Shown: positions 1 to 64,000 of the stretch, piece after piece
How the letters are laid out: the number at the start of each line of letters is the position of its first letter
Position numbering within the stretch: position 1 is the stretch's first letter
Source of the DNA: Escherichia phage MLF4
Sequence record: NC_055780.1
Length of the DNA: 64,000 nucleotides
Strand: one strand, 5' to 3'
Translations under genes and position numbers: made by a program
The notes under the pieces: model-generated
Databases searched by the model: none
Told to the model about the DNA's origin: nothing
Seen by the model: the letters and a program-made list of their open reading frames with translations, nothing else

Positions 1-2
1 CA

Positions 3-407
3 CTTCGTTTAGATGGTGGCAGACAATCCGGTAAATCAACTGCAGTAACTAATTTTGCCGCTAATTGGTTGTATGATGGTGGAACAGTTATTGTTCTTTC
101 TAATACTTCAGCTTACGCTAAAATTTCTGCGGGCCGCATTAAAAAAGAATTTTCTCGTTATTCTAGCGATGATATTCGATTCCGTTTATTTACTGATTCT
201 GTCCGTAGTTTTGTTGGTAATAGAGGTAGCAAGTTCAGAGGTTTATCGCTTTCTCGAATTTTGTATATAATCGATGAGCCTGTTAAATCTCCTGATATGG
301 ATAAAATTTACGATATTCATATTGAAACTGTGCAATATTGCTGCAATAGTAAATGCTGTATTGGTGGTATTACTCGTCCGCAGTTTTTCGTAATTGGAAT
401 GCAATGA
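3..407 (+). CDS. P-loop NTPase, 3' portion (5' end lies upstream of the window)
   Basis: Frame open from window edge to TGA 405-407; Walker A-like GGRQSGKST and Walker B-like LYIIDE. Confidence 0.5.
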   Translation, partial: LRLDGGRQSGKSTAVTNFAANWLYDGGTVIVLSNTSAYAKISAGRIKKEFSRYSSDDIRFRLFTDSVRSFVGNRGSKFRGLSLSRILYIIDEPVKSPDMDKIYDIHIETVQYCCNSKCCIGGITRPQFFVIGMQ

Positions 408-733
408 TGACAGATACGCAACTTTTCGAATATCTTTATTTTTCGCCAAAAACTATTAAAAATAAATTGGTGAATCATTTTGAAATTTTAGCAAATAATA
501 ACATTTTGAGCGAATTTTATCCCAAGCAATACAAATTACAAAAAGGTGTATTCAAAGGATGCAGAGTTTTATGTACTGCTCCTAATGCACGGCTAATGAA
601 TAAAATTCCATATTTTACCATGGAATTTATTGATGGACCTTTTAAAGGATTAATTACGCAAAGTTTAATGGCATATGATTCTGAGCCGTTTTTAATTAAA
701 GAACAATCTTGGATAAATTTATTTTCTAATTGA
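404..733 (+). CDS. hypothetical protein (109 aa)
   Basis: ATG overlapping upstream stop (ATGATGA); weak SD; ORF-track ATG at 353 would overlap upstream gene by 55 nt. Confidence 0.35.
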
Positions 734-740
734 GGTTTAT

Positions 741-1103
741 ATGAAAGCATATCAAATTCTTGAAGGCACACACAAAGGTACTATTTATTTTGAAGATGGT
801 ATTCAAGCACGAATTATCGTTTCTAAAACCTTTAAAGAGGACTCTTTTGTAGACCCAGAAATTTTCTATGGTTTGCATGCCCGTGAAATTGAAATTGAGC
901 AACAGCCTGCAGTTAAAATTGAAGGTGGTCAACACCTGAACGTTAACGTTCTGCGTCGTGAAACTCTGGAAGATGCAGTTAAGCATCCGGAAAAATATCC
1001 GCAGCTGACCATCCGTGTATCCGGTTATGCAGTTCGCTTTAACTCTCTGACTCCGGAACAGCAGCGCGACGTTATCGCTCGTACATTCACCGAGAGTTTG
1101 TAA
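741..1103 (+). CDS. GrcA/YfiD-like autonomous glycyl radical cofactor (120 aa)
   Basis: ATG after TGAGGT; C-terminus carries glycyl-radical signature [12 protein letters not shown]; 3' half uses host-like codons. Confidence 0.7.
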
Positions 1104-1324
1104 TGGCAAAGATAATTATTGAAGGTTCTGAAGATGTGCTAAATGCTTTCGCCGAGTGGTTTAGTAATTCAGGCGAACAGCAATTTAATGAAGCCTGGAA
1201 TATGGGTGATATTGATGGAATTTATCCTACGACAGAAATTTCTGTTCAGGGATATGGCATTCATGAACCTATTCGTTTAGTTGAATACGATTTATGTACT
1301 GGTGAGGAAGTCAAATATGATTGA
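1103..1324 (+). CDS. hypothetical protein (73 aa)
   Basis: TAATG stop-start overlap with upstream gene. Confidence 0.5.
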   Translation: MAKIIIEGSEDVLNAFAEWFSNSGEQQFNEAWNMGDIDGIYPTTEISVQGYGIHEPIRLVEYDLCTGEEVKYD

Positions 1325-1583
1325 AGATATTAAAGGTTATAAGCCGCATACTGAAGAGAAAATCGGTAAAGTGAATGCTATCAAAGACGCTGAAGTTCGT
1401 TTAGGACTTATCTTTGATGCTTTATACGATGAATTCTGGGAAGCACTAGATAATTGTGAAGACTGTGAATTCGCGAAGAATTATGCTGAAAGCCTCGATC
1501 AGTTAACTATTGCTAAAACGAAACTCAAAGAAGCCAGTATGTGGGCTTGTCGCGCAGTGTTCCAACCAGAGGAAAAATACTAA
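1317..1583 (+). CDS. hypothetical protein (88 aa)
   Basis: In-frame ATG after GAGGAAG; ORF-track start 1281 lies inside the upstream gene. Confidence 0.45.
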
Positions 1584-1861
1584 TGGCTCAATTAAGTGCA
1601 GGGTTTGGTTATGAGTATTATACTGCACCTCGTCGTGTATCTGTCGCTCCTAAGAAAATTCAAAGTCTTGATGACTTCCAGGAAGTAGTCCGTAAAGCTT
1701 TTCAGGACTATGCACGTTATCTTAAAGAAGATTCACAGGACTGTCTCGAAGAAGATGAAATTGCTTACTATGAGCAGCGTCTTGAACAGCTCAAAAATCT
1801 ACATGAGGTTCGTGCAGAAGTTTCAAAGTCTATGAATAAATTGACTAGATTTAAAGAATAA
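1583..1861 (+). CDS. hypothetical protein (92 aa)
   Basis: TAATG overlap start (MAQLSAGF...); ORF-track start 1541 lies inside upstream gene. Confidence 0.45.
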
Positions 1862-1863
1862 CT

Positions 1864-1893
1864 GTTTACTTTTCCTCTTGACTGTGGTATAAT
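1864..1893 (+). promoter_or_regulatory. T4-type early promoter (GTTTAC, 18 nt, TATAAT)
   Basis: GTTTAC at 1864-1869, TATAAT at 1888-1893, upstream of regB. Confidence 0.6.
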
Positions 1894-1919
1894 TTTCTAT
1901 CAGTTAAGAGGAGAATAAC

Positions 1920-2381
1920 ATGACTATCAACACAGAAGTTTTTATCCGTCGAAATAAGCTTCGTCGTCACTTTGAGTCGGAGTTTCGTCAAATTAACAAT
2001 GAGATTCGTGAGGCATCAAAAGCAGCAGGGGTCTCATCGTTTCATCTAAAATATTCTCAGCATCTTCTTGATCGTGCAATTCAACGGGAGATTGATGAGA
2101 CATATGTTTTTGAATTATTCCACAAAATAAAAGACCATGTTTTAGAAGTTAATGAATTCCTGAGTATGCCTCCGCGTCCTGACATTGACGAGGATTTTAT
2201 TGATGGGGTTGAATACCGTCCTGGACGTTTAGAAATCACAGATGGAAATCTTTGGCTTGGATTTACAGTTTGTAAACCTAATGCGAAGTTCAAAGACCCG
2301 TCACTTCAATGTAGGATGGCAATTATTAACAGTCGTCGTTTACCAGGAAAGGCTTCTAAAGCAGTAATTAAAACTCAATGA
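1920..2381 (+). CDS. regB: RegB sequence-specific endoribonuclease (153 aa)
   Basis: ATG after AGAGGAGAA; size and N-terminus MTINTEVFIRRNK match my recollection of T4 RegB. Confidence 0.85.
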   Translation: MTINTEVFIRRNKLRRHFESEFRQINNEIREASKAAGVSSFHLKYSQHLLDRAIQREIDETYVFELFHKIKDHVLEVNEFLSMPPRPDIDEDFIDGVEYRPGRLEITDGNLWLGFTVCKPNAKFKDPSLQCRMAIINSRRLPGKASKAVIKTQ

Positions 2382-2388
2382 GGTAAGC

Positions 2389-2934
2389 ATGAGAAAAGCA
2401 CTACTCGCTGGTCTATTGGCCATTTCAATGATGGCGCATAGCTCCGAGCATACTTTCAGTAATGTCCAACTCGATAACATGCGTTACGCGTATCAATTCG
2501 GGGAACAATTTTCTAAGGATGGAAAATATAAAACACACAAAAATATCCACAAGAGCGGATTAGGTCATATAATGGCTGCTATTTTATGGCAAGAAAGCTC
2601 TGGCGGAGTTAATTTAAAATCTAAACCAAAGCATCACGCCTACGGAATGTTCCAAAATTATTTGCCTACTATGCGAGCAAGAGTTAAGGAACTTGGTTAT
2701 AATATGACCGATGCTGAAATAAAAAGAATGTTGAATAAACGGTCCAATTCAGCTTCCTGGGCGTACATTGAACTTTCTTATTGGTTAAATATACATAAGG
2801 GCGATATAAGAAAAGCAATATCCTCTTATAATTCGGGATGGAATGTTAAAGCAGGTTCTAAATATGCTTCTGAAGTCCTAGAAAAGGCTAATTACCTTAA
2901 AAATAATAAACTTTTGGAAATAGTAAATGACTAA
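2389..2934 (+). CDS. secreted lytic-transglycosylase-like protein (SLT fold, 181 aa)
   Basis: Signal-peptide-like N-terminus; SLT-type motifs WQESSGG, YGMFQ, SYNSGW. Confidence 0.6.
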   Translation: MRKALLAGLLAISMMAHSSEHTFSNVQLDNMRYAYQFGEQFSKDGKYKTHKNIHKSGLGHIMAAILWQESSGGVNLKSKPKHHAYGMFQNYLPTMRARVKELGYNMTDAEIKRMLNKRSNSASWAYIELSYWLNIHKGDIRKAISSYNSGWNVKAGSKYASEVLEKANYLKNNKLLEIVND

Positions 2935-3268
2935 AATTTTGGTTTTATGTATAGGATTAATTTCATTTTCTGCGTTAGCAGATACATCATATACTGAAAT
3001 TAGAGAGTATGTAAACCGTACTGCAGCGGATTATTGCGGGAAAAATAAAGCATGCCAAGCTGAATTTGCACAGAAATTAATATATGCATATAAAGACGGA
3101 GAAAGAGATAAATCAAGCAGATACAAAAACGATACATTATTAAAACGATATGCTAAAAAGTGGAATACCCTAGAATGTTCAGTTGCGGAGGAAAAAGATA
3201 AAGCCGCTTGTCATTCAATGGTTGACCGTTTAGTAGATTCTTATAATCGAGGATTGAGTACTAGATGA
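2927..3268 (+). CDS. secreted/periplasmic hypothetical protein (113 aa)
   Basis: ATG overlapping upstream 3' end; hydrophobic signal-like N-terminus MTKILVLCIGLISFSALA; 4 Cys. Confidence 0.5.
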   Translation: MTKILVLCIGLISFSALADTSYTEIREYVNRTAADYCGKNKACQAEFAQKLIYAYKDGERDKSSRYKNDTLLKRYAKKWNTLECSVAEEKDKAACHSMVDRLVDSYNRGLSTR

Positions 3269-3744
3269 TTGTAAAATATATCAAGGGCGATATTGTCGCC
3301 CTATTTCTTCAAGGTAATATTATTGCGCACGGGTGCAATTGTTTTCATACTATGGGTTCAGGCGTAGCGGGTCAATTAGCAAGAGCCTATCCCAAAATTT
3401 TAGAAATAGATAAAACCACTACTGAGTACGGTTCTCGTGATAAATTAGGCGATATGTCTATTGTTTTTAAACATAGTCCTACGGGATTTGGTATATGCTA
3501 TAACCTGTATACGCAATACGAACCAGGTCCTAATCTTGATTATGGTGCTTTAGTAAACTGCATGATAGAATTAAATCTACAGGCAGAAACCCTTTTGTTT
3601 AAACCAGTAATTTACATTCCGCGTATAGGTTGTGGTATTGCTGGCGGCGATTGGGATAAGGTTTCTAAATTAATCGACATGTTTACTCCTGATATTGATT
3701 TAATAGTGGTGGATTATGAAAGTACATTACCCGCATCCGTTTGA
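3265..3744 (+). CDS. macro-domain-like protein (putative ADP-ribose binding/processing, 159 aa)
   Basis: ATG after GAGGATTGAG; N-terminal GDIV..AHGCNC..GSGVAGQLA resembles macro-domain glycine-rich core. Confidence 0.5.
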   Translation: MIVKYIKGDIVALFLQGNIIAHGCNCFHTMGSGVAGQLARAYPKILEIDKTTTEYGSRDKLGDMSIVFKHSPTGFGICYNLYTQYEPGPNLDYGALVNCMIELNLQAETLLFKPVIYIPRIGCGIAGGDWDKVSKLIDMFTPDIDLIVVDYESTLPASV

Positions 3745-3928
3745 TCCTAAAAACAAAGCAGAAATTATTCGTCAATGGGAACGCATTTGCCGTACTAAAT
3801 GCCCAATTAATAGTCCACATGATGTAAATAAAGACTACATTGGAACATTCGTTGAATATACCTTTATTGATAAGAAAGGTCGTAAACAACATGTAGAAGA
3901 ATATTGCTTAAAGGTTACATGGTTATGA
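3716..3928 (+). CDS. hypothetical protein (70 aa)
   Basis: ATG after GGTGGTGGA; overlaps upstream gene end by 29 nt. Confidence 0.4.
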   Translation: MKVHYPHPFDPKNKAEIIRQWERICRTKCPINSPHDVNKDYIGTFVEYTFIDKKGRKQHVEEYCLKVTWL

Positions 3929-4131
3929 GCCAAACTAGTATTCTTAAAAATGCCCACTGTGAAAAGTGTAAGTGGCCGGTTGTTTTTGCTTTATGCAACG
4001 ATGAAATGACTTGTGATTTCGATTATTGGTGCTATTGTTCTAATAAAGGATGTATCAATCATAAAGGTGAAGGATTTTATTCGGGATTTTATCCTTATCC
4101 AGATTTCGTTAAAGAAGGTAAACCAAAATGA
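3919..4131 (+). CDS. Cys-rich small protein (about 70 aa, putative Zn-binding)
   Basis: ORF-track start 3904 is TTG; first ATG at 3919 (alt 3925); 9 Cys. Confidence 0.4.
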   Translation: MVMSQTSILKNAHCEKCKWPVVFALCNDEMTCDFDYWCYCSNKGCINHKGEGFYSGFYPYPDFVKEGKPK

Positions 4132-4301
4132 ATAGTTTTGAGTTACAATACGAAGTGTTACGTGAGCTTGATAATTTAATTGAACTCGCTGCTAATAAAG
4201 GTTTTGCCATTGGAATTGGTCAAAAAGATACTGATCATTTAACTATGGAAATATTTAAGCAAAAGCGAATTATTTTAAAACTCCTGGAAATTAATATATG
4301 A
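4128..4301 (+). CDS. hypothetical small protein (57 aa)
   Basis: ATGA overlap with upstream stop; below ORF-track length cutoff. Confidence 0.35.
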   Translation: MNSFELQYEVLRELDNLIELAANKGFAIGIGQKDTDHLTMEIFKQKRIILKLLEINI

Positions 4302-4483
4302 GTCTGAGTAAAGAACAAAAAGATAAATTGTTTGAGCTTATCCATGAACTTCTAGATGAGCATACAGAAGCAAACACCTTTTATGATGAATACGGCCCGC
4401 TATCTCCCGAACAGCAGGAAGAATTTGCTGTTCGGTTTGATAAGAAAGAAAATGAATTAATAGCTTATGTGAATACGCTTTAA
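4298..4483 (+). CDS. hypothetical acidic protein (61 aa)
   Basis: ATGA stop-start overlap. Confidence 0.45.
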   Translation: MSLSKEQKDKLFELIHELLDEHTEANTFYDEYGPLSPEQQEEFAVRFDKKENELIAYVNTL

Positions 4484-4492
4484 GAAGGTGAT

Positions 4493-5074
4493 ATGGCGAG
4501 TTTAATTTTTACTTATGCAGCAATGAATGCTGGAAAATCTGCTTCTCTTTTGACTGCTGCACATAATTATAAAGAACGTGGAATGGGTGTATTAGTTCTT
4601 AAGCCTGCTATTGATACTCGCGATTCTGTCTGTGAAGTTGTTTCTCGCATTGGAATTAAGCAGGAAGCGAATATTATTACAGATGATATGGATATTTTCG
4701 AGTTCTATAAATGGGCTGAAGCACAAAAAGATATTCATTGCGTATTTGTAGATGAAGCTCAGTTTTTAAAAACTGAACAGGTGCACCAATTAAGCCGAAT
4801 TGTTGATACATATAATGTTCCTGTTATGGCTTATGGATTAAGGACTGATTTCGCTGGAAAATTGTTTGAAGGTTCTAAAGAACTTTTGGCGATTGCAGAT
4901 AAACTTATTGAACTAAAGGCAGTTTGTCATTGTGGTAAAAAAGCTATTATGACAGCTCGATTAATGGAAGATGGAACACCAGTTAAAGAAGGTAATCAAA
5001 TCTGTATTGGTGATGAAATTTATGTTTCTTTGTGTAGAAAACATTGGAATGAATTAACTAAAAAGCTCGGTTAG
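4493..5074 (+). CDS. tk: thymidine kinase (193 aa)
   Basis: ATG after AAGAAGGTG; P-loop NAGKS; size and N-terminus match recollection of T4 Tk. Confidence 0.9.
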   Translation: MASLIFTYAAMNAGKSASLLTAAHNYKERGMGVLVLKPAIDTRDSVCEVVSRIGIKQEANIITDDMDIFEFYKWAEAQKDIHCVFVDEAQFLKTEQVHQLSRIVDTYNVPVMAYGLRTDFAGKLFEGSKELLAIADKLIELKAVCHCGKKAIMTARLMEDGTPVKEGNQICIGDEIYVSLCRKHWNELTKKLG

Positions 5075-5083
5075 TGCAAAAGT

Positions 5084-5091
5084 TATAAATA
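5084..5091 (+). promoter_or_regulatory. T4 late-promoter-like TATAAATA box
   Basis: Exact TATAAATA about 27 nt upstream of the ATG at 5118. Confidence 0.4.
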
Positions 5092-5117
5092 GGTTTATCT
5101 AACTAAAGGGGTATATA

Positions 5118-5330
5118 ATGCTACAATTAACTGAAAAGCAACTTCGCAATCTTACTGTTCTTCAATTAGATGAAATTCGTAGGGAAGTTGGAAATATCAT
5201 TTCAGCTTTGCGTCGAGAAGTATCACTCAACCAATCTCCGGCAGACTATACTAGATTGCGAAATTTTGAAAAATACCTTGATAAAGTTAAGGCCGTGCAT
5301 CGGCATAAAGTAAATACAGGACAAAAATGA
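5118..5330 (+). CDS. hypothetical protein (70 aa), rI.1 position
   Basis: ATG after AAAGGGG; position between tk and rI. Confidence 0.5.
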
Positions 5331-5342
5331 TAGGAGGCCTTT

Positions 5343-5636
5343 ATGGCCTTAAAAGCAACGGCACTATTTGCCATGCTAGGATTAGCATTTGCTTTGTCTC
5401 CACCGATTGAAGCAAATGTCGATCCTCATTTTGATAAATTTATGGAATCTGGTATTAGACATGTTTATATGCTTTTTGAAAATAAAAGCGTAGAATCATC
5501 TGAACAGTTCTATAGTTTTATGCGAACGACTTATAAAAATGACCCGTGCTCTTCCGATTTTGAATGTATAGAGCGAGGCGCGGAGATGGCACAATCATAC
5601 GCTAGAATTATGAACATTAAATTGGAGACTGAATGA
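5343..5636 (+). CDS. rI: RI lysis-inhibition regulator (97 aa, signal-anchor)
   Basis: ATG after TAGGAGG; N-terminus MALKATALFAMLGL and size match recollection of T4 RI. Confidence 0.85.
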   Translation: MALKATALFAMLGLAFALSPPIEANVDPHFDKFMESGIRHVYMLFENKSVESSEQFYSFMRTTYKNDPCSSDFECIERGAEMAQSYARIMNIKLETE

Positions 5637-6019
5637 AATTCAGCGACTTTTCACAAAGTGGAAAACCTTCAAAGGCAGATGAATACTTAGGTTTATTAAT
5701 GGCTGCACAAGCTTATTTTCATTCTGCACATTTTGAAACTAAAAGTTATGCTAGACACAAAGCATACGATTTTATTTTCTCCGAGTTGCCAGATTTGATT
5801 GATAAATTTGGTGAGCAATATTTGGGGTATTCTGGTAGAAAATACACGCCTTCAATTCCAGATGCCAGTAAACTTCCTACCGACACAATTAAAATGATTG
5901 ATCGCATACTAGACCAATCTAACAGCATTTATAAAGAAATGCCTCCAGCCATTCAAAGCACGATAGATGATATTACTGGAATGTTTTACCAGAGTAAGTA
6001 TCTTCTTTCCCTCGAATAA
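5633..6019 (+). CDS. hypothetical protein (128 aa), rI.-1 position
   Basis: ATGA stop-start overlap with rI. Confidence 0.5.
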
Positions 6020-6024
6020 CATTA

Positions 6025-6047
6025 GTCTCCTTCGGGAGACTTTTTTC
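6025..6047 (+). terminator. hairpin terminator (GTCTCC-TTCG-GGAGAC + T-run)
   Basis: Perfect 6-bp stem, UUCG loop, followed by TTTTTT. Confidence 0.55.
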
Positions 6048-6056
6048 ATTTTACCG

Positions 6057-6086
6057 GTTTACTTTCCGTTTGAGCTGTGATACTAT
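6057..6086 (+). promoter_or_regulatory. T4-type early promoter
   Basis: GTTTAC 6057-6062, 18-nt spacer, TACTAT 6081-6086. Confidence 0.5.
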
Positions 6087-6114
6087 ACAACTATCAGATA
6101 AAGAGGAGAACATC

Positions 6115-6303
6115 ATGAAAATTGAAGCACTCAATCAAGAAGGAAATATCTACGTCATCATTAATGGTGATTTTTTCGTCGACATGGATGAAGTTACTAG
6201 TGAAGAACTTGTAGAATTTCTTAAGAAACGTTATAATATGTGTGATGAAGTTGCAACTCACATGGCATGTGCAATATTCTCTCTTTCATATGTGGTGGAA
6301 TAA
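6115..6303 (+). CDS. hypothetical protein (62 aa)
   Basis: ATG after AAGAGGAGAA; ORF-track start 6070 is TTG. Confidence 0.45.
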
Positions 6304-6506
6304 TGATTAGTATCGAACAAGCGGATAAAATTAAGGAATTGGTAGCTTTAATTCGTAAAGCAGATGAGGAACTTAGTGACTTTGCTTGGTTTTCATCAGG
6401 CATTGCAAATAAAGACATTGATGAACTTGAAGCTAAAGTTGATAATGCTTTAGAAGCGTTAGATATGTTTCTTGATGAAATTATCGATCATAATACGAGA
6501 GTTTAA
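6303..6506 (+). CDS. hypothetical protein (67 aa)
   Basis: TAATG overlap start; ORF-track ATG 6267 lies inside upstream gene. Confidence 0.45.
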   Translation: MISIEQADKIKELVALIRKADEELSDFAWFSSGIANKDIDELEAKVDNALEALDMFLDEIIDHNTRV

Positions 6507-6508
6507 GT

Positions 6509-6703
6509 ATGCTAACACGTGAACAGTTTGAAAAAATCATTAAATTAGCACGTGATATTGAAATAGATTCATACCAATTAGCAGTTGAGCATTGTGAAGG
6601 ATATTCATACGACGGTATAGAAGCAGCTAAAAAGGATTTGGATAAATCCAAAGCTAAGTTAGTTCAATATCTTGAAATGATTAGGTGGAATAATGAAAAC
6701 TGA
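6509..6703 (+). CDS. hypothetical protein (64 aa)
   Basis: ATG 2 nt after upstream stop. Confidence 0.45.
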   Translation: MLTREQFEKIIKLARDIEIDSYQLAVEHCEGYSYDGIEAAKKDLDKSKAKLVQYLEMIRWNNEN

Positions 6704-6866
6704 AAAGCAGATGTTTTTAATGAAGCTAATTGAAGAATATGCTAATGCAGTTTCTGACTATGAGTATTCTGCTCGGGAAAGAGGTACGGCTTTCGCTAAA
6801 GAAGAATTGAAAATCATGGTTGATGCTCATACAAAGCTTCAGAATTTTATCGAAAACGTCATTTAA
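6693..6866 (+). CDS. hypothetical small protein (57 aa)
   Basis: ATG overlapping upstream 3' end; below ORF-track cutoff. Confidence 0.35.
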   Translation: MKTEKQMFLMKLIEEYANAVSDYEYSARERGTAFAKEELKIMVDAHTKLQNFIENVI

Positions 6867-6868
6867 TG

Positions 6869-6898
6869 GTTTACAAGTTGGCAAGGTTATGGTATAGT
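6869..6898 (+). promoter_or_regulatory. T4-type early promoter
   Basis: GTTTAC 6869-6874, 18-nt spacer, TATAGT 6893-6898. Confidence 0.55.
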
Positions 6899-6926
6899 AA
6901 TCTTGTCAACTGCCAAGGAGAAGAGA

Positions 6927-7031
6927 ATGAAAGTTTTGTTTGTTGTGTATGTGATGATTCAATATAATTACCCAATGTTTACTTATAATCTGGTGAACAA
7001 TATTATTGATATGATTCAGAGGAGTATGTAA
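6927..7031 (+). CDS. tiny hydrophobic ORF (34 aa)
   Basis: ATG after strong SD AAGGAGAAG right after promoter; TAATG overlap with next gene. Confidence 0.25.
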   Translation: MKVLFVVYVMIQYNYPMFTYNLVNNIIDMIQRSM

Positions 7032-7216
7032 TGACAAGTGAGCAGGCTTTTAAATTAAGAGAATTAATTGAGACGTATAGTAAAGCTGTTCATACATCAA
7101 CAATTATTGATGAATCAGCTTTCTCCGGACATGCTAACAAGATTAAATACAAAACTCTTATGGAAGAAGCTAAAGTAAATCTCGATTCTTATATTGAAAC
7201 TTTAATTGGTAAATAA
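7031..7216 (+). CDS. hypothetical protein (61 aa)
   Basis: ATG after CAGAGGAG. Confidence 0.45.
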   Translation: MTSEQAFKLRELIETYSKAVHTSTIIDESAFSGHANKIKYKTLMEEAKVNLDSYIETLIGK

Positions 7217-7217
7217 T

Positions 7218-7760
7218 ATGAAAGCTGTAATTGAAACAACTGATTTGTTCGGTGACCTAGTTATCGAAAAACGCGGTAATGTATACGTTCTGACGCAGGA
7301 AGACGATAGTATTACTATTCTTCCTATGGAACTGGCTGCGATTTTATCTTATGCTCCCTCAGGAGTTACCGGTGTAACTAATATTACAGGTGACCTCCAA
7401 GTTCGTTTTTATCGTGGCCTTTACGGCGGTAATATTGAAACTGAATTTATGTGTCTTTCTATCAACAATTGGGCAACATTCGTTGCCAAGGTGAAAGAAT
7501 TCTTAGAATCTGAAACAGTCGAAACACCCGAAAAGGCTAAACTTCAATGGGCTAAAGATCGCGGTGCTAACATTATTAATCCAGTAGCTGCAAACTATAC
7601 TACGACTTTGGATGTCAAGACTTCTTATGAAGATGGCGATGTCGTACTTGTTCGCCAAAATGATGATTCTCGAGCACATATTGTCACATTTACCAAAGAC
7701 GAAGCTATTGCGCTAAAGACTTATCTTGATTCTGTCATTCCAACTATGATTTCAAAGTGA
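7218..7760 (+). CDS. hypothetical protein (180 aa), paralog of next gene
   Basis: ORF-track start 7206 is TTG; ATG at 7218; shares module ..Q.DD..I.....EA.A...YL with 7767 gene. Confidence 0.5.
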   Translation: MKAVIETTDLFGDLVIEKRGNVYVLTQEDDSITILPMELAAILSYAPSGVTGVTNITGDLQVRFYRGLYGGNIETEFMCLSINNWATFVAKVKEFLESETVETPEKAKLQWAKDRGANIINPVAANYTTTLDVKTSYEDGDVVLVRQNDDSRAHIVTFTKDEAIALKTYLDSVIPTMISK

Positions 7761-7766
7761 GGAAAT

Positions 7767-8288
7767 ATGTTTATTTCAAGTGGAAGTGGTTTAATTCGTG
7801 TTGAATTTAAAAATGACATCTTTCTTATTCAAGGAGATGATATTATTAAAATGAGTTATGACGAAATCAAGAAAATTTGTCATGCTCTTGAAAGTCATGG
7901 AAAAGTGAACGCTGTTATTGATATTGGCGATTTATGGGTGACACTTTATGAAGTATCCGAAGGATTTAACATTGAAGATGAAAATAACATTTTAGCTATT
8001 GATAAAAGAAGTGATTTGTTTGATGTATTAAAAGTTTATGAACAGTCAAATGGCGGAAGAAAAGCTGCATTGATTTATCAAAAACCGCATTCATGTGGAA
8101 CTGCTTCAATCATTTCAAATATTGAAGATGAAGTTGATACTTATATGTGTGTTTTAAAAGCTGGTGGTGACCGTCATCCGGATTTTATTTCTATTCGTCA
8201 AAACAATGGAGAAATTTCATTATCAAAATCAGAAGCTGAAGCTATGATTAAGTATTTAACAACTGTTACGCCTTCAATGAGAGGATAA
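7767..8288 (+). CDS. hypothetical protein (173 aa), paralog of previous gene
   Basis: ATG after GTGAGGAAAT; similar C-terminal module to 7218 gene. Confidence 0.5.
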   Translation: MFISSGSGLIRVEFKNDIFLIQGDDIIKMSYDEIKKICHALESHGKVNAVIDIGDLWVTLYEVSEGFNIEDENNILAIDKRSDLFDVLKVYEQSNGGRKAALIYQKPHSCGTASIISNIEDEVDTYMCVLKAGGDRHPDFISIRQNNGEISLSKSEAEAMIKYLTTVTPSMRG

Positions 8289-8290
8289 TT

Positions 8291-8752
8291 ATGATTATTA
8301 ATGAAAACTCTTGGCACTATAAATTATTCAAATTGTTTAACGATGAATGGCAACGACCTAAGACACTATGCGCATATTTTTGGTCTATTGCCATTCCTAC
8401 ATTTTTCGTTTCTATTTTTGGATGTGCTATACTCGTAGGGCTAACAATTATTTGTGCAGAAAGCCTACAGCGTTGGATTATTTTTGGTAGTTTATGGACT
8501 TTGCTTCCATCAGCATTTATACTTGCGCTTTTGGTTGTTTTACTTATTATCGGTTCATTTGTTATTCCTGCACATTTGCGTGAAAAATATAAAGATTATA
8601 AATGGAAAAAGGATTATGCTTTACACGTAGAAAATATTGATAGGGCGTATAAAGGTTTACCTCCTATTCAACCCAAGAAATCTATTATCGTCGAATTTTT
8701 AAAAGCCCGTAAAGCTAAAGTATGTCCTGTTATTGAATATAAGGCTGAATGA
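8291..8752 (+). CDS. integral membrane protein (153 aa)
   Basis: ATG after GAGGATAATT; 2-3 long hydrophobic segments. Confidence 0.5.
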   Translation: MIINENSWHYKLFKLFNDEWQRPKTLCAYFWSIAIPTFFVSIFGCAILVGLTIICAESLQRWIIFGSLWTLLPSAFILALLVVLLIIGSFVIPAHLREKYKDYKWKKDYALHVENIDRAYKGLPPIQPKKSIIVEFLKARKAKVCPVIEYKAE

Positions 8753-9762
8753 TGAAAACAGTAATGAAAAGCTATTTTGGTAGTCATCTTTATGGAACTT
8801 CTACTCCAGAATCTGATGTAGATTTTAAAGAAATCTTTGTTCCTCCTGCTCGCGATATTCTTATCGGAAATGTCAAAGAGCACATGAGTAAAAACACTAA
8901 CAATACATCATCTAAAAACACTAAAGATGATATTGACCATGAACTATACAGTCTTAAATATTTCTTTAAATTAGCAGCAGATGGTGAAACCGTAGCATTG
9001 GATATGCTTCACACTCCACCTGAACTAGTGGTTAAATCCGATTTGCCTGATGTGTGGAAGTTTATTCAAGACAACCGTTCTCGTTTTTATACGACTAACA
9101 TGAAATCATATTTAGGATATGTCCGCAAGCAAGCTTCTAAATACGGCGTCAAGGGTTCTCGTTTGGCTGCATTACGTGATGTATTGAAAGTAGTTAATCA
9201 AATCCCTGAGCAATGGGTTGATTACCAAGAAGACGGTTCCATTAAGCAGCGTCGTACTAAAGTTGAAGATATTAAGCATCGTCTTCCAGAAAACGAATTC
9301 TGTGAATGGGTGTTCCATAATCATGAGAAAACAGGCCCACAAACGTTCTACACTGTGTTGGGTCGTAAATATCAGACAACGCTTTCTCTTATTGAGCTTA
9401 AGCAGTCACTGAACAAATTAGATGCTGAATACGGTGAACGTGCTCGTAAGGCCGAAGCCAATGAAGGCATTGATTGGAAAGCACTAAGTCATGCTTGTCG
9501 TGGTGGACTCCAACTATTGGAAATTTACAAAACTGGTGACTTAGTCTATCCACTTCAAGATGCTCCATTTATTCTCGACGTGAAGTTGGGTAAACATCCA
9601 TTTAAAACAGTTCAAGAGTTTTTGGAAGATGTGGTCGATCAAGTAGAAGCAGCATCTACTGAAGCTTCTAAGAACGGTATGCCTAAAACAGTAGACATGA
9701 GTTTCTGGGATGACTTCCTTGAGAAGGTCTATCTTGAAAACCACCGAAGTTATTATAAATGA
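8749..9762 (+). CDS. nucleotidyltransferase-fold protein (pol-beta superfamily-like, 337 aa)
   Basis: ATGATG overlapping upstream stop; N-terminal GSHLYGTSTPESDVDF matches G[GS]x9-13DhD NTase motif. Confidence 0.55.
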   Translation: MMKTVMKSYFGSHLYGTSTPESDVDFKEIFVPPARDILIGNVKEHMSKNTNNTSSKNTKDDIDHELYSLKYFFKLAADGETVALDMLHTPPELVVKSDLPDVWKFIQDNRSRFYTTNMKSYLGYVRKQASKYGVKGSRLAALRDVLKVVNQIPEQWVDYQEDGSIKQRRTKVEDIKHRLPENEFCEWVFHNHEKTGPQTFYTVLGRKYQTTLSLIELKQSLNKLDAEYGERARKAEANEGIDWKALSHACRGGLQLLEIYKTGDLVYPLQDAPFILDVKLGKHPFKTVQEFLEDVVDQVEAASTEASKNGMPKTVDMSFWDDFLEKVYLENHRSYYK

Positions 9763-9764
9763 TA

Positions 9765-9788
9765 GGGAGCCTTCGGGCTCCCTTTTTT
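9765..9788 (+). terminator. hairpin terminator (GGGAGCC-TTCG-GGCTCCC + T6)
   Basis: 7-bp GC stem, UUCG loop, TTTTTT. Confidence 0.6.
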
Positions 9789-9812
9789 ATTTCAAAAATT
9801 TTTCACAAAACT

Positions 9813-9842
9813 GTTTACAAGCATAAAGCTTTATGGTACTAT
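9813..9842 (+). promoter_or_regulatory. T4-type early promoter with upstream TTTTCACAAAA element
   Basis: GTTTAC 9813-9818, 18-nt spacer, TACTAT 9837-9842. Confidence 0.55.
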
Positions 9843-9880
9843 ACAACTATCAAAACAAATGAGTAAATTGGAGATACAAA

Positions 9881-10081
9881 ATGACTACTTTGAATAAACG
9901 TTTCGGTAAAGCTAAATCTGGGTGTGCAGCTGAACGTCGTTATGTTTTCGCTCAGTTAGAAGATGTAGAGTATCAGATTAATCAAGTTCACATTACTGGT
10001 ATCGAGCCTATGTGTGGCCTTGAAGCTCTTCGTGAAGTTCGTGACGGGTATCGTCGTGACATCGAAGAAATGTCAAAATAA
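9881..10081 (+). CDS. hypothetical protein (66 aa)
   Basis: ATG after GGAGAT. Confidence 0.45.
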   Translation: MTTLNKRFGKAKSGCAAERRYVFAQLEDVEYQINQVHITGIEPMCGLEALREVRDGYRRDIEEMSK

Positions 10082-10092
10082 GTATACAAACT

Positions 10093-10120
10093 GATAGGAC
10101 TATGTTATAGTAGTCCTATC
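10093..10120 (+). repeat. perfect 10-bp inverted repeat (GATAGGACTA / TAGTCCTATC, 8-nt spacer)
   Basis: Read directly; overlaps a -10-like TATAGT in the 5' leader of the AAA+ gene. Confidence 0.6.
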
Positions 10121-10138
10121 AAATCAAAGGAGAATAAA

Positions 10139-11107
10139 ATGAAAACTGTAACTATCAATAAGGGTATTTACTTCGGTAAAGAAATCTCTGGAACTTTTGA
10201 GCTCTTAGGCGAATGGTTCCCAGATAATGCTCCGGTAGATGCACAAGGAGATGGTAAAGTTTTTGTTGAAATTGACGGTAAACGTCGCGGTGTTTGGGTT
10301 TACAAATCAGACATTTCATATGATGGTGTAAAAGTTGAAGAAGTTAAAGAATCGTATGAAGATATGAAAACCCGCATTAATAAAAGATTTAATGTTATGG
10401 GAATGATGACGAATGGTATTATTAACGGAAACATTCGTTCATTAATTATCTCTGGTGCAGCAGGTATTGGTAAAACGTATTCTTTAGATAAAGCTTTAAA
10501 TAAAGCAAATGATATTGGATACATTGAATATAAAAGCATTAATGGTAAAATCTCTGGTATTGGTCTTTATGAGCAGCTTTGGAATAATCGTGAAGAGAAT
10601 TCTGTCCTTTTGATTGATGATGTGGATGTTTTCTCTGATATGGACATTCTTAATCTTCTGAAAGCTGCTCTGGACACTGGAGAGACCCGTAAAGTCTGCT
10701 GGAGCACCGCATCTTCTTACTTAGAAGAAAAAGGCATTGAGCGTGAGTTTGAATTTAAAGGAACGATTGTTTTTATCACAAACGTTGACATTGACCGCGA
10801 ATTAGACCGTGGTACTAAACTTGCTCCACATTTACAAGCATTAGTGTCCCGCTCAGTTTATTTGGATTTGGGTGTTCACACTAATGAAGAAATTATGGTC
10901 AGGGTTGAAGATGTTATTCTTTCAACTGACATGATGCAAAAGCGCGGTCTTTCTGATGAAGAAACTTATAAAGCATTATCATGGATGAAAGTCAATGTTA
11001 ATCGTTTACGCAATGTTTCACTGCGTACTGCTCTTTATCTTGCTGACTTTATTATGACCGACAAAAACGGTTGGGAAGAAATCGCTGAGGTTACTCTTCT
11101 GAAATAA
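10139..11107 (+). CDS. AAA+ family ATPase (322 aa)
   Basis: ATG after AAAGGAGAA; Walker A GAAGIGKT, Walker B LLIDDVD. Confidence 0.6.
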   Translation: MKTVTINKGIYFGKEISGTFELLGEWFPDNAPVDAQGDGKVFVEIDGKRRGVWVYKSDISYDGVKVEEVKESYEDMKTRINKRFNVMGMMTNGIINGNIRSLIISGAAGIGKTYSLDKALNKANDIGYIEYKSINGKISGIGLYEQLWNNREENSVLLIDDVDVFSDMDILNLLKAALDTGETRKVCWSTASSYLEEKGIEREFEFKGTIVFITNVDIDRELDRGTKLAPHLQALVSRSVYLDLGVHTNEEIMVRVEDVILSTDMMQKRGLSDEETYKALSWMKVNVNRLRNVSLRTALYLADFIMTDKNGWEEIAEVTLLK

Positions 11108-11208
11108 TTCATAAGAGGACTTCTATGACAAAAAGGCAGTTCAGAAATAGATTATATGGACTGCCATCAAAAAGATGACTAGAATTAAACTGGTAAATGG
11201 AGGTAATG

Positions 11209-11511
11209 ATGTTATACTCAAAGGCTCGTGAAATTTACGAAACTAAAATTAAAGAAGCTGTATTTCAATTCGCAACGACAATGCGATGGACAAATGACTG
11301 GGAGTATTCAAAAAATCATAAGAAGCCCTTGGTGACAAGAAAGGCTCATATGTTAGTGTTAATAGACCGTGAGCAGATTAAAGCCCGAGAAGCCCTCCAG
11401 AATCATAAAAAGGCTGCCTTTGAATGGTTTATGGATAACACTGCTCCTGAGACTAAGAAAGCAGTGAGCGCGTGGTTCAGTGGAAAAAATTGTGAAAGAA
11501 GTTTCTTTTAG
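11209..11511 (+). CDS. hypothetical protein (about 100 aa)
   Basis: GGAGG 5 nt upstream of ATG 11209; alternative ATGs at 11197 and 11206. Confidence 0.4.
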   Translation: MLYSKAREIYETKIKEAVFQFATTMRWTNDWEYSKNHKKPLVTRKAHMLVLIDREQIKAREALQNHKKAAFEWFMDNTAPETKKAVSAWFSGKNCERSFF

Positions 11512-11513
11512 TG

Positions 11514-11543
11514 GTTTACAAGACTGTTCCTCTGTGGTACTAT
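11514..11543 (+). promoter_or_regulatory. T4-type early promoter
   Basis: GTTTAC 11514-11519, 18-nt spacer, TACTAT 11538-11543; leader ACTATACAACTATCAACTAC shared with other sites. Confidence 0.55.
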
Positions 11544-11571
11544 ACAACTATCAACTACGGAGGAACAGAAA

Positions 11572-12099
11572 ATGAATGCTAAAGATATTTTCAACTTGGT
11601 AAATTACAACGATGGTAAATTTAAATCTGAAGCACAAAGCAAGTTCTTTAATGACATCTCAATTGGAGGTGAAATCACGGTTGATGGAGGACAAATTTAT
11701 AAATCTCGTTGGAATTGGATTGTTATCATCGATGAGATTGGTATTGTAGAAATTTACAAAAATACGAATAAAAATCGTACATTACACTGGTCTCGTGATA
11801 CTAACGAACAGTACAAAAAGGATAAAGCATCTAAGTTATCTCGTGTAACTCAAGAAGATATTGAGTTCATCAAGAAAGATATTTTGATGTATGATAACTT
11901 AATTGCTGAAGAGCAAGCTGTTATTGATAAATTTGATGAGATTAAAGCTTCTCGTGAAATTCCTGATTTTATGAAAGAATCAGTAAATGAACGATACACT
12001 CTCATTTCAGAGCGTATTAAAACTTACAAAAAGCAAAGAGCTGAACGCCAGAATACTCTTCGGAAGTTTGAAGAACGGTTAAAGACGGTACTCGCATAA
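11572..12099 (+). CDS. hypothetical protein (175 aa)
   Basis: ATG after CGGAGGAA. Confidence 0.5.
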   Translation: MNAKDIFNLVNYNDGKFKSEAQSKFFNDISIGGEITVDGGQIYKSRWNWIVIIDEIGIVEIYKNTNKNRTLHWSRDTNEQYKKDKASKLSRVTQEDIEFIKKDILMYDNLIAEEQAVIDKFDEIKASREIPDFMKESVNERYTLISERIKTYKKQRAERQNTLRKFEERLKTVLA

Positions 12100-12125
12100 C
12101 CGCTTTATACCAAGGATGGTATAAT
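12096..12125 (+). promoter_or_regulatory. possible promoter (CCAAGGATGGTATAAT motif)
   Basis: TATAAT 12120-12125; weak -35; same core motif as promoters at 14470 and 59486. Confidence 0.3.
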
Positions 12126-12154
12126 GGTTCTAAGCCCTTTTAATTGAGATTATT

Positions 12155-12562
12155 ATGAAACAGTTGATAATTAAAAGATTGAATTTATTGATATGTTGTT
12201 TATGTATAGTAATTGCATATGGTTATTACGCAATTAATGATTATATGCATTATAAAGATTATGATGTTACTGTAGTTAATACCCTTACAGGAACTCAAGG
12301 AAAGGGGTCTAGTTTATCGTTTATTGCCGTATATGAACTCAAAGACGGTTATAGATTTAGTGAATATATTTCCCCAGAGATGTATTCATCAATAGAAAAA
12401 GGCGATAATATTACTGTAAGTTTACGTCCTTTCGACGTAAAACAGACATTGTTTGATAATATTGTTTGGTTCTTTGGAATGGTATTAGTTCAATCTGTGT
12501 GTGGTGCTTATATAGTCTTTTCCATCATATTCTGTATATTTAGTAAAATTGAAATTGAGTGA
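12155..12562 (+). CDS. membrane protein (135 aa)
   Basis: Hydrophobic N- and C-terminal segments. Confidence 0.5.
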   Translation: MKQLIIKRLNLLICCLCIVIAYGYYAINDYMHYKDYDVTVVNTLTGTQGKGSSLSFIAVYELKDGYRFSEYISPEMYSSIEKGDNITVSLRPFDVKQTLFDNIVWFFGMVLVQSVCGAYIVFSIIFCIFSKIEIE

Positions 12563-12569
12563 GGAAAAT

Positions 12570-13457
12570 ATGTCAGTAGTAATTAATAATGTCAATACAG
12601 TAATTAAATCTTTAGTTAATAAAAAAATGAATGAATGGACTGTACTTCGTCGTGGAGAGCCAGATAAATTTTTTCATAGATTTAACCCAACTTTGGATTT
12701 GAATGTTATTGACAGAGATGTTCATGCAGAAATTTTAGATAAGTTTAAAGTTGATATTGGATTTGGATTAGAAAAACATTTGCAGCGAACAAACGGGTCT
12801 GGAATGGGTTTATCTAATCGCATTATGAAAGCCCTTAATAAAATTGGAGCATTGTCTCGTATTAACGCGAGTGAAATTCTTCGCAATTATAATAAAGGCT
12901 ATGATCTTTATGGTCGACTAATGCCGAAATTATCATTTGACCAAATGATCGCAGATTTGTGGGAAAATCAACGACGATTATTAGCATTAGGCGCTCGATT
13001 AGCTAAAGGTCTAGATAAACAAATGATTTTTAAGACCAATAATACAGAAGACCTTAAATGCTTTAAATTTAGTATTCGCGGAGATGATTATTATGTCAGA
13101 GCTCGCTCTACAGATTATGTTAATATGGGGCATCATCTCTGTTTAGCTTTTGAAGTTTTAAAAGAAGCCGGAACATTAGAATATGTGTCTGGTGCTAAAT
13201 GCCCGATTGGTTCAAGTTGTATTTTAATTTATCGCCCGGATGAATCCAGTTTAACTAAATTGCCTACAAAACCTGTACCAGTTCGCAGTAATGAAAAACA
13301 TTCTGAGCAAATTGATTATTTTAATAAGCAAATTGAAGAGCTGAATATTTCTATTCAACAGTATGACGATGAAATTTTCAGACTATCTGGATTGAGTAGT
13401 AAAGCTAAATCTGAGCGTGAAAAATTAATTAAAATTGTTGATTTACTTAAATCTTAA
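12570..13457 (+). CDS. hypothetical protein with C-terminal coiled-coil tail (295 aa)
   Basis: ATG after GAGGAAAA (ORF-track start 12549 is TTG); C-terminal heptad-like stretch. Confidence 0.5.
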   Translation: MSVVINNVNTVIKSLVNKKMNEWTVLRRGEPDKFFHRFNPTLDLNVIDRDVHAEILDKFKVDIGFGLEKHLQRTNGSGMGLSNRIMKALNKIGALSRINASEILRNYNKGYDLYGRLMPKLSFDQMIADLWENQRRLLALGARLAKGLDKQMIFKTNNTEDLKCFKFSIRGDDYYVRARSTDYVNMGHHLCLAFEVLKEAGTLEYVSGAKCPIGSSCILIYRPDESSLTKLPTKPVPVRSNEKHSEQIDYFNKQIEELNISIQQYDDEIFRLSGLSSKAKSEREKLIKIVDLLKS

Positions 13458-13465
13458 GGAACACT

Positions 13466-14470
13466 ATGAAAACTCGTTCTCAAATTGAAGATATGGTTCG
13501 TAATGCCAGCTATACTCGTGATGTTATGACATTTTTGTGCCAAAATAATTTAGACCCTGATAAAGTTAATCGTGATATTCACTTTAAATATATGAATAGC
13601 AGTGAATGGTTACGTCATTTTAGTAAAGCGGGGTATATTACACAAATGACTGCTCGTGAGCAGCTCACCGATTTCTGTAAAACTATTGATTATAAAAATC
13701 CTCTGTTTGTTCAAGGTGTTGGTCAGAGTAAGGTCGATTTATCATCTGGATTTTTTAATCCAAATCATTATCGTATTGAATGGAGATTTATTGCTCTATT
13801 TCGTAAACAATTAAAGCAAATTTTGTCTACTGCTAGTCGATTAAAAGGCTCTGATATTAACTTAAAGAATCTGAAATTTGATGGTTATACTCTTCAGATG
13901 GAAGTAAGACCATTAAAAGAAAATAATAGAACTGCACGAATTAGCTTTAAACCTAGTACTAAAAATTCTCTTTCAATTTGTGAATGTCTTAAATCACAGC
14001 TGACAGAAGCATTTAAGTATATGGATGTTGTTGCCGCTGTTCAATCTAAGATTTCGCAGCATTTCGAACGATTTAAATTAGATACGACAACATATGAACT
14101 TGATATGATCGTTTCATTTAAATATGATTTTTTGAGAAAGGACGAAGTTACACAAGAGAAAAAACCTGAACCCCAAACTAATTACTCATCAAACGATCCT
14201 AAATTTTGGATGTATAGTTCAGGTAATAAAGATGCATGGAAATTTAATAAAGTGAATTTTCTTCCTATTGAAAATCCGAGTCTTAAACCTGTTGAAAAAT
14301 GGCACGCGGATGCGATTGAGAAGTCTCTTAAGGCAGTAGATGATGAACTCGTTAAAGCAACTAATGAAGTGTTAGAAGCTGAAAAGATGCTAGAAAAAGC
14401 TCAAGAAAAAGTAAAAAATCTCACGAAGCAACGTTCTAAATTGAACAACGCACTAAATGCACTAAACTAG
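13466..14470 (+). CDS. hypothetical protein with C-terminal coiled-coil tail (334 aa)
   Basis: ATG after AAGGAAC; C-terminal 55 residues charged/heptad-like. Confidence 0.55.
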   Translation: MKTRSQIEDMVRNASYTRDVMTFLCQNNLDPDKVNRDIHFKYMNSSEWLRHFSKAGYITQMTAREQLTDFCKTIDYKNPLFVQGVGQSKVDLSSGFFNPNHYRIEWRFIALFRKQLKQILSTASRLKGSDINLKNLKFDGYTLQMEVRPLKENNRTARISFKPSTKNSLSICECLKSQLTEAFKYMDVVAAVQSKISQHFERFKLDTTTYELDMIVSFKYDFLRKDEVTQEKKPEPQTNYSSNDPKFWMYSSGNKDAWKFNKVNFLPIENPSLKPVEKWHADAIEKSLKAVDDELVKATNEVLEAEKMLEKAQEKVKNLTKQRSKLNNALNALN

Positions 14471-14499
14471 TTTACTTCGCCACAAGGATGTGGTATAAT
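14470..14499 (+). promoter_or_regulatory. T4-type early promoter
   Basis: GTTTAC 14470-14475, 18-nt spacer, TATAAT 14494-14499. Confidence 0.6.
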
Positions 14500-14527
14500 G
14501 TTCTTACTTTCTACTGAGGAGATTAAT

Positions 14528-15529
14528 ATGACTCGCAACGAATATATTAAATCGTTCAACAGCGTTATTGATGATAAAGTTAAACCTATGTTTAGTCAGA
14601 ATAGTGTGATTTCTATTATCAATCAATGGCTCAATAATACTGATGCAAGTATTGTTTCTTCCAGCAAATTTATTCATGAAGTTCATAAAATTTCTAGTCG
14701 TGCAGATAAAGATGATATTAAGGAAACCTTTAAAGGGTCTCGTCTTCTTTCATACTTAGTCAACAGAGATATTCTTAGTAAATTTGGGAAAGAAATTAAA
14801 CGAACTAAAGATGTAGTAGGATATAATTGGTTTGGTGATGTTAATTCTTATCATCTTAATAATAAAGAAGACCCTGAGAATATTTTTACTCGTCGTTGGA
14901 TTAGTAATTTCAGACTTTTCAAAGGACAAATTCTAAAATCAGCTTCTAAATTATGTTATGGCGATTATCGTCAAATTCATCCTTTGGCTTCTGATATGAT
15001 TATCGTAAAAGAATATGAGCTTGATGAAAATAAAGTAGCTATTTTTGTGAATTATGGATTTTTTACACCAAACGCTAATCAAAAGAATATTAATAAATTT
15101 TTCTCAATTGCTAGCACTATAACTTATCAATTAGAGGCGGTTTTGGGCTGTATGGAAACAGTAGAAAATATTCATACATATCCTTTTAAGAATATATGCG
15201 GTTGGGAAGGATATAAAATTGTAGTTAGTCTCCGTGAAGTAAAGTGCGCGTACTCACCGACTGATAAAGAAATTTATCATCAAAAATGTGATGAAATTGT
15301 GAATACTCCTAAAGAAGAAACTACACTTGAGGAACTAATGGAATGTCTTGATGATTCACCTGAACCGGTAGAAATTCGTCCAGAAGTTATTGCATTAGAA
15401 AAAGCTTATAAGGAAGCTCTAGAAATTTCTAATAAAGCACAGAAAGAATATGAGAAGGCTAAAAGGATTTGGGAAGAATCTGTTAATCGCCTTGATCGCT
15501 TAGAACAGGCTTTACAGTTAATTAAGTAA
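14528..15529 (+). CDS. hypothetical protein with C-terminal coiled-coil tail (333 aa)
   Basis: ATG after GAGGAG (ORF-track ATG 14498 sits inside the -10 box); C-terminal heptad-like stretch. Confidence 0.55.
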   Translation: MTRNEYIKSFNSVIDDKVKPMFSQNSVISIINQWLNNTDASIVSSSKFIHEVHKISSRADKDDIKETFKGSRLLSYLVNRDILSKFGKEIKRTKDVVGYNWFGDVNSYHLNNKEDPENIFTRRWISNFRLFKGQILKSASKLCYGDYRQIHPLASDMIIVKEYELDENKVAIFVNYGFFTPNANQKNINKFFSIASTITYQLEAVLGCMETVENIHTYPFKNICGWEGYKIVVSLREVKCAYSPTDKEIYHQKCDEIVNTPKEETTLEELMECLDDSPEPVEIRPEVIALEKAYKEALEISNKAQKEYEKAKRIWEESVNRLDRLEQALQLIK

Positions 15530-15583
15530 AATTTAAAGCCAAGGATGGCTCGGAGTATAAATCATTAACCAAGTGAGAAGAAC

Positions 15584-16513
15584 ATGAAAACTCGTAAACA
15601 TTATATTGATTATTTTGACAGTCTTATTACTAAACATCGTAATTATCAGATCGGACACAGAGCAGTAATCAATAATATTCTTCGTGATTTCCTTCAATAT
15701 GTTGGCCAGGAAAATTATATCTGTAAAGATACTCAAAACGCTTATTCTCATTCGTTAGGTAATTTGCTTGAATGGTTTAAACGTTCTCGTATGTTATCTT
15801 CTACTGTAGCTCGCGATAACATTAAAAACTTTATGAAGCCGAGCTTTATTAAATCTGAGACATCTATAACTGATTTGGTTGAATTTACTATTGTTAACGA
15901 TGTTAAAAAGACTCATTTGGCTGATTGGTTATCTACCATTCCTGAAACTAAATTTGCTGATAAATTTGCTTGTCAATTCAATGACCAAGTGAATATGCTT
16001 TTTAAGCATGCTCGCAAACTGTTTACCGCGGGTGATGACCGTACAAATACAGTTCATGTTAAGGACTGGGTTATTGCTGATGAAGTAACACACAAGCCAG
16101 GTGGTTCATCAGTATTAATTAATATCCAGGTTCCTTATTATTACTCACGTAATCTCGGCACCATGACAGCTAAAGAAATTAATAAGCACAACAAAACTAT
16201 TCGTTCGTTGTCTTATAAACTCCGCATGATGTTAAAAATCATGGACGTAGTAGAAATGTATGACGAAACCGAAGATAATGGTTCAATGTTATACAGTTCA
16301 CGTATTCTAATTAAACTGAAGAACCCTAATACATATAAGACAGTTGTAAAAGAGCCTAAAGCAGAAAAGATTGATAACATGAGTGAAGAACGTGAATACC
16401 TCAAATCTCGACTGGTTGAAGTTGAATCCCAGATTGCCGAACACACCAAATTGTTAAAAGCTCTTAATGCAAAAGCAAATGGTTTACGTAATGCTATTGA
16501 GGTATTGAAATGA
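15584..16513 (+). CDS. hypothetical protein with C-terminal coiled-coil tail (309 aa)
   Basis: ATG after GTGAGAAG; C-terminal heptad-like stretch. Confidence 0.55.
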   Translation: MKTRKHYIDYFDSLITKHRNYQIGHRAVINNILRDFLQYVGQENYICKDTQNAYSHSLGNLLEWFKRSRMLSSTVARDNIKNFMKPSFIKSETSITDLVEFTIVNDVKKTHLADWLSTIPETKFADKFACQFNDQVNMLFKHARKLFTAGDDRTNTVHVKDWVIADEVTHKPGGSSVLINIQVPYYYSRNLGTMTAKEINKHNKTIRSLSYKLRMMLKIMDVVEMYDETEDNGSMLYSSRILIKLKNPNTYKTVVKEPKAEKIDNMSEEREYLKSRLVEVESQIAEHTKLLKALNAKANGLRNAIEVLK

Positions 16514-16899
16514 AAAAGCGTTTATTAGAAGACATTGCAGCTTCAAGTAATTCCAGTTTAATTAAAATTATTATGGCTGGTGAGGAAGATGATATGGAAA
16601 TGCGTGGAAAGATTCACGGCTGCGACGATTTAGATTTTAAACCTCCAGCATGGGATGCTATTATGGCTATGGTTGAACGACGTGAAAGAGCTTCTAAAAA
16701 CGTTCCTAATTGCCCTGAATGCGGTACTGAACAAGTTCAGTTGATTAACTGGCGTAAACCAGAGCTTGAATATAAATGCCGTCAATGTAAACATAAATTC
16801 AGTAAGCATGCTCCGGAAATGGTTAAATTGCCTGACTCTACTGAGTTCTTTAAAGAACTTGTGAGTGTTCAACCAATGCCTAATAATATTTTGGATTAA
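16510..16899 (+). CDS. zinc-ribbon protein (129 aa)
   Basis: ATGA overlap; CPECG..(17)..CRQC four-Cys motif. Confidence 0.5.
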
Positions 16900-16901
16900 A
16901 A

Positions 16902-17144
16902 ATGACCAAGCGTAAAGAATATATGGAGGCTGCTGAAAAGGCAGTCCGTGAATTAGCAATAGCTTATTATAATGAACACGGTAAATTTCCTGATAGATAC
17001 AGCGTGCTTAAATCTGCTTTAACTCGTTCATATAAAAATATGCTATCAGAAGTAAGTGATATTATATACAAACATAAAGAACAAACGGGCCAAAGTCTTG
17101 ATTACGACGAGACTTTTAAACAAGTACTAGGAATTAAGGAATAA
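16902..17144 (+). CDS. hypothetical protein (80 aa)
   Basis: ATG 2 nt after upstream stop. Confidence 0.45.
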
Positions 17145-17145
17145 T

Positions 17146-17409
17146 ATGTTTAAAGTATATGGTTATGATAGCAACATTCATAAATGTGTGTATTGCGATA
17201 ATGCAAAACGTCTTTTGACCGTGAAGAAACAGCCGTTTGAATTTATCAACATTATGCCGGAAAAAGGTGTTTTTGATGATGAGAAAATCGCTGAGCTTCT
17301 GACTAAACTAGGTCGTGATACTCAAATCGGCTTGACAATGCCCCAGGTATTTGCTCCTGATGGAAGTCATATTGGTGGATTTGACCAACTGCGAGAATAT
17401 TTTAAATGA
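17146..17409 (+). CDS. nrdC: phage glutaredoxin/thioredoxin NrdC (87 aa)
   Basis: ATG after AAGGA; CVYC active site; matches recollection of T4 NrdC. Confidence 0.85.
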   Translation: MFKVYGYDSNIHKCVYCDNAKRLLTVKKQPFEFINIMPEKGVFDDEKIAELLTKLGRDTQIGLTMPQVFAPDGSHIGGFDQLREYFK

Positions 17410-17621
17410 TGCTCGAAGGAACTGACTATATTCATGATTACCGCGGAAGCGCGGTATATGTAGGTGATGAAGTTGCAGTTTATTATGGGTATGGAACTTT
17501 GATGACAGCCAAGGTTATTCAAATTAAAAATAATCGTGCTAAACTCGAAGTTTATTATTCTAATGGTGAAAAGTCTATTTCTAAGTGGAAATACGGCGAT
17601 TGTATGGTTAAATTGGGGTAA
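17406..17621 (+). CDS. hypothetical protein (71 aa)
   Basis: ATGA overlap with nrdC stop. Confidence 0.45.
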   Translation: MMLEGTDYIHDYRGSAVYVGDEVAVYYGYGTLMTAKVIQIKNNRAKLEVYYSNGEKSISKWKYGDCMVKLG

Positions 17622-17623
17622 AT

Positions 17624-17794
17624 ATGATTTACGATATTAATGTATCACGAGCTCCGTCAATGGTTACTATTCCAGCCGAAGAACTAGATCGTCTTCAGAA
17701 AATTGAAGAACTTCTTTGGGAAATTGAATGTGACCTGCCATCAGGACTAGAATCCTGGATTGATGATGAAGAACTTAATAAATTGCGAAATTAA
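17624..17794 (+). CDS. hypothetical small acidic protein (56 aa)
   Basis: ATG 2 nt after upstream stop; below ORF-track cutoff. Confidence 0.3.
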   Translation: MIYDINVSRAPSMVTIPAEELDRLQKIEELLWEIECDLPSGLESWIDDEELNKLRN

Positions 17795-17804
17795 TTGGTG
17801 AAAA

Positions 17805-18125
17805 ATGACTATTGAAAATAAATTAGATGTTGATGCAGTTCTGAGCGAAATCATTGAAGACCATGATGCATTTTCGGAAAACTATGATTTCGATTTTTCC
17901 AATTATCTTAAACCTGTCGAAATAGAAGACTGGGTGCAAGATGGTAAATGTCAATATCGTCAGTGTGTTTACTTTAGTCCAAAACATAATGTACATGTGG
18001 CTGTAAATGAATCTCGGTCAGGTTCTTATCATTCTGACTGGTATTATGCAGTTCCGACTGTTGAACTAGTCGAGCTCCATGAACGTGTAGTAACTCAGAC
18101 AGTACGAGAATGGATTACGCTATAA
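17805..18125 (+). CDS. hypothetical protein (106 aa)
   Basis: First ATG of the ORF; upstream AT-rich, weak SD. Confidence 0.45.
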   Translation: MTIENKLDVDAVLSEIIEDHDAFSENYDFDFSNYLKPVEIEDWVQDGKCQYRQCVYFSPKHNVHVAVNESRSGSYHSDWYYAVPTVELVELHERVVTQTVREWITL

Positions 18126-18265
18126 AACCTTGGTGGGCGGCTAGATGGGAAACTGTAGAGTCAGAGCCGGAAGAACCGGTTTACACTGATGAAGAAACAG
18201 TATATAATGAACCAACGATAAATGACTTAATTGATATGGAGATGGGACATGATTACAGTAGATAA
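18110..18265 (+). CDS. possible small acidic protein (51 aa)
   Basis: ATG ORF bridging two genes, overlapping both by about 16 nt; below ORF-track cutoff; weak SD. Confidence 0.25.
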   Translation: MDYAIKPWWAARWETVESEPEEPVYTDEETVYNEPTINDLIDMEMGHDYSR

Positions 18266-18734
18266 GTGGTTTAGAATTAATCGTACTGATACAGGGCTGT
18301 GTAATTACTGGCCGGAACTTAGTGCAGGTACTGTCTTTAAAGTTCGTGAACTCGCAAAAGAATGTGAAGATGATATAGAGCCTGACACTGGAATTATTGA
18401 AATTGAACTTTCTGATGGAAAAATTATTAACATCTACGATAAGCCAATTACGTATTGGTGCTTGTGGAATACTGAATCAGTAGAAAATGGCGAAATTGAA
18501 GAAGTTGTAGAGAGAACTAATCAAGTTGTTCAGAAGCCTAAAGCCGATTTTCAAGGTGAACGTATTCCATACGCATTAGCTAAATTAGCTGCGCAAGAAA
18601 ATAACGATGGCTATGAAGGTAACCTGATGCAAGCTGCCGCAGAATACATTGAATGGCTTGAAAATCAAATTTCTTTTTCTGACCAAAAGATTCGGCAATA
18701 TAAGCGATTGAATCAAATGTTTTACAATACTTGA
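18249..18734 (+). CDS. hypothetical protein (161 aa) at the pin (protease-inhibitor) position next to gene 49
   Basis: ORF-track start 18231 is TTG; ATG 18249 after GGAGATGGG; assignment by size and position only. Confidence 0.45.
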   Translation: MITVDKWFRINRTDTGLCNYWPELSAGTVFKVRELAKECEDDIEPDTGIIEIELSDGKIINIYDKPITYWCLWNTESVENGEIEEVVERTNQVVQKPKADFQGERIPYALAKLAAQENNDGYEGNLMQAAAEYIEWLENQISFSDQKIRQYKRLNQMFYNT

Positions 18735-18745
18735 AAATAATAAAT

Positions 18746-18770
18746 ACCCTTATCTATTTAAGGTAAGGGT
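18746..18770 (+). promoter_or_regulatory. leader hairpin upstream of gene 49 (ACCCTTA / TAAGGGT, 11-nt loop)
   Basis: 7-bp inverted repeat covering the AAGG of the gene 49 RBS. Confidence 0.4.
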
Positions 18771-18775
18771 TTATT

Positions 18776-19249
18776 ATGTTATTGACTGGCAAATTATATA
18801 AAGAAGAAAAACAGAAATTTTATGATGCACAAAACGGTAAATGCTTAATTTGCCAACGAGAACTAAATCCTGATGTTCAAGCTAATCACCTTGACCATGA
18901 CCATGAATTAAATGGACCAAAAGCAGGAAAGGTACGTGGATTGCTTTGTAATCTCTGCAATGCCGCAGAAGGTCAAATGAAGCATAAATTTAATCGTTCT
19001 GGCTTAAAGGGACAAGGTGTTGATTATCTTGAATGGTTAGAAAATTTACTTACTTATTTAAAATCCGATTACACCCAAAATAATATTCACCCTAACTTTG
19101 TTGGAGATAAATCAAAGGAATTTTCTCGTTTAGGAAAAGAGGAAATGATGGCTGAGATGCTTCAAAGAGGATTTGAATATAATGAATCTGACACTAAAAC
19201 ACAATTAATAGCTTCATTTAAGAAGCAGCTTAGAAAGAGTTTAAAATGA
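18776..19249 (+). CDS. 49: endonuclease VII, Holliday-junction resolvase (157 aa)
   Basis: N-terminus MLLTGKLYKEEKQKFYDAQNGKCLICQ and HDHELNGPKAG motif match recollection of T4 gp49. Confidence 0.85.
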   Translation: MLLTGKLYKEEKQKFYDAQNGKCLICQRELNPDVQANHLDHDHELNGPKAGKVRGLLCNLCNAAEGQMKHKFNRSGLKGQGVDYLEWLENLLTYLKSDYTQNNIHPNFVGDKSKEFSRLGKEEMMAEMLQRGFEYNESDTKTQLIASFKKQLRKSLK

Positions 19250-21063
19250 CAATTGAAAAAGAAATTGAAGGATTGATTCATAAAACTAATAAAGACCTTT
19301 TAAACGAGAATGCTAATAAAGATTCTCGTGTTTTTCCAACTCAACGGGACCTTATGGCTGGTATTGTGTCTAAACACATTGCCAAAAATATGGTCCCGTC
19401 TTTTATTATGAAAGCGCATGAAAGCGGAATTATTCATTTCCATGATATTGATTATTCCCCTGCTCTTCCATTTACTAATTGCTGTTTAGTAGATTTAAAA
19501 GGAATGCTTGAGAACGGATTTAAGCTTGGTAATGCACAGATTGAAACTCCTAAATCAATCGGTGTTGCTACTGCAATTATGGCACAAATTACTGCACAGG
19601 TTGCTTCCCATCAATACGGCGGAACGACTTTTGCTAATGTAGATAAAGTACTTTCTCCTTATGTTAAACGCACCTATGCAAAACATATTGAAGATGCAGA
19701 AAAATGGCAAATCGCTGATGCGTTGAATTATGCTCAATCTAAAACAGAAAAAGATGTATACGATGCATTCCAAGCTTATGAATATGAAGTAAATACTCTC
19801 TTTAGTTCAAACGGACAAACACCTTTTGTAACAATTACATTTGGTACAGGAACTGACTGGACTGAACGAATGATTCAGAAAGCAATTCTGAAAAATCGTA
19901 TTAAAGGTCTCGGTCGTGATGGGATAACTCCTATTTTCCCTAAGCTTGTTATGTTCGTTGAAGAAGGTGTTAATCTTTATAAAGACGATCCGAACTATGA
20001 TATTAAACAGCTTGCTCTAGAGTGCGCAAGCAAAAGAATGTATCCTGATATTATTTCAGCTAAGAACAATAAAGCTATCACTGGCTCATCTATTCCTGTT
20101 TCTCCAATGGGTTGTCGTAGTTTCTTGAGCGTATGGAAAGATTCGACTGGCAATGAAATTCTTGATGGACGTAATAATCTCGGTGTTGTAACACTGAATC
20201 TTCCTCGTATCGCATTAGATTCTTATATTGGAACACAGTTCAATGAACAGAAATTTATCGAATTGTTCAATGAACGAATGGATTTATGTTTTGAAGCTTT
20301 GATGTGTAGAATTAGTTCCTTAAAAGGAGTTAAAGCGACTGTTGCTCCTATTCTTTACCAAGAAGGTGCATTCGGGGTTCGTCTTAAACCTGATGACGAT
20401 ATAATTGAGTTATTTAAAAACGGCAGAAGTTCAGTGTCTTTAGGATACATTGGTATTCATGAATTGAATATTCTTGTCGGTCGTGATATTGGACAAGAAA
20501 TTTTAACTAAAATGAATGCTCGTCTTAAGCAGTGGACTGAAAGAACCGGATTTGCTTTTAGTTTATATTCGACTCCTGCTGAAAACCTTTGTTATCGCTT
20601 CTGTAAACTCGATACCGAAAAATATGGAAGTGTAAAGGATGTTACCGATAAAGGCTGGTACACTAACAGTTTCCATGTTTCAGTAGAAGAAAATATTACT
20701 CCGTTTGAAAAGATTTCTCGCGAAGCGCCGTATCATTTCATTGCGACAGGCGGTCACATTTCTTATGTTGAACTTCCAGATATGAAAAACAATTTAAAGG
20801 GTCTTGAGGCTGTCTGGGATTATGCTGCACAACATTTAGATTATTTTGGTGTTAATATGCCGGTAGATAAATGTTTTACATGCGGAAGTACCCATGAAAT
20901 GACTCCTACTGAAAACGGATTTGTTTGTTCTATCTGTGGAGAAACTGATCCTAAAAAGATGAACACAATAAGAAGAACATGTGGTTATTTGGGAAATCCG
21001 AACGAACGTGGATTTAATCTCGGTAAAAATAAAGAAATCATGCATAGGGTTAAACACCAATGA
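19246..21063 (+). CDS. nrdD: anaerobic ribonucleoside-triphosphate reductase (605 aa), uninterrupted
   Basis: C-terminal Zn site CFTCG..CSICG and glycyl-radical motif RRTCGYLG; single frame, no intron. Confidence 0.9.
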   Translation: MTIEKEIEGLIHKTNKDLLNENANKDSRVFPTQRDLMAGIVSKHIAKNMVPSFIMKAHESGIIHFHDIDYSPALPFTNCCLVDLKGMLENGFKLGNAQIETPKSIGVATAIMAQITAQVASHQYGGTTFANVDKVLSPYVKRTYAKHIEDAEKWQIADALNYAQSKTEKDVYDAFQAYEYEVNTLFSSNGQTPFVTITFGTGTDWTERMIQKAILKNRIKGLGRDGITPIFPKLVMFVEEGVNLYKDDPNYDIKQLALECASKRMYPDIISAKNNKAITGSSIPVSPMGCRSFLSVWKDSTGNEILDGRNNLGVVTLNLPRIALDSYIGTQFNEQKFIELFNERMDLCFEALMCRISSLKGVKATVAPILYQEGAFGVRLKPDDDIIELFKNGRSSVSLGYIGIHELNILVGRDIGQEILTKMNARLKQWTERTGFAFSLYSTPAENLCYRFCKLDTEKYGSVKDVTDKGWYTNSFHVSVEENITPFEKISREAPYHFIATGGHISYVELPDMKNNLKGLEAVWDYAAQHLDYFGVNMPVDKCFTCGSTHEMTPTENGFVCSICGETDPKKMNTIRRTCGYLGNPNERGFNLGKNKEIMHRVKHQ

Positions 21064-21530
21064 ATTATGATAGATTTTATCCTTGCGATTTTGTGAATGG
21101 CCCTGGTTGCAGGGTCGTTCTTTTCGTTACAGGTTGTTTGCATAAATGTGAAGGGTGTTATAATAAATCAACATGGAATGCTAGAAATGGTATTCCATTC
21201 ACTGGTGAAACACTAGAACAATTAATTGAATGTTTGAATAATGATTATATAGAAGGATTAACTATAACTGGGGGTGACCCTCTTTATCCTGATAACAGAG
21301 ACGTGATTCACTCTGTGGTTCAAACTATTAAAAATCTTTATCCCAATAAAAGCATTTGGTTGTGGACAGGATATAAGTTTGAAGATATTAAACAACTAGA
21401 AATGCTTAAATATGTTGATGTTATTATTGATGGGAAGTATGAGAAAAATCTTCCGACTAAAAAGCTGTGGCGAGGATCAGATAATCAGCGACTTTGGTCA
21501 AATACCGATGGGGTGTGGACACATGATTAA
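21060..21530 (+). CDS. nrdG: anaerobic RNR activating radical-SAM protein (156 aa)
   Basis: ATGA overlap with nrdD; CLHKCEGC (CxxxCxxC) cluster. Confidence 0.85.
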   Translation: MNYDRFYPCDFVNGPGCRVVLFVTGCLHKCEGCYNKSTWNARNGIPFTGETLEQLIECLNNDYIEGLTITGGDPLYPDNRDVIHSVVQTIKNLYPNKSIWLWTGYKFEDIKQLEMLKYVDVIIDGKYEKNLPTKKLWRGSDNQRLWSNTDGVWTHD

Positions 21531-21645
21531 ATTGAATTACATTATGGATACTATAAATGATATGATTTTTCATTTTGGTCCAGAATTTTATTCGCAATAT
21601 AGTTTAGTGCTTATCAATGCTTGGTTAATCAATTAAGGGTAAAAT

Positions 21646-21861
21646 ATGTATAAATTTCGTAAAGGTTTAGCTGATTTTCTTACAACTGTAACGTTCTTTC
21701 TGTTTATGGCAGTTGGAGCTATTTTCCTTATTCCTTTTATTGTTGTATTTTTCGTGATTAGTTTAATTTCTCCAGAAAAGGGCTTATCTTCTAGTGAGTT
21801 CAATGAGCGTCTGGATAAAATTACTAACAAGCTGAATGCTGTTCTTGATAAAAAGGCTTAA
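21646..21861 (+). CDS. membrane protein (71 aa)
   Basis: One long hydrophobic segment. Confidence 0.45.
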   Translation: MYKFRKGLADFLTTVTFFLFMAVGAIFLIPFIVVFFVISLISPEKGLSSSEFNERLDKITNKLNAVLDKKA

Positions 21862-21863
21862 TT

Positions 21864-22175
21864 ATGATTAGTTTTGAGCGGTATGTAGTAGAGAGTTGGA
21901 AGGGGTTTGATATGTTCGGTAATGACTATTATTTTTACGAATGTAGTCTAAATCCTAGTTTTTGGGCTGGACGTGAACGAGATCTCGAAGAAATTAATGC
22001 TCGTGCCGAATTGTTAGGTGAACTGCCTACGGTTTATTTTACCTTTGATGCATCTGGATTTGTTATCCAGGTTTATTTTCCTGAAGAAAACTCTGGTGAG
22101 GATTCTGTTAATCCTCCTTATTGGGCTTACCAAGGAATTATTTCTCGTGGAACAAAACTCGAACTTAAAGAATAA
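21864..22175 (+). CDS. hypothetical protein (103 aa)
   Basis: ATG after AAAAGG. Confidence 0.45.
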   Translation: MISFERYVVESWKGFDMFGNDYYFYECSLNPSFWAGRERDLEEINARAELLGELPTVYFTFDASGFVIQVYFPEENSGEDSVNPPYWAYQGIISRGTKLELKE

Positions 22176-22176
22176 G

Positions 22177-22470
22177 ATTGAAGTCTACGGAATTCCAGAT
22201 GAAGTTGGTCGTTGTCCTGGATGTCAATCAGTTACAAAACTTCTAAAGGAGCTCAATGCTCCTTTTACTTTCTATAAAGTTCTTACTAATAATGGTAAGA
22301 TTGAGTACGATCGCCCATTGATTGTATCTCTTGCTAAACGCGCTGGATTCACATCTCTTAATATTCGGTATCCTGTCATTTTCATTAATGATTCTAGACA
22401 AAAGAACATTAAACACTTCAAAGAAACTCTCATTTCACTTGGATATGATAGAGATATCATAGAAGACTAA
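22177..22470 (+). CDS. NrdH/glutaredoxin-like protein, no canonical start codon
   Basis: Frame encodes KIEVYGIPDEVGRCPGCQ; no in-frame ATG/GTG/TTG after the upstream stop; coordinates assume ATT at 22177. Confidence 0.4.
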   Translation: MEVYGIPDEVGRCPGCQSVTKLLKELNAPFTFYKVLTNNGKIEYDRPLIVSLAKRAGFTSLNIRYPVIFINDSRQKNIKHFKETLISLGYDRDIIED

Positions 22471-22474
22471 GACG

Positions 22475-22497
22475 GGCCCTCTGGGCCTTTCTTTCTT
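22475..22497 (+). terminator. hairpin terminator (GGCCC-TCT-GGGCC + T-rich)
   Basis: 5-bp GC stem followed by TTTCTTTCTT. Confidence 0.5.
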
Positions 22498-22568
22498 ACA
22501 TTCTGTATATTACCATTCTAAGCTATCGTTCCTTTCTTATCATTCCCTAAAATATTTTTCACAAAGTT

Positions 22569-22598
22569 GTTTACAACAAGCTCAAACTGTGGTATTAT
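22569..22598 (+). promoter_or_regulatory. T4-type early promoter with TTTTCACAAA upstream element
   Basis: GTTTAC 22569-22574, 18-nt spacer, TATTAT 22593-22598. Confidence 0.6.
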
Positions 22599-22628
22599 TA
22601 ACACATGAATTGCCTTTGAGGAATTGAT

Positions 22629-22811
22629 ATGGTTGTGGTTGATAAAGAAATTAAAAAGGGGCAGTATTATCTCATTAATGGTAATGCTGTTCGTGTTACT
22701 CATGTAAATAGTTTTGAAGTTTGCTATATTATACTCAAGTTACATAAACGCATGATTTGCGATCGTGCTGCATTTAGTTCAGTTGCTAAGGAAATTAAAC
22801 TCCATGGGTAA
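22629..22811 (+). CDS. hypothetical protein (60 aa)
   Basis: ATG after GAGGAATTGA. Confidence 0.4.
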   Translation: MVVVDKEIKKGQYYLINGNAVRVTHVNSFEVCYIILKLHKRMICDRAAFSSVAKEIKLHG

Positions 22812-23097
22812 AACGTATCGTCGTAAAGATTTAAAAGTACGTGATTATGACTATTTCGGAAAGCGTAAAGCTCCTGATGGGGTAAGTCATAAAGATATGG
22901 TTGAAAACATTTTTCGCTCAGATAAATGGCGTAGAATGAAAGGTATTGATTCAGAAGTTAAAGATGAGCTAAATCGCCAATTACGTGGTGAAGTAAGAAA
23001 GTTGAAAAAATCAGTTTACATTGACGATGATTTTGATTATAATACTTCTCAACGAGTTGCTAAACGTAAATCAAACGAGTGTTATCGTTACAGCTGA
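22804..23097 (+). CDS. hypothetical basic protein (97 aa)
   Basis: ORF-track start 22765 is GTG; first ATG at 22804; Lys/Arg-rich. Confidence 0.4.
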   Translation: MGKTYRRKDLKVRDYDYFGKRKAPDGVSHKDMVENIFRSDKWRRMKGIDSEVKDELNRQLRGEVRKLKKSVYIDDDFDYNTSQRVAKRKSNECYRYS

Positions 23098-23104
23098 GGA
23101 AATT

Positions 23105-23236
23105 ATGAATATCAAACGAATGCTTTTTAAGCAGGGGTTATACACTTTAAATGTTACTCCAAAAGGTGATACAACTAAGTGGTCAGTAAATGACTGGATT
23201 AAATTTATTGATGAAAACGGTAACTGGAAAATTTAA
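23105..23236 (+). CDS. possible small protein (43 aa)
   Basis: ATG after GAGGAAA; ORF-track start 23021 lies inside upstream gene. Confidence 0.25.
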   Translation: MNIKRMLFKQGLYTLNVTPKGDTTKWSVNDWIKFIDENGNWKI

Positions 23237-23437
23237 ATGAATCCTGAATCTAAATTATCACAACGAATTGCCGAATCTCGTCGTCAGTTCTTTGAAAATA
23301 TGATAGCCCAAGGTATTGATGACGAAGTTTTTCTAAACTGGTTTTGGAATCACAAATATTCAAGTTGCTCAGGAGCAATATTAATATCAGCCGCAATGAT
23401 GTACGAAGGCTGGAAGGGTGCCAAAAAGTTTAGCTAA
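23237..23437 (+). CDS. hypothetical protein (66 aa)
   Basis: ATG abutting upstream stop; followed by terminator hairpin. Confidence 0.4.
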   Translation: MNPESKLSQRIAESRRQFFENMIAQGIDDEVFLNWFWNHKYSSCSGAILISAAMMYEGWKGAKKFS

Positions 23438-23454
23438 GGGCTTCGGCCCTTTTT
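23436..23454 (+). terminator. hairpin terminator AAGGGC-TTCG-GCCCTT + T-run
   Basis: 16-nt element identical to copies at 27075, 31785 and 63109. Confidence 0.55.
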
Positions 23455-23489
23455 GGATAATAAAATTTTAACGCAATTGAGGATAATGT

Positions 23490-23816
23490 ATGACTATTCA
23501 AATTAAAAACGTCATTAATTCTTACGCATATGATAAAGTAGTTTCTTTGCTAGAAAAAGGCGATATTGTAACTCCTCAAATTTTGGATAAATGGGAAAAA
23601 GAGCTTCATCAAACGATGAAACAGAATGATCAGAAGATTGGACGCAATACTGTCCGTGAATTGTTGGTTCAATATATCTTGTCAGAATTTGATGTTAAAG
23701 CTTTTGGCGTAGAATCTAAAGCTTATCAAAAGCATGAAATTTCCGATAAAACTATTCGTCGCATGAAAAATCAACGCAAGAAAAAATTTGCAGACCTGAA
23801 AATTACTAAGGTATAA
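23490..23816 (+). CDS. hypothetical protein (108 aa)
   Basis: ATG after TGAGGAT. Confidence 0.45.
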   Translation: MTIQIKNVINSYAYDKVVSLLEKGDIVTPQILDKWEKELHQTMKQNDQKIGRNTVRELLVQYILSEFDVKAFGVESKAYQKHEISDKTIRRMKNQRKKKFADLKITKV

Positions 23817-23818
23817 TT

Positions 23819-24034
23819 ATGAACGAAGCTCTTATTAACGATTTGCGTCTTGCCGGATATGAAGTAAATACAAATGGCATTGGTTTAACTCAAATTGAAG
23901 GAAATGGATTCATCCTTGAGTATGAATTTAGCCAATGGTGGTTATACGCTAATTACGGCGAATTGATTGAATATGTTGATCAATTTGATTCACTAGATGC
24001 AGCTCTTGAAGCGGCTAAGTTGATGAATGTATGA
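23819..24034 (+). CDS. hypothetical acidic protein (71 aa)
   Basis: ATG 2 nt after upstream stop. Confidence 0.45.
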   Translation: MNEALINDLRLAGYEVNTNGIGLTQIEGNGFILEYEFSQWWLYANYGELIEYVDQFDSLDAALEAAKLMNV

Positions 24035-24300
24035 AATTTATTAATATTTCTATTACTATTGAAAATTATGGCATTTTCTATGTTGACCAATACATGAAAA
24101 TTTCATTTTTCCCAAATAAGACTGGTGTTGGATATTGGGAAAGCCATGTTTCTGAATTAAATGAAAGTGAATATGTTAGTACACATGAAAAGTTTTTAGA
24201 CTTTTTATATCATGCTGATCTAACTAGTCATTATATAGATATTCATGAATTTAAAAAGATGATGGAAAAAGTATTCCAAGCATACTGTTTACTTAGATAA
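24031..24300 (+). CDS. hypothetical protein (89 aa)
   Basis: ATGA overlap. Confidence 0.45.
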   Translation: MKFINISITIENYGIFYVDQYMKISFFPNKTGVGYWESHVSELNESEYVSTHEKFLDFLYHADLTSHYIDIHEFKKMMEKVFQAYCLLR

Positions 24301-24312
24301 CTGATATCCTCT

Positions 24313-24349
24313 ATGCTTTAAGATAGATCTTCAAATATTATGATATAAT
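24313..24349 (+). promoter_or_regulatory. possible middle/early promoter upstream of gene 55 (MotA-box-like ATGCTTTA)
   Basis: ATGCTTTA 24313-24320; TATAAT 24344-24349 flanked by TAGATC/GATCTA inverted repeat; spacing not ideal. Confidence 0.3.
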
Positions 24350-24378
24350 AGATCTATGAATTGAGCTAAGAGGTGAAA

Positions 24379-24936
24379 ATGTCAGAAACTAAGCCTAAAT
24401 ATAATTACGTAAACAATAAAGAGCTTTTACAAGCTATTATTGATTGGAAAACAGAATTAGCAAATAATAAAGACCCAAATAAAGTAGTTCGTCAGAATGA
24501 TACTATCGGATTAGCCATTATGCTTATTGCAGAAGGCTTATCTAAACGTTTCAACTTTTCAGGATACACCCAGTCTTGGAAACAAGAAATGATTGCAGAT
24601 GGTATAGAAGCTTCTATTAAGGGGCTTCACAATTTTGATGAAACGAAATATAAAAACCCACATGCATATATAACTCAAGCTTGTTTTAATGCATTCGTCC
24701 AGCGTATTAAAAAAGAACGTAAGGAAGTTGCAAAGAAATATAGTTACTTCGTTCACAATGTCTATGACAGCCGTGACGACGATATGGTTGCGTTAGTAGA
24801 TGAAACTTTTATTCAAGACATCTACGATAAAATGACGCATTACGAAGAATCAACCTATAGAACACCGGGGGCTGAAAAGAAAAGTGTTGTAGACGATTCT
24901 CCTAGTTTGGATTTTTTATATGAGGCTAACGATTAA
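24379..24936 (+). CDS. 55: late-transcription sigma factor gp55 (185 aa)
   Basis: ORF-track start 24373 is GTG; ATG 24379 after AAGAGG; N-terminus [24 protein letters not shown] matches recollection. Confidence 0.85.
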
Positions 24937-25138
24937 CCTCTCCGGATTCTTGGAAGAAATACCTGAAGTTGAAGCTATTCCCTATTTACTTAAAATGTAT
25001 CTCAGGGAAGTTTTAGCTCTTGACATTGATATTGATCCAGAAAATCCGTATGATACCGCTTTTAAATCTAATGGTGTAGAATTAAACTATCGGTATCATT
25101 TAACAGATGATGATTTTTATTTTATATTAGAGAAATAA
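24920..25138 (+). CDS. hypothetical protein (72 aa)
   Basis: ATG overlapping gp55 3' end by 17 nt; no clear SD. Confidence 0.35.
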
Positions 25139-25139
25139 T

Positions 25140-25457
25140 ATGACTGATAAACCCGAAATTAATGATGAAGTGGAAAAGCTTATTTCTTCTATTGAAGAAA
25201 AGAACCGTCTTGAAGCAGAAAGAAAAGCAAATAAGTTATTGTCTAAAAACAAACGCGAACTGAATCGTCTTTATAAGCACGCTCAGATCGCAGCTGAAAA
25301 CAATAATTTTGCTCAATACGAATATGCTATCAAGAAAAGTCGGGATATTCTAAAACAGCCATATAACGATGAACTCATCAGTATTCTTTGGAAGACTACT
25401 AGATCGCAGATTGAGGATATGATTGATGCTTACACACGTAAAATTCAAGCGTCTTAA
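25140..25457 (+). CDS. hypothetical protein (105 aa)
   Basis: ATG 2 nt after upstream stop. Confidence 0.45.
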   Translation: MTDKPEINDEVEKLISSIEEKNRLEAERKANKLLSKNKRELNRLYKHAQIAAENNNFAQYEYAIKKSRDILKQPYNDELISILWKTTRSQIEDMIDAYTRKIQAS

Positions 25458-25629
25458 AATTAATGCAGGATTTACTGAATCTTTGAATGGTCATCTTTGT
25501 GTGAAAATTTCTGAAAAAGAATACCATGATAGTTCAATTAAAGAAGTTAATCCTCCTATTGTAAGAGCAGACCCTAATATGAAAGTGTGGGTTGATTCTT
25601 ATCAAGTCAAAAAATGGTGGCAACTATGA
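25426..25629 (+). CDS. hypothetical protein (67 aa)
   Basis: ORF-track start 25423 is TTG; ATG 25426 after GAGGAT; overlaps upstream gene by 32 nt. Confidence 0.35.
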   Translation: MLTHVKFKRLKINAGFTESLNGHLCVKISEKEYHDSSIKEVNPPIVRADPNMKVWVDSYQVKKWWQL

Positions 25630-25804
25630 AAGATGAACACCCAGACTTCTGAAATAGATTATAATAAAATTCGTTCCTCTAAAGAGGAAATGATGAGACG
25701 CTTTAAAGAGTCTCATGATAAAGCTAAAGCAGAAGGAACTATAACATATAAGCGCATAAAATTTAAAAGTTCTAACGAGCCTCTATATGGCGTATTATGC
25801 GGAT

Positions 25805-25820
25805 AGGAGCTTCGGCTCCT
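25805..25820 (+). terminator. UUCG-loop hairpin (AGGAGC-TTCG-GCTCCT), no clean T-tract
   Basis: 6-bp stem with UUCG loop. Confidence 0.35.
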
Positions 25821-25823
25821 ATA

Positions 25824-25848
25824 TTGCTTTATAAATTTTTGGTAAAAT
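25824..25848 (+). promoter_or_regulatory. MotA-dependent middle-promoter-like element upstream of a-gt
   Basis: TTGCTTTA 25824-25831, 11-nt spacing, TAAAAT 25843-25848. Confidence 0.4.
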
Positions 25849-25872
25849 AAACCAAAACAAAGAGGATATTAA

Positions 25873-27075
25873 ATGAAAGTATGTATTTTTATGGCTCGAG
25901 GTCTTGAAGGTTGTGGTGTAACTAAATTTTCTCTTGAGCAACGTGATTGGTTTATTAAAAATGGTCATGAAGTAACTTTGGTTTATGCTAAAGATAAATC
26001 ATTTACTCGTAATTGTGCGCATGATTATAAATCATTTTCAATTCCGGTTTTATTGGCAAAAGAATACGATAAAACACTTAAGCTGGTAAATGATTGTGAT
26101 ATTCTAATTATCAATTCAGTTCCTGCTACTTCGGTTGAAGAAGACACTATTAATAACTATAAAAAAATTATTGATAACATTAAACCTTCTGTTCGTGTTG
26201 TAGTTTATCAACATGACCATTCTTCTCTTTCTTTGCGCCGAAATTTGGGATTAGAAGAAACTGTTCGTCGAGCTGATGTCATTTTTAGCCATTCTGATAA
26301 TGGTGATTTTAATAAAGTTCTGATGAAAGAATGGTATCCAGAAACTGTTTCTCTGTTTGATGATATTGAAGAAGCACCGACAGTATATAACTTTCAGCCT
26401 CCTATGGATATTGCGAAGGTTCGGTCAACCTACTGGAAAGATGTTTCTGAAATTAACATGAATATCAACCGTTGGATTGGTCGCACGACTACATGGAAAG
26501 GTTTTTATCAGATGTTTGATTTTCATGAAAAACATCTTAAACCTGCAGGACTAAGTACTATTATGGAAGGTCTGGAACGTTCTCCAGCGTTCATTCCTAT
26601 TAAAGAAAAAGGAATTCCATACGAGTATTATCGTCTTCATCAAGTAGACCAAATTAAAATTGCTCCTAATTTGCCAACGCAAATTCTTGACCGTTATGTA
26701 AATAGCGAAATGCTTGAACGCATGAGTAAATCCGGTTTTGGTTATCAGTTGAGTAAGTTGGATAAAAAATATCTACAACGTTCTTTAGAATATACTCATC
26801 TCGAGCTTGGTGCATGTGGAACAATTCCGGTATTTTGGAAATCTACTGGCGAAAATTTAAAATTCCGTGTTGATAATACTCCATTAATTTCTCATGATAG
26901 CGGTATCGTTTGGTTTGATGAAAATGACATGGAATCAACATTTGAACGTATTAAAGAACTGTCATCTGACCGAACTCTTTATGACCGTGAACGCGAAAAA
27001 GCTTATGAATTTTTGTATCAGCATCAAGATTCAAGCTTCTGCTTTAAAGAACAGTTTGACATTATTACAAAATAA
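25873..27075 (+). CDS. a-gt: DNA alpha-glucosyltransferase (400 aa)
   Basis: ATG after AAGAGGATATT; near-identical along its length to my recollection of T4 alpha-gt. Confidence 0.9.
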   Translation: MKVCIFMARGLEGCGVTKFSLEQRDWFIKNGHEVTLVYAKDKSFTRNCAHDYKSFSIPVLLAKEYDKTLKLVNDCDILIINSVPATSVEEDTINNYKKIIDNIKPSVRVVVYQHDHSSLSLRRNLGLEETVRRADVIFSHSDNGDFNKVLMKEWYPETVSLFDDIEEAPTVYNFQPPMDIAKVRSTYWKDVSEINMNINRWIGRTTTWKGFYQMFDFHEKHLKPAGLSTIMEGLERSPAFIPIKEKGIPYEYYRLHQVDQIKIAPNLPTQILDRYVNSEMLERMSKSGFGYQLSKLDKKYLQRSLEYTHLELGACGTIPVFWKSTGENLKFRVDNTPLISHDSGIVWFDENDMESTFERIKELSSDRTLYDREREKAYEFLYQHQDSSFCFKEQFDIITK

Positions 27076-27093
27076 AGGGCTTCGGCCCTTTAG
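27075..27093 (+). terminator. hairpin terminator AAGGGC-TTCG-GCCCTT
   Basis: Same 16-nt element as at 23436. Confidence 0.5.
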
Positions 27094-27114
27094 CTTTATA
27101 CGGAGTTTGATATA

Positions 27115-27255
27115 ATGATATTTCTTGGATATGTGATACTTTTTCTCGCGTTTTATCTTTTCACTAGAGCGTGTTGGGTTGGATTCTTTAGCACACCAGA
27201 TGGGTTTATTTCAATAATTTTATTTTGCATTTCAATGACGGTTCTTGATATATGA
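27115..27255 (+). CDS. possible small membrane protein (46 aa)
   Basis: Hydrophobic peptide; stop overlaps gp47 start. Confidence 0.3.
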   Translation: MIFLGYVILFLAFYLFTRACWVGFFSTPDGFISIILFCISMTVLDI

Positions 27256-28271
27256 AAATTTTAAATTTAGGTGATTGGCATTTAGGCGTTAAAGCCGATG
27301 ATGAGTGGGTTCAATCCATTCAGTTAGATGGAATTAAACAAGCAATAGAATATTCTAAGAAAAATGGAATTACTACCTGGATTCAATACGGCGATATTTT
27401 TGATGTGCGAAAAGCAATCACGCATAAAACTATGGAGTTCGCTCGTGAAATAGTTCAAATGCTTGATGATGCCGGTATTACCCTACATACTGTTGTAGGA
27501 AACCATGATATGCACTTTAAAAATACTTTAACCCCAAATGCCTCTACTGAGCTTTTGGCTAAATATCCTAATGTTAAAGTGTATGATAAGCCTACTACAG
27601 TAGATTTTGACGGATGTTTGATTGATTTAATTCCTTGGATGTGTGAAGAAAATACTGGTGAAATTCTTGAGCATATCAAAACTTCATCTGCTTCTTTTTG
27701 TGTTGGTCACTGGGAACTGAACGGATTTTATTTTTATAAAGGAATGAAATCTCATGGTCTTGAACCTGATTTCCTTAAGACTTATAAAGAAGTGTGGTCT
27801 GGTCACTTCCATACTATCTCTGAGGCTGCTAACGTCAGATATATTGGGACACCATGGACACTAACTGCAGGTGACGAGAATGACCCTCGTGGGTTCTGGA
27901 TGTTTGATACAGAAACAGAACGAATGGAATTTATTCCAAACAATACTACCTGGCATCGTAGAATTCATTATCCATTTAAAGGAAAAATTGACTATAAAGA
28001 TTTTACAAATCTATCAGTACGTGTTATAGTAACTGAAGTAGACAAAAATCTGACGAAGTTCGAATCTGAACTAGAAAAAGTTGTGCATTCATTACGAGTT
28101 GTGTCAAAGATTGATAACTCTGTCGAGTCAGATGATAGTGAAGAAGTTGAAGTTCAATCTCTTCAGACATTGATGGAAGAATACATTAATGCAATTCCAG
28201 ACATCACTGATTCTGATCGCGAAGCACTTATTCAATATGCAAATCAGTTATATGTAGAGGCAACACAATGA
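27252..28271 (+). CDS. 47: recombination nuclease subunit gp47 (Mre11-like, 339 aa)
   Basis: Phosphoesterase motifs GDWHLG, GDIFD, GNHD; size and position. Confidence 0.85.
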   Translation: MKILNLGDWHLGVKADDEWVQSIQLDGIKQAIEYSKKNGITTWIQYGDIFDVRKAITHKTMEFAREIVQMLDDAGITLHTVVGNHDMHFKNTLTPNASTELLAKYPNVKVYDKPTTVDFDGCLIDLIPWMCEENTGEILEHIKTSSASFCVGHWELNGFYFYKGMKSHGLEPDFLKTYKEVWSGHFHTISEAANVRYIGTPWTLTAGDENDPRGFWMFDTETERMEFIPNNTTWHRRIHYPFKGKIDYKDFTNLSVRVIVTEVDKNLTKFESELEKVVHSLRVVSKIDNSVESDDSEEVEVQSLQTLMEEYINAIPDITDSDREALIQYANQLYVEATQ

Positions 28272-28531
28272 CTTTTGATGAATTTAAAAATGTTATGATG
28301 AGTCAGCATTTTGAATGCGAAGTAAAAGATGATATTGGGCATAAAGAAATTATTGAATATTGGTTTGAACCGTTAGAGGTTGAAGATAATTGTATTAAAA
28401 AGGTTACAGTCTGCACTGACTGGGCTGTATCTTTTAACTTCAACATTTTAGATAATGACACACCTAAATCATTACGAGATATGGCTGTATCTTGTATTAA
28501 GGATGCATACTGTGAAGTTTTCGACATTTGA
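28268..28531 (+). CDS. hypothetical protein (87 aa)
   Basis: ATGA overlap with gp47 stop. Confidence 0.45.
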   Translation: MTFDEFKNVMMSQHFECEVKDDIGHKEIIEYWFEPLEVEDNCIKKVTVCTDWAVSFNFNILDNDTPKSLRDMAVSCIKDAYCEVFDI

Positions 28532-28718
28532 CATTAATGATGAATTCATAGCAAACATTGATTATACCGAAGAAGATTCTAGATATGTTGGAATAATTTA
28601 TATCACATCAAAAGCAGCACAAGGCGTTGTTTGCATGGCTGAATTTGATGAATACTTTTTAGATTATGATGATATGATAGAATGGTCTAAAAGATACATT
28701 AAAAGGAATCTTTTGTGA
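28455..28718 (+). CDS. hypothetical protein (87 aa; start uncertain, alt ATG 28503)
   Basis: Overlaps upstream gene in another frame; neither candidate ATG has a well-spaced SD. Confidence 0.35.
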   Translation: MTHLNHYEIWLYLVLRMHTVKFSTFDINDEFIANIDYTEEDSRYVGIIYITSKAAQGVVCMAEFDEYFLDYDDMIEWSKRYIKRNLL

Positions 28719-30397
28719 AGAATTTTAAACTAAACCGAGTTAGGTATCAAAATATAATGTCAGTAGGTGGAAATCCTATTGACATTCAATTAGATAAGGT
28801 TCAAAAAACTCTTATTACTGGACGAAATGGCGGTGGTAAGTCTACTATGTTAGAAGCCATCACATTTGGGCTTTTTGGCAAGCCATTTCGTGATGTAAAG
28901 AAAGGTCAATTAATAAACAGCACAAATAAGAAAGAACTTTTAGTTGAACTGTGGATGGAATATGATGAGAAAAAGTACTATATCAAAAGAGGACAAAAAC
29001 CAAACGTTTTCGAAATCACCGTTAACGGTACACGTCTTAATGAATCTGCCAGCAGTAAAGATTTCCAAGCAGAATTTGAACAGCTTATCGGAATGTCATA
29101 TGCCAGTTTCAAGCAGATTGTTGTCCTTGGTACAGCAGGGTATACCCCTTTCATGGGTTTGTCGACCCCTGCGCGAAGAAAGCTTGTGGAAGACCTGCTT
29201 GAGGTAGGAACATTAGCTGAAATGGATAAGCTTAATAAAGCACTAATACGTGAATTAAATTCACAAAACCAAGTGCTTGATGTTAAAAAAGATAGTATTA
29301 TCCAACAAATTAAAATATATAATGATAACGTTGAACGCCAGAAAAAATTAACGGGTGACAACCTTACTCGTCTTCAAAATATGTATGATGATTTGGCAAA
29401 AGAAGCTAGAACGCTAAAATCGGAAATAGAAGAAGCTAATGAAAGATTAGTTAATATTGTTTTAGATGAAGACCCGACTGATGCATTTAATAAAATCGGT
29501 CAAGAAGCAGTTTTAATTAAATCAAAAATTGACTCGTATAATAAAGTCATTAATATGTATCACGAAGGTGGATTATGCCCAACCTGCTTGTCACAATTAA
29601 GTTCAGGTGATAAAGTTGTTTCTAAAATTAAAGATAAAGTTTCTGAATGTACGCATTCGTTTGAACAGCTTTCAACACATCGTGATAATTTAAAAGTTCT
29701 TGTTGATGAATACCGAGATAATATTAAAACCCAGCAGTCGTTGGCAAATGATATTCGCAATAAAAAGCAATCTCTGATCGCAGCAGTAGATAAAGCTAAA
29801 AAGGTTAAAGCGGCTATAGAAAAAGCATCTTCTGAGTTTATTGACCATGCTGATGAAATAGCACTGCTTCAAGAAGAACTTGATAAAATTGTTAAGACAA
29901 AAACTAATTTAGTAATGGAAAAATACCACCGAGGAATTTTGACTGATATGCTCAAAGATTCTGGTATTAAAGGTGCTATTATTAAAAAGTACATTCCATT
30001 ATTTAATAAGCAGATTAACCATTATCTTAAAATAATGGAAGCGGATTATGTGTTTACATTAGATGAAGAATTTAATGAGACAATTAAATCCCGTGGTCGT
30101 GAAGATTTTAGTTATGCTTCATTTAGTGAAGGTGAAAAGGCACGAATTGATATTGCTCTTTTATTTACTTGGCGTGATATTGCTTCTATCGTATCTGGTG
30201 TTAGTATTAGTACATTAATTCTTGATGAAGTGTTTGATGGGTCATTTGATGCCGAAGGTATTAAAGGTGTAGCTAATATTATAAATTCAATGAAAAACAC
30301 TAATGTTTTTATAATTTCGCATAAAGACCATGACCCGCAAGCATACGGTCAGCATCTTCAAATGAAGAAAGTTGGTCGATTTACTGTAATGGTTTAA
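28715..30397 (+). CDS. 46: recombination ATPase subunit gp46 (Rad50/SbcC-like, 560 aa), GTG start
   Basis: GTG after AAAAGGAA; Walker A GRNGGGKST, zinc hook CPTC, signature SFSEGEKA, Walker B LILDEVFD. Confidence 0.85.
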   Translation: MKNFKLNRVRYQNIMSVGGNPIDIQLDKVQKTLITGRNGGGKSTMLEAITFGLFGKPFRDVKKGQLINSTNKKELLVELWMEYDEKKYYIKRGQKPNVFEITVNGTRLNESASSKDFQAEFEQLIGMSYASFKQIVVLGTAGYTPFMGLSTPARRKLVEDLLEVGTLAEMDKLNKALIRELNSQNQVLDVKKDSIIQQIKIYNDNVERQKKLTGDNLTRLQNMYDDLAKEARTLKSEIEEANERLVNIVLDEDPTDAFNKIGQEAVLIKSKIDSYNKVINMYHEGGLCPTCLSQLSSGDKVVSKIKDKVSECTHSFEQLSTHRDNLKVLVDEYRDNIKTQQSLANDIRNKKQSLIAAVDKAKKVKAAIEKASSEFIDHADEIALLQEELDKIVKTKTNLVMEKYHRGILTDMLKDSGIKGAIIKKYIPLFNKQINHYLKIMEADYVFTLDEEFNETIKSRGREDFSYASFSEGEKARIDIALLFTWRDIASIVSGVSISTLILDEVFDGSFDAEGIKGVANIINSMKNTNVFIISHKDHDPQAYGQHLQMKKVGRFTVMV

Positions 30398-30410
30398 TTT
30401 ATAAGAGATT

Positions 30411-30435
30411 ATGCTTTAATTTATTAGAGTATAAT
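30411..30435 (+). promoter_or_regulatory. MotA-dependent middle-promoter-like element
   Basis: ATGCTTTA 30411-30418, 11-nt spacing, TATAAT 30430-30435. Confidence 0.5.
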
Positions 30436-30452
30436 CTCTATGGAGGAAAAAC

Positions 30453-30641
30453 ATGGAATATTCAACTGGACAGCATCTATTAACTATTCCTGAAATAAAA
30501 CGATATATTCTGAGAAATAATTTTTCTAATGAAGAGCATATAGTTACTGAATCTATGCTTAGGAATGCATTTAAAGCAGAATATACAAAAATAATGTCCA
30601 ATAGAAATGAAGCTTGGACTGTTACTGATTATTATGACTAA
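30453..30641 (+). CDS. hypothetical protein (62 aa)
   Basis: ATG after GGAGGAAAA. Confidence 0.45.
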   Translation: MEYSTGQHLLTIPEIKRYILRNNFSNEEHIVTESMLRNAFKAEYTKIMSNRNEAWTVTDYYD

Positions 30642-30650
30642 AGGTGTATT

Positions 30651-31040
30651 ATGACTAAAATTACTGTGAATTATACTGTTGATGTAAAAGATATTCAGCC
30701 AAAACACGTGCGTTCTGACTCAAATCCGCAAAACCAAAATAAAATTCGTCGCGCATGGGTTTTGTCTCTTTCTGATAACGCAATGGAAGTTATTCAGAAC
30801 AAAATTAAATCTGCACCTGCTCGTCATGCATATTATGAAGCTATCGATCGTGAAGTAAGTAATAAATGGATTGAACTAATGCGCAAACATACGACAGAAT
30901 CTCTAAATGCTGGTGCTAAATTTATTATGACTTCATGCGGTGAACGCCTTGAAGATGATTATTGCGGTAATGCAGATGAACGTCTAATTGTTGCTGCTCA
31001 AATTGTTGCGGAAACAATTGCTGCTGATTTTAATCGTTAA
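30651..31040 (+). CDS. rpbA: RNA polymerase-binding protein RpbA candidate (129 aa)
   Basis: Size and position between 46 and 45 only. Confidence 0.5.
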
Positions 31041-31066
31041 TTGCTTTATTAAATTAGTTATAAAAT
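31041..31066 (+). promoter_or_regulatory. MotA-dependent middle promoter upstream of gene 45
   Basis: TTGCTTTA 31041-31048, 12-nt spacing, TAAAAT 31061-31066. Confidence 0.5.
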
Positions 31067-31095
31067 TAAATCTCATTTGAATTGAAGGAAATTAC

Positions 31096-31782
31096 ATGAA
31101 ACTGTCTAAAGATACTACTGCTCTGCTTAAAAATTTCGCTACTATTAACTCTGGTATTATGCTTAAATCCGGTCAATTTATTATGACTCGTGCAGTTAAT
31201 GGTACAACTTATGCGGAAGCAAATATTTCTGACACTATTGATTTTGATGTAGCAATTTACGATTTGAATGGTTTTCTCGGTATTCTGTCTTTAGTTAATG
31301 ATGATGCAGAAATTTCCCAGTCAGAAGATGGAAATATTAAAATTGCTGATGCCCGTTCAACAATTTTTTGGCCAGCAGCCGATCCGAGTACAGTAGTTGC
31401 TCCTAATAAACCAATTCCATTCCCAGTAGCATCTGTTGTTACTGAAATTAAAGCTGAAGACCTTCAACAGCTGTTGCGTGTATCTCGTGGTCTGCAGATT
31501 GATACAATTGCTATCACGGTAAAAGAAGGTAAAATCGTAATTAACGGTTTTAATAAAGTAGAAGATTCTGCTCTGACCCGTGTTAAATATTCTTTGACTC
31601 TTGGTGATTATGATGGTGAAAATACATTTAATTTCATTATCAATATGGCAAATATGAAAATGCAACCAGGAAATTATAAACTTCTACTCTGGGCAAAAGG
31701 TAAACAAGGTGCTGCTAAATTTGAAGGTGAACACGCAAATTATGTAGTAGCTCTTGAAGCTGATTCTACCCACGATTTTTAA
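31096..31782 (+). CDS. 45: sliding clamp gp45 (228 aa)
   Basis: Size and position before 44/62 block. Confidence 0.8.
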   Translation: MKLSKDTTALLKNFATINSGIMLKSGQFIMTRAVNGTTYAEANISDTIDFDVAIYDLNGFLGILSLVNDDAEISQSEDGNIKIADARSTIFWPAADPSTVVAPNKPIPFPVASVVTEIKAEDLQQLLRVSRGLQIDTIAITVKEGKIVINGFNKVEDSALTRVKYSLTLGDYDGENTFNFIINMANMKMQPGNYKLLLWAKGKQGAAKFEGEHANYVVALEADSTHDF

Positions 31783-31784
31783 TA

Positions 31785-31803
31785 AAGGGCTTCGGCCCTT
31801 TAT
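31785..31803 (+). terminator. hairpin AAGGGC-TTCG-GCCCTT
   Basis: Same 16-nt element; sits between 45 and 44, probably attenuator or RNA stabiliser. Confidence 0.5.
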
Positions 31804-31833
31804 AATTTACACTAAAACTTGAATGAGGAAATT

Positions 31834-32793
31834 ATGATTACCGTAAATGAAAAAGAACACATTCTTGAACAGAAATATCGTCCATCTACTATCGATGAAT
31901 GTATTCTTCCCGCCTTTGATAAAGAAACCTTTAAATCTATTACAAGTAAAGGTAAGATTCCACATATTATTCTTCATTCTCCTTCTCCAGGAACAGGTAA
32001 AACAACTGTAGCGAAAGCATTGTGTCATGATGTAAATGCTGATATGATGTTTGTGAATGGGTCAGATTGTAAAATTGATTTCGTTCGTGGTCCTTTGACT
32101 AATTTTGCTAGCGCCGCTTCATTTGATGGGCGTCAAAAAGTAATCGTTATTGATGAATTTGACCGCTCAGGATTAGCAGAGTCTCAGCGACATCTTCGTT
32201 CCTTTATGGAAGCTTATAGTTCGAACTGTAGTATTATTATTACTGCTAACAATATTGATGGTATTATTAAACCGCTTCAGTCACGCTGCCGAGTTATCAC
32301 ATTCGGTCAACCGACCGATGAAGATAAAATTGAAATGATGAAGCAGATGATTCGTCGATTGACTGAAATCTGTAAGCATGAAGGAATTGCTATAGCTGAT
32401 ATGAAAGTTGTAGCAGCTTTGGTTAAAAAGAATTTTCCTGATTTTCGTAAAACTATTGGCGAGCTCGATAGTTATTCATCTAAAGGTGTTTTGGATGCTG
32501 GTATTTTATCACTGGTTACTAACGATCGTGGTGCTATTGATGATGTTCTTGAGTCTCTCAAAAATAAAGATGTTAAACAACTCAGAGCTTTAGCACCAAA
32601 ATATGCAGCCGATTATTCGTGGTTCGTGGGTAAACTTGCCGAAGAAATCTATTCACGTGTAACTCCACAGAGTATTATTCGTATGTACGAAATTGTCGGC
32701 GAAAATAATCAGTATCATGGTATTGCAGCTAATACTGAATTGCATCTAGTTTATCTTTTCATTCAGTTAGCATGTGAAATGCAGTGGAAGTGA
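31834..32793 (+). CDS. 44: clamp-loader large subunit gp44 (AAA+, 319 aa)
   Basis: ORF-track start 31819 is TTG; ATG 31834 after GAGGAAA; N-terminus [17 protein letters not shown]; Walker A GTGKTT. Confidence 0.85.
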
Positions 32794-32794
32794 T

Positions 32795-33358
32795 ATGAGC
32801 TTATTTGAAGATGATATTCAATTAAACGAGCATCAAGTTGCTTGGTATTCAAAAGATTGGACAGCTGTCCAATCCGCTGCTGATTCTTTTAAAGAAAAAG
32901 CTGAAAATGAATTTTTTGAAATAATTGGAGCTATTAATAATAAAACTAAATGCTCTATTGCTCAAAAAGATTATTCAAAATTCATGGTTGAAAATGCATT
33001 ATCACAATTTCCAGAGTGCATGCCAGCTGTATATGCTATGAATTTAATTGGATCAGGCTTAAGCGATGAAGCTCATTTTAATTATCTAATGGCTGCAGTT
33101 CCTCGTGGTAAAAGATATGGTAAATGGGCAAAACTAGTTGAAGATTCCACCGAAGTATTGATTATTAAGTTACTTGCTAAGCGGTATCAAGTTAACACAA
33201 ATGATGCAATTAACTATAAATCAATTCTTACTAAAAATGGAAAACTTCCTTTAGTATTAAAAGAACTAAAAGGTTTAGTCACGGATGATTTTTTGAAAGA
33301 AGTGACTAAGAACGTAAAAGAACAGAAACAACTCAAAAAACTAGCATTGGAATGGTAA
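32795..33358 (+). CDS. 62: clamp-loader small subunit gp62 (187 aa)
   Basis: ATG overlapping gp44 stop; N-terminus [17 protein letters not shown]. Confidence 0.85.
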
Positions 33359-33359
33359 A

Positions 33360-33728
33360 ATGATTGAAATTACTCTTAAAAAACCTGAAGATTTTCTGAA
33401 AGTAAAAGAAACTTTGACTCGTATGGGAATTGCTAATAATAAAGATAAAGTTCTGTATCAGTCCTGTCATATTCTTCAGAAAAAAGGACTATACTATATC
33501 GTTCATTTTAAAGAAATGCTTCGTATGGATGGCCGTCAAGTTGAAATGACAGAAGAAGATGAAGTTCGTCGTGATTCGATTGCATGGCTGTTAGAAGATT
33601 GGGGACTAATTGAAATCGTTCCTGGACAAAGAACTTTTATGAAAGATTTAACTAATAACTTCCGAGTTATTTCTTTTAAACAAAAGCACGAATGGAAACT
33701 CGTTCCTAAATATACGATTGGTAATTAA
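33360..33728 (+). CDS. regA: translational repressor RegA (122 aa)
   Basis: Size and position after 62. Confidence 0.75.
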   Translation: MIEITLKKPEDFLKVKETLTRMGIANNKDKVLYQSCHILQKKGLYYIVHFKEMLRMDGRQVEMTEEDEVRRDSIAWLLEDWGLIEIVPGQRTFMKDLTNNFRVISFKQKHEWKLVPKYTIGN

Positions 33729-33738
33729 GGTAAATTAT

Positions 33739-33975
33739 ATGACACAATCAGAGATTCAGTTTACCGAAGCTTTTCTAATATTCGAAAATCTAAAACAAAC
33801 ATATGGTCTGTCTTCTACCCAACTAGTTTTTGACCTCCCGGAAGATAAACAAATAGAATTCCAAAAAGAATTCCAACGATTAGTTTACCCACGCCAACGC
33901 GTATTTCATGCGATTATCAAAACCACAAATAAAGATGGCAAGTCCGTTATATCGCGTCGTACAATAGAAATTTAA
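33739..33975 (+). CDS. hypothetical protein (78 aa) between regA and 43
   Basis: ORF-track start 33718 is TTG; ATG at 33739. Confidence 0.4.
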   Translation: MTQSEIQFTEAFLIFENLKQTYGLSSTQLVFDLPEDKQIEFQKEFQRLVYPRQRVFHAIIKTTNKDGKSVISRRTIEI

Positions 33976-33979
33976 AGCA

Positions 33980-34000
33980 AAGGGGCTTCGGCCCCTTATT
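33980..34000 (+). terminator. hairpin AAGGGGC-TTCG-GCCCCTT
   Basis: 7-bp stem, UUCG loop. Confidence 0.5.
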
Positions 34001-34018
34001 TGGAGTATAATATATCAA

Positions 34019-34055
34019 GAGCCTAATAACTCGGGCTATAAACTAAGGAATATCT
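34019..34055 (+). promoter_or_regulatory. candidate gp43 autogenous translational operator (hairpin plus SD)
   Basis: AGCC-(10 nt)-GGCT hairpin 34020-34037 just 5' of SD TAAGGAA and ATG 34056. Confidence 0.45.
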
Positions 34056-36752
34056 ATGAAAGAATTTTATATCTCTATTGAAACAGTCGGAAATAACATT
34101 GTTGAACGTTATATTGATGAAAACGGAAAGGAACGTACTCGTGAAGTAGAATATCTTCCAACTATGTTTAGACATTGTAAGGAAGAGTCAAAGTACAAAG
34201 ACATCTATGGTAAAAACTGTGCTCCTCAAAAATTTCCATCAATGAAAGATGCTCGAGATTGGATGAAACGAATGGAAGACATCGGTCTCGAAGCTCTCGG
34301 TATGAACGATTTTAAACTCGCTTATATCAGTGATACATATGGTTCAGAAATTGTTTATGACCGAAAATTTGTTCGTGTAGCTAACTGTGACATTGAGGTT
34401 ACTGGTGATAAATTTCCTGACCCAATGAAAGCTGAATATGAAATTGATGCTATCACTCATTACGATTCAATTGATGATCGTTTTTATGTTTTCGACCTTT
34501 TGAATTCAATGTACGGTTCAGTATCAAAATGGGATGCAAAGTTAGCTGCTAAGCTTGACTGTGAAGGTGGTGATGAAGTTCCTCAAGAAATTCTTGACCG
34601 AGTAATTTATATGCCATTCGATAATGAGCGTGATATGCTCATGGAATATATTAATCTTTGGGAACAGAAACGACCTGCTATTTTTACTGGTTGGAATATT
34701 GAGGGATTTGACGTTCCGTATATCATGAATCGTGTTAAAATGGTTCTTGGTGAACGCAGTATGAAACGCTTCTCTCCAATCGGTCGAGTAAAATCTAAAC
34801 TTATCCAAAATATGTACGGTAGCAAAGAAATTTATTCTATTGATGGCGTATCTATTCTTGATTATTTAGATTTGTATAAGAAATTCGCATTTACTAATTT
34901 GCCGTCATTCTCTTTGGAATCAGTTGCTCAGCATGAAACCAAAAAAGGTAAATTACCATACGACGGTCCTATTAATAAACTTCGTGAGACTAATCATCAG
35001 CGATACATTAGTTATAACATCATTGACGTAGAATCAGTTCAAGCGATTGATAAAATTCGTGGGTTTATCGATCTAGTTTTAAGTATGTCTTATTACGCTA
35101 AAATGCCTTTTTCTGGTGTAATGAGTCCCATTAAAACTTGGGATGCTATTATTTTTAACTCATTGAAAGGTGAACATAAGGTTATTCCTCAACAAGGTTC
35201 ACACGTTAAACAGAGTTTTCCGGGTGCATTTGTGTTTGAACCTAAACCAATTGCTCGTCGATATATTATGAGTTTTGACTTGACGTCTCTGTATCCGAGC
35301 ATTATTCGTCAGGTTAACATTAGTCCTGAGACTATTCGTGGTCAGTTTAAAGTTCATCCAATTCATGAATATATCGCAGGAACAGCTCCTAAGCCAAGTG
35401 AAGAATATTCTTGTTCTCCGAATGGATGGATGTACGATAAGCATCAAGAAGGTATCATTCCAAAGGAAATCGCTAAAGTATTTTTCCAGCGTAAAGATTG
35501 GAAAAAGAAAATGTTCGCTGAAGAAATGAATGCCGAAGCTATTAAAAAGATTATTATGAAAGGCGCAGGGTCTTGTTCAACTAAACCTGAAGTTGAACGA
35601 TATGTTAAGTTCAGTGATGATTTCTTAAATGAACTATCGAATTATACTGAATCTGTTCTCAATAGTTTGATTGAAGAATGTGAAAAAGCAGCTACACTTG
35701 CTAACACAAATCAGCTGAACCGTAAAATTCTTATTAACAGTCTTTACGGTGCTCTTGGTAATATTCATTTCCGTTACTATGATTTGCGAAATGCTACTGC
35801 TATCACAATTTTCGGCCAAGTTGGTATTCAGTGGATTGCTCGTAAAATTAATGAGTATCTGAATAAAGTATGTGGAACTAATGGCGAAGATTTCATCGCA
35901 GCAGGTGATACTGATTCGGTATATGTTTGTGTAGATAAAGTTATTGAAAAAGTTGGTCTTGACCGATTCAAAGAGCAGAACGATTTAGTTGAATTCATGA
36001 ATCAGTTCGGTAAGAAAAAGATGGAACCTATGATTGATGTTGCATATCGTGAGTTATGTGATTATATGAATAACCGCGAGCATCTGATGCATATGGACCG
36101 TGAAGCTATTTCTTGCCCTCCACTTGGTTCAAAGGGCGTTGGTGGATTTTGGAAAGCGAAAAAGCGTTATGCTCTGAACGTTTATGATATGGAAGATAAG
36201 CGATTTGCTGAACCGCATCTAAAAATCATGGGTATGGAAACTCAGCAAAGTTCAACGCCTAAAGCGGTCCAAGAAGCTCTTGAAGAAAGTATCCGTCGTA
36301 TTCTTCAAGAAGGCGAAGAGTCTGTTCAAGAATATTATAAGAACTTTGAGAAAGAATATCGTCAACTTGACTATAAAGTTATTGCTGAAGTAAAAACTGC
36401 GAACGATATAGCGAAATATGATGATAAAGGTTGGCCAGGATTTAAATGTCCGTTCCATATTCGTGGTGTGCTAACTTATCGTCGAGCTGTTAACGGTTTA
36501 GGGGTAGCTCCAATTTTGGATGGAAATAAAGTAATGGTTCTTCCATTGCGTGAAGGAAATCCATTTGGTGACAAGTGCATTGCTTGGCCGTCGGGCACAG
36601 AACTTCCAAAAGAAATTCGTTCTGACGTACTGTCTTGGATTGACTACTCAACTTTGTTCCAAAAATCGTTTGTTAAACCGCTTGCAGGCATGTGTGAATC
36701 GGCAGGTATGGACTATGAAGAAAAAGCTTCGTTAGACTTCCTGTTTGGCTGA
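34056..36752 (+). CDS. 43: DNA polymerase gp43 (family B, 898 aa)
   Basis: Exo motif CDIEV, pol motifs DLTSLYPSI and AAGDTDSVY; size. Confidence 0.9.
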   Translation: MKEFYISIETVGNNIVERYIDENGKERTREVEYLPTMFRHCKEESKYKDIYGKNCAPQKFPSMKDARDWMKRMEDIGLEALGMNDFKLAYISDTYGSEIVYDRKFVRVANCDIEVTGDKFPDPMKAEYEIDAITHYDSIDDRFYVFDLLNSMYGSVSKWDAKLAAKLDCEGGDEVPQEILDRVIYMPFDNERDMLMEYINLWEQKRPAIFTGWNIEGFDVPYIMNRVKMVLGERSMKRFSPIGRVKSKLIQNMYGSKEIYSIDGVSILDYLDLYKKFAFTNLPSFSLESVAQHETKKGKLPYDGPINKLRETNHQRYISYNIIDVESVQAIDKIRGFIDLVLSMSYYAKMPFSGVMSPIKTWDAIIFNSLKGEHKVIPQQGSHVKQSFPGAFVFEPKPIARRYIMSFDLTSLYPSIIRQVNISPETIRGQFKVHPIHEYIAGTAPKPSEEYSCSPNGWMYDKHQEGIIPKEIAKVFFQRKDWKKKMFAEEMNAEAIKKIIMKGAGSCSTKPEVERYVKFSDDFLNELSNYTESVLNSLIEECEKAATLANTNQLNRKILINSLYGALGNIHFRYYDLRNATAITIFGQVGIQWIARKINEYLNKVCGTNGEDFIAAGDTDSVYVCVDKVIEKVGLDRFKEQNDLVEFMNQFGKKKMEPMIDVAYRELCDYMNNREHLMHMDREAISCPPLGSKGVGGFWKAKKRYALNVYDMEDKRFAEPHLKIMGMETQQSSTPKAVQEALEESIRRILQEGEESVQEYYKNFEKEYRQLDYKVIAEVKTANDIAKYDDKGWPGFKCPFHIRGVLTYRRAVNGLGVAPILDGNKVMVLPLREGNPFGDKCIAWPSGTELPKEIRSDVLSWIDYSTLFQKSFVKPLAGMCESAGMDYEEKASLDFLFG

Positions 36753-36765
36753 TAGAATAAATCTA

Positions 36766-36786
36766 GGGACCTCCGGGTCCCTTTTT
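36766..36786 (+). terminator. hairpin terminator (GGGACC-TCCG-GGTCCC + T5)
   Basis: 6-bp GC stem and TTTTT. Confidence 0.6.
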
Positions 36787-36867
36787 CACACAAGTAATAT
36801 AAATCTATACTTAGGAAAAATAGATGATTCTGGACCTTTAGAATTCCCTAAAAAATTTCACAAAACT

Positions 36868-36897
36868 GTTTACAAGACTGTTCTTCCATGGTACTAT
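36868..36897 (+). promoter_or_regulatory. T4-type early promoter with TTTCACAAAA upstream element
   Basis: GTTTAC 36868-36873, 18-nt spacer, TACTAT 36892-36897. Confidence 0.6.
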
Positions 36898-36934
36898 ACA
36901 ACTATCAACTACTGATACAGATTTGGAGAATAAA

Positions 36935-37171
36935 ATGAAAATTGTTATGGGATGCTTAGCAGTTTGTTTAGTTGCATTAGCAGCAGTTCCATTTGTTAGT
37001 GTTGAAAATGATACTCAACCTGTGATTGAATCTAGCACCGTTATTCACACTAATGGTAAAATATCAGTTAAAATTGATGATAATCTTCATGTGAATACAA
37101 ATGGGTCTTTAGGTGTGCAAATGGGTAATATCTGCATAAGCACTACTGGAGTAATTACTACTTGCATTTGA
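36935..37171 (+). CDS. secreted/membrane small protein (78 aa)
   Basis: ORF-track start 36923 is TTG; ATG after GGAGAATAAA; hydrophobic N-terminus. Confidence 0.45.
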   Translation: MKIVMGCLAVCLVALAAVPFVSVENDTQPVIESSTVIHTNGKISVKIDDNLHVNTNGSLGVQMGNICISTTGVITTCI

Positions 37172-37181
37172 GGAAATTATT

Positions 37182-37562
37182 ATGAAAATCGCTATTTTGG
37201 TTATTGCATTAGGTCTTACTGGTTGTGTAGCTCAAGGACCGGTAGTAAATCAGTCTGATGTAGGAAAAATTGTAAACTGTTCAAGCAAATTTTATAATCC
37301 TAATGTCAAGTGTTATAAAGAAGCTCCAAAGCAAACAGTAGAACAAATGCAGGCAAATTTTGACGAAGCTATTCGTCCAGATGAATCTGCTCAAGCATAT
37401 CGTAATTCGGATGTAATTACACGCGAAGAAAAAATTGAAAACTACTGCGCCGAGCTTTGGGCAAATTGGGCTAATAATTACCAATGGCGTACCGGTAAAA
37501 ATGCTCCGATGGAGTATGTAGTGAATTCTTATAATTCATGTGTAAAAAATTTGACTAAGTGA
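37182..37562 (+). CDS. putative lipoprotein (126 aa)
   Basis: Signal peptide with lipobox LTGC. Confidence 0.5.
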   Translation: MKIAILVIALGLTGCVAQGPVVNQSDVGKIVNCSSKFYNPNVKCYKEAPKQTVEQMQANFDEAIRPDESAQAYRNSDVITREEKIENYCAELWANWANNYQWRTGKNAPMEYVVNSYNSCVKNLTK

Positions 37563-37569
37563 GGAAAAC

Positions 37570-37821
37570 ATGGAAACTTTAGTAGCAGGTTCAATTTTTA
37601 TGGTTTTAGTTTCAGGTGTGTTGGCTATTATTATATACATGCTTCCATGGTTTATTGCCTTGATGCGTGGGTCAAAATCGACAGTAGGAATCTTTTTCAC
37701 ATCTTTACTGTTTAACTGGTCAATTATTGGTTGGTTTATTACATTTATTTGGTCAATTGCTGGTGAAACTAAAAAGTCTGCACAACCAAATCAGGTAATT
37801 ATCATCAGAGAGAAGGAATGA
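37570..37821 (+). CDS. imm: superinfection immunity membrane protein Imm candidate (83 aa)
   Basis: Two hydrophobic helices; size and position between 43 and 42. Confidence 0.6.
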   Translation: METLVAGSIFMVLVSGVLAIIIYMLPWFIALMRGSKSTVGIFFTSLLFNWSIIGWFITFIWSIAGETKKSAQPNQVIIIREKE

Positions 37822-37967
37822 AAAGCAAAATTATAGCAGTGTTGCTTTTAATCTTGATGATTATAATAAGTATATACTATAGTGTAACGGTTCCTCTTAT
37901 GATTCCAACTATTATTTTAGGTTGGGGTTTATTACTGTTACAAGTTAAATATGAATGTATCAATTGA
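37818..37967 (+). CDS. possible small membrane protein (49 aa)
   Basis: ATGA overlap with imm stop; highly hydrophobic. Confidence 0.3.
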   Translation: MKSKIIAVLLLILMIIISIYYSVTVPLMIPTIILGWGLLLLQVKYECIN

Positions 37968-37974
37968 GGTTTAA

Positions 37975-38715
37975 ATGATTAGTGACTCTATGACAGTTGA
38001 AGAAATCCGTCTTCATTTGGGGCTTGCATTAAAAGAAAAAGATTTCGTAGTTGATAAAACTGGTGTTAAAACTATTGAAATTATTGGCGCATCATTTGTA
38101 GCAGATGAACCGTTTATTTTTGGTGCTCTTAATGATGAATACATTCAGCGTGAACTTGAATGGTATAAATCTAAGAGCTTGTTTGTTAAAGATATTCCAG
38201 GTGAAACACCAAAGATTTGGCAGCAGGTAGCATCTTCTAAAGGCGAAATTAACTCGAATTATGGTTGGGCTATCTGGTCAGAAGATAACTATGCTCAATA
38301 TGATATGTGTTTAGCTGAACTTGGTCAAAATCCTGATTCTCGACGTGGTATCATGATTTATACTCGTCCATCCATGCAATTTGACTACAATAAAGATGGT
38401 ATGTCAGATTTCATGTGTACGAATACAGTACAGTATCTGATTCGTGATAAGAAAGTCAATGCAGTAGTAAGCATGCGCTCAAATGACGTGGTCTTCGGAT
38501 TCCGTAATGATTATGCATGGCAAAAATACGTATTAGATAAATTAGTATCTGATTTGAATGCAGGCGATTCAACTCGTCAGTATAAAGCAGGTTCTATTAT
38601 ATGGAATGTTGGAAGTCTTCATGTATATTCTCGTCATTTTTACTTGGTTGATCATTGGTGGAATACTGGCGAAACTCATATTGTGAAAAAAGATTATAAC
38701 GGTGAGTGGAAATGA
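37975..38715 (+). CDS. 42: dCMP hydroxymethylase gp42 (246 aa)
   Basis: Size and position. Confidence 0.85.
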   Translation: MISDSMTVEEIRLHLGLALKEKDFVVDKTGVKTIEIIGASFVADEPFIFGALNDEYIQRELEWYKSKSLFVKDIPGETPKIWQQVASSKGEINSNYGWAIWSEDNYAQYDMCLAELGQNPDSRRGIMIYTRPSMQFDYNKDGMSDFMCTNTVQYLIRDKKVNAVVSMRSNDVVFGFRNDYAWQKYVLDKLVSDLNAGDSTRQYKAGSIIWNVGSLHVYSRHFYLVDHWWNTGETHIVKKDYNGEWK

Positions 38716-39554
38716 TTCAATTCGTAATTCCAAGTTATCAGCGTGTCGGGGCAGTTTCTGCCCTTGATATGTTTCCGACTGATTATGAACCCCATATTGT
38801 AGTGCGTGAACATGAAGAAAAAGCTTATCATGACGCTTATGGGTCTAGAGCTAAAATTATAACTATTCCTGATGATGTAAACGGAATTGCCGGTACTCGT
38901 AAAGCAATTACTGATATGTATGCAGGTCAACGAATCTGGATGATTGACGATGATACTACTATTCGTATGAGTTCAATGCGAAAAAGAGATGATCGTCGTT
39001 GTGTAGATAAAGTCAATCAATTGACTCATGAACAGTTCTATGAATTGATTCAATACGTCGAAGATGCCATGGATTGCGGGTATTATCACGGTCATGCTCG
39101 CCTACCAATTTTTAAAATTACTTCATCTTGGGGTAATTATCGTGAAAACTCATATGGATTCACGAATACATGGTATGACCTCGGAAAACTTACGACAGAA
39201 CAAATTGGGTATGGAAAAATTGATTTGTGCGAAGATATGTATGCATTTCTCAATTTAATTAATCAAGGTTATCCGCATTTGGCCTTGTTCAAATATCTGG
39301 TTGTATCTGGAAAAGCACAAGCTCCTGGCGGGTGCAGTTCAATTCGTAGTAATTCTAAACATAATAGAGCGCTTGAGCAAATCAATAGAGAGTTTCCAGA
39401 GCAAGCTCGTTGGAAAACTTCTAATATTGAAAAACGAAAATCGTTGGGTGAAGAAGACGAGCCATTAAAGGTTCTTCGCATGTGTGTTTCACGTAAAGAA
39501 AAATCAGAAGCATTTCATAAGTTTAATGCTATTCATCCAATAGCAGTTGATTAA
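38712..39554 (+). CDS. glycosyltransferase-like protein (280 aa) at the beta-gt position
   Basis: ORF-track start 38706 is GTG; ATG 38712 overlaps gp42 stop; DxD-like WMIDDDTT; does not resemble my recollection of T4 beta-gt. Confidence 0.5.
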   Translation: MIQFVIPSYQRVGAVSALDMFPTDYEPHIVVREHEEKAYHDAYGSRAKIITIPDDVNGIAGTRKAITDMYAGQRIWMIDDDTTIRMSSMRKRDDRRCVDKVNQLTHEQFYELIQYVEDAMDCGYYHGHARLPIFKITSSWGNYRENSYGFTNTWYDLGKLTTEQIGYGKIDLCEDMYAFLNLINQGYPHLALFKYLVVSGKAQAPGGCSSIRSNSKHNRALEQINREFPEQARWKTSNIEKRKSLGEEDEPLKVLRMCVSRKEKSEAFHKFNAIHPIAVD

Positions 39555-39578
39555 TGCCTAAATTTATTGTGTTATAAT
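39553..39578 (+). promoter_or_regulatory. possible middle promoter upstream of uvsX
   Basis: AATGCCTAA (MotA-box variant) and TATAAT 39573-39578. Confidence 0.3.
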
Positions 39579-39631
39579 TACTCTATCTTTAACCAGTGAG
39601 GAAAATATAATGATGCCTATGGAAAAAATGA

Positions 39632-40813
39632 ATGTCTATTGCAGATTTAAAATCCCGTTTGATTAAAGCTTCCACTTCTAAAATGACTGCTGAACTGACT
39701 ACATCTAAATTCTTTAATGAAAAGGATGTAATCCGTACAAAAATTCCAATGCTTAATATTGCTATTTCTGGTGCGATTGATGGCGGTATGCAGTCTGGTT
39801 TAACTATTTTCGCAGGGCCTTCTAAACACTTTAAATCAAATATGTCTTTGACTATGGTTGCGGCATATTTGAACAAATATCCTGACGCAGTTTGTCTATT
39901 CTATGATAGCGAATTTGGTATTACTCCAGCTTATTTGCGATCCATGGGGGTTGACCCAGAACGAGTAATTCATACGCCAATCCAGTCAGTTGAACAGCTG
40001 AAAATTGATATGGTGAACCAGCTTGAAGCTATTGAGCGTGGTGAAAAGGTTATTGTATTCATCGACTCAATTGGTAATATGGCTTCTAAGAAAGAAACGG
40101 AAGATGCCTTGAATGAAAAATCTGTGGCAGATATGACTCGTGCTAAATCGCTGAAGTCATTATTCCGTATTGTTACTCCTTATTTTAGTATTAAAAATAT
40201 TCCATGTGTTGCGGTTAACCATACAATTGAAACAATTGAAATGTTTAGTAAAACCGTGATGACAGGTGGTACAGGCGTAATGTATTCGGCTGATACCGTA
40301 TTCATTATCGGTAAACGCCAGATTAAAGATGGTTCTGATCTTCAGGGGTATCAATTTGTTCTAAATGTAGAAAAATCTCGTACCGTTAAAGAAAAAAGTA
40401 AATTCTTTATTGATGTTAAATTTGACGGCGGTATCGATCCTTATTCTGGATTGTTAGATATGGCTCTAGAATTAGGATTCGTGGTAAAACCTAAAAATGG
40501 TTGGTATGCTCGTGAATTTCTTGATGAAGAAACCGGTGAGATGATTCGCGAAGAAAAATCTTGGCGTGCAAAAGATACTAACTGCACTACATTCTGGGGT
40601 CCTTTATTTAAGCATCAACCATTCCGAGATGCTATTAAACGTGCTTATCAGTTAGGTGCTATTGATAGTAATGAAATTGTTGAAGCTGAAGTTGATGAAT
40701 TGATTAACTCAAAGGTTGAAAAATTTAAATCTCCAGAAAGTAAAAGTAAATCAGCAGCTGATTTAGAAACTGACCTCGAGCAGTTAAGTGATATGGAAGA
40801 ATTTAATGAATAA
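39632..40813 (+). CDS. uvsX: RecA-like recombinase UvsX (393 aa)
   Basis: Walker A GPSKHFKS; long matches to my recollection of T4 UvsX. Confidence 0.9.
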   Translation: MSIADLKSRLIKASTSKMTAELTTSKFFNEKDVIRTKIPMLNIAISGAIDGGMQSGLTIFAGPSKHFKSNMSLTMVAAYLNKYPDAVCLFYDSEFGITPAYLRSMGVDPERVIHTPIQSVEQLKIDMVNQLEAIERGEKVIVFIDSIGNMASKKETEDALNEKSVADMTRAKSLKSLFRIVTPYFSIKNIPCVAVNHTIETIEMFSKTVMTGGTGVMYSADTVFIIGKRQIKDGSDLQGYQFVLNVEKSRTVKEKSKFFIDVKFDGGIDPYSGLLDMALELGFVVKPKNGWYAREFLDEETGEMIREEKSWRAKDTNCTTFWGPLFKHQPFRDAIKRAYQLGAIDSNEIVEAEVDELINSKVEKFKSPESKSKSAADLETDLEQLSDMEEFNE

Positions 40814-41150
40814 AGATGATTTAGACTTAGATCTAGAAATTATTGATGAATCCCCCTCTTCGGAGGGGGAAGAAGAAAGAAAAGAACGTCTTTTTAACGA
40901 GTCTCTTAAGATAATTAAATCTGCCATGGAAAATGTTATCCAGGAGATTGTCATTAAACTAGAAGATGGTTCTACACACATTGTGTATGTGACAAAATTA
41001 GATTGGGTTGATGGAAAGGTTGTAATGGACTTTGCTGTTCTTGACCAAGAAAGAAAAGCTGAGTTAGCTCCTCATGTAGAAAAATGTATTACAATGCAAC
41101 TGCAAGATGCATTTAATAAAAGGTCAAAGAAAAAATTTAAATTCTTTTAA
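40806..41150 (+). CDS. 40: gp40 head-vertex assembly chaperone candidate (114 aa)
   Basis: ORF-track start 40788 is GTG; ATG 40806 overlaps uvsX stop; size and position. Confidence 0.6.
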   Translation: MNKDDLDLDLEIIDESPSSEGEEERKERLFNESLKIIKSAMENVIQEIVIKLEDGSTHIVYVTKLDWVDGKVVMDFAVLDQERKAELAPHVEKCITMQLQDAFNKRSKKKFKFF

Positions 41151-41159
41151 GGAGTAAGT

Positions 41160-42587
41160 GTGGTAGAAATTATTCTTTCTCATCTCATATTTGATCAAGC
41201 TTATTTTTCAAAAGTTTGGCCATATATGGATTCAGAATATTTTGAAAGTGGTCCAGCTAAAAATACATTCAAATTAATTAAATCCCATGTTAATGAGTAT
41301 CATAGCGTTCCATCTATTAATGCGTTAAATGTTGCATTAGAAAATAGTTCATTTACTGAAACGGAATATTCTGGTGTAAAAACACTTATTTCAAAACTAG
41401 CCGATTCTCCAGAAGACCACAGCTGGTTAGTAAAAGAAACAGAAAAATATGTTCAGCAAAGGGCGATGTTTAATGCTACATCTAAAATAATTGAAATTCA
41501 AACTAATGCTGAGCTTCCTCCGGAAAAACGAAATAAGAAAATGCCGGATGTTGGTGCTATTCCTGACATCATGCGTCAAGCATTATCAATTTCATTTGAT
41601 AGTTACGTTGGTCATGATTGGATGGATGACTACGAAGCACGTTGGTTATCTTATATGAATAAAGCTCGTAAGGTTCCATTTAAACTCAAAATTCTAAATA
41701 AAATTACTAAAGGCGGAGCTGAAACTGGAACACTGAATGTTTTAATGGCTGGTGTTAACGTTGGTAAGTCATTAGGATTGTGTTCATTGGCAGCAGATTA
41801 TTTGCAGCTCGGACATAATGTTCTTTACATTTCCATGGAAATGGCAGAAGAAGTCTGTGCTAAACGTATTGATGCTAATATGCTTGATGTTTCTCTTGAT
41901 GACATTGATGATGGGCATATTTCTTACGCTGAGTATAAAGGAAAAATGGAAAAATGGCGTGAGAAATCTACTCTCGGTCGTTTAATTGTTAAACAGTACC
42001 CTACTGGTGGGGCAGATGCTAACACATTCAGGTCTCTCTTGAATGAATTGAAGCTCAAAAAGAATTTTGTTCCAACAATCATTATTGTCGACTATCTAGG
42101 TATTTGTAAATCTTGCCGCATTAGAGTTTATTCAGAAAATAGTTACACAACTGTTAAAGCTATTGCAGAGGAATTGCGTGCTCTTGCTGTTGAAACCGAA
42201 ACTGTTCTTTGGACTGCAGCGCAGGTCGGCAAACAAGCTTGGGATTCTTCTGATGTTAACATGAGCGATATTGCAGAATCTGCCGGTCTTCCAGCAACAG
42301 CCGATTTTATGCTTGCGGTCATTGAAACCGAGGAGCTAGCAGCTGCTGAACAACAACTCATTAAGCAAATCAAATCACGATATGGCGATAAGAACAAATG
42401 GAATAAGTTTTTGATGGGTGTTCAAAAGGGAAATCAGAAATGGGTAGAAATTGAACAAGATTCTACTCCAACTGAAGTGAACGAAGTAGCAGGTTCACAA
42501 CAGATACAAGCTGAGCAGAATCGCTATCAAAGAAATGAATCCACTCGAGCTCAGTTAGATGCTTTGGCAAATGAATTAAAATTTTAG
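41160..42587 (+). CDS. 41: replicative DNA helicase gp41 (DnaB-like, 475 aa), GTG start
   Basis: GTG after AAGGAGT; Walker A GVNVGKS; N-terminus (M)VEIILSHLIFDQAYF. Confidence 0.9.
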   Translation: MVEIILSHLIFDQAYFSKVWPYMDSEYFESGPAKNTFKLIKSHVNEYHSVPSINALNVALENSSFTETEYSGVKTLISKLADSPEDHSWLVKETEKYVQQRAMFNATSKIIEIQTNAELPPEKRNKKMPDVGAIPDIMRQALSISFDSYVGHDWMDDYEARWLSYMNKARKVPFKLKILNKITKGGAETGTLNVLMAGVNVGKSLGLCSLAADYLQLGHNVLYISMEMAEEVCAKRIDANMLDVSLDDIDDGHISYAEYKGKMEKWREKSTLGRLIVKQYPTGGADANTFRSLLNELKLKKNFVPTIIIVDYLGICKSCRIRVYSENSYTTVKAIAEELRALAVETETVLWTAAQVGKQAWDSSDVNMSDIAESAGLPATADFMLAVIETEELAAAEQQLIKQIKSRYGDKNKWNKFLMGVQKGNQKWVEIEQDSTPTEVNEVAGSQQIQAEQNRYQRNESTRAQLDALANELKF

Positions 42588-42616
42588 TTTACAAGCTGAC
42601 AAGACTATGGTATAGT
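42587..42616 (+). promoter_or_regulatory. T4-type early promoter
   Basis: GTTTAC 42587-42592, 18-nt spacer, TATAGT 42611-42616. Confidence 0.6.
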
Positions 42617-42645
42617 AGTCTTGTTGGTTAAATGAGGAGATTGTT

Positions 42646-42828
42646 ATGGAATTGGTAAAAGTAGTTTTTATGGGGTGGTTTAAGAACGAAAGTATGTTTA
42701 CTAAAGAAATCACAATGATGAAAGATGACGTTCAATGGGCTACTACTCAATATGCTGAAGTTAATAAAGCATTAGTTAAAGCTTTCATTGATGACAAGAA
42801 AGTATGTGAAGTAGATTGCCGAGGATAA
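42646..42828 (+). CDS. dmd: Dmd, discriminator of mRNA degradation (60 aa)
   Basis: ATG after GAGGAG; 60 aa; matches recollection of T4 Dmd (MELVKVVFMGWFKNESMF). Confidence 0.8.
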   Translation: MELVKVVFMGWFKNESMFTKEITMMKDDVQWATTQYAEVNKALVKAFIDDKKVCEVDCRG

Positions 42829-42829
42829 T

Positions 42830-43087
42830 ATGCATATTGTTTTATTTAAACCTACTCCATATAACGTCAGGAAAAATACGCAATTCAAAGCACTTATTGC
42901 AGATACATGGGAATTGGTGCTAGATATTCCAGCAGAAGAAAGTCCTCCATTTGGTCGAGTGGAATTTATTAAGTTTGCTGTACGTCCTACGAAGAGGCAG
43001 ATTCGTCAATGCAAAAGATATTTTCGTAAGATCGTTAAGTTAGAGAAACAGTTTGTAACATGTGATTATGCAGAAGTTTTAAAATAA
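42830..43087 (+). CDS. hypothetical protein (85 aa)
   Basis: ATG after GAGGATAAT. Confidence 0.45.
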   Translation: MHIVLFKPTPYNVRKNTQFKALIADTWELVLDIPAEESPPFGRVEFIKFAVRPTKRQIRQCKRYFRKIVKLEKQFVTCDYAEVLK

Positions 43088-43089
43088 CT

Positions 43090-43119
43090 ATTTACTTTTG
43101 TTGGAAATTGAGATACTAT
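43090..43119 (+). promoter_or_regulatory. early-promoter-like element upstream of sp
   Basis: ATTTAC 43090-43095, 18-nt spacer, TACTAT 43114-43119. Confidence 0.45.
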
Positions 43120-43147
43120 ATAAACATAAACTACTGAGGAGATTATC

Positions 43148-43441
43148 ATGAAAAAATTTATTTTTGCTACAATTTTTGCTTTAGCTTCTTGTGCTGCTCA
43201 GCCTGCTATGGCAGGTTATGATAAAGATTTGTGTGAATGGTCTATGACTGCGGATCAGACTGAAGTTGAAACTCAAATTGAAGCAGATATTATGAATATC
43301 GTTGAGCGCGATCGCCCTGAAATGAAAGCTGAAGTGCAAAAACAGCTTAAGTCTGGTGGTGTAATGCAGTATAATTATGTTCTGTATTGCGATAAAAACT
43401 TTAATAACAAAAATATCATCGCTGAAGTGGTAGGTGAATAA
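43148..43441 (+). CDS. sp: Spackle periplasmic protein candidate (97 aa)
   Basis: ATG after GAGGAG; cleavable signal peptide; size and position. Confidence 0.6.
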   Translation: MKKFIFATIFALASCAAQPAMAGYDKDLCEWSMTADQTEVETQIEADIMNIVERDRPEMKAEVQKQLKSGGVMQYNYVLYCDKNFNNKNIIAEVVGE

Positions 43442-44067
43442 TGCTCTATCAAATGCACAAGTGCAAAGATACATACAAATATAAAGGTGCCCAGTGTTAT
43501 ATCATTAATCGTGAAAACGCGGGTCCAGGTCATTCGCATCAATCACGGTTTGTATTCGTTAAAAACAATGAAATTATAGCAGTTGCTAATTACATGCTTG
43601 TGACTAATGATGTTAATCCGGTGCCTTTTACATATTATAATCTAATGGATTTGGCGTACGATTATAATTGGTTTAATCATGACACTTTGGCTCATATCGA
43701 AGGCGTAGGATTTGACATCTCTTATTCTAGTTACTCGTTGTGTCCTATGAGCCGAGCTCATAAAGAGCCTGAATATTTTTCATTTCGTCGGCGTGTAGAC
43801 TTTAAACGCAGCACAGAGTATGTCGGTGGAATATTTGTTAAAGATAATCGAATTACTCGCATTATTTATCCTTTGGGCTGTGGTCAAAAAGATATTGATG
43901 TTGATTTAGACTTTACTGAAAACATCATTAATCATATTGCTTCTGTATATTTTGATATTGATCACAAAATTGTAATATGTGGATATGAATTACCATCAGA
44001 AAAACAGTCTAAAGTAAATGTTTCTATTGATGACCAAATTTTTAATGCTTTTATGAATAGAGGTTAA
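43441..44067 (+). CDS. hypothetical protein (208 aa)
   Basis: ATG overlapping sp stop. Confidence 0.5.
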   Translation: MLYQMHKCKDTYKYKGAQCYIINRENAGPGHSHQSRFVFVKNNEIIAVANYMLVTNDVNPVPFTYYNLMDLAYDYNWFNHDTLAHIEGVGFDISYSSYSLCPMSRAHKEPEYFSFRRRVDFKRSTEYVGGIFVKDNRITRIIYPLGCGQKDIDVDLDFTENIINHIASVYFDIDHKIVICGYELPSEKQSKVNVSIDDQIFNAFMNRG

Positions 44068-44068
44068 T

Positions 44069-44233
44069 ATGAAAACATATAAAGAATTTATTAAAGAAGA
44101 TATGGTCGCTGGAGATTCAGGTGGTAATCCTGAAAATATCTCTACTGGAACAACGTCAGGTGCTGTAGTAAATAAAGGTCCTGAACAGATTCCTAAAAAG
44201 AAGAAAGAGGAATCTAAAGAAAAAGAAGAGTAA
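44069..44233 (+). CDS. small protein with capsid-targeting-sequence-like N-terminus (54 aa)
   Basis: ATG after AGAGG; N-terminus MKTYKEFIKE resembles internal-protein CTS; below ORF-track cutoff. Confidence 0.45.
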   Translation: MKTYKEFIKEDMVAGDSGGNPENISTGTTSGAVVNKGPEQIPKKKKEESKEKEE

Positions 44234-44235
44234 AA

Positions 44236-45264
44236 ATGTCATCAATACCTTGGATTGATAATGAGTTTGCATACCGTGCATTAGCTCATTTACCTAAATT
44301 CACACAAGTAAATAATAGTTCAACTTTTAAATTGCGGTTTAGATGCCCTGTTTGTGGAGATTCAAAAACCGACCAGAATAAAGCTCGTGGATGGTATTAT
44401 GGTGATAATAATGAAGGAAATATTCATTGTTATAACTGTAACTATCATGCACCAATTGGAATATATTTAAAGGAGTTTGAACCTGATTTATATCGTGAGT
44501 ATATCTTTGAAATAAGAAAAGAAAAAGGTAAAAGTCGTCCAGTAGAAAAACCTAAAGAACTTCCTAAACAACCTGAGAAGAAAATAATTAAATCTCTTCC
44601 GTCATGTGTTCGATTAGATAAACTGGCGGAAGACCATGCAATTATAAAATATGTAAAAGCTCGTTGTATTCCAAAGGATAAATGGAAATATCTTTGGTTT
44701 ACAACCGAATGGCCTAAATTAGTTAATAGCATAGCACCGGGAACATACAAAAAGGAAATTTCTGAGCCTCGTCTTGTTATTCCAATTTATAATGCTAATG
44801 GAAAAGCTGAGTCTTTTCAAGGACGTGCATTAAAGAAAGATGCTCCTCAAAAATATATCACCATCAAAGCTTATCCTGAGGCAACAAAAATCTATGGAGT
44901 CGAACGAGTTAAAGATGGTGATGTATATGTTCTAGAAGGACCTATAGATTCACTTTTTATTGAAAATGGTATAGCTATTACGGGTGGTCAATTAGACCTA
45001 GAAGTTGTTCCATTTAAAGATAGACGAGTGTGGGTTTTAGATAATGAACCTCGTCACCCTGACACTATCAAGCGAATGACTAAATTAGTTGATGCAGGAG
45101 AAAGGGTTATGTTTTGGGATAAATCTCCCTGGAAATCAAAAGATGTTAATGATATGATTAGAAAGGAAGGTGCAACCCCTGAACAAATTATGGAATATAT
45201 GAAAAATAATATTGCCCAGGGGTTGATGGCTAAAATGCGGTTATCTAAATATGCTAAGATTTAA
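44236..45264 (+). CDS. 61: DNA primase gp61 (342 aa)
   Basis: Zn ribbon CPVCGDS..CYNCNYH and TOPRIM-like EGPIDSLF; size. Confidence 0.85.
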   Translation: MSSIPWIDNEFAYRALAHLPKFTQVNNSSTFKLRFRCPVCGDSKTDQNKARGWYYGDNNEGNIHCYNCNYHAPIGIYLKEFEPDLYREYIFEIRKEKGKSRPVEKPKELPKQPEKKIIKSLPSCVRLDKLAEDHAIIKYVKARCIPKDKWKYLWFTTEWPKLVNSIAPGTYKKEISEPRLVIPIYNANGKAESFQGRALKKDAPQKYITIKAYPEATKIYGVERVKDGDVYVLEGPIDSLFIENGIAITGGQLDLEVVPFKDRRVWVLDNEPRHPDTIKRMTKLVDAGERVMFWDKSPWKSKDVNDMIRKEGATPEQIMEYMKNNIAQGLMAKMRLSKYAKI

Positions 45265-45461
45265 ATTAACCCAACTAAAGCAAATGCTAAATCTACGAAT
45301 GTATCAAGAGTAACTACTGGAATATTAATACCATGTGCAATTGCAATAGGTGATAGAATAAAGTTCCAGAGTAAAATTCCTACCATAGCAGAAATAGTAA
45401 AAGCTATACGTTTTTTATTACCTTTTATGGCATTAACAAGTGCCATTAATTTTTGTACCAT
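45261..45461 (-). CDS. small membrane protein (66 aa) on the opposite strand
   Basis: Only convincing minus-strand ORF; strong SD AAGGAGG 4 nt before ATG; two hydrophobic segments. Confidence 0.45.
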   Translation of the reverse strand: MVQKLMALVNAIKGNKKRIAFTISAMVGILLWNFILSPIAIAHGINIPVVTLDTFVDLAFALVGLI

Positions 45462-45473
45462 ATGTCCTCCTTA

Positions 45474-45498
45474 TTGCTTTATATATTTATTGTATAAT
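45474..45498 (+). promoter_or_regulatory. MotA-dependent middle-promoter-like element upstream of 56
   Basis: TTGCTTTA 45474-45481, 11-nt spacing, TATAAT 45493-45498. Confidence 0.45.
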
Positions 45499-45532
45499 TA
45501 ATCTACTAACCCATGAATTGAAAGGAAAAATA

Positions 45533-46051
45533 ATGGCTTACTTTAATGAATGTGCTCATTTGATCGAAGGTGTTGATAAAGCAAATCGTGCATATGCTGA
45601 GAATATTATGCACAATATTGACCCACTGCAGGTTATGCTTGATATGCAGCGGCATTTACAGATTCGTTTGGCTAATGATAAACCAGAAACAAATCGTCAT
45701 CCTGATTCACTTGAAACTGCAGGAGAAGTTCTTGCTTGGTTGCGAAACCAAGACGATTATATCGCAGATGAAACTCGCGAACTATATACTTCTCTTGGTG
45801 GTATGAGTAATGGTGAAAAAGAAGCTTCTGCTGTATGGAAACCTTGGAAGAAACGTTATTCTGAAATGCAATCCAAGAAAATTCAAGATTTATCTCCCGA
45901 AGATCAGCTTGAAATTAAATTTGAACTGATTGACCAATTTCACTTTTTCATGAATAAATTTATTGCTCTTGGAATGTCAGCTGAAGAAATCTTTAAACTT
46001 TATTACCTGAAAAATGCTGAAAACTTCGCTCGTCAAGACCGAGGTTATTAA
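45533..46051 (+). CDS. 56: dCTP pyrophosphatase gp56 (172 aa)
   Basis: ATG after AAAGGAAAAA; MAYFNECAHLIEGVDKA matches recollection of T4 gp56; ORF-track start 45440 is upstream hydrophobic read-in. Confidence 0.85.
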   Translation: MAYFNECAHLIEGVDKANRAYAENIMHNIDPLQVMLDMQRHLQIRLANDKPETNRHPDSLETAGEVLAWLRNQDDYIADETRELYTSLGGMSNGEKEASAVWKPWKKRYSEMQSKKIQDLSPEDQLEIKFELIDQFHFFMNKFIALGMSAEEIFKLYYLKNAENFARQDRGY

Positions 46052-46254
46052 TGGCTCGTTTAAATAAGCGTCAGCTTAAGAAAGCCCATAAGAAACGTAT
46101 TGACCAGCTATTTAAAGATTATAACAAGGAGCTCGTATGTGAGCTCTTATCTAATCAGCTTCGCAAAGCTTACATAATTAAAACTGGGCATATACCATTA
46201 GGCAAGTGGGTACATGAAGAAGCCTTAAAATTAATTATAGAGCATTCAAAATGA
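46051..46254 (+). CDS. hypothetical basic protein (67 aa)
   Basis: TAATG overlap with 56 stop. Confidence 0.45.
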   Translation: MARLNKRQLKKAHKKRIDQLFKDYNKELVCELLSNQLRKAYIIKTGHIPLGKWVHEEALKLIIEHSK

Positions 46255-46460
46255 AATTTAATTTTTATGCATGGCAAAAAGCCGGGAGACCGGCTAGTCG
46301 AGCATTTGGTTCTGATGGATATAATATTAGAGCCCATTGGAAATTTAATGCTCCAGACGATTATTCTCCGGTAATTATTAACGGCGATGTTGTTATATTA
46401 ACTAAAATTGGGTATTTTAACGTTCCGCGAGAATTTATTATAAATAATCATGTAATTTAA
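46251..46460 (+). CDS. hypothetical protein (69 aa)
   Basis: ATGA overlap. Confidence 0.45.
   Translation: MKFNFYAWQKAGRPASRAFGSDGYNIRAHWKFNAPDDYSPVIINGDVVILTKIGYFNVPREFIINNHVI
46439..46446 (+). promoter_or_regulatory. T4 late promoter box TATAAATA upstream of soc
   Basis: Exact TATAAATA about 30 nt upstream of soc ATG. Confidence 0.5.
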
Positions 46461-46476
46461 ATAAAAGGAGAATTAC

Positions 46477-46722
46477 ATGGCTAGTACTCGCGGTTATGTT
46501 AATATTAAAACATTTGAGCAAAAATTAGATGGAAATAAGAAAATTGAAGGAAAGGAAATTTCCGTAGCTTTCCCTCTTTATTCTGACGTTCACAAAATTT
46601 CTGGTGCTCATTACCAGACATTCCCTTCAGAAAAAGCAGCATATTCTACAGTATATGAAGAAAATCAACGCACTGAATGGATTGCTGCAAATGAAGATTT
46701 GTGGAAAGTAACTGGTGAATAA
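46477..46722 (+). CDS. soc: small outer capsid protein Soc (81 aa)
   Basis: ATG after AAAAGGAG; matches recollection of T4 Soc (MASTRGYVNIKTFEQKLDGNKKIEGKEISVAFPLY). Confidence 0.85.
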   Translation: MASTRGYVNIKTFEQKLDGNKKIEGKEISVAFPLYSDVHKISGAHYQTFPSEKAAYSTVYEENQRTEWIAANEDLWKVTGE

Positions 46723-46726
46723 ATTC

Positions 46727-46751
46727 AAGGACTCCTTCGGGAGTCCTTTTT
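46727..46751 (+). terminator. hairpin terminator (AAGGACTCC-TTCG-GGAGTCCTT + T5)
   Basis: 9-bp stem, UUCG loop, TTTTT. Confidence 0.6.
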
Positions 46752-46761
46752 CATTTAAATG

Positions 46762-46791
46762 GTTTACTTTCCAAAATGAGTATGGTATAAT
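46762..46791 (+). promoter_or_regulatory. T4-type early promoter
   Basis: GTTTAC 46762-46767, 18-nt spacer, TATAAT 46786-46791. Confidence 0.6.
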
Positions 46792-46817
46792 AGAATTATC
46801 TTATAGAGGAGAGCACT

Positions 46818-47024
46818 ATGTTAAATCGTTGGATTAAACCAAATGAAGATTTAGATATTATCATTTCACGACATGTAATGAAGAAATATGAACTGCAGCC
46901 ATGGTCTACAGAAGTTGTTGTGCATTCATTTATGATGTACGCAGATGGTTCTGTTGAATTTAATGCAGAGATTCGATATGATTATGGTGAGAAGCAAGTC
47001 GAATTCAAAAGAGGCTTTTTGTAA
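46818..47024 (+). CDS. hypothetical protein (68 aa)
   Basis: ATG after AGAGGAGAG. Confidence 0.45.
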   Translation: MLNRWIKPNEDLDIIISRHVMKKYELQPWSTEVVVHSFMMYADGSVEFNAEIRYDYGEKQVEFKRGFL

Positions 47025-47365
47025 TGTTTATCTTTAATTGGTTTAAAAATTTCTTTACAGATTTTTTCTCTACAACTCCGGGAGAAGGTGTAGTTCCTAT
47101 TTCAAATGACTATCTTCCTTTAACTGTAGTTGAGTATGTTTATATGGGAGATGGAACAGTAGAAGCAGTTACTATGACTTATGAAGAAGCCCAAGAATAT
47201 TATAAAAATCCTTGGCGCTGGTCAGTACCTACTACATCATCTAATGCACAGAATACACAGTCTAGTTCTGATTCATATGACACCAATGTTCCTGTTCATG
47301 TATGGACGGGCGATTCATGTGGAAGTTCTTGTGATTCTAGTTGTTCATCTACATCTTGTGATTGA
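47024..47365 (+). CDS. hypothetical protein with Ser/Cys-rich C-terminal tail (113 aa)
   Basis: TAATG overlap; C-terminus [18 protein letters not shown]. Confidence 0.45.
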
Positions 47366-47373
47366 GGAAAATT

Positions 47374-47859
47374 ATGGAAGCGATTTTGTTTGAAATGTCT
47401 ATCAATAGTATTAGTATGGCGTTTGTCAAGGATGTTCCAATTACAGTAGCAGTAATGATTGATAAAAGATATGACAATGACATGTATCTAGTAGAAGATT
47501 TTATTTCAATGCCAGTTCCAGAAGATGTTGAAATAAAACTTAAAAAGATCGGAATTATTGAAACTGTACAAAATTCTCCATTTATGGCAATTCAAGCATT
47601 TACTAAATCTAACTATATTGATGTTGCTGAAGCATACTATAATAATAAACCGTTATCCTTCTATTCATACGATTCAATATATGATTGGAAAATAGATAAA
47701 GGAAATAAATTTATAATTACGGACGAAAGTGCGCTATCATATTTTATTACCTCTTTATGGAATAATTTAAATCCTAATTTGCTAAAAATTCATGAATTTG
47801 ACGCTGTCCATACTATCGTTTTAGGTAAAACAAATGAAAGTTCTGAAGAAAATGCTTGA
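47374..47859 (+). CDS. hypothetical protein (161 aa)
   Basis: ORF-track start 47362 is TTG; ATG 47374 after GAGGAAAA. Confidence 0.45.
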
Positions 47860-48037
47860 ATGGTTCAATAGACCAAACTCAATGTATATTGATGATGGTT
47901 GGGTTGAACAAGCAAATAAAGAAATGCAGAACGAGTCAGAAGAATGGATGAAATCAATGATTAGTGCTGAGAAAGAAAAGAAATTAGAACGCTCAGCGCT
48001 TAAATTGATGAGAGACATCTATGGTGATAAATCATGA
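47834..48037 (+). CDS. hypothetical protein (67 aa)
   Basis: ATG overlapping upstream 3' end. Confidence 0.4.
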
Positions 48038-48198
48038 CCAAAGATATGACGTTAGAAGAGGCAAAGGCTAAAGCAAATGAAGCAATGGATTTGCTTCTTA
48101 AAATTGGCAGTAAAATGATGGAAGAAAATGAGAAGTATATCCAGGAAAATAAAATTCCTGACGGTCCATTAGTAGGCAAAAGGAAATCACATGATTGA
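48034..48198 (+). CDS. possible small protein (54 aa)
   Basis: ATGA overlap; below ORF-track cutoff. Confidence 0.3.
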
Positions 48199-48661
48199 AG
48201 TAGCAAAATTATATTCAATAGAATTTATGTCTAAAGAAGGTAAATCAGTAAATACACTTGATAAAAAATGCTCATTAATTATTCCTTTAGCAGAAAATCC
48301 GGATTTTTTAATTAAAGATATAAAAGAAAGAAAATATCCAGAAAATGTTATTCTAATTATAAAGCATACTGAAGATATTTTGCAGAATACTGATTCGCCG
48401 TTTTCTTCTTCCGAAGCTTTAACTATTAAAGGCTATAAAAGAGCTCATGAATATGGTCTTTTTGACATGTTTGAAGACGATAAAGTTAAATTAGCGAGTC
48501 AACCTTCTAAAAGTAAAACATTCATTATTGAAGATATTAAAGATATAAATGCATTTGTTAAGATGGTCTGGGCTCATTTTGATGTTGGACTACGCTGGAG
48601 AATGTCCGAAGAAGAAAGAAAGATTATTGAAGCTAATCGTCAATTTGGTTTTTATCGCTAG
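48191..48661 (+). CDS. hypothetical protein (156 aa)
   Basis: ATG after AGGAAATCAC. Confidence 0.45.
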
Positions 48662-48669
48662 GAATTAGT

Positions 48670-48852
48670 ATGGATTTATTTGAGATGTTAGAAGATAATC
48701 ATTCTACGAATATCCAGAATGATTCTAGTGATTATAAGAAAGAATACCGTATAGTATTACAGAATTATGGAATTGAAGCCCCAGATGCTCTTCTAGAAGA
48801 ACTAGCTTCATACCATCTTGACCCTCCGCCTTGGGCTCCCTGGGCAAAATAA
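48670..48852 (+). CDS. hypothetical protein (60 aa)
   Basis: ATG after TAGGAATTAGT. Confidence 0.4.
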   Translation: MDLFEMLEDNHSTNIQNDSSDYKKEYRIVLQNYGIEAPDALLEELASYHLDPPPWAPWAK

Positions 48853-48863
48853 TTCAAAAAGTT

Positions 48864-48893
48864 GTTTACTTTCCTTTCTAACGATGATATGAT
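48864..48893 (+). promoter_or_regulatory. T4-type early promoter
   Basis: GTTTAC 48864-48869, 18-nt spacer, TATGAT 48888-48893. Confidence 0.55.
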
Positions 48894-48919
48894 AGCTTCT
48901 GAAGTATACGGAGGCTATC

Positions 48920-49543
48920 ATGATTATTAATCCTGCAGATGTTGAACAGTTATCTATAAAAGCTGAAAGCGTTGATTTTCAATATGATATGTATAAAAAA
49001 GTCTGTGAAAAATTTACTGACTTTGAGCAGTCTGTTCTTTGGCAATGTATGGAAGCCAAAAAGAATGAAGCTCTTCATCGGCAGTTGAATAAAATCATTA
49101 AAAAGCATTTAACTAAATCGCCTTATCAGTTATATCGTGGTATATCAAAATCGACAAAAGAAATAATAGAAAATTTACAGGTTGGAGATGTATTTTCAAC
49201 AAATAGGGTAGATTCATTTACTACTAGTTTGCATACAGCGTGTTCTTTTTCTTATGCTGAATATTTCACTGAAACAATACTTCGTTTAAAAACTGATAAA
49301 GCTTTTAATTATTCTGACCATATCAGCGATATTATACTTTCTTCTCCTAACACTGAGTTTAAGTACACGTATGAAGATACTGATGGGTTAGATTCAGAAA
49401 GAACTGATAACTTAATGATGATTGTACATGAACAAGAATGGATGATTCCAATTGGAAAGTATAAAATAACTTCTATTTCAAAAGAAAAATTACACGATTC
49501 ATTTGGAACATTTAAAGTTTATGATATTGAGGTAATTGAATGA
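48920..49543 (+). CDS. modB: ADP-ribosyltransferase ModB candidate (207 aa)
   Basis: ART-type R-S-ExE arrangement (YRGIS, TTSLHT, EQEWMIP); size and position. Confidence 0.6.
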   Translation: MIINPADVEQLSIKAESVDFQYDMYKKVCEKFTDFEQSVLWQCMEAKKNEALHRQLNKIIKKHLTKSPYQLYRGISKSTKEIIENLQVGDVFSTNRVDSFTTSLHTACSFSYAEYFTETILRLKTDKAFNYSDHISDIILSSPNTEFKYTYEDTDGLDSERTDNLMMIVHEQEWMIPIGKYKITSISKEKLHDSFGTFKVYDIEVIE

Positions 49544-50142
49544 AATACTCAGTAATGCAACTAAAAGATTTTAAAATAAAATCAATGGATGCATCGGTGC
49601 GTGCTTCTATTCGTGAAGAATTACTTTCTGAAGGGTTTAATTTATCTGAAATTGAACTTTTAATTCATTGTATTACTAATAAACCAGATGACCATACTTG
49701 GTTAAATGAAATAATCAAATCTCGTTTGGTTCCAAACGATAAACCTCTTTGGAGAGGTGTTCCAGCTGAGACTAAGCAGGTGTTAAATCAAGGAATTGAT
49801 ATTATTACATTTGATAAAGTCGTATCAGCTTCATATGATAAAAATATAGCTCTACATTTTGCTTCCGGTTTAGAGTATAACACACAGGTTATTTTTGAAT
49901 TCAAAGCTCCTATGGTATTCAATTTCCAGGAGTATGCTATAAAAGCTCTACGCTGTAAAGAATACAATCCAAACTTTAAGTTTCCGGATAGCCATCGTTA
50001 TCGTAATATGGAATTAGTTTCAGATGAACAAGAAGTAATGATACCAGCTGGAAGTGTATTTAGAATTGCAGATAGATATGAGTACAAAAAGTATTCAACA
50101 TACACTATCTATACTCTTGATTTTGAAGGATTTAATCTATAA
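49540..50142 (+). CDS. modA: ADP-ribosyltransferase ModA candidate (200 aa)
   Basis: ART-type motifs (WRGVP, VSASYD, EQEVMIP); size and position. Confidence 0.6.
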   Translation: MKYSVMQLKDFKIKSMDASVRASIREELLSEGFNLSEIELLIHCITNKPDDHTWLNEIIKSRLVPNDKPLWRGVPAETKQVLNQGIDIITFDKVVSASYDKNIALHFASGLEYNTQVIFEFKAPMVFNFQEYAIKALRCKEYNPNFKFPDSHRYRNMELVSDEQEVMIPAGSVFRIADRYEYKKYSTYTIYTLDFEGFNL

Positions 50143-50199
50143 TGGAAGGACTTAGATTCATTATACCATGAAATTTTTAAAGCATTTTTACATAAAGTT

Positions 50200-50229
50200 G
50201 TTTACAAGTTAAGGTAAAAATGTTATAGT
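50200..50229 (+). promoter_or_regulatory. T4-type early promoter
   Basis: GTTTAC 50200-50205, 18-nt spacer, TATAGT 50224-50229. Confidence 0.55.
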
Positions 50230-50263
50230 AAGTATTAAATCGTCCGTAAGATGTGAGAAAAAT

Positions 50264-51019
50264 ATGAAACTGCATAATATGTCTAATAATCAAATTCGTA
50301 AAATTAAACGTCGTTTAGAGCGCACTCAGGCATCTGCTAAAAGACGTTCTAAAGATTTTAACTTAGACTTCAATTACATTAAGAACATTTTAGATCAGAA
50401 AGTTTGCGCTTACTCGGGAGAACCTTTTGATAATCGTATTGAAGGAGAGAAATTATCATTAGAACGTTTTGATAATAACGTTGGATACATTAAAGGGAAT
50501 GTTATTGCAGTAAAGAAAAAGTATAATACATTTCGTTCTGATTATACTTTAGAAGAGTTGATTGAAAAGCGTGATTTATTTGCTTTGCGAATTGGTCGTT
50601 CATCTGCGAAAAAAGTTCATAAACTAAATTTAGATGAAAAGAAATGGGCTAAAATCAAAAAGACTTATAATCAAATTAAAGCTATACAGAAAAAACGTGA
50701 AAACCGAATTGAACACATTTCTCAGCTTTCTAAATCAAAACAGACCTCTGACATTAAGCTAAGAATTATATCACTTAAAGCTCGTATTGATGGTTCTCGC
50801 ATAGCAGAAGGCGCTGAAGTTGTTAAACTTAACGTTCTTCTTAAAGGTTCGGATTGGAAAATTGTGAAAAAGCTGTCAGAAGCAGAAATGCAATATGATA
50901 TGTGTGATAAAATTATTCAAGGTGTAGAGCGGTATCAAAACTTGTCTTTTATTGATAAACTTAAACTGAAAAGAGGATACCCGCTAAATTGTTCAATTTT
51001 TAAACTTATCCGAGGATAA
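50264..51019 (+). CDS. basic hypothetical protein (251 aa) at the srd position
   Basis: ATG after GTGAGAAA; Lys/Arg-rich; assignment by position and size only. Confidence 0.45.
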   Translation: MKLHNMSNNQIRKIKRRLERTQASAKRRSKDFNLDFNYIKNILDQKVCAYSGEPFDNRIEGEKLSLERFDNNVGYIKGNVIAVKKKYNTFRSDYTLEELIEKRDLFALRIGRSSAKKVHKLNLDEKKWAKIKKTYNQIKAIQKKRENRIEHISQLSKSKQTSDIKLRIISLKARIDGSRIAEGAEVVKLNVLLKGSDWKIVKKLSEAEMQYDMCDKIIQGVERYQNLSFIDKLKLKRGYPLNCSIFKLIRG

Positions 51020-51020
51020 T

Positions 51021-51332
51021 ATGGTTTATGTATATGCGATAGTTTACCGAGACAAAGACGGATTTACGGCGCCAGTTCCGCTTGATGAACATCGTCCTGC
51101 TGTATTTTTTGAATGGAAGATTGCTGATAAAGTATTTACCACTCTTAAAGAGCAGTATCAACTAGCTTTAGGTAAGGGAATTCCAAGATTAGTTGAGACT
51201 CCACGTAAATTTTGGTTTAATAAAATAGAAGTTAAACATGTTAAGCCTGATGTAGACACACAAAGATTATATCAGCGAATTTTAGATACTGGGCGTATTG
51301 TTAGTATACCAATTGCAGGGAATTTACGATGA
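51021..51332 (+). CDS. hypothetical protein (103 aa)
   Basis: ATG after CGAGGATAAT. Confidence 0.5.
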   Translation: MVYVYAIVYRDKDGFTAPVPLDEHRPAVFFEWKIADKVFTTLKEQYQLALGKGIPRLVETPRKFWFNKIEVKHVKPDVDTQRLYQRILDTGRIVSIPIAGNLR

Positions 51333-52648
51333 CATTTGATGATTTGACCGAAGGCCAGAAAAATGCCTTTAACATTGTTATGAGGGCTATTAAAGAAAAG
51401 AAACATCATGTAACTATTAATGGACCTGCTGGTACTGGTAAGACTACTCTTACTAAGTTCATCATTGAAGCTTTAATATCTACGGGTGAAACTGGTATTA
51501 TTTTAGCAGCTCCTACACATGCAGCTAAAAAGATTCTTTCAAAACTGTCGGGGAAAGAAGCGAGTACTATTCATAGTATTCTTAAAATTAACCCAGTAAC
51601 ATATGAAGAAAATGTCCTCTTTGAGCAGAAGGAAGTACCAGATTTAGCTAAATGCAGAGTATTAATCTGCGATGAAGTGTCAATGTATGATAGAAAGCTA
51701 TTTAAAATTCTGCTTTCAACTATCCCGCCGTGGTGTACTATAATTGGAATAGGTGATAATAAGCAAATTAGACCTGTTGACCCAGGAGAAAATACTGCTT
51801 ATATCAGTCCATTCTTTACACATAAAGATTTTTATCAGTGTGAACTCACTGAAGTTAAACGCAGTAATGCTCCTATTATTGATGTAGCTACTGATGTTCG
51901 CAACGGTAAGTGGATTTATGATAAAGTTGTTGACGGGCATGGAGTACGTGGATTTACAGGTGATACCGCTTTACGCGATTTTATGGTAAATTATTTTTCA
52001 ATCGTCAAATCTCTAGATGATTTGTTTGAAAATCGCGTAATGGCATTTACGAATAAATCTGTTGACAAGTTAAATAGCATTATTCGTAAAAAGATTTTTG
52101 AAACTGATAAAGATTTTATTGTAGGTGAAATTATTGTAATGCAGGAACCATTAATTAAAACATATAAAATTGATGGAAAGCCTGTGTCAGAAATTATTTT
52201 TAATAACGGACAATTAGTTCGTATTATAGAAGCAGAGTATACATCAACGTTTGTTAAAGCCCGTGGTGTTCCTGGAGAATACTTAATTCGTCATTGGGAT
52301 TTAACAGTAGAAACTTACGGCGATGATGAATATTATCGTGAAAAGATTAAAATAATTTCATCTGATGAAGAGCTATATAAGTTTAACCTGTTTTTAGGTA
52401 AAACAGCAGAAACTTATAAAAATTGGAACAAAGGCGGAAAAGCTCCATGGAGTGATTTTTGGGATGCTAAATCACAGTTCAGTAAAGTGAAAGCACTTCC
52501 TGCATCAACATTCCATAAAGCTCAGGGTATGTCTGTAGACCGTGCTTTCATTTATACGCCTTGTATTCATTATGCAGATGCTGAATTAGCTCAACAACTT
52601 CTTTACGTTGGTGTAACACGTGGTCGTTATGATGTGTTTTATGTGTGA
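51329..52648 (+). CDS. dda: Dda SF1B DNA helicase (439 aa)
   Basis: ATGA overlap; Walker A GPAGTGKTT; N-terminus MTFDDLTEGQKNAFNIVM matches recollection. Confidence 0.9.
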   Translation: MTFDDLTEGQKNAFNIVMRAIKEKKHHVTINGPAGTGKTTLTKFIIEALISTGETGIILAAPTHAAKKILSKLSGKEASTIHSILKINPVTYEENVLFEQKEVPDLAKCRVLICDEVSMYDRKLFKILLSTIPPWCTIIGIGDNKQIRPVDPGENTAYISPFFTHKDFYQCELTEVKRSNAPIIDVATDVRNGKWIYDKVVDGHGVRGFTGDTALRDFMVNYFSIVKSLDDLFENRVMAFTNKSVDKLNSIIRKKIFETDKDFIVGEIIVMQEPLIKTYKIDGKPVSEIIFNNGQLVRIIEAEYTSTFVKARGVPGEYLIRHWDLTVETYGDDEYYREKIKIISSDEELYKFNLFLGKTAETYKNWNKGGKAPWSDFWDAKSQFSKVKALPASTFHKAQGMSVDRAFIYTPCIHYADAELAQQLLYVGVTRGRYDVFYV

Positions 52649-52654
52649 GGCTAT

Positions 52655-52915
52655 ATGATTAACATCAATTCAAAATATTTAAATCGTCTAATAGATGGTA
52701 TAAGGAAGCATACTAATAAGCAAGATAATCTCGATGTTATGGTAACAGGAGCTGAGCTCCTTCATAAGCTTTATCTTATAAGTGATACTATATTAGCAAT
52801 TAAACGAATTGAAAAACAATCATATCACAGTAATACAGATACGGTAATTACACTAGATGAAAGTGTCTGTAAATTACTAATTAAATTTGAGGAAGCTATT
52901 CGTGGAAATAACTAA
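52655..52915 (+). CDS. hypothetical protein (86 aa), first of three small paralog-like genes
   Basis: ATG after GTGAGGCT. Confidence 0.45.
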   Translation: MININSKYLNRLIDGIRKHTNKQDNLDVMVTGAELLHKLYLISDTILAIKRIEKQSYHSNTDTVITLDESVCKLLIKFEEAIRGNN

Positions 52916-53147
52916 AGACCAGTTTTATCTGCTTCAAGATAAAGTAAGCGAAATTTATGAAATAGCTTATAGTAAAAATCGCAAAAACGTGAAAATTGAA
53001 TCAGGCAAGTTAATGCTTCAATTGGAAGAAATTGAACGAGATTTAATTGCGTTAGAATTCTTTTGCGGCGAAGTGAAAACTGTCACAATCAATGATTACG
53101 TTTTAGGCGAAATTAGCTATCTTTATGAGGCGATTATTAATGATTGA
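52902..53147 (+). CDS. hypothetical protein (about 81 aa), probable GTG start
   Basis: ORF-track start 52887 is TTG; GTG 52902 lies 7 nt after GAGGAA; C-terminal motif VTINDYVLGEISYL resembles next gene. Confidence 0.4.
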   Translation: MEITKDQFYLLQDKVSEIYEIAYSKNRKNVKIESGKLMLQLEEIERDLIALEFFCGEVKTVTINDYVLGEISYLYEAIIND

Positions 53148-53382
53148 ATTAAGTTGGTACCAGTTTAAATCTCTTATGACAAATGTTAAAGCTGTCATTG
53201 AAGAAAATCCAGGTCCTGAAAATATTACTATTCGCGAAAAAGCTTCAAAGATAGTATACAGTCTTAAAGAGATACAAAAAGATATTGAATCTATGGCAAA
53301 ATTTATTGATGAGCCTATTAATAAAGTTTATATTCAAGACTATACTGTAGGCCAAATTCGTGACTTAGCGAGGAAAATTTAA
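53140..53382 (+). CDS. hypothetical protein (80 aa), paralog of previous
   Basis: ATG 53140 (alt 53125); C-terminal VYIQDYTVGQIRDL. Confidence 0.45.
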   Translation: MIELSWYQFKSLMTNVKAVIEENPGPENITIREKASKIVYSLKEIQKDIESMAKFIDEPINKVYIQDYTVGQIRDLARKI

Positions 53383-54065
53383 TGTTTGATTTTATTATAG
53401 ATTTTGAAACAATGGGAAGCGGTGAAAAAGCAGCTGTTATTGATTTGGCTGTAATTGCTTTTGACCCTAACCCAGAAGTAGTTGAATCATTCGATGAACT
53501 AGTTTCACGTGGCATTAAAATCAAATTTGATTTAAAAAGCCAAAAAGGACATCGTCTTTTTACTAAAAGCACTATCGAATGGTGGAAAAATCAGTCTCCT
53601 GAAGCTCGAAAAAATATTGCACCATCCGATGAAGATGTAAGCACCATTGATGGTATTGCAAAATTCAACGATTACATCAATGCACATAATATCGATCCTT
53701 GGAAATCTCAAGGCTGGTGCCGTGGAATGTCGTTTGATTTTCCAATTTTAGTCGATCTCATTCGCGATATTCAACGTCTTAATGGCGTTTCCGAGAATGA
53801 GCTTGATACATTTAAGTTAGAACCATGTAAATTCTGGAATCAGCGTGATATTCGTACCAGAATTGAAGCACTTCTGCTTGTTCGTGATATGACCACGTGT
53901 CCTCTTCCAAAGGGAACTTTAGATGGATTCGTTGCACATGATTCTATTCATGACTGTGCGAAAGACATCCTGATGATGAAGTATGCTTTGCGATACGCTA
54001 TGGGTCTTGAAGATGCTCCGTCAGAGGAAGATTGCGATCCTCTGTCTCTTCCAACAAAACGATAA
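53382..54065 (+). CDS. dexA: exonuclease A candidate (227 aa)
   Basis: TAATG overlap; size and position after dda. Confidence 0.65.
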   Translation: MFDFIIDFETMGSGEKAAVIDLAVIAFDPNPEVVESFDELVSRGIKIKFDLKSQKGHRLFTKSTIEWWKNQSPEARKNIAPSDEDVSTIDGIAKFNDYINAHNIDPWKSQGWCRGMSFDFPILVDLIRDIQRLNGVSENELDTFKLEPCKFWNQRDIRTRIEALLLVRDMTTCPLPKGTLDGFVAHDSIHDCAKDILMMKYALRYAMGLEDAPSEEDCDPLSLPTKR

Positions 54066-54071
54066 AAAGTT

Positions 54072-54101
54072 GTTTACTTCCTCGGTTAGTTGTGGTATTA
54101 T
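54072..54101 (+). promoter_or_regulatory. T4-type early promoter
   Basis: GTTTAC 54072-54077, 18-nt spacer, TATTAT 54096-54101. Confidence 0.55.
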
Positions 54102-54128
54102 AACACCATAGCTACTGAGGATAATAAA

Positions 54129-54641
54129 ATGAAAATTTATCGTGTTGAATCATCGTTTAGCGCATTAAATGATGATAGTGGTATAGTCAAAATTAGGCAA
54201 GAGTTATGCGTTCAATCAACTCCTTATCGTGGATTTGATTCTATGAAAACTCGAACTTGGCTAAAATTTTGCGGTATTAATTCATCGTCATTTCATCATC
54301 ATAGCGATAATTATGAAAGCCATGAAAGTATTCCTATTCCACACGATGATAAGTTATTAGTTGAAAATGCTAATGATGCTATTAAAACTAAATGGAATAA
54401 AGATTATTCACAATTTGAAAATTATATTCCATTGTGGCTTATTGCATTATATCATTTTGCTTTCGCTAGTGAATATGATATGATGAGATGGTTCACCCGA
54501 GAAGAGCGTGAAGACTTAAAAGATCGTGGAATGTACATTGCGATTTATGAAGTTCCTGAAGATGAAGTTATCATTGGCGGGCACCAAGTAATGTTCCGTA
54601 AATCCCATGCTGAACTTGTAGATTTTATTGAAATGAGATAA
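54129..54641 (+). CDS. hypothetical protein (170 aa)
   Basis: ORF-track start 54090 is TTG; ATG 54129 after GAGGATAATAAA. Confidence 0.45.
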   Translation: MKIYRVESSFSALNDDSGIVKIRQELCVQSTPYRGFDSMKTRTWLKFCGINSSSFHHHSDNYESHESIPIPHDDKLLVENANDAIKTKWNKDYSQFENYIPLWLIALYHFAFASEYDMMRWFTREEREDLKDRGMYIAIYEVPEDEVIIGGHQVMFRKSHAELVDFIEMR

Positions 54642-54643
54642 TT

Positions 54644-55186
54644 ATGAAATTTAATTATAATCCTGAATACACACCGAATCCTGTAGATAAACCGTTTGAT
54701 ATGGATATAGCAAGCATGTACGGCACCCTCGTTAAACCATTAGAAATTAAGGAAACATTTATGACTGCTCGGACCATCGAAATTGGCAAAATCTACAAAC
54801 TAGTTGAAACTGAAATTAAAACTACTGAACTAAATTTGGGTTATAAAGCATTGACTAATGTTTTTGGTGAAGGCGAGTTTGTGGTTAAAAGCTTTTCAAA
54901 AAGTAACTGGTATGATAAGAATAAAGCTTACGTGATTCGAGTACAACGTTTAGATAATGATGAAGTAATTAAAACTATAGTTTTTGAAGCAGAGTTCATC
55001 CTCTTTCAAGAATGCGATCCTACTGACCTTTTAACTCGTGCGGTAGCTATCAAGACCCCATTTATTTCGGTTTGTGGTTGGGTAACAGACCAGTGGATTG
55101 AAGATGGTGTTGAACTTCTGAACGTTGTTCATGCAGGTGATTTTAGTGTAGTACCTCGTAGTGCGGTGGTAGCTATTTTAAATTAA
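54644..55186 (+). CDS. hypothetical protein (180 aa), paralog of 55262 gene
   Basis: C-terminal VCGWVTDQWIEDGVELLNVV parallels MCAYITDQWVEDGVKLYNAV in next gene. Confidence 0.45.
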   Translation: MKFNYNPEYTPNPVDKPFDMDIASMYGTLVKPLEIKETFMTARTIEIGKIYKLVETEIKTTELNLGYKALTNVFGEGEFVVKSFSKSNWYDKNKAYVIRVQRLDNDEVIKTIVFEAEFILFQECDPTDLLTRAVAIKTPFISVCGWVTDQWIEDGVELLNVVHAGDFSVVPRSAVVAILN

Positions 55187-55188
55187 TA

Positions 55189-55216
55189 GTTTACAAACTC
55201 TTGGGATCATTATACT
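55189..55216 (+). promoter_or_regulatory. early-promoter-like element
   Basis: GTTTAC 55189-55194; -10 candidate TATACT 55211-55216 with short spacer. Confidence 0.4.
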
Positions 55217-55261
55217 CTGGTCCCGTGGAGTATAAAATCTTTTAACAAGTGAGAGATAACT

Positions 55262-55759
55262 ATGATTATTAATATTGGTGAAATTGCTCGTGTATCTGAT
55301 AAATCCCGTTCTAAAGCAGCAGGAAAATTGGTTGAAATTGTAAGCATTCAGCTTAAACACGGTGTTAAAGATGAAGATTCTGAAGTAAAAGTGCGTATCA
55401 TTCCTAAAGATGGAAAGTCTAAACCTCAGTTTGGCTATGTTCGTGCGAAATTTCTTGAATCTGCGTTTTTGAAAGCTGTTCCTGCTAAAGGAATTGAAAC
55501 GATTGATACTTCGCATGTAGGCGTAGACTTTAAGTGGAAACTCGGTCAAGCTATTAAGTTCGTTGCTCCTTATGAATTCGAATTTACTGAAGATGAGGAA
55601 GGGGTTGTTCAAAAACACCGTACTCGTGCTATGTGCGCATACATTACCGATCAGTGGGTAGAAGACGGTGTTAAGCTGTACAACGCGGTATTTTTAGGAA
55701 CATACAAAGTCATTCCTGAAAGTTGGATTAAACACTATAGCAAAGCTCGCTATGCATAA
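55262..55759 (+). CDS. hypothetical protein (165 aa)
   Basis: ATG after GTGAGAGATAAC. Confidence 0.45.
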   Translation: MIINIGEIARVSDKSRSKAAGKLVEIVSIQLKHGVKDEDSEVKVRIIPKDGKSKPQFGYVRAKFLESAFLKAVPAKGIETIDTSHVGVDFKWKLGQAIKFVAPYEFEFTEDEEGVVQKHRTRAMCAYITDQWVEDGVKLYNAVFLGTYKVIPESWIKHYSKARYA

Positions 55760-55789
55760 AGTTTAAAATTTTTTCATAAAACTATATAC

Positions 55790-55832
55790 ATCAGTAGTTG
55801 ATTATGGTACTATATCAATATCAACTACTGAT
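55790..55832 (+). repeat. 13-bp perfect inverted repeat (ATCAGTAGTTGAT / ATCAACTACTGAT) bracketing a -10 box
   Basis: Arms 55790-55802 and 55820-55832; spacer contains GGTACTAT -10-like sequence. Confidence 0.6.
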
Positions 55833-55856
55833 ACAGAAAATAACTTGGAGAATAAA

Positions 55857-56126
55857 ATGGAAAACTTAATTATCATCGAGCAATCTTTCAACGATTATGG
55901 TATGGCTTACGGTTATCGTGCGATAATGGAAGATTCTCGTGGATGTGTTATCGATATTGCTGAATGTAAAGATTTACTGCAGCTTTTGAAGATTGTTCGC
56001 AAAAATTGGGATTGTGAAAACATTAAAGCTCGTGTTGTAACGGAAGAAGAAACTGTTTTTCATGATGTAAAATTCGCTAAAGGTGCTGCTACTCTTCTGA
56101 AACGCATCGCTCCACTGTTCAATTAA
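55857..56126 (+). CDS. hypothetical protein (89 aa)
   Basis: ORF-track start 55845 is TTG; ATG 55857 after TTGGAGAATAAA, same leader as gene at 36935. Confidence 0.45.
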   Translation: MENLIIIEQSFNDYGMAYGYRAIMEDSRGCVIDIAECKDLLQLLKIVRKNWDCENIKARVVTEEETVFHDVKFAKGAATLLKRIAPLFN

Positions 56127-56139
56127 TGAGGAAATTGTA

Positions 56140-56355
56140 ATGAAACGTAAAATTGTTCAGAATTGCACTAATGACGAATTTGAAGATGTACTATTCGATC
56201 CAGATTTGGTAGTAGTTCAAAAAGAACATACCGTTAAGTTTACTCACTTGACTTCGGTTTATGTGTATGAAAAGGTTGGTGATAAACAACCAATTTACGG
56301 TGTATTTCGTGAAATTACTGAAGATGGCACAACTTACTGGAAGGAAACTTATTAA
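56140..56355 (+). CDS. hypothetical protein (71 aa)
   Basis: ATG after TGAGGAAATTG. Confidence 0.45.
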
Positions 56356-56780
56356 TGGCTATTAAATTTGAAGTTAATAAATGGTATCAATTTAAAAATA
56401 AACAAGCTCAAGAAGATTTTATCAAGGACCATACTGAAAACGGAATTTATGCACGTCGTCTTGGTATGGAACCTTTTAGAGTTACAGATATTGACTATCT
56501 TGGTCGTCCTACTAAACTTGTGACATCTAGTGGAAAATTGGCGTTATCTTCTGGTAAAGATATTTTGGATGAAGATTTTATCTGGCTTTCAACGAGCGAA
56601 GCTGTGTTCTTTGATGAAGTGGAAAATCCATATCAGGCAGTTGAAGAGCAAGAGCAGGAAGAGAAAGAGCAAGAACAAATAGAAGATTTCACAGAATTCC
56701 CGGTCATGAAAGTTACTATTGAAAATAATGAACAGGCATGGTCTTTGTATCAGATGCTGAAAGCTCATTTTAAGGAATAA
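56355..56780 (+). CDS. hypothetical acidic protein (141 aa)
   Basis: TAATG overlap; Glu-rich stretch [12 protein letters not shown]. Confidence 0.45.
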
Positions 56781-56782
56781 TT

Positions 56783-56959
56783 ATGCCAATGTATGATTAT
56801 AAATGCCAATCTGAAGACTGCGGGCATGAATATGAAAAAATTAAAAAGATTTCTGAACGAGAAAATGATGTTTGCCCTAAATGTCATCGTTTGTCTACTC
56901 GTCGGCCTTCTGCTCCTAAGCATGTGAATGGCGGATTTTACGACTTACTTAAAGGATAA
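56783..56959 (+). CDS. small zinc-ribbon protein (58 aa)
   Basis: ATG after AAGGAATAATT; CxxC..(19)..CxxC; below ORF-track cutoff. Confidence 0.4.
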   Translation: MPMYDYKCQSEDCGHEYEKIKKISERENDVCPKCHRLSTRRPSAPKHVNGGFYDLLKG

Positions 56960-56961
56960 TT

Positions 56962-57333
56962 ATGTTTAAAATCGGTAAGAAGTATCGTATTCGCAAAGGC
57001 GAAGAAAAGAAATATCTAATGTCTGCTATTTATAGGAATGGTTCTATTAATGCTGTAATATCTACAAACGAATTTATCGTTGAAGATATGAAAGGTCATA
57101 ATGTTACAATGATTAGTACAGCATCCGGAAATGATGGAAAAATTCTTCACAGTTTTCAGAGTAATGTTCTAATTTATGATGAAGAATTTGACTTCTTCGA
57201 AGAAGTCACAGAAGATTTTGATTTTGAATGCACTATTACCATGAAATCTGGCGACCCTCTTTCTTTTACAGTTAAAGATGAAAGAAGTCGCTTGAGAATT
57301 ATTAGTCTTCTTCAAGCCATTAAATTTGAGTGA
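56962..57333 (+). CDS. hypothetical protein (123 aa)
   Basis: ATG 2 nt after upstream stop. Confidence 0.45.
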   Translation: MFKIGKKYRIRKGEEKKYLMSAIYRNGSINAVISTNEFIVEDMKGHNVTMISTASGNDGKILHSFQSNVLIYDEEFDFFEEVTEDFDFECTITMKSGDPLSFTVKDERSRLRIISLLQAIKFE

Positions 57334-57338
57334 AAATT

Positions 57339-57599
57339 ATGAAATATATTAATCGTTCTATCGCGGCATTAGTATTAGCAGTGTCTTTAGCAGGATGTAC
57401 TGATGCTGATAATGCAACCAAAGTTTTATCTTCAAGTGGTTTTACTAATATTGAAATCACTGGATATAATTGGTTTGGTTGTTCTGAAAATGATTTCCAA
57501 CATACTGGATTTCGTGCTATTGGACCTACTGGGCAGAAAGTAGAAGGAACAGTATGTTCTGGGCTGTTCTTTAAGGATTCAACTATTCGTTTTAAATAA
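57339..57599 (+). CDS. putative lipoprotein (86 aa)
   Basis: ORF-track start 57330 is GTG; ATG 57339; signal peptide with lipobox LAGC. Confidence 0.5.
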   Translation: MKYINRSIAALVLAVSLAGCTDADNATKVLSSSGFTNIEITGYNWFGCSENDFQHTGFRAIGPTGQKVEGTVCSGLFFKDSTIRFK

Positions 57600-57617
57600 A
57601 AGGCCTTCGGGCCTTTA
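57598..57617 (+). terminator. hairpin terminator (AGGCC-TTCG-GGCCT + TTT)
   Basis: UUCG-loop hairpin immediately after stop codon. Confidence 0.5.
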
Positions 57618-57668
57618 GCTTTATGATTGCCGGAGTATAATATTCCCGAAACCAAACGAGGATAAGTG

Positions 57669-59486
57669 ATGATTAAGAATGAAATTAAAATTCTGAGCGA
57701 TATTGAACATATCAAAAAGCGTAGTGGCATGTACATTGGCTCTTCTGCTAATGAAATGCATGAGCGCTTTCTGTTTGGTAAATGGGAAAGTGTTCAGTAT
57801 GTACCTGGTCTTGTTAAGCTTATTGATGAAATTATCGATAACTCAGTCGATGAAGGTATTCGTACTAAGTTTAAATTCGCAAATAAAATTAATGTTACTA
57901 TTAAAAACAATCAAGTAACAGTTGAAGATAACGGTCGTGGTATTCCACAAGCGATGGTTAAAACACCTACCGGTGAAGAAATTCCTGGTCCAGTTGCTGC
58001 TTGGACTATTCCAAAAGCGGGTGGTAACTTTGGTGATGATAAAGAACGTGTCACCGGTGGTATGAATGGTGTTGGTTCTAGTTTAACTAACATTTTTTCT
58101 GTGATGTTTGTCGGTGAAACTGGCGATGGTCAAAATAATATTGTAGTTCGTTGTTCAAATGGCATGGAAAATAAATCCTGGGAAACTATTCCTGGAAAAT
58201 GGAAAGGAACTCGTGTTACTTTCATTCCAGATTTTATGTCATTTGAAACTAATGAGCTGTCCCAAGTTTATCTTGACATTACACTAGATCGTCTCCAGAC
58301 ACTTGCTGTTGTTTATCCTGATATTCAATTTACCTTTAATGGTAAAAAGGTTCAGGGCAATTTTAAGAAATATGCACGACAGTATGATGAACATGCTATC
58401 GTTCAAGAACAAGAAAATTGTTCTATTGCGGTTGGTCGTTCACCGGATGGATTTCGTCAATTAACTTACGTGAATAACATTCACACTAAGAATGGTGGCC
58501 ATCACATTGACTGTGTTATGGATGATATTTGTGAAGACCTTATTCCACAAATCAAACGTAAGTTCAAAATTGATGTAACTAAAGCACGTGTCAAAGAATG
58601 TTTGACTATCGTTATGTTTGTCCGTGATATGAAAAACATGCGATTTGATTCTCAAACTAAAGAGCGTTTGACTTCTCCATTTGGCGAAATTCGTAGTCAT
58701 ATTCAGCTTGATGCTAAAAAGATTTCACGCGCTATTCTAAATAATGAAGCAATTTTAATGCCGATTATTGAAGCTGCTTTGGCTCGTAAATTGGCGGCAG
58801 AAAAAGCAGCAGAAACTAAAGCAGCTAAAAAGGCTTCTAAAGCTAAGGTTCATAAACATATCAAAGCGAATCTTTGCGGTAAAGATGCTGACACTACTCT
58901 TTTCTTGACTGAGGGTGATTCTGCTATCGGATATCTTATTGATGTTCGTGATAAAGAACTTCATGGTGGTTATCCATTACGTGGTAAAGTTCTCAACAGT
59001 TGGGGTATGTCTTATGCAGATATGCTTAAAAACAAAGAACTATTTGATATTTGCGCAATCACTGGATTAGTTCTCGGTGAAAAAGCTGAAAACTTGAATT
59101 ATCATAATATTGCTATTATGACTGATGCTGACCATGATGGTCTAGGAAGCATTTATCCTTCTCTGCTCGGATTTTTTAGTAATTGGCCAGAATTGTTTGA
59201 GCAAGGACGAATTCGCTTTGTCAAAACTCCTGTAATCATCGCTCAGGTCGGTAAAAAACAAGAATGGTTTTATACAGTCGCTGAATATGAGAGTGCCAAA
59301 GATGCTCTACCTAAACATAGCATCCGTTATATTAAAGGACTTGGCTCTTTGGAAAAATCTGAATATCGTGAGATGATTCAAAATCCAGTATATGATGTTG
59401 TTAAACTTCCTGAGAACTGGAAAGAGCTTTTTGAAATGCTCATGGGAGATAATGCTGACCTTCGTAAAGAATGGATGAGCCAGTAG
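57669..59486 (+). CDS. 39: DNA topoisomerase II ATPase subunit gp39, single uninterrupted ORF (605 aa)
   Basis: ORF-track start 57666 is GTG; ATG 57669 after GAGGAT; GHKL motif DNGRGIP, TOPRIM TEGDSA; no separate downstream gene 60. Confidence 0.85.
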   Translation: MIKNEIKILSDIEHIKKRSGMYIGSSANEMHERFLFGKWESVQYVPGLVKLIDEIIDNSVDEGIRTKFKFANKINVTIKNNQVTVEDNGRGIPQAMVKTPTGEEIPGPVAAWTIPKAGGNFGDDKERVTGGMNGVGSSLTNIFSVMFVGETGDGQNNIVVRCSNGMENKSWETIPGKWKGTRVTFIPDFMSFETNELSQVYLDITLDRLQTLAVVYPDIQFTFNGKKVQGNFKKYARQYDEHAIVQEQENCSIAVGRSPDGFRQLTYVNNIHTKNGGHHIDCVMDDICEDLIPQIKRKFKIDVTKARVKECLTIVMFVRDMKNMRFDSQTKERLTSPFGEIRSHIQLDAKKISRAILNNEAILMPIIEAALARKLAAEKAAETKAAKKASKAKVHKHIKANLCGKDADTTLFLTEGDSAIGYLIDVRDKELHGGYPLRGKVLNSWGMSYADMLKNKELFDICAITGLVLGEKAENLNYHNIAIMTDADHDGLGSIYPSLLGFFSNWPELFEQGRIRFVKTPVIIAQVGKKQEWFYTVAEYESAKDALPKHSIRYIKGLGSLEKSEYREMIQNPVYDVVKLPENWKELFEMLMGDNADLRKEWMSQ

Positions 59487-59515
59487 TTTACTTTACCACA
59501 AGGATGTGGTATAAT
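59486..59515 (+). promoter_or_regulatory. T4-type early promoter
   Basis: GTTTAC 59486-59491, 18-nt spacer, TATAAT 59510-59515. Confidence 0.6.
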
Positions 59516-59540
59516 TAATTGGGCAAATGAGGATATTGAA

Positions 59541-59744
59541 ATGAAATCATATAAAGTAAATTTAGAACTTTTTGATAAAGCAGTTCATCGAGAATATAGA
59601 ATCATTCAACGCTTTTTCGATATGGGAGAAGCCGAAGAATTTAAAAACCGCTTTAAAGATATTAGAGATAAAATTCAATCCGACACTGCAACTAAAGATG
59701 AACTACTAGAAGTTGCTGAAGTTATTAAGCGTAATATGAATTAA
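59541..59744 (+). CDS. hypothetical protein (67 aa)
   Basis: ATG after TGAGGATATTGAA. Confidence 0.45.
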
Positions 59745-59754
59745 TGAGGAAATT

Positions 59755-61932
59755 ATGATTATCACCACTGAAAAAGAAACAATTCTTGGTAATGGTTCTA
59801 AATCAAAAGCATTTAGCATCGCAGCAAATCCTAAAGTATTTAAAATTCTGTCATCTGATTTGTATACAAACAAGATTCGCGCAGTAGTCCGTGAATTGAT
59901 TACTAACATGATTGATGCTCATGCTCTCAATGGAAATCCTGAAAAATTTATCATTCAAGTTCCAGGACGATTAGATCCACGATTTGTTTGTCGAGATTTT
60001 GGTCCGGGTATGAGTGATTTTGATATTCAGGGTGATGATAATTCTCCTGGGTTATATAATTCATACTTCAGTTCATCTAAGGCTGAATCTAACGATTTCA
60101 TTGGCGGATTTGGTTTAGGTTCTAAATCTCCGTTTAGTTATACTGATACGTTTAGTATTACTTCGTATCATAAAGGTGAAATTCGTGGTTATGTAGCTTA
60201 CATGGATGGTGATGGTCCACAAATTAAACCTACATTCGTGAAAGAAATGGGTCCAGATGATAAAACTGGTATTGAAATCGTAGTTCCAGTTGAAGAAAAA
60301 GACTTTAGAAACTTTGCTTATGAAGTTTCTTATATCATGCGACCGTTCAAAGATTTGGCTATTATTAATGGTCTTGACCGCGAAATTGATTATTTTCCGG
60401 ATTTTGATGACTATTACGGTGTAAATCCAGAAAGATACTGGCCTGATCGTGGTGGATTATATGCTATCTATGGTGGTATTGTTTATCCTATCGATGGTGT
60501 TATTAGAGACCGTAACTGGCTAAGCATTCGCAATGAAGTGAATTACATTAAATTTCCAATGGGTTCACTTGATATTGCTCCATCTCGCGAGGCTCTTTCA
60601 CTGGATGATCGTACTCGTAAAAATATTATTGAACGAGTTAAAGAACTCAGTGAGAAAGCATTTAATGAAGATGTAAAACGATTTAAAGAATCTACATCTC
60701 CTCGTCACACATATCGTGAATTGATGAAGATGGGGTATTCTGCTCGAGATTATATGATTAGTAATTCAGTCAAATTCACGACTAAAAATCTGTCATATAA
60801 AAAGATGCAGAGCATGTTTGAACCTGACAGTAAGTTATGCAATGCAGGAGTTGTGTATGAAGTAAATCTTGACCCTCGACTGAAGCGCATTAAGCAAAGT
60901 CATGAAACATCAGCCGTTGCGTCAAGTTATCGTCTGTTTGGTATTAATACAACAAAAATTAATATCGTTATTGATAATATTAAAAATCGTGTTAATATTG
61001 TCCGTGGATTAGCACATGCGCTAGATGATAGTGAATTTAATAACACTTTAAATATTCATCACAATGAGCGTCTTCTGTTTATTAATCCGGAAGTAGAATC
61101 GCAGATTGATTTACTACCTGATATTATGGCAATGTTTGAAAGTGATGAAGTTAACATTCATTATTTGTCAGAAATTGAAGCTTTAGTTAAAAGCTATATT
61201 CCAAAGGTAGTTAAAAGTAAAGCTCCTCGTCCTAAAGCTGCTACAGCATTTAAGTTTGAAATTAAAGATGGGCGTTGGGAAAAAGAGGAATTATTTACAC
61301 TTACGTCAGAAGCAGATGAAATTACTGGTTATGTAGCGTATATGCATCGTTCTGATATTTTCTCTATGGATGGTACTACATCACTTTGTCATCCATCTAT
61401 GAATATTTTGATTCGTATGGCTAATCTTATTGGCATTAATGAATTTTATGTTATTCGTCCGCTTTTACAGAAAAAGGTAAAAGAACTCGGTCAGTGCCAA
61501 TGTATTTTTGAAGCTTTGCGTGATTTATATGTAGATGCTTTTGATGATGTAGATTATGATAAGTATGTAGGTTATTCAAGTTCAGCTCAACGATATATTG
61601 ATAAAATTATCAAGTATCCTGAACTAGATTTTATGATGAAGTACTTCAGTACAGATGAAGTTTCTGAAGAATATACACGACTTGGTAATATGGTTAGTTC
61701 ATTACGCGGTGTGTATTTCAATGGTGGAAAAGATACCATCGGTCATGATATCTGGACAGTAACTAATCTCTTTGATGAATTATCACGTAATGCTTCAAAA
61801 AATAGTGATAAAATGGTTGCTGAGTTTACCAAGAAATTCCGTATTGTTTCCGACTTCATCGGTTATCGCAACTCTTTAAGTGATGATGAAGTTTCCCAAA
61901 TCGCTAAAACTATGAAGGCCCTTGCGGCCTAA
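59755..61932 (+). CDS. rIIA: RIIA membrane-associated protein (725 aa)
   Basis: ATG after TGAGGAAATT; size and position before rIIB. Confidence 0.8.
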
Positions 61933-61943
61933 TAAGGAAAATT

Positions 61944-62882
61944 ATGTACAATATTAAATGCCTGACCAAAAACGAACAAGCTGAAATTGTTAAGCTGTAT
62001 TCAAGTGGTAATTACACCCAGCAGGAATTGGCTGATTGGCAAGGTGTATCGGTTGACACAATCCGTCGTGTTTTGAAAAATGCTGAAGAAGCTAAACGTC
62101 CTAAAGTTACTATTAGCGGTGACATTACGGTTAAAGTTAATAGCGATGCAGTTATTGCTCCAGTTGCTAAATCTGACATTATTTGGAATGCATCTAAAAA
62201 ATTCATTTCAATTACTGTTGATGGTGTAACTTATAACGCAACTCCTAATACTCATTCAAACTTCCAGGAAATTCTTAATCTGCTTGTTGCAGATAAATTG
62301 GAAGAAGCGGCACAAAAAATTAATGTTCGCCGCGCTGTTGAAAAATATATTTCTGGTGATGTTCGAATTGAAGGTGGAAGCTTGTTCTATCAAAATATTG
62401 AATTGCGGTCTGGTTTAGTTGATCGTATTCTCGATTCGATGGAAAAAGGCGAAAACTTTGAATTTTATTTTCCGTTCTTGGAAAATCTGTTAGAAAACCC
62501 GAGCCAAAAGGCGGTATCTCGACTCTTTGATTTCTTGGTAGCAAACGATATTGAAATTACAGAAGACGGTTACTTCTATGCTTGGAAAGTAGTTCGCAGT
62601 AATTACTTTGACTGCCATTCAAATACTTTTGATAACAGTCCTGGTAAAGTAGTTAAAATGCCACGTACTCGTGTGAATGACGATGATACACAAACTTGTT
62701 CTCGCGGTCTGCATGTATGTTCTAAATCTTATATTCGTCACTTTGGCAGTTCAACCAGCCGAGTTGTAAAAGTTAAAGTACATCCTCGCGATGTAGTATC
62801 AATTCCGATTGATTACAACGATGCTAAAATGCGTACCTGCCAATACGAAGTAGTTGAAGACGTTACTGAACAATTCAAATAA
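61944..62882 (+). CDS. rIIB: RIIB protein (312 aa)
   Basis: ATG after AAGGAAAATT; size and position. Confidence 0.8.
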   Translation: MYNIKCLTKNEQAEIVKLYSSGNYTQQELADWQGVSVDTIRRVLKNAEEAKRPKVTISGDITVKVNSDAVIAPVAKSDIIWNASKKFISITVDGVTYNATPNTHSNFQEILNLLVADKLEEAAQKINVRRAVEKYISGDVRIEGGSLFYQNIELRSGLVDRILDSMEKGENFEFYFPFLENLLENPSQKAVSRLFDFLVANDIEITEDGYFYAWKVVRSNYFDCHSNTFDNSPGKVVKMPRTRVNDDDTQTCSRGLHVCSKSYIRHFGSSTSRVVKVKVHPRDVVSIPIDYNDAKMRTCQYEVVEDVTEQFK

Positions 62883-62897
62883 GGGCTTCAGCCCTTA
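62881..62897 (+). terminator. hairpin AAGGGC-TTCA-GCCCTT
   Basis: Variant of the recurring 16-nt hairpin (loop TTCA). Confidence 0.45.
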
Positions 62898-62910
62898 ACT
62901 AAGGAAAATT

Positions 62911-63105
62911 ATGTTAGGTTATCAAGCACGAGTAAAAGAAGAATACGATCAATTAATGCTCAAAATTAATGCGCTGAGCAAATTTTTAGAAAGCACAAAG
63001 TTTATAACGATTAATGAAGTTGAGCAAGAATTACTGCTTTCACAATTCATCTCAATGAAATCTTACGCAGATTGTTTAGAGAAAAGAATTGCACAATTCA
63101 AATAA
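62911..63105 (+). CDS. hypothetical protein (64 aa)
   Basis: ATG after AAGGAAAATT. Confidence 0.45.
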   Translation: MLGYQARVKEEYDQLMLKINALSKFLESTKFITINEVEQELLLSQFISMKSYADCLEKRIAQFK

Positions 63106-63108
63106 AGT

Positions 63109-63127
63109 AAAGGGCTTCGGCCCTTTT
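63109..63127 (+). terminator. hairpin AAGGGC-TTCG-GCCCTT + T-rich
   Basis: Identical 16-nt element. Confidence 0.5.
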
Positions 63128-63143
63128 GTTTTAAGGGAAAATT

Positions 63144-63473
63144 ATGATTTATTGTATGAATATCGGTGATTCCGATATAAAAGAGATTAAACTGCACGGA
63201 AATCATCACGCTAATATTGTGTACTGTAATAAATTTGAGTTTGGTCACGAAAAACTTGGGTTTCTTTACTGTAATGATGTTATAGTCATGGATAAAAAGG
63301 AGCTCGATGAACTTGACCGCGAGTCTTTAGATGAAAATGACCGAATTTATTACGGCACTCTTAAAGTATATAACGCTTATCTCAGTGGTAAAAAGGAAAG
63401 TCTAAATGCAGAAAACGAATCCGGGTTTACAGAGACTATTTCAGATTCCGACATTTACCCTATCGAACGGTGA
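63144..63473 (+). CDS. hypothetical protein (109 aa)
   Basis: ATG after AAGGGAAAATT; 3' end overlaps next gene by 68 nt. Confidence 0.4.
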   Translation: MIYCMNIGDSDIKEIKLHGNHHANIVYCNKFEFGHEKLGFLYCNDVIVMDKKELDELDRESLDENDRIYYGTLKVYNAYLSGKKESLNAENESGFTETISDSDIYPIER

Positions 63474-63963
63474 CTTGACTAGTGAAATGAAGGTCAAAAT
63501 TGCTGATACAGCAAGATACTCTTTAAAACAAAATCCGAATCAGGATAAGGCAGAAGTTATCGAAAGATGCCGTATCGCTGTGTACGCAGAGTTTTTTGTA
63601 GCAGATTGGCTGAGCGGGTATGTTAACAAAGGTCAAGAAGATGTCGATGATCCGTACACATATGCATGGGATGTATTGGCGCATCCAAAATACTGTGGGC
63701 TTCGTGTAGAAGTTAAGACACATCAAACTGACTCACGTTGGATTTCGGTTACAACAGGATGCAGCGGAGAGTATCCATATGGTTCTGGAATAAATCTAGG
63801 GCCCATTCTGAATCATCAGGTCGCTGACTGTATAATTATATTCAACACTAAAGAAATTCATCCAGGTGTCATCCAGTACACTCCGAAGTTCATCGGTGAC
63901 AGAGAAGACCTTCGTAAGGTTGTAAGAAAAAGCAACTACAACGGATGGTATCTTTCCATTTAA
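63406..63963 (+). CDS. hypothetical protein (185 aa) at the denB (endonuclease IV) position
   Basis: ATG after AAAAGGAAAG; assignment by size and position only. Confidence 0.5.
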   Translation: MQKTNPGLQRLFQIPTFTLSNGDLTSEMKVKIADTARYSLKQNPNQDKAEVIERCRIAVYAEFFVADWLSGYVNKGQEDVDDPYTYAWDVLAHPKYCGLRVEVKTHQTDSRWISVTTGCSGEYPYGSGINLGPILNHQVADCIIIFNTKEIHPGVIQYTPKFIGDREDLRKVVRKSNYNGWYLSI

Positions 63964-63980
63964 AAAATTTTCACAAAACG

Positions 63981-64000
63981 GTTTACATACCACAAGGACC
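63981..64000 (+). promoter_or_regulatory. start of an early promoter (-35 GTTTAC; -10 beyond window)
   Basis: TTTTCACAAAACGGTTTAC matches upstream element plus -35 of other early promoters here. Confidence 0.3.

Follow-up and report, generated by a model that had tools for sequence, protein, structure and literature searches.

In Escherichia phage MLF4, gene vs.6 encodes an orthologue of the T4 spare part for pyruvate formate-lyase (PFL), and the half of the gene that encodes the glycyl-radical domain appears to have been overwritten from the grcA gene of the host, more than once. We put the probability of this reading at about 80%. The observation on which it is founded is an exact, uninterrupted run of 166/166 nt between positions 919-1084 of the window and E. 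coli grcA (the window being the whole stretch of 64,000 nucleotides of sequence record NC_055780.1 that was analysed). The gene is a mosaic, the tract is specific to the host, and it is younger than the split between the phage genera that carry it.

Gene vs.6 and its host-identical tract

The window is a T4-like (Tequatrovirus) genome, and the open reading frame at 741-1103 lies in the conserved gene order vs.8-vs.7-vs.6-vs.5-vs.4-vs.3-regB-vs.1-vs-tk.4, which matches that around vs.6 of RB32 and T4. The stop codon of vs.6 overlaps the start of vs.5, and the putative ribosome-binding site overlaps the TGA of the upstream vs.7, which ends at 733 (Table 1). Using megablast, we matched vs.6 to 755 phage records, the best at 99.2%; their annotations read vs.6, GrcA, "autonomous glycyl radical cofactor" or, mistakenly, "pyruvate formate-lyase". 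Both the gene and what it does biochemically are textbook knowledge from T4 (vs.6/Y06I), and the basic finding is therefore an ordinary one.

Table 1. Features of vs.6 and its surroundings, in positions of the 64,000-nt window
Feature	Position	Strand	Description
Putative ribosome-binding site, GAGG	732..735	+	5 nt upstream of the vs.6 ATG; function predicted from the sequence
vs.6 CDS (orthologue of T4 Y06I)	741..1103	+	ATG..TAA ORF, 120 aa, ~14 kDa GrcA/YfiD-type glycyl-radical cofactor
Phage-lineage 5' half, codons 1-59	741..918	+	AT-rich, diverged homologue of the GrcA N-terminal region
Host-identical tract, probably host-derived by conversion	919..1084	+	166 nt, 100% identical to E. coli grcA positions 200-365; encodes the glycyl-radical domain
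GGT codon, Gly95, predicted radical glycine	1023..1025	+	RVSGY alignment; equivalent to GrcA Gly102 and PflB Gly734
Unconverted phage-type tail	1085..1100	+	last six sense codons ACA TTC ACC GAG AGT TTG; E. coli has ACC TTT ACT GAA AGC CTG

A promoter and terminator scan of positions 1-2000 found nothing above background near vs.6 (7 sites against 6.4 expected). The only strong site in the scan was a sigma-70-like promoter at 1865-1893 on the + strand (TTTACT-17-TATAAT with an upstream TG), which sits ahead of the 153-aa regB ORF (1920-2381). Transcription of vs.6 is probably by read-through from upstream, no comparable promoter lying directly ahead of the gene. In the same cluster, vs.4 (1317-1583, + strand) matched the Pfam family Acb2_Tad1_hairpin (E=7e-20); its product is Acb2, the known anti-CBASS cyclic-nucleotide sponge of T4-like phages. 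We also noted a 118-aa variant of Vs.6 in which two residues of the EIEIE repeat are missing. It carries the NCBI label 'GrcA [Escherichia coli]', and the 167,969-bp contig on which it lies is probably that of a T4-like phage, misfiled under bacteria.

The segment of grcA that is identical to the tract was matched by all 5,426 complete E. coli genomes. When the whole window was compared with these genomes by megablast, the only match was at 919-1107, and no other E. coli-matching DNA was found in the 64 kb. Composition along the gene was sharply non-uniform. The GC content was 50.0% in the tract, 34.8% in the 5' half (741-918) and 34.6% in the window as a whole, and GC at third codon positions rose from 0.22 in codons 1-59 to 0.42 in codons 61-115. 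The tract is the GC-richest 166-nt stretch of the 64 kb; windows of this length that reach 50% GC make up 0.023% of the total, and every one of them lies at the tract. The gene thus combines a long block of host identity, a GC content of 50% against 35%, and breakpoints supported by the tests described below, as is looked for in a mosaic auxiliary metabolic gene. An assembly artefact is excluded, since hundreds of independent genomes contain the tract, the T4 reference among them.

Nucleotide identity of the tract is 100% with E. coli, ~90% with Citrobacter and ~87% with Klebsiella. We rejected pflB as the donor because its identity is only ~78% (145/186) and no exact run exceeds 35 nt. Next in GC content among the 166-nt stretches (49.4%) comes 42159-42367 on the + strand; it was considered as a second host patch and likewise rejected, as it has no match in the E. 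coli genomes. It is the Ala-rich part of a 475-aa ORF (41160-42587), which we take to be the gene 41 replicative helicase.

On either side of the tract, vs.6 is of phage type. The DNA of the 5' half aligns only weakly with grcA and is common to T4-like phages of Klebsiella, Enterobacter and Erwinia. In the tail, six positions differ from E. coli grcA (1085, 1088, 1091, 1094, 1097 and 1098), and all six differences are synonymous; beyond the stop codon of vs.6 no similarity to grcA was found. Because the 5' half is shared with phages that lack the host-like 3' half, vs.6 is a pre-existing phage homologue of grcA that was converted, and not a captured fragment joined to an unrelated ORF.

Among bacteria, grcA genes align collinearly from end to end, and their divergence is gradual: in another Escherichia species, the last 250 nt contain 2 differences, and identity is roughly 85-90% for the genes of Citrobacter, Salmonella, Klebsiella and Enterobacter. 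Since the bacterial genes behave in this way, and since the tract is specific to E. coli and has a host-type composition, the transfer is best read as one from host to phage. Informative-site tests, in which an old phage-resident copy and E. coli grcA served as the parents, put a breakpoint where the EGGQ codons begin (p=1e-9 to 6e-17).

A sequence-only reading of this DNA, made before our analysis, had already described a gene whose 3' part is richer in GC than the phage DNA around it, and this was borne out. Neither of the findings that it had named as contrary, low nucleotide identity to host grcA and a uniform composition, was obtained. It had gone on to suggest a chimera with a recently captured host segment. 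The recent host segment stands, at 100% identity to grcA over 166 nt against 78% to pflB, but what it entered was an existing phage homologue, so that conversion replaces fusion in that account. The same reading found the N-terminal half to differ from GrcA; it does, with only 35% identity over 40 aa, but this half is a diverged homologue of the GrcA N-terminus and not a foreign sequence.

Age and probable recurrence of the tract

We dated the tract relative to the phage genera. Tequatro-, Mosig- and Carettaviruses diverge by 11-13% in the 5' half of vs.6 and by 0-2% in the tract. The window and Carettavirus phiE142 differ at 20/178 positions of the 5' half and at 0/166 of the tract; counted as synonymous codon differences, the figures are 13/53 and 0/54 (p=4.6e-5). 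Beyond the tract, differences reappear at once in the tail and, on the upstream side, no more than about 8 nt from 919.

The right end of the tract varies among E. coli-type phages in the manner of a staircase. Phage-type bases are kept at six tail sites in the window, five in RB32, four in phage L097, three in fPS-2, two in T4 and one in OES_C-2, and other combinations occur in KIT03, L100 and the Mosigviruses. None of the sampled phages had a tail fully identical to E. coli, the closest being OES_C-2 with its one mismatch. Several variants cluster in the first ~18 nt of the tract, which suggests that the left ends are ragged too.

Host alleles are also distributed among the phages. Two polymorphisms are common in E. 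coli grcA, at position 225 (T/A) and at position 240 (T/C, C being the K-12 allele). The window, RB32, fPS-2 and phiE142 carry T/T, KIT03 carries 225A, and both JN02 (a Mosigvirus) and L099 (a Tequatrovirus) carry 240C; each shared host allele is a single SNP here, and four E. coli alleles were sampled in detail.

Klebsiella T4-like phages of about 165 kb (Wolf_ER13 and the IMG/VR phage L123) show the same mosaic architecture and the same left junction. GC content is 57% in their tract and 37% on either side of it, and here too the mismatches accumulate in the last codons. The donor was identified by a metagenome locus scan combined with an exact-sequence cluster look-up: the tracts of L123 and Wolf_ER13 share exact runs of 140 nt and 86 nt with a metagenome grcA whose protein is exactly K. 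pneumoniae GrcA, and Wolf_ER13 has both SNPs of the grcA allele L184. The grcA genes of GTDB representatives reached at most 88-92% identity to the Klebsiella phage tracts. These representatives alone would have missed the match, because grcA differs by ~11% even between Klebsiella species. In two Klebsiella phages, CPRSA (L090, 270-634) and L123 (301-659), the vs.6 frame is broken in the 5' half. In CPRSA, the gene is annotated as two CDS, the second of which encodes a 61-aa protein that consists of the radical domain alone. The broken frames could reflect sequencing error, decay or a short GrcA2/GrcA3-like form.

Across phage records, 637 reached 95% identity or more with the E. coli 3' segment and 106 with the K. 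pneumoniae segment (134 at >=90%), those listed for the latter being Klebsiella phages. Each set is only 80-90% identical to the segment of the other host. E. coli-type and K. pneumoniae-type tracts, with distinct alleles and distinct ends, therefore cluster by host as independent events would. Because host alleles and tract ends differ among phages, and because Klebsiella phages carry a K. pneumoniae-type tract, conversion appears to have happened more than once. It need not be constant: 345A, within the tract, is common to the Mosigviruses JN02 and p000v, and since some mutations in the tract are lineage-specific in this way, conversion would be episodic.

The host named by the tract is not always the host of isolation. 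Tequatroviruses from Serratia (PhiZZ30, H179), Citrobacter (PhiZZ23, H224), Yersinia (H218/H228) and Salmonella (H226) carry an E. coli-type tract, about 97% identical to E. coli grcA and about 87% to that of K. pneumoniae. In such phages, the tract may therefore record an E. coli history rather than the isolation host.

In a separate observation, the large phage contig L118 (UViG_3300008607_000007) shares a 56-nt exact run, in a C-terminal grcA-like part, with the grcA of L222-L224 and L066. Of these, L066 is titled Haemophilus sp., and the metagenome contigs L222-L224 are nearly identical to L063/L066; the run is absent from the sister contigs L115, L119 and L120. This case may be a third host/phage pair with the same kind of conversion.

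We propose the following course of events. The T4-like ancestor would already have had a complete grcA homologue. In E. coli phages, the radical-domain part would have been overwritten by homologous recombination (gene conversion resembling marker rescue) with chromosomal grcA as the template, starting at the first alignable phage/host codons (919) and ending raggedly within the last six. Extreme amino-acid constraint on the domain may maintain enough similarity between phage and host copies for recombination, and the perfect identity of a converted tract may ease further exchange. Exchange between T4 and homologous inserts on plasmids is established (marker rescue, the insertion/substitution system). 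T4 also degrades host DNA and carries modified cytosines, so exchange between phage and chromosome should be rare; phage DNA that was copied from a host template would carry its proper modifications. The recombination mechanism, the idea that the process is still ongoing and any adaptive value are what we infer from these patterns.

A stronger version would have the radical half of vs.6 evolve in concert with the grcA of the current host through repeated, ongoing recombination of the marker-rescue type. The spare part would thereby stay matched to the local PFL and PFL-activating enzyme (PFL-AE), and the gene would hold a record of the last host genus and even of its allele. The two host types do differ in protein sequence, for example ETLEDAVKH in E. 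coli and ETLLDAVEH in Klebsiella. We advance this version tentatively and consider it somewhat less probable than its negation. A counterpoint to recurrence is that all phages examined have the same left junction, which could equally mean one founding event per host genus followed by spread from phage to phage.

Under that alternative, one capture was made by an E. coli phage and one by a Klebsiella phage, the tract was passed on by ordinary recombination when T-even phages infected the same cell, exchange with the host did not continue, and the variants arose by subsequent phage crossovers and point mutation. The shared left junction of all E. coli phages agrees with it, as does the inheritance of 345A within Mosigvirus (JN02 and p000v), and T-even phages recombine very frequently. 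However, the stretch over which the genera hardly differ has, at both ends, the same limits as the stretch identical to the host, and tracts exchanged between phages would have no reason to end there. Furthermore, three phage variants fall on the two common E. coli polymorphic sites and have the same base as the host, and no sampled phage offers a converted parent with a fully E. coli tail, while the host gene is present at every infection. We consequently regard a single capture per genus as unlikely, though it is the most serious competitor of repeated conversion.

Constraint on the radical domain and predicted function

A second alternative is that the T-even ancestor captured grcA once, long ago, after which extreme purifying selection, extending to codons, held the 3' half while the 5' half drifted. 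The amino acids of the domain are indeed almost invariant across phage and bacterial copies. Other phage lineages nevertheless contradict this account. T5-like, Aeromonas, Krischvirus, Erwinia and Slopekvirus-like phages have the same or nearly the same 60 aa, but their synonymous sites are saturated: over the 166-nt tract they are 63-87% identical to E. coli grcA in nucleotides, and the longest exact run that each shares with any of 81 bacterial genes is 17-36 nt. Judged from these sequences, their copies have the look of an old phage-resident grcA. Because such lineages keep the amino acids at this level of nucleotide identity, selection does not fix the synonymous sites. An Enterobacter phage has the identical 60 aa at only about 83% nucleotide identity, so that amino-acid identity to GrcA alone is not proof of recent capture. 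In addition, the tract in the window is of E. coli and not of a generic enterobacterial type, Klebsiella phages carry the Klebsiella version, and GC content and codon usage in the tract are host-like inside an AT-rich genome. An ancient capture preserved by selection is thus highly improbable.

The protein itself was assigned by profile and structure searches. Pfam Gly_radical matched Vs.6 residues 60-101 (E=2.7e-18, 66.9 bits, cut-off 22.2), so that the 120-aa product has the build of a small stand-alone protein (about 120-130 aa) with a C-terminal glycyl-radical domain. The top NCBIfam match was TIGR04365 spare_glycyl (E=1.6e-45). Its score of 154.4 bits does not reach the equivalog cut-off of 170, because the N-terminal half has diverged. 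In the PDB, the best match by phmmer was the NMR structure of E. coli GrcA (6owr, E=9.5e-42, residues 22-120 aligned), and the next was PflB, in which 697-759 aligned with Vs.6 residues 58-120, glycine loop included (E=5e-26).

RVSGY is found at residues 92-96, in a loop that aligns with those of GrcA and PflB, and the role of the radical glycine has been established for the family (PMC8683613). Vs.6 residues 61-120 match E. coli GrcA residues 68-127 at every position (60/60), in agreement with the earlier impression that the C-terminal 60 residues are essentially GrcA. Homology extends into the N-terminal region, at E=6e-6 over the 40 aa mentioned above, and in GrcA this region is needed for efficient radical installation (PMC13450708).

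In PMC8683613 and PMC13450708, which refer to Wagner et al. 2001, T4 Y06I is described as receiving its radical from PFL-AE and restoring PFL cleaved by O2, like YfiD. Given about 97% identity to T4 vs.6, the Vs.6 of the window would by orthology be a PFL spare part as well. The radical-SAM activase of the host, PFL-AE (PflA), would place the radical on Gly95, and the activated protein would dock on host PFL that O2 has cleaved at Gly734, so that activity is regained. Vs.6 could in this way keep fermentation of pyruvate to acetyl-CoA and formate going during infection in micro-oxic habitats. The benefit would lie in preserving fermentative energy metabolism in the gut on oxygen intrusion, when host protein synthesis is already shut off.

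NrdD is likewise a glycyl-radical enzyme cleaved by O2, and the sequence-only reading had proposed Vs.6 as a spare domain for the phage NrdD, activated by the phage NrdG; both are encoded in the window, as it had stated (NrdD at 19246-21063, NrdG at 21060-21530). A role of vs.6 in nucleotide metabolism had also been a speculation of Nolan et al. 2006 (PMC1524935). We dismiss this proposal as the least credible of all, as BLASTP of Vs.6 against the NrdD of the window gave E=2.5 with glycine loops that did not align, the C-terminus of NrdD (…RRTCGYLGNPNERGF…) is unlike Vs.6, the PDB matches were GrcA, PFL and PFL-like enzymes with no NrdD at E<=1, and the domain is that of the host's PFL spare part, PFL rescue being the activity reported for Y06I (PMC8683613).

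Comparison with known systems

The archetypal virulent phage T4, a destroyer of host DNA, has a block of perfect host identity, and in the window it is the only block of this kind. It appears to be renewed from the host chromosome and to change with the genus of the host. The tract offers a compact natural system in which recombination from host to lytic phage can be measured, and a marker of host history for T4-like phages. It also illustrates that, in highly constrained domains, amino-acid identity alone is a poor sign of recent transfer. In the open-access literature, we found no papers on DNA identity between vs.6 and grcA or on host tracking in T-even phages, although a prior mention elsewhere is possible; the population pattern, a tract that follows the host, may be new.

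A practical caution concerns the placement of grcA as a qPCR marker. The gene has been chosen as a conserved Straboviridae marker for PCR/qPCR typing of E. coli phages (PMC12845203). Primers in the 3' 166-185 nt of vs.6 would amplify E. coli DNA, because this part is identical or nearly identical to the host chromosome.

The nearest relative of the window's gene is T4 vs.6/Y06I (NP_049730), which has the same locus and length, 3 aa differences and about 97% nucleotide identity. T4 vs.6, the YfiD-like ORF to which the sequence-only reading had pointed for comparison, proved to be the orthologue and itself has an E. coli-identical tract (165/166). In the window, the tract ends five codons earlier than in T4, so that six phage-type synonymous sites are kept against two. 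T4 Vs.6 also has R73H inside the tract, unlike the window.

E. coli GrcA (YfiD; 6owr; TIGR04365/IPR011140) resembles Vs.6 as a stand-alone protein of ~14 kDa with RVSGY, and shares with it the C-terminal 60 aa and the 166 nt. The presumed activase, PFL-AE, and the presumed target, O2-cleaved PflB, are the same. Vs.6 differs in an N-terminal half that is 7 residues shorter and only about 35% identical, and in being encoded by a lytic phage, presumably under phage expression signals. Vs.6 residues 58-120 also correspond to residues 697-759 of the PflB C-terminal domain (1h16), but at the nucleotide level with only 78% identity.

Host-phage mosaicism of the photosynthesis genes psbA/psbD in marine cyanophages was reportedly described by Zeidner in 2005, and mosaicism of cyanophage psbA is the closest analogue of that in vs.6. 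In cyanophages, psbA and psbD are auxiliary metabolic genes of T4-like phages, with patchy %G+C, intragenic recombination between host and phage that has statistical support, and clustering by host (Sullivan et al. 2006, PMC1484495). In contrast to those genes, vs.6 shows no sign of transfer from phage to host. Its tract forms one block with sharp limits that matches a named host gene perfectly; the tract occurs in T4 and its relatives and is replicated in two host genera. Furthermore, the product of vs.6 is a repair part for a fermentative enzyme and not a photosystem subunit.

Follow-up and report, generated by a model that had tools for sequence, protein, structure and literature searches.

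A divergent allele of the T4 macrodomain gene tk.4 (adfM) in Escherichia phage MLF4 and its probable role against DarTG2

The DNA analyzed in this study is a window of 64,000 nucleotides from Escherichia phage MLF4 (NC_055780.1), which is a Tequatrovirus. The 2.8 kb surrounding the gene described here matched 747 phage records, nearly all of them from T4-like enterobacterial phages, with up to 99% identity. Since the gene order is identical to that of T4 (vs.6, vs.5, vs.4, vs.3, regB, vs.1, vs, tk.4, tk.3 ... tk, rI.1, rI, rI.-1), the open reading frame at positions 3265–3744 on the plus strand is the counterpart of T4 tk.4. It occupies the slot between vs (99% identical to T4) and tk.3 (93%), and the identity to the T4 counterparts across vs.1, vs, tk.3, and tk ranges from 93 to 100%. 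The frame runs from ATG to TGA and encodes a single-domain macrodomain protein of 159 amino acids (17.5 kDa, pI 5.0), a homologue of the T4 protein that was recently renamed AdfM.

The start codon of tk.4 is secure because three features agree. A GAGGA motif resembling a Shine-Dalgarno sequence, read from the sequence at 3249–3253 (plus strand) and identical in T4, lies 11 nt 5' of the ATG and is the putative ribosome-binding site; the ATG overlaps the TGA stop codon of the upstream gene vs in the tetranucleotide ATGA (3265–3268); and the same Met-Ile opens the tk.4 homologues in our alignment. The ATGA overlap also suggests that the translation of vs and tk.4 is coupled. The best sigma-70-like promoter match in a consensus scan (TTTACT-17-TATAAT with TG, 1865–1893, plus strand) lies 5' of regB and is possibly the start of the co-directional regB-vs.1-vs-tk.4-...-tk string. 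However, the evidence for this promoter is weak, because the 13 promoter-like sites found in the region are not in excess of the 15.4 expected in shuffled sequence. The timing of tk.4 expression thus rests on knowledge from T4 only. The same region also contains a perfect 7-bp inverted repeat (GGGCGAT-ATT-GTCGCCC, 3284–3302) with a T-rich tail, which is located 20 nt into the tk.4 coding region, was flagged as terminator-like by the scan, and has an identical sequence in T4. Within positions 1500–5400, seven terminator-like sites were counted versus 2.1 expected from shuffles.

A preliminary description of this DNA had placed the tk.4 product next to a secreted SLT-like protein and a signal-peptide protein at 2389–3268. 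Two genes are indeed present there, namely vs.1 (2389–2934), whose product matches the Pfam SLT family and shows 100% identity to the T4 protein, and vs (2927–3268), annotated as ‘valyl-tRNA synthetase modifier’. Their adjacency to tk.4 is the conserved gene order of T4, and a functional module is not supported. The N-termini of Vs and Vs.1 are hydrophobic and signal-peptide-like (MTKILVLCIGLISFSALA and MRKALLAGLLAISMMAHS), which is surprising in the case of Vs, since a protein that modifies a cytoplasmic synthetase would not be expected to be exported. In the HIDEN-SEQ preprint, vs was the most depleted gene in minimal medium (10.1101/2025.11.20.689424). Farther upstream, the vs.4 counterpart (1317–1583) encodes a protein that is 100% identical to T4 Vs.4. 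We take Vs.4 to be Acb2, the anti-CBASS cyclic-nucleotide sponge; if so, two counter-defence genes lie less than 2 kb apart in this part of the genome.

Within this highly conserved neighborhood, tk.4 itself is strikingly different from its T4 counterpart. Sliding identity values, calculated after aligning the window and T4 with MAFFT, delimited a divergent allele cassette at 3295–3756 (plus strand) with 42–82% nucleotide identity to T4, whereas its flanks are 97–100% identical. At the protein level, MLF4 Tk.4 and T4 Tk.4 share 58% identity (E = 7e-70), compared to 93–100% for the products of the flanking genes, and this identity drops from 84% in the first third of the protein to 50% and 42% in the second and last third. 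Neither allele is rare. Proteins at least 90% identical to MLF4 Tk.4 were found in 311 phage records; for T4 Tk.4 the corresponding number was 224, with 159 additional records at 80–90% identity. In total, approximately 2,790 of 50,697 phage records, from phages of many host genera, contained homologues. The MLF4-type and the T4-type alleles are therefore both common, and what is modestly new here is the presence of a sharply bounded tk.4 allele with 58% identity to T4 in otherwise near-T4 DNA.

Other parts of the region are mosaic as well. Just 3' of tk.4 and tk.3, the identity to T4 DNA collapses at 3937–4520 and recovers inside tk. This second block contains a Phage_zn_bind ORF (PF23895, starting at 3904 or 3925 and ending at 4131), a 57-aa ORF at 4128–4301 that has no T4 counterpart, and a tk.2-like ORF at 4298–4483 whose product is 54% identical to T4 Tk.2, while tk.1 is absent. 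On the other side of the locus, the vs.5 counterpart (1103–1324) encodes 73 amino acids versus 58 in T4, with 35% identity beyond the shared N-terminus, and is another small replaced cassette; vs.6, vs.4, and vs.3 are 97–100% identical to T4. A stretch of 29 nt (3716–3744) is shared by the 3' end of tk.4 and the start of tk.3, compared to an overlap of 4 nt in T4. The MLF4 protein has five extra C-terminal residues, which were modeled with pLDDT values below 50.

The product of MLF4 tk.4 is a genuine macrodomain, and the resemblance is far beyond chance. It matched the Pfam Macro family (PF01661) with an E-value of 1.3e-7 and 32 bits (cut-off 22) over model positions 2–117 of 118. A profile built from 55 homologues and compared to solved structures matched BT1257 (E = 9e-19), TARG1 (6e-17), SCO6735 (6e-16), Poa1p (5e-14), and DarG (1e-11 for the M. 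tuberculosis protein and 1e-9), whereas coronavirus macrodomains scored far lower (1.6e-3). An AlphaFold2 model of MLF4 Tk.4 based on the alignment of the same 55 homologues reached a pLDDT of 93.7 and a pTM of 0.89, and the predicted structure displays the three-layer alpha/beta/alpha macro fold. A Foldseek search with this model retrieved TARG1 as the top match (E = 1.4e-9), followed by Poa1p, BT1257, DarG, and SCO6735. Hence, the macro-domain-like protein proposed for 3265–3744 in the preliminary description was confirmed, both by profile comparison with macrodomain families and by fold prediction. MLF4 Tk.4 belongs to the ALC1-like (TARG1/DarG/SCO6735) class and is clearly set apart from the MacroD, viral, and PARG types.

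Two more specific identities were considered and rejected. Tk.4 is not a DarG antitoxin: the DarG equivalog model (NF048014) scored 27.7 bits against a cut-off of 250, the match was confined to positions 2–142 of 338 and thus to the macro half, the protein has merely 159 amino acids, and no darT gene was found beside tk.4, whose neighbors are vs and tk.3 of the T4-type early gene string. The assignment as a MacroD/YmdB deacetylase, a name given to some homologues by JGI, was dismissed because the respective model (NF001661) scored 15.7 bits against a cut-off of 291; YmdB ranked only 29th among the Foldseek matches.

We determined residue conservation across 118 homologues, which included T4 Tk.4. 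In the H22-G-C-N25-C26 motif (3328–3342, plus strand), H22, G23, N25, and C26 are invariant. Asn25 is the conserved macrodomain asparagine, which corresponds to N27 of SCO6735 and N23 of PhiKZ AdfM and aligns with the respective Asn of DarG. The glycine-rich loop 1, M30-G-S-G-V-A-G36 (3352–3372, plus strand), contains the invariant residues G33 and A35 and the nearly invariant residues M30 and G31, and its counterparts in the alignment are MGAGIA in TARG1 and MGKGIA in DarG. At the end of a strand, N80, Y82, and Q84 of N80-L-Y-T-Q84 (3502–3516, plus strand) are invariant. The glycine-rich phosphate-binding loop 2, P119-R-I-G-C-G-I-A-G-G-D-W130 (3619–3654, plus strand), has an invariant P119 and W130, and G122 and G124 are present in 117 of the 118 sequences, with the one remaining sequence having a gap. 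Loop 2 of MLF4 Tk.4 (PRIGCGIAGGDW) differs little from that of SCO6735 (PRIGCGLAGGTW) or BT1257 (PRIGCGLAGGKW). The ADP-ribose-binding core, consisting of both loops and Asn25, is thus predicted to be intact. The preliminary description had derived its macrodomain assignment from the motifs G8-D-I-V11, A21-H-G-C-N-C26, and G31-S-G-V-A-G-Q-L-A39. All three exist, although the gap between the first and the second motif is nine residues and not ten, and the glycine-rich phosphate-binding loop is found on alignment.

The catalytic lysine of the TARG1/DarG type is absent from the phage family. In an alignment with T4 Tk.4, TARG1, PhiKZ gp104, and two DarG macrodomains, the latter obtained from the PDB with PhiKZ gp104 as the query, its position (K84 in TARG1, K80 in DarG, and the lysine of the ‘PTK’ motif in PhiKZ) is taken by Gln84, which is found in all 118 family members. 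Gln84 aligns with the Gln of BT1257 (NMIGQ, against NlYtq) in the profile alignment, which we used for this placement because the MAFFT alignment misplaced BT1257 near this residue. Proteins of the Gln-type subclass have a Gln at the lysine position and a locking Asn, and in MLF4 Tk.4 these are Q84 and N25. One example is SCO6735, whose Gln85 is equivalent to TARG1 K84 and DarG K80. The mutation Q85A abolishes SCO6735 activity, and mutation of Asn27, which is thought to lock Gln85, lowers or abolishes it (PMC9411070). Mutation of the equivalent Asn also lowers the activity of DarG. SCO6735 cleaves the thymidine-ADP-ribose made by DarT, does so faster than DarG, and rescues cells from DarT (PMC9411070).

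The resemblance of the phage protein to SCO6735 and BT1257 thus comprises the Gln at the catalytic Lys position, the conserved Asn, and the near-identical loop 2. In contrast, the sequence identity is just 26–29%, the context of tk.4 is that of a phage rather than a chromosome, and the mobile loop of the phage protein is short. This loop reads YEPGPNLD in MLF4 Tk.4 and contains no Lys, and the SCO6735-type mobile loop, which exceeds that of TARG1 and DarG by five residues and carries Lys89 and Lys93, is absent, as is Lys34 of loop 1, for which MLF4 Tk.4 has Ser32 and most homologues have Ala. Lys34 and Lys89 help SCO6735 bind DNA. Compared with the profile of the phage family, BT1257 has six additional residues inserted after the Gln. 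Because a Gln84 center is combined with a short mobile loop and no equivalents of Lys34 and Lys89, the Tk.4 family is a hybrid of a Gln-type center and the loop architecture of TARG1 and DarG. TARG1 (OARD1) is a member of the same class and also removes thymine- and uracil-linked ADP-ribose, but MLF4 Tk.4 has Q84 and A126 in place of the TARG1 catalytic dyad K84/D125. The DarG macrodomains of M. tuberculosis (5m3i) and T. aquaticus (5m31) share 18–23% identity with Tk.4, which differs from DarG by having Gln84 instead of Lys and by lacking a DarT-binding C-terminal domain and an adjacent darT.

The function of the T4 orthologue has already been published, and the gene is annotated, so that the feature as such is known. 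In GenBank, T4 Tk.4 is labeled ‘phosphatase; contains A1pp phosphatase motif’, and some relatives are labeled ‘macro domain protein’. In an earlier study, T4 withstood DarTG2 even without adfA and adfN, and the existence of another factor was predicted. When a T4 transposon library was grown on DarTG2-expressing cells, tk.4 was the single significant hit, and a clean tk.4 deletion rendered T4 sensitive to DarTG2; the gene was renamed adfM for anti-DarT factor macrodomain and scored as conditionally essential only when DarTG2 was present (10.1101/2025.11.20.689424). To the authors of that preprint, it ‘seems likely’ that ADP-ribose is removed from DNA enzymatically (10.1101/2025.11.20.689424), and our literature searches yielded no biochemical assay of T4 Tk.4. 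The T4 and MLF4 proteins have in common the locus between vs and tk.3, a similar length, N25, Q84, and both loops, and they differ in loop 2 (GAGIGKGNW in T4 versus GCGIAGGDW in MLF4), in the five extra C-terminal residues of the MLF4 protein, and in the pI (5.0 versus 5.9 in T4). As all family-invariant residues are shared with T4 Tk.4, the MLF4 allele is expected to have the same activity.

Based on these data, we consider it likely, with a probability of roughly 70%, that MLF4 tk.4 is the adfM of a T4-like phage and encodes a counter-defence enzyme that erases DarT2-made ADP-ribose from phage DNA. We infer both that T4 Tk.4 acts enzymatically and that the 58%-identical MLF4 allele does the same job. 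In the proposed mechanism, DarT2 of the host DarTG2 system would block replication by ADP-ribosylating thymidines in the single-stranded DNA of the phage. Tk.4 would then hold the ADP-ribose between its two glycine-rich loops and hydrolyze the thymine-ribose bond, yielding clean DNA and free ADP-ribose. Because Gln84, Asn25, and loop 2 resemble their counterparts in SCO6735, we propose a lysine-independent, water-mediated hydrolysis, in which Gln84, held by Asn25, would probably position the distal ribose and a water molecule as in the SCO6735-like route. Of the DarG antitoxin, Tk.4 would mimic the enzymatic part alone, since it has no DarT-binding C-terminal domain. A role as a de-ADP-ribosylase is supported by the conservation of Gln84, Asn25, and both loops, which are invariant or nearly so among the 118 homologues. 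Against it stand the identity of only 42–50% to the T4 protein in the C-terminal two thirds, so that the specificity could differ, the absence of both the DarG catalytic Lys and the SCO6735 DNA-activity features (the longer loop, Lys34, and Lys89), and the acidic nature of the MLF4 protein, which is unexpected for a DNA-binding surface. Among the roles suggested in the preliminary description, reversal of ADP-ribosylation is thus the most likely one, whereas we found no evidence for the degradation of a nucleotide-derived signal.

A second phage-encoded orphan macrodomain is known to act against DarTG2. PhiKZ gp104 (AdfM) strips DarT2-made ADP-ribose from DNA in vitro, and the substitution N23A of the conserved Asn, which is needed in this protein, reduces the activity (PMC13309987). 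A comparison of PhiKZ gp104 with Tk.4 by hhalign gave a probability of 96.5% at 23% identity, so that the similarity exists at the profile level only, and BLASTP of MLF4 Tk.4 against PhiKZ AdfM yielded only two short and weak segments. Moreover, PhiKZ gp104 differs by keeping the DarG-type ‘PTK’ lysine, by having DarG as its nearest solved relative (E = 9e-25), and by being imported into the phage nucleus. The AdfM proteins of T-even phages and PhiKZ are accordingly separate recruitments from different macrodomain lineages.

The sharp bounds of the tk.4 cassette, its 58% protein identity within near-T4 DNA, and the frequency of both alleles among sequenced phages could also indicate that the MLF4 allele is tuned to another base-linked mark, for instance to uracil-ADP-ribose on RNA or to a modification made by another DarT-like toxin, instead of that made by the E. 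coli DarT2 used in the T4 experiments. Uracil-ADP-ribose on RNA is also a substrate of TARG1, DarG, and SCO6735 (PMC13036486). We regard such a shift as unlikely. Every family-invariant residue is common to both alleles, no change in specificity is needed because enzymatic reversal is independent of the toxin that made the mark, and neutral mosaicism, as in the neighboring tk.2/tk.1 block, could account for the divergence. A broader form of this idea would see the tk.4 locus as a hot spot of an arms race with exchangeable macrodomain cassettes of different specificities, which is similarly doubtful. In that case, the alleles might inhibit different DarT2 variants by direct binding or remove different base-linked ADP-ribose marks (from thymine in DNA or from uracil in RNA), and the Tk.4 type, with its Gln-type site, short loop, and lack of DNA-clamping lysines, would be a third flavor of DNA de-ADP-ribosylases.

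The legacy annotation implies that Tk.4 works on free ADP-ribose metabolites, either as a Poa1p-like ADP-ribose-1''-phosphate phosphatase or as an O-acetyl-ADP-ribose deacetylase. In the alignment with Poa1p, H22 and T29 of MLF4 Tk.4 are opposite to H23 and S30, which are Poa1p active-site residues probed by mutation. We consider the legacy function very unlikely. To our knowledge, T4 infection offers no source of ADP-ribose-1''-phosphate, and phosphatase activity on this compound is a common side reaction of macrodomains. The deacetylase option conflicts with the low score of the YmdB/MacroD-type NCBIfam model mentioned above, and the legacy reading as a whole leaves the DarTG2 phenotype of the T4 tk.4 deletion unexplained.

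The preliminary description had connected the macrodomain with ADP-ribosyltransferases of the phage itself, and the two transferase genes were correctly recognized at 48920–50142. They occur in the order modB (48920–49543, plus strand; 207 aa, 95% identical to T4 ModB) and modA (49540–50142, plus strand; 200 aa, 99% identical to T4 ModA). No Pfam model detects ModA or ModB, and the assignment was decided by PHROGs, where the region matched phrog_832 (‘RNA polymerase ADP-ribosylase’), and by direct comparison with T4. As in T4, the pair is flanked by genes for an Mrh-like transcription modulator (PF24070) and the Srd anti-sigma factor (phrog_1400), located at 48191–48661 and 50264–51019. With both transferases encoded in the same 64,000-nt window, and with SCO6735 and TARG1 also acting on protein substrates, Tk.4 could in principle erase or read the marks placed by Alt, ModA, and ModB on host proteins and, for example, reset the RNA polymerase alpha subunit or S1/EF-Tu. 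Arg-linked ADP-ribose is removed by enzymes of the ARH/DraG fold. Where target sites of the T4 transferases Alt and ModA have been documented, they are arginines (R265 of RNA polymerase alpha and R84 of MazF), and ModB belongs to the same transferase family (PMC8120803). In contrast, the known substrates of the TARG1/DarG/SCO6735 class are Glu/Asp-linked ADP-ribose esters on proteins and, in the case of nucleic acids, ADP-ribose linked to thymine or uracil (PMC9411070, PMC13036486). Furthermore, tk.4 and modB/modA are unlinked and approximately 45 kb apart, and in the T4 screen the requirement for tk.4 was confined to DarTG2-expressing hosts. The proposed link to the phage's own ModA and ModB is thus unsupported and extremely improbable. 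Since the T4 tk.4 knockout is sensitive to DarTG2, the erased mark was most likely made by the host on phage DNA and not by the phage on host proteins. Tk.4 is not a general eraser either. According to the CmdTAC paper, in which we found no role for the T4 macrodomain, wild-type T4 is strongly restricted by CmdTAC despite the presence of tk.4, and as CmdT is an mRNA ADP-ribosyltransferase, Tk.4 does not neutralize CmdT.

Finally, there is hardly any probability that Tk.4 acts without hydrolysis, by binding and inhibiting DarT2 or by sequestering an ADP-ribose-derived molecule: DarT is inhibited in vitro even by the inactive SCO6735 variant Q85A (PMC9411070) and the classical catalytic Lys is missing from Tk.4, but the protein lacks the DarT-binding C-terminal domain of DarG, as noted above for the partial match, and the strict invariance of Gln84 and Asn25 in 118 sequences points to a conserved active site.

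While nothing in these results will surprise specialists, they assign a probable function to a gene that is labeled ‘phosphatase’ or ‘hypothetical protein’ in databases. They also indicate that the relevant ADP-ribosylation conflict is the one between host DarT2 and phage DNA and does not involve the phage enzymes ModA and ModB. For annotation purposes, AdfM of the T-even phages belongs to the Gln-type and not the Lys-type branch of the TARG1/DarG class. At least two adfM alleles, deeply divergent from each other, occur among the T4-like phages, and the DarTG2 phenotype is known for the T4 allele.

Follow-up and report, generated by a model that had tools for sequence, protein, structure and literature searches.

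RNA repair as a phage counterdefense was discovered in T4, in which Pnkp and the 5'-P/3'-OH ligase Rnl1 act against PrrC, and RloC-type nucleases have been proposed to beat Pnkp/Rnl1 repair through nucleotide excision. The RlaP nucleotidyltransferases (PF10127, formerly COG3541) are linked family-wide to RNA ligases (PMC12776372, PMC7824862). In a 2025 preprint, RlaPs of Pseudomonas appended one or two NMPs to the 3'-OH of RNA, with neither DNA nor protein serving as a substrate, and restored aminoacylation of a tRNA short of one anticodon-loop nucleotide (PMC12776372). The assayed enzymes accepted all four NTPs and labeled rRNA as well as tRNA, both full length and in fragments; their substrate preference was moderate, and within a nicked-tRNA mimic they favored the 3' end belonging to the 5' half (PMC12776372). 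Three catalytic Asp residues are strictly conserved in RlaP, and addition of one or two NMPs has been demonstrated solely for the enzymes of P. fluorescens and P. aeruginosa, which are also characterized structurally (PMC12776372). The same tRNA-repair role has been predicted for phage RlaPs (PMC7824862), and NrdC.11 of T4 was assigned to cluster 5 of PF10127 (PMC12776372). Domain assignments for nrdC.11 and nrdC.10 date from 2006 to 2016, NrdC.10 having been described as AAA-like already in 2006 (PMC1524935). The T4 block from nrdC.11 to mobD.3 can be deleted in the laboratory, i.e., it is dispensable (PMC9825161). The hyperplastic regions of T4-like phages also carry PeSL cassettes, in which a stem-loop terminator is followed by a sigma-70-like early promoter (PMC2839356, PMC4122927).

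The stretch of DNA analyzed here (64,000 nucleotides; the window) is that of a T2/T4-like Tequatrovirus; it is 98.7% identical to Tequatroviruses at the DNA level, and its gene order matches the T4 map gene for gene. Homology identifies T4 nrdC.11 and nrdC.10 as the orthologs of the 337-aa and 322-aa ORFs, respectively; both genes are already catalogued in phage T4, and the locus holds no new kind of element. The best joint explanation, to which we assign a probability of roughly 0.55, is that the two are early genes in the hyperplastic nrdC-mobD region of T4, with nrdC.11 encoding an RlaP tRNA-repair nucleotidyltransferase (NTase), nrdC.10 being an independently transcribed AAA+ gene, and a mobile 66-aa cassette lying between them. 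The features are as follows.

8291 to 8752, plus strand: 153-aa predicted membrane protein (ORF; phrog_944 "membrane protein")
8749 to 9762, plus strand: nrdC.11 ortholog, RlaP-family (PF10127) Pol-beta-fold nucleotidyltransferase, 337 aa (ORF, Pfam, phrog_388)
8779 to 8826, plus strand: NTase signature G11-S12-x10-D23-x-D25 (GSHLYGTSTPESDVDF), with two of the three predicted catalytic carboxylates
8935 to 8937, plus strand: codon of D63, candidate third catalytic Asp, in I-D-H (conservation and AF2 model)
9764 to 9783, plus strand: intrinsic terminator hairpin AGGGAGCC-TTCG-GGCTCCCT, then TTTTTTA (sequence, T4 annotation)
9813 to 9842, plus strand: T4-type early promoter GTTTACA-N-TGGTACTAT, equal to T4 "early promoter 54.4"
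9881 to 10081, plus strand: 66-aa ORF (phrog_6200, a label without a function)
10092 to 10121, plus strand: 11-bp perfect inverted repeat at the cassette 3' end, arms 10092 to 10102 and 10111 to 10121
10139 to 11107, plus strand: nrdC.10 ortholog, 322-aa AAA+ ATPase (ORF, homology)
10454 to 10477, plus strand: Walker A GAAGIGKT, residues 106 to 113 (conservation)
10607 to 10627, plus strand: Walker B LLIDDVD, residues 157 to 163 (conservation)

The slot upstream of nrdC.11 is occupied here by the membrane-protein gene, whereas in T4 it holds the homing endonuclease gene mobD. The stop codon of the membrane-protein gene overlaps the NTase start (GAATGATGA), and in 41 of 81 NTase loci the same gene directly precedes the NTase. 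No tRNA gene was found in the window, and no Rfam family reached its gathering score between 6000 and 13000; subthreshold matches to L20_leader and ARRPOF in that interval were dismissed as chance. Annotation of homologs as "thioredoxin" or "HNH endonuclease" was likewise set aside, being carried over from the names nrdC.N and mobD and reflecting no functional evidence.

A preliminary description of this DNA had proposed that the 337-aa protein at 8749 is a member of the pol-beta superfamily, from a G-S...D-x-D signature near its N terminus. The protein shares 98 to 100% identity with its Tequatrovirus counterparts, among them T4 NrdC.11 (NP_049709; 98% for NrdC.11 of T4T); translation from a second ATG, at 8752, yields the 336-aa version found in the annotations of T4 and relatives. 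It matched RlaP at 43.9 bits (E = 3.1e-11; cutoff, 23) and phrog_388 "nucleotidyltransferase" at E = 7e-138, and all 36 diverse homologs matched RlaP and no other Pfam family. The signature itself (G11-S12, ten residues, and D23-V-D25-F26) agrees with the pattern hG[GS]-x9-13-Dh[DE]h, and a candidate third carboxylate, which the description had asked for as a check, was found at D63. G11, S12, S22, D23, D25, and D63 do not vary in 36 homologs (34 to 55% identity) or in 41 further sequences, and conservation of D61 and D85 is at least 90%; this conservation and the Pfam score argue that the motif is not a chance occurrence. The suggested structure prediction bears the assignment out: the AF2 model (pLDDT 88) has an N-terminal NTase domain, in which D63 opens strand 62 to 68, and a C-terminal helical domain, and its structural neighbors are NTase-fold proteins. 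The RlaP alignment is confined to residues 7 to 135; the C-terminal 200 residues lie outside the Pfam model and hold invariant R231, D242-W-K244, H248, and R251. PDB sequence searches with the NTase, the ATPase, and both family profiles gave no useful match.

NrdC.11 and Pseudomonas RlaP belong to one Pfam family, and both have three conserved Asp residues and an NTase domain followed by a C-terminal helical domain; by analogy the same activity, addition of one or two NMPs onto an RNA 3'-OH, is predicted for NrdC.11. The two differ in that the assayed Pseudomonas enzymes belong to sequence-similarity cluster 1a and NrdC.11 to cluster 5, and in that phage NrdC.11 carries a beta-rich insert (residues ∼155 to 209) unlike Pseudomonas RlaP. 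Bacterial RlaP genes also lie within rtcB-rtcA operons, whereas phage nrdC.11 adjoins no ligase gene. Homologs of Rnl1, Rnl2, PseT, and Pnkp were absent from the 64-kb window and from within 10 kb of the gene in T-even-like loci, so that in these phages the link to repair holds at the genome level only; in T4, rnlA, rnlB, and pseT are located 50 to 80 kb from nrdC.11. In distant NrdC.11-like loci (L052, L053, L117 to L120, and L129), genes for Rnl1, Rnl2-like proteins, or PseT occur within 10 kb. Association with RNA ligase and repair genes is a tendency of the RlaP family and not a requirement for membership.

NrdC.11 belongs, by its sequence, to the RlaP family of RNA-end nucleotidyltransferases, and it probably serves tRNA repair against host nucleases, in keeping with the RNA-repair option raised in the preliminary description and with the biochemistry of bacterial RlaPs (PMC12776372). 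We infer its activity, its tRNA substrate, and its cooperation with Pnkp and Rnl1 by analogy with the assayed enzymes. D23, D25, and D63, with a divalent metal (the family prefers Mn2+), would catalyze untemplated addition of one or two NMPs at an RNA 3'-OH. After a RloC-type anticodon nuclease of the host had excised a nucleotide, NrdC.11 would rebuild the 5' half of the tRNA, and phage Pnkp (end healing) and then Rnl1 would reseal the tRNA, its anticodon loop back at full length. If NrdC.11 does put back the missing nucleotide, this would be the next move in the RNA-repair arms race, directly testable in a model phage. An early promoter of its own would drive the nrdC.10 ATPase gene, whose place next to nrdC.11 would reflect a gene order conserved in T-even-like phages through shared ancestry, and the 66-aa gene and stem-loop would be a mobile promoter-ORF-hairpin cassette that landed just 3' of the early promoter, before nrdC.10.

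The 322-aa protein had been called an AAA+ ATPase from its Walker motifs, and sequence conservation and the structural model agree that it is a bona fide one. It is the ortholog of T4 NrdC.10 (NP_049708, phrog_1250), with 99.7% identity to a T4 record and no substantive difference, and it matched phrog_1250 "unknown function" at E = 1e-166. Among 33 homologs (54 to 89% identity), G106, A107, G109, G111, and K112 of Walker A and D160 and D161 of Walker B are invariant, while T113 and D163 are at least 90% conserved. In the same 33 homologs, N215 is an invariant candidate for sensor 1, and R238, R291, and R296 are invariant candidates for the Arg finger and sensor 2. The AF2 model (pLDDT 89), which answers the check suggested for this protein, has an alpha/beta core and a helical lid; the predicted layout comprises an N-terminal beta domain (residues 1 to 62), a linker helix (73 to 95), an ASCE core (101 to 243), and the lid (249 to 320). 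Foldseek returned 149 PDB matches at E ≤ 1e-3, and the 50 of the 149 that were listed are all AAA+ proteins (E, ∼1e-5; probability, 1.0). With generic AAA+ proteins (ORC/Cdc6, Hda/DnaA, RFC clamp loaders, RuvB, NSF, and the SF3 E1 helicase), NrdC.10 has in common the ASCE core, Walker A and B, the sensor 1 Asn, the conserved Arg, and the lid, but identity is only 11 to 19% and TM scores are 0.2 to 0.45. The N-terminal beta domain is peculiar to NrdC.10, and jumbo-phage homologs are without it. Because the Foldseek matches are to generic AAA+ proteins only and have low TM scores, NrdC.10 was placed in no AAA+ clade. Pfam AAA and nSTAND matches to NrdC.10 all fell under their gathering scores, the Hda model TIGR03420 gave 14.7 bits (cutoff, 194.8), and a PDB profile search reached Cdc6 at E = 0.16. 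The Walker B, box VII, and sensor 2 elements, which we had presumed to be DnaA-like, were not upheld as such by hhalign, in which the match to E. coli DnaA spanned Walker A to B with a probability of only 17%; a DnaA-like reading of NrdC.10 was rejected.

Between the two genes lie a strong terminator and an early promoter that the preliminary description had missed. The hairpin at 9764 to 9783 closes the transcription unit containing nrdC.11; its sequence is identical in T4, for which a terminator is annotated in U76612, as it also is in phage R5505. The same T4 record annotates both the terminator and an early promoter between nrdC.11 and nrdC.10, and T4 nrdC.11 occupies the same genomic slot with the same two signals downstream. 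The window contains 10 matches to the consensus GTTTAC-N16-GGTAYTAT, all of them on the plus strand, versus 0.04 expected. With the terminator and the early promoter between them, nrdC.11 and nrdC.10 are separate transcription units. T4 terminators are frequently leaky, so some read-through cotranscription of the two genes may occur.

Several other functions were weighed against tRNA repair. Action on other RNA 3' ends, such as the trimmed 3'-CCA of phage or host tRNAs or the 3' ends of phage mRNAs, is possible but unlikely: the breadth of RNAs and NTPs accepted by RlaPs (PMC12776372) and the lack of a nearby ligase gene in T-even loci would suit it, but the assayed enzymes prefer the 5'-half 3' end of the nicked-tRNA mimic (PMC12776372), ligase linkage is family-wide (PMC12776372, PMC7824862), and some distant NrdC.11-like loci lie near Rnl1 or PseT genes. 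NrdC.11 as an NTase of proteins or small molecules, either an AMPylating antitoxin like MntA with a HEPN-like domain in cis or an enzyme like the aminoglycoside NTases, is highly improbable. The MntA model NF047752 scored 13.2 bits against a cutoff of 60, which leaves the MNT toxin-antitoxin connection raised earlier unsupported; bacterial RlaPs failed to label proteins (PMC12776372); and no toxin partner gene is nearby, the neighbors being the membrane protein and the 66-aa ORF. Still more remote is a synthase of a nucleotide signal or oligonucleotide, or a mimic of one (CD-NTase-like or HalB-like), that would subvert host defense via a second messenger. The signaling function floated in the preliminary description found no sequence or fold match and no defense-model match: by sequence the protein is an RlaP and belongs to no defense NTase family, PADLOC gave 0 matches, PADLOC and NCBIfam searches together yielded nothing meaningful, and structures of the cGAS/DncV type were absent among the matches listed for the NrdC.11 model. 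Likeness to HalB is that of the generic NTase fold only (TM ∼0.26 to 0.38), and the assayed RlaPs extend RNA by one or two nucleotides, with no polymerizing or cyclizing (PMC12776372).

The preliminary description had also treated the NTase and the ATPase as a pair. In a version of this reading, NrdC.11 and NrdC.10, possibly with the membrane protein, would form a counterdefense or RNA-processing module in which the AAA+ protein delivers or remodels a substrate (damaged tRNA, the ribosome, or a host defense complex) for the NTase; we consider this quite unlikely. Both are early genes, and in every sampled NTase locus that has the two (34/34), the NTase lies upstream of the ATPase on a shared strand. 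The order membrane protein-NTase-ATPase is also kept in Acinetobacter and Klebsiella-type T4-like loci without detected nrdC.5-nrdC.9 homologs, and its persistence amid gene turnover in T-even-like and Acinetobacter T4-like phages makes a functional tie conceivable. That this ordered trio of T-even-like and Acinetobacter T4-like phages is a functional counterdefense unit is nonetheless very doubtful; if it were, the AAA+ protein would use ATP hydrolysis to offer the NTase a host effector or an RNA, either damaged tRNA or RNA bound to the ribosome, and the trio would extend the T4 Pnkp/Rnl1 pathway against nucleotide-excising anticodon nucleases such as RloC. Against the module stand the terminator and separate early promoter and a gap, from the NTase ORF end to the ATPase open-frame start, that ranges from −58 to 2272 bp across loci, with unrelated genes inserted. 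Of the 78 NTase-centered loci, only 34 have the ATPase nearby, and it is missing from some close relatives retaining the NTase (e.g., L059, L061, and L091; 82% NTase identity). Conversely, only 9 of 43 ATPase-centered viral loci have the NTase within 10 kb; it is absent within 6 to 10 kb from 34/34 more distant ATPase-centered viral loci and from 3 further contigs, and on one 183-kb contig the two genes are ∼40 kb apart (L019 and L108). Among the sampled loci, the NTase was not found next to the ATPase outside T-even-like phages. Operonic coupling as the main reading was rejected because of the intervening terminator and promoter and the phyletic data. The genes are neighbors by ancestry, and the reading as a dedicated two-gene module is weak; we infer that the ATPase is independent of the NTase. 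The analysis reidentifies catalogued genes, and it supplies a genomic basis for regarding the NTase and ATPase genes as separate.

The 66-aa gene reported between the two is present, and it belongs to an insertion of ∼257 bp relative to T4, which is without the cassette; in this phage it sits after the promoter. Only 1 of 78 viral NTase loci has this ORF between NTase and ATPase, and the same cassette lies at a different locus in Mosigvirus O157tp3. The terminator and promoter have the composite features of PeSL, and the insertion is directly downstream, at an indel junction. As in PeSL, the gene content of close relatives differs at the junction and a small ORF is inserted beside it; unlike in PeSL, the second hairpin, at 10092 to 10121, has no T-run and no promoter after it. 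This second hairpin is the inverted repeat that had been described as a perfect 10-bp repeat in the leader of the ATPase gene. It is perfect and in that position; its arms, however, are 11 bp long, and it belongs to the 3' end of the 66-aa cassette. As RNA it is predicted to form a 12-bp stem with a 6-nt loop (−17.7 kcal/mol; z = −5.0 versus shuffles), which stops 4 nt 5' of the nrdC.10 Shine-Dalgarno sequence AAGGAG and does not occlude it. By sequence comparison, this repeat and the 66-aa gene together make up a mobile cassette. Since the repeat is absent from T4 and travels with orf66 to the other locus in O157tp3, lying there upstream of an unrelated gene, a role as regulator of the ATPase gene was rejected.

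The 3.3-kb stretch around the two genes was 98 to 99% identical to hundreds of Tequatrovirus genomes and matched the T4 nrdC-mobD region in its gene order, each gene having its T4 counterpart. The window is AT rich throughout (GC content, 32 to 37%). The features of the region, and the matches from a consensus scan for early promoters, are as follows.

8291-8752: membrane protein of 153 aa (phrog_944), stop codon overlapping the NTase start
8749-9762: NTase ORF, 337 aa, ortholog of T4 nrdC.11
9764-9783: strong intrinsic terminator with a T-run, directly after the NTase stop codon
9813-9842: T4 early promoter, between the NTase and ATPase genes
9881-10081: 66-aa ORF (orf66; phrog_6200), between NTase and ATPase
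10139-11107: ATPase ORF, 322 aa, ortholog of T4 nrdC.10
1864, 6057, 9813, 11514, 14470, 22569, 36868, 46762, 54072, 59486: early-promoter matches, + strand

The membrane protein gene sits in the slot that in T4 is held by the mobD homing endonuclease gene. Just 5' of it lies a tandem pair of paralogs (7206-7760 and 7767-8288; PF24449 and PF24448) from the y05I-like family of T4, annotated "putative transcription factor." In 2006, nrdC.11 was matched to the COG3541 nucleotidyltransferase, and the AAA ATPase family was given as the match of nrdC.10 (PMC1524935); the nrdC.11-mobD.3 block is not needed for T4 laboratory growth (PMC9825161). The preliminary description, which proposed a nucleotidyltransferase next to an AAA+ ATPase, is a sound reading of motifs, yet it finds again catalogued T4 genes that were already known. 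Many GenBank relatives name homologs of both proteins "thioredoxin," and one record names the NTase "HNH homing endonuclease"; these labels are carry-over errors that go back to gene naming (nrdC.N and mobD).

The nucleotidyltransferase signature that had been claimed was found in NrdC.11 as G11-S12-x10-D23-V-D25-F26. NrdC.11 matched the Pfam RlaP family (PF10127) at 43.9 bits (gathering score, 23); the scores were modest, and a PDB search found no solved structure near in sequence. An exhaustive search returned 3508 clusters of relatives at 50% identity, 832 of them at an E value of ≤1e-30 and mostly full length. Conservation was assessed in 36 members (34 to 55% identical), all of which matched RlaP and no other family. 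Invariant among them were G11, S12, G16, S22, D23, D25, N57, D63, W103, Y124, and Y132 and, further C-terminal, R231, K244, H248, R251, P268, and K279, while D61, D85, and D242 were at least 90% conserved. In a confident AF2 model (pLDDT 88), D63 heads beta strand 62-68 and is the predicted third carboxylate, so the catalytic-triad check, set as a refuting test, left the assignment standing. The RlaP match and the conserved residues support the NTase assignment. The C-terminal 200 residues fall outside the Pfam RlaP alignment, and NrdC.11 belongs to a divergent RlaP subfamily. In one metagenomic contig (L054, 4350-9698), an IS605-type OrfB/TnpB gene directly follows the NrdC.11-like NTase, and a DNMK-SSB gene segment, present in duplicate, flanks this OrfB/TnpB gene.

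The RlaP family is named for its linkage to RNA ligases, and phage RlaPs have been predicted to put back nucleotides lost from cut tRNA, ahead of ligation (PMC7824862). In a December 2025 preprint, two Pseudomonas RlaPs added one or two NMPs to an RNA 3'-OH, with neither DNA nor protein serving as an acceptor; they preferred Mn2+, favored, when given a nicked-tRNA mimic, the 3' end of its 5' half, and partially rescued aminoacylation of tRNA without one anticodon-loop nucleotide (PMC12776372). RlaP is described there as having three strictly conserved catalytic Asp residues and an NTase domain plus a helical domain, and T4 NrdC.11 is explicitly placed in PF10127 cluster 5 (PMC12776372). The RNA-repair idea of the preliminary description is therefore supported but, like the NTase assignment, was already in the literature (PMC7824862, PMC12776372).

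We infer that the most likely role of NrdC.11 is tRNA repair with Pnkp and Rnl1. A tRNA would be cut by a host anticodon nuclease that excises a nucleotide, T4 Pnkp would heal the ends to 3'-OH and 5'-P, NrdC.11 would put back the lost nucleotide, and, as the last step, the 5'-P/3'-OH ligase Rnl1 would seal the break. The 3'-OH product end of RlaP is chemically compatible with T4-type ligases. The context of more distant NrdC.11-like loci supports this role: within 10 kb of the NTase, an Rnl1 homolog was found at L053, L118, and L129, an Rnl2-like ligase at L052, and a PseT homolog at L117, L119, and L120. The role is weakened by the divergence of the subfamily, by the unaligned C-terminal residues, and by the distance of the repair genes, which lie 50 to 80 kb from nrdC.11 in T-even-like genomes; a search of the 64-kb window for RNA-repair genes found none. 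The most credible alternative is that NrdC.11 services other RNA 3' ends (tRNA CCA ends or mRNA), which fits the loose substrate range of the assayed RlaPs. An MntA-like AMPylase appears improbable, its basis being a C-terminal bundle of HEPN-like type and a match of 13 bits. A signaling NTase, which had also been proposed, or an oligonucleotide synthase is not supported, the sole basis being fold-level similarity to HalB. In the tRNA-repair role, T4 NrdC.11 would counter nucleotide-excising anticodon nucleases.

The preliminary description also treated the two genes as a pair. A dedicated nrdC.11/nrdC.10 module is not supported and appears quite improbable, with four lines of evidence against it. 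The terminator and early promoter, both previously missed, separate the genes; their sequence is identical in T4, where record U76612 annotates a terminator and "early promoter 54.4." The hairpin followed directly by the promoter (9764-9842) forms a PeSL-type composite. Allowing at most one mismatch to GTTTAC-N16-GGTAYTAT, ten matches were found in the window, all on the + strand (0.04 expected by chance). Upstream of nrdC.11, the nearest match is the one at 6057, in a stretch closed by the terminator; nrdC.10 lies after the promoter at 9813.

The second line is that the 66-aa gene, located between the two as claimed, forms with its hairpin an insertion of ∼257 bp relative to T4 (in the stretch 9845-10135). 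The same promoter-ORF-hairpin cassette is present in Mosigvirus O157 typing phage 3 at a different locus (near e/rppH), ahead of an unrelated gene. There, the copy of orf66 and its stem-loop is 92% identical (L134, 2590-2846), and the early promoter that precedes it shares the GTTTACAAG −35 and TACTATA −10 elements. This copy suggests that orf66 and the stem-loop are a mobile early-gene cassette; modular shuffling of this kind is on record for the PeSL composites of terminator and promoter in the hyperplastic regions of T4-like phages (PMC2839356, PMC4122927). The perfect inverted repeat noted in the ATPase leader is present, at 11 bp (RNA stem of 12 bp, −17.7 kcal/mol, z = −5.0), but the insertion and the second copy assign it to the cassette rather than to regulation of the ATPase. 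The hairpin leaves the nrdC.10 Shine-Dalgarno sequence free.

Co-occurrence was patchy in both directions, which likewise argues against a module. Of 43 ATPase-centered viral loci, only 9 had an NTase within 10 kb, and in all 9 the ATPase was ≥66% identical to that of the window; the other 34, which are more distant, had none within 10 kb, nor did 3 further contigs (6-kb flanks). The ATPase was nearby in 34 of 78 NTase-centered viral loci, with −58 to 2272 bp between the NTase ORF end and the ATPase open-frame start; it was absent near the NTase in some close relatives and in all lineages with an NTase ≤51% identical, and in one 183-kb contig the two were ∼40 kb apart (L019 and L108). The phrog_944 membrane protein was kept as an NTase neighbor at 41 of 81 loci versus 34 of 81 for the ATPase. 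Finally, 1503 phage records carried the NTase and 1310 the ATPase, with differing host distributions. In favor of a module, the two genes, when both present, never differ in order or strand, and the membrane protein-NTase-ATPase trio outlasts its neighbors in Acinetobacter/Klebsiella-type T4-like phages.

The AAA+ motifs reported for NrdC.10 were confirmed as GAAGIGKT (residues 106 to 113) and LLIDDVD (157 to 163). Homologs of 54 to 89% identity had 71 invariant columns in common, including Walker A, D160 and D161 (Walker B), N215, R238, R291, and R296. In the AF2 model (pLDDT 89), an N-terminal beta domain and a long helix precede the ASCE core, which is followed by a helical lid. Foldseek returned 149 PDB matches at an E value of ≤1e-3 (identity, 11 to 19%; TM, 0.2 to 0.45), and all 50 of those listed were AAA+ proteins, among them E1 helicase, ORC/Cdc6, NSF/Sec18, RuvB, RFC, Hda, and dynein. 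Motifs, model, and structural matches support the assignment: NrdC.10 is a genuine AAA+ ATPase, of unassigned clade. Pfam, NCBIfam, PADLOC, and PDB sequences gave no significant match to a particular family, and a DnaA-like impression was dropped after hhalign. NrdC.10-like ATPases of jumbo phages (358 to 378 kb; H132 to H134) and of metagenomic viral contigs (L026 to L035) align only from about residue 62 to 79 onward and so lack the N-terminal beta domain. NrdC.10 was at least 99% identical at the protein level in 481 phage records, a conservation unusually high for a hyperplastic-region gene.

Follow-up and report, generated by a model that had tools for sequence, protein, structure and literature searches.

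Results

The window, by which we mean the whole 64,000-nucleotide stretch analysed, comes from a Tequatrovirus (a T4-like phage): it is 97% identical to Tequatrovirus genomes at the nucleotide level and syntenic with T4 from nrdC.10 through gene 49. Between rI (5343-5633) and nrdC (17146-17409), directly downstream of nrdC.7 (12155-12562), four consecutive + strand genes encode proteins of 295-334 aa. A first-pass annotation of this DNA had described the array and its placement between rI and nrdC; the ORFs lie where it put them, and both peptides that it quoted occur in the translations. Judged by sequence, they are orthologous to T4 nrdC.6, nrdC.5, nrdC.4 and nrdC.3, in that order, which is also the order in T4 (NC_000866), where nrdC.5 lies between nrdC.6 and nrdC.4. 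That annotation had recognised no motif in the proteins, which are in fact products of the catalogued T4 genes nrdC.3-nrdC.6 and fall in Pfam families; no known fold or family supplies a function. The annotation had also raised the possibility that all four are well-characterised T4 proteins: all are catalogued, but a published phenotype exists for nrdC.5 only.

The nrdC.6 orthologue (12570..13457, + strand, 295 aa) matches PHROG 2257 (E 2e-152) and is 96.5% identical to T4 nrdC.6 over residues 1-258; its close homologues, including one 98% identical, carry PF26899. The nrdC.5 orthologue (13466..14470, + strand, 334 aa), 91% identical to its T4 counterpart, matches Pfam DUF7235 (PF23882), scoring 391.2 bits where the gathering cut-off is 30; the match spans residues 1-334 and the whole model (positions 1-307 of 307). 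The nrdC.4 orthologue (14528..15529, + strand, 333 aa) matches PHROG 1435 (E 5e-167) and is 90% identical to T4 nrdC.4; PF26897 (‘Phage_T4_Y04OP’) is present on 64 of 64 nrdC.4 homologues, according to precomputed matches of the homologues rather than a direct scan. The nrdC.3 orthologue (15584..16513, + strand, 309 aa) also falls in PHROG 1435 (E 2e-115) and, at only 60% identity to T4 nrdC.3, is a divergent allele; three allele classes of this gene occur among 652 phage records. Each ATG is preceded, 6-10 nt upstream, by a Shine-Dalgarno-like GAGG or AAGG, and family alignments favour the starts at 12570 and 14528, which are shorter than the longest ORFs.

An early promoter had been proposed ahead of the third gene. 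A site at 14471..14499 (+ strand; TTTACT, a 17 nt spacer, TG-TATAAT) indeed agrees with the T4 early consensus at 10 of 12 positions and has an extended -10 TG; this is a consensus match only, and such matches in the region are not above expectation (39 versus 35 ± 5 in shuffles). The surroundings include gp49.2, 1.3 kb downstream, which inhibits OLD (PMC13096335), and the same early region encodes Pin, a Lon inhibitor according to the T4 annotation.

The C-terminal tails, previously described as coiled-coil-like, show significant heptad periodicity in all four proteins (p ≤ 0.0125), with a hydrophobicity period of 3.45-3.5 residues over the last 48-57 residues, tested against 2000 shuffles of each tail by our own scoring rather than COILS or MARCOIL. 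The nrdC.5 tail (residues 278-334; 14297..14467, + strand) has a period of exactly 3.5 (p < 0.0005), and the nrdC.4 tail (residues 283-333; 15374..15526, + strand) a period of 3.5 at the same significance (p < 0.0005). The nrdC.6 tail (residues 242-295; 13293..13454, + strand) gives p = 0.0025, and the nrdC.3 tail (residues 262-309; 16367..16510, + strand) a period of 3.45 (p = 0.0125). With a less refined score over 28-residue windows, three tails reached significance and that of nrdC.4 was borderline. Across the four tails, a/d positions are 80-94% hydrophobic (15 of 16 in nrdC.5, 12 of 14 in nrdC.3) and charged residues make up 35-41%. No tail shows a break in its heptad register, which in all four stops at one and the same distance from the C-terminus. 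All four have the features of a coiled coil: heptads, hydrophobic a/d positions and at least 4 heptads. Throughout the superfamily defined below, the coiled coil ends in L..A[LI]..L[KN]. The end motif L..[AIV][LIV]..[LIF][KNE].?$ occurs in 4 of 154 window ORFs of at least 60 aa, exactly the array proteins, a count that is descriptive only because the motif was derived from these proteins.

AlphaFold2 monomer models of nrdC.5 and nrdC.6 place the tails in long, solvent-exposed helices, a single one in nrdC.5 (278-333; block means of pLDDT are 77-90 for residues 281-334) and two in nrdC.6 (245-271 and 277-294). The tail is better conserved than the N-terminal domain in nrdC.6 (mean identity 0.69 versus 0.45) and in the nrdC.4 family, but not in the nrdC.5 family (0.89 versus 0.91); in nrdC.3 it is almost unchanged between alleles whose overall identity is only 60%.

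The N-terminal regions had been considered unalignable, and the array a case of shared architecture rather than duplication. This view does not hold: head domains of all four proteins align co-linearly in profile-profile comparisons with probabilities of 92-98%, and the array is therefore an old duplication series. The nrdC.4 and nrdC.3 proteins are linked by BLASTP (E 2.6e-8) and by hhalign (98%), and nrdC.5 is linked to nrdC.3/4 at 95%. For nrdC.6, simpler profiles gave only 6-43% and the link required an enriched superfamily profile, with which the alignment is end-to-end at 92.5% (local) and 95.9% (global). Proteins from other T4-like phages (P0236, P0239 and P0244) bridge the families, and via P0236 the nrdC.4 tail aligns with that of nrdC.5 up to the C-terminus. 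Pairwise identity among the four paralogues is a mere 13-26%. The four proteins are thus old duplicates of a single protein found only in phages; they diverge fast but have descent and architecture in common.

Among 1.84 billion proteins, a profile of the nrdC.5, nrdC.4 and nrdC.3 families found just 21 cluster representatives, and the superfamily is confined to T4-like phages. Klebsiella phage JD18 has one copy, Gaprivervirus and Dhakavirus have three, and the phage analysed here has four. By sequence relationships, nrdC.3 is a duplicate of nrdC.4 specific to Tequatrovirus/Carettavirus and nrdC.6 the most divergent member. Databases list the DUF7235, PF26897 and PF26899 families separately; the profile links unite them in one superfamily with a common tail. 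The 64 kb window holds no superfamily members beyond the four array genes. The charged helical tail of nrdC.8 (11572-12099, 175 aa) made it a candidate fifth member, which we reject (heptad periodicity p = 0.24; hhalign < 1% to every family). Metagenomic T4-like contigs have a single family member, and the genes encoding 241-262 aa that precede it are likewise unrelated.

The globular N-terminal part and coiled-coil tail noted earlier resolve into a common plan: an α/β domain of ~225 aa, a disordered, variable and indel-rich linker, and the C-terminal coiled coil. In the AlphaFold models of nrdC.5 and nrdC.6 (mean pLDDT 70.8 and 77.7) the elements follow one order: a helix pair, a second helix pair, a β-hairpin, a helix, another β-hairpin, the linker and the terminal helix. 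This compares secondary-structure order in these two models and is not a coordinate superposition. In Foldseek searches of BFVD, the strong matches (E ≤ 0.001) of the two models do not overlap and two weak matches are common to both; the searches brought up nothing but uncharacterised proteins from other T4-like phages. The best-conserved motif in all four families, KxGxLSxxxAxxxLxxF, comprises two helices one residue apart and resembles a helix-turn-helix. As a side observation, the nrdC.5 head has matches further down the BFVD ranking to tail-completion and tail-terminator proteins, a weak hint at structural-protein mimicry.

Compared with T4, array genes are 60-96% identical and their neighbours 98-100%; compared with other genera, array genes are 22-52% identical, whereas nrdC and gene 49 are 83-91% identical. 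Among natural variants, nrdC.6 is frameshifted in T4, T2 has split genes and ACG-C40 a deletion, and in-frame chimeras and duplications also occur. Array genes diverge far more rapidly than the genes around them and are often lost, frameshifted or recombined, a combination that suggests the signature of an arms race. Scans against Pfam, NCBIfam and PADLOC found no functional family, only DUF7235 and sub-threshold coiled-coil noise, and profile searches over all PDB sequences returned no match.

Discussion

T4 is the best-studied phage, yet most of its early accessory genes still lack an assigned role. For one array gene, a role has been reported: according to Srikant, Guegler and Laub 2022 (PMC9391042), T4 nrdC.5 overcomes the SIR2 defence protein Dsr1, and a deletion phage plates again on dsr1-bearing cells when the gene is expressed. 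This activity is established for the T4 allele and is expected, by orthology only, of the 91%-identical allele here.

On balance, we think that the array is probably a paralogous anti-defence family in which variable recognition heads are mounted on a conserved oligomerising tail. It is a lineage-specific expansion of one protein family of T4-like phages, and its genes would be early and non-essential. The fast-diverging α/β domain of ~225 residues would serve as the target-recognition head, and the C-terminal heptad helix may form an oligomer and so make a multivalent binder. NrdC.5 neutralises the host SIR2-TPR NADase Dsr1; from the analogy with DSAD1 and DSR2, it would most likely do so by binding Dsr1 directly and keeping it from sensing its trigger or from becoming active. 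Because nrdC.3, nrdC.4 and nrdC.6 are paralogous to nrdC.5, they are good candidates for immune inhibitors, and we propose that they act likewise on other host immune sensors or on other Dsr1-type variants. The suggestion in the first-pass annotation of binders, perhaps adaptors or decoys, that share an oligomerisation tail is consistent with this.

Alternatively, NrdC.5 would be the only immune inhibitor of the four, its paralogues having kept just the common scaffold and taken on different early tasks: they might help the phage take over its host, modulate enzymes of either, or act in competition with other phages. We consider this unlikely, though it deserves serious weight: identity among the paralogues is very low, nrdC.5 alone is reported as rescuing in the available text of Srikant et al. 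(PMC9391042), and searches on nrdC.3, nrdC.4, nrdC.6 and the Pfam accessions found no functional work in the searchable literature, these three genes also being absent from the main text of an accessory-gene screen (PMC12373910). Against it, the paralogues match nrdC.5 in fast evolution, frequent loss and recombination, and they too are situated among other inhibitors. Both traits are characteristic of counter-defence genes.

Within the anti-defence reading, the tails of all four proteins end in the same register, and therefore mixed oligomers might form. Co-expressed paralogues could then make up one multi-headed inhibitor whose heads mimic or occlude the triggers of different sensors, which might be host pattern-recognition proteins such as Dsr1/Avs7-type TPR sensors; we regard this extension as rather improbable. 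If true, the natural head-tail chimeras would be a way to shuffle specificities.

The two-helix unit of the best-conserved motif, split by a single residue, could instead point to a nucleic-acid-binding or regulatory head, with the helix pair binding DNA or RNA, the coiled coil dimerising, and the expression of host or phage genes being regulated; this seems quite improbable to us. That four unrelated proteins acquired similar tails independently or by convergence is very improbable: pairwise BLASTP is silent except between nrdC.4 and nrdC.3, and resemblance arises readily among coiled-coil sequences, but the co-linear head alignments and the identical element order in the nrdC.5 and nrdC.6 models largely refute it. 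The probability that these are thioredoxin or ribonucleotide-reductase-related proteins, as the ‘thioredoxin’ label on many phage records in GenBank has it, is negligible, and that identity is refuted at the sequence level, since Pfam and NCBIfam give no thioredoxin or glutaredoxin domain match for the proteins, the CxxC redox motif is absent and the fold predicted for them differs; the label was evidently carried over from nrdC.x, a gene name that reflects position.

Besides the correction of this widespread mis-annotation, paralogy with nrdC.5, the one gene of the block with a phenotype, turns three ‘hypothetical proteins’ into specific, cheaply testable candidate inhibitors. The architecture also suggests a modular head-on-tail design, in which heads could be used as probes for the sensors they target and the module for engineering phage host range.

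How does the array compare with known systems? The second gene resembles T4 NrdC.5 in its full-length Pfam match, position and tail but differs by indels in the linker, and the other three are only remote paralogues of that protein. Genes 3 and 4 are orthologues of T4 NrdC.4 and NrdC.3 (PF26897, PHROG 1435) and gene 1 of T4 NrdC.6 (PF26899, PHROG 2257), both families of unassigned function. According to two reports, DSAD1 of phage SPbeta disarms the SIR2-type NADase DSR2 by binding its sensor region (PMC10981675, PMC11087589); the array proteins showed no sequence or fold similarity to DSAD1, and binding of a SIR2 NADase is proposed for NrdC.5 by analogy only. Gp49.2 (anti-OLD) and Pin (anti-Lon) share with the array an early, non-essential and variable neighbourhood, and it is to their role as inhibitors that we liken that of the array. 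Unlike the array proteins, however, they are small, single-domain and unrelated in sequence, do not occur as an array of paralogues and lack a coiled-coil tail.

Gene order and identity of the array

Judged by its database matches (>700 phage records align with 12100-16950, the best at 97% identity), the window is a segment of a Tequatrovirus (T4-like) genome. Its genes follow the T4 order, read on the opposite strand: rI (5343-5633), nrdC.11, nrdC.10 (10139-11107), nrdC.9, nrdC.8 (11572-12099, 175 aa) and nrdC.7 (from 12155), then directly the four-gene array, nrdC.2 (16510-16899, 129 aa), nrdC.1, nrdC (from 17146) and gene 49 (from 18776). Because this order is conserved, the four + strand genes are the orthologues of T4 nrdC.6 (12570-13457, 295 aa), nrdC.5 (13466-14470, 334 aa), nrdC.4 (14528-15529, 333 aa) and nrdC.3 (15584-16513, 309 aa). 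Outside the array, nrdC.8 has a charged helical stretch at its C-terminus but is unrelated to the nrdC.3-nrdC.6 family, and nrdC.10, with its Walker A motif (GAAGIGKT), probably encodes a P-loop/AAA-type ATPase. The start of nrdC.2 overlaps the nrdC.3 stop codon (ATGA); its product, 104 aa long in T4 and only 78% identical over the first 99 residues, has a CxxC...CxxC zinc-ribbon-like motif with weak, sub-cut-off FmdB-type matches.

The start codons chosen in the first-pass annotation agree with ribosome-binding sites and family alignments. For nrdC.4, the ATG of a longer ORF (14498) falls within the -10 element of a promoter-like site, so 14528 is preferable. Immediately before this gene lies a close match to the T4 early-promoter consensus, a candidate by consensus match only, and the region overall is not enriched in such matches. 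Before nrdC.3 (15505-15565), GGCTTTA, 12 nt and TAAAAT form what we take to be a putative T4 middle (MotA-box) promoter, and TATAAATC, a putative late-promoter element, matches 7/8 of the late-promoter sequence TATAAATA.

Coiled-coil tails

The proposal that all four proteins end in coiled-coil-like tails was borne out. In each, the hydrophobicity of the final 48-57 residues repeats every 3.45-3.5 residues, a periodicity far stronger than in shuffles of the same residues (p from <0.0005 to 0.0125), and the heptad registers of the four tails all end equally far from the C-terminus. The a/d positions are 80-94% hydrophobic, 35-41% of tail residues are charged, and Pro and Gly are nearly absent. 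In the AlphaFold2 predictions, the nrdC.5 tail is one helix of 56 residues, and that of nrdC.6 consists of two helices broken at SGLSS. Among the ORFs of the window, these four and no others end in the pattern L..A/I/V-L/I/V..L/I/F-K/N/E, a descriptive count since the pattern was defined post hoc from these proteins. Within families, the tail is more conserved than the head (0.69 vs 0.45, 0.81 vs 0.72) or about equally so (0.89 vs 0.91).

Common descent of the four proteins

The sole link in pairwise BLASTP is between nrdC.4 and nrdC.3 (26% identity, 227 residues, E 2.6e-8), which share PHROG 1435 and the Pfam family Phage_T4_Y04OP. Family alignments compared with hhalign support this pair at 98% probability and extend the relationship to nrdC.5 (95% against nrdC.3/4, E 3.7e-8, 155 columns). 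An exhaustive HMMER search of 1.84 billion representatives with the nrdC.3/4/5 profile returned only 21 proteins. Among these are P0236, P0239 and P0244, three divergent members of full length encoded by other T4-like phages, with the architecture and C-terminal ending type of the array proteins and genes located upstream of nrdC in their own contigs. Alignments of P0236 with nrdC.5 and with nrdC.4 each start near residue 50 and continue to the last residue (~95% probability), so the tails are homologous rather than merely similar.

Placement of nrdC.6 required richer profiles. Its hhalign probability was just 6-43% against the first profiles, 61.5% with AlphaFold-derived secondary structure, and 92.5% local (E 4.8e-7) or 95.9% global against a profile enriched with the bridging sequences and the single member from Klebsiella phage JD18. 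In this last alignment, residues 43-294 of nrdC.6 fall onto residues 12-334 of nrdC.5 with C-termini matched. In the AlphaFold models of both proteins the elements follow one another identically: helices at the N-terminus, then two helix pairs, the first bearing the motif K-x-G/R-x-L/I-S/T-x4-A-x3-L-x2-F/Y, then β-hairpin, helix, β-hairpin, a linker of low confidence and finally the terminal helix. Going by sequence profiles and the topology of these two models, compared as the order of their elements, all four proteins may share one fold.

Distribution, divergence and rearrangement

The family is restricted to T4-like (Straboviridae) phages. Klebsiella phage JD18 and a metagenomic relative have one copy; Gaprivervirus and Dhakavirus have three, namely nrdC.4, nrdC.6 and a gene resembling nrdC.5; phiE142 also has three, without nrdC.4; and Tequatrovirus has four. 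Identity to T4 is 96.5% for nrdC.6, 91% for nrdC.5, 90% for nrdC.4 and 60% for nrdC.3, against 98-100% for flanking genes; against other genera, the array proteins are 22-52% identical, and nrdC and gene 49 83-91%. At least three classes of nrdC.3 allele exist (~95%, ~77% and ~60% identity to MLF4 nrdC.3).

Damage and rearrangement are frequent in the array genes. In the T4 reference (NC_000866, our record L001; 10067-10894, minus strand), a frameshift shortens nrdC.6 to 275 aa and leaves its coiled-coil tail ISIQQYDDEIFRLSGLSSKAKSEREKLIKIVDLLKS out of frame (compare 13293-13454 of the window). T4 record KJ477686 has nrdC.6 intact, matched over the entire 295 aa; the frameshift either arose by mutation in a laboratory strain or comes from an error in sequencing. 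Both nrdC.6 and nrdC.4 are split in T2. A deletion in ACG-C40 (L007, 4805-5216) fuses the start of nrdC.5 with the end of nrdC.3, and among homologous proteins P0057 is an in-frame chimera of nrdC.5 head and nrdC.3 tail, P0059 (phage Sf25, 378 aa) duplicates nrdC.6 residues 176-258 internally, and P0238 joins an nrdC.5 tail to an unrelated 110 aa N-terminus.

A family of counter-defence proteins?

Curated families, solved structures and defence-system models gave no functional clue to the array proteins. The host defence protein Dsr1 has a SIR2 domain. A T4 deletion clone lost plating on E. coli ECOR17 and plated again once dsr1 was removed from the host; plasmid-borne dsr1 protected MG1655 against this clone, and expression of T4 nrdC.5 restored infectivity (Srikant, Guegler and Laub, eLife 2022; PMC9391042). 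The TPR sensor of Dsr1, common to Avs7, is triggered by a Drexlerviridae phage major capsid protein, according to a 2026 preprint (PMC12803255). Several tail-completion, tail-terminator and minor-tail proteins weakly match the modelled nrdC.5 head at BFVD ranks 12-50 (E 5e-3 to 3.5e-2, ~125-190 aligned columns), which could be chance or a hint of virion-protein mimicry. Nearby are orthologues of gp49.2 (17805-18125, 96% identical to T4), recently reported to inhibit the OLD defence nuclease (PMC13096335), and of Pin (18231-18734, 95%), annotated in T4 as a Lon inhibitor; the array therefore sits in an inhibitor-rich early region.

On balance, we lean towards the best-supported reading, in which the four paralogues are early counter-defence proteins, each combining a variable head with a conserved coiled coil that would oligomerise it. 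What is established here comes down to the architecture, the evolutionary pattern and the phenotype of nrdC.5; the rest of this reading is inference. Counter-defence may instead be limited to nrdC.5, the member with the Dsr1 phenotype, with its paralogues acting otherwise early in infection, a less probable but serious alternative. That the conserved, motif-bearing helix pair binds nucleic acid seems quite improbable. Convergent tails on unrelated proteins would accord with the sparse BLASTP links, but convergence is effectively refuted by the profile alignments. So is a thioredoxin identity: this label for nrdC.1-nrdC.6, widespread in deposited phage genomes (GenBank), is an error inherited from positional gene names.

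The genes have been catalogued before, as have their Pfam and PHROG families, and the phenotype of nrdC.5 is likewise published. In the searchable literature we found no description of DUF7235, Phage_T4_Y04OP and the nrdC.6 family as one superfamily, of a homologous C-terminal coiled coil common to nrdC.3-nrdC.6, or of the array as arising by lineage-specific expansion of a gene that was single-copy. The superfamily is a new grouping among phage accessory counter-defence genes, and its main use is as a concrete, testable lead on three uncharacterised T4 genes. Under the counter-defence reading, the variable head would recognise a host immune protein and the conserved coiled coil would make the inhibitor oligomeric, which would fit targets that are oligomers themselves. 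For nrdC.5, direct binding of Dsr1, preventing trigger recognition or activation, is the most likely mechanism, by analogy with DSAD1, a protein without homology to nrdC.5 that serves phage SPbeta as an inhibitor of the SIR2-type NADase DSR2.
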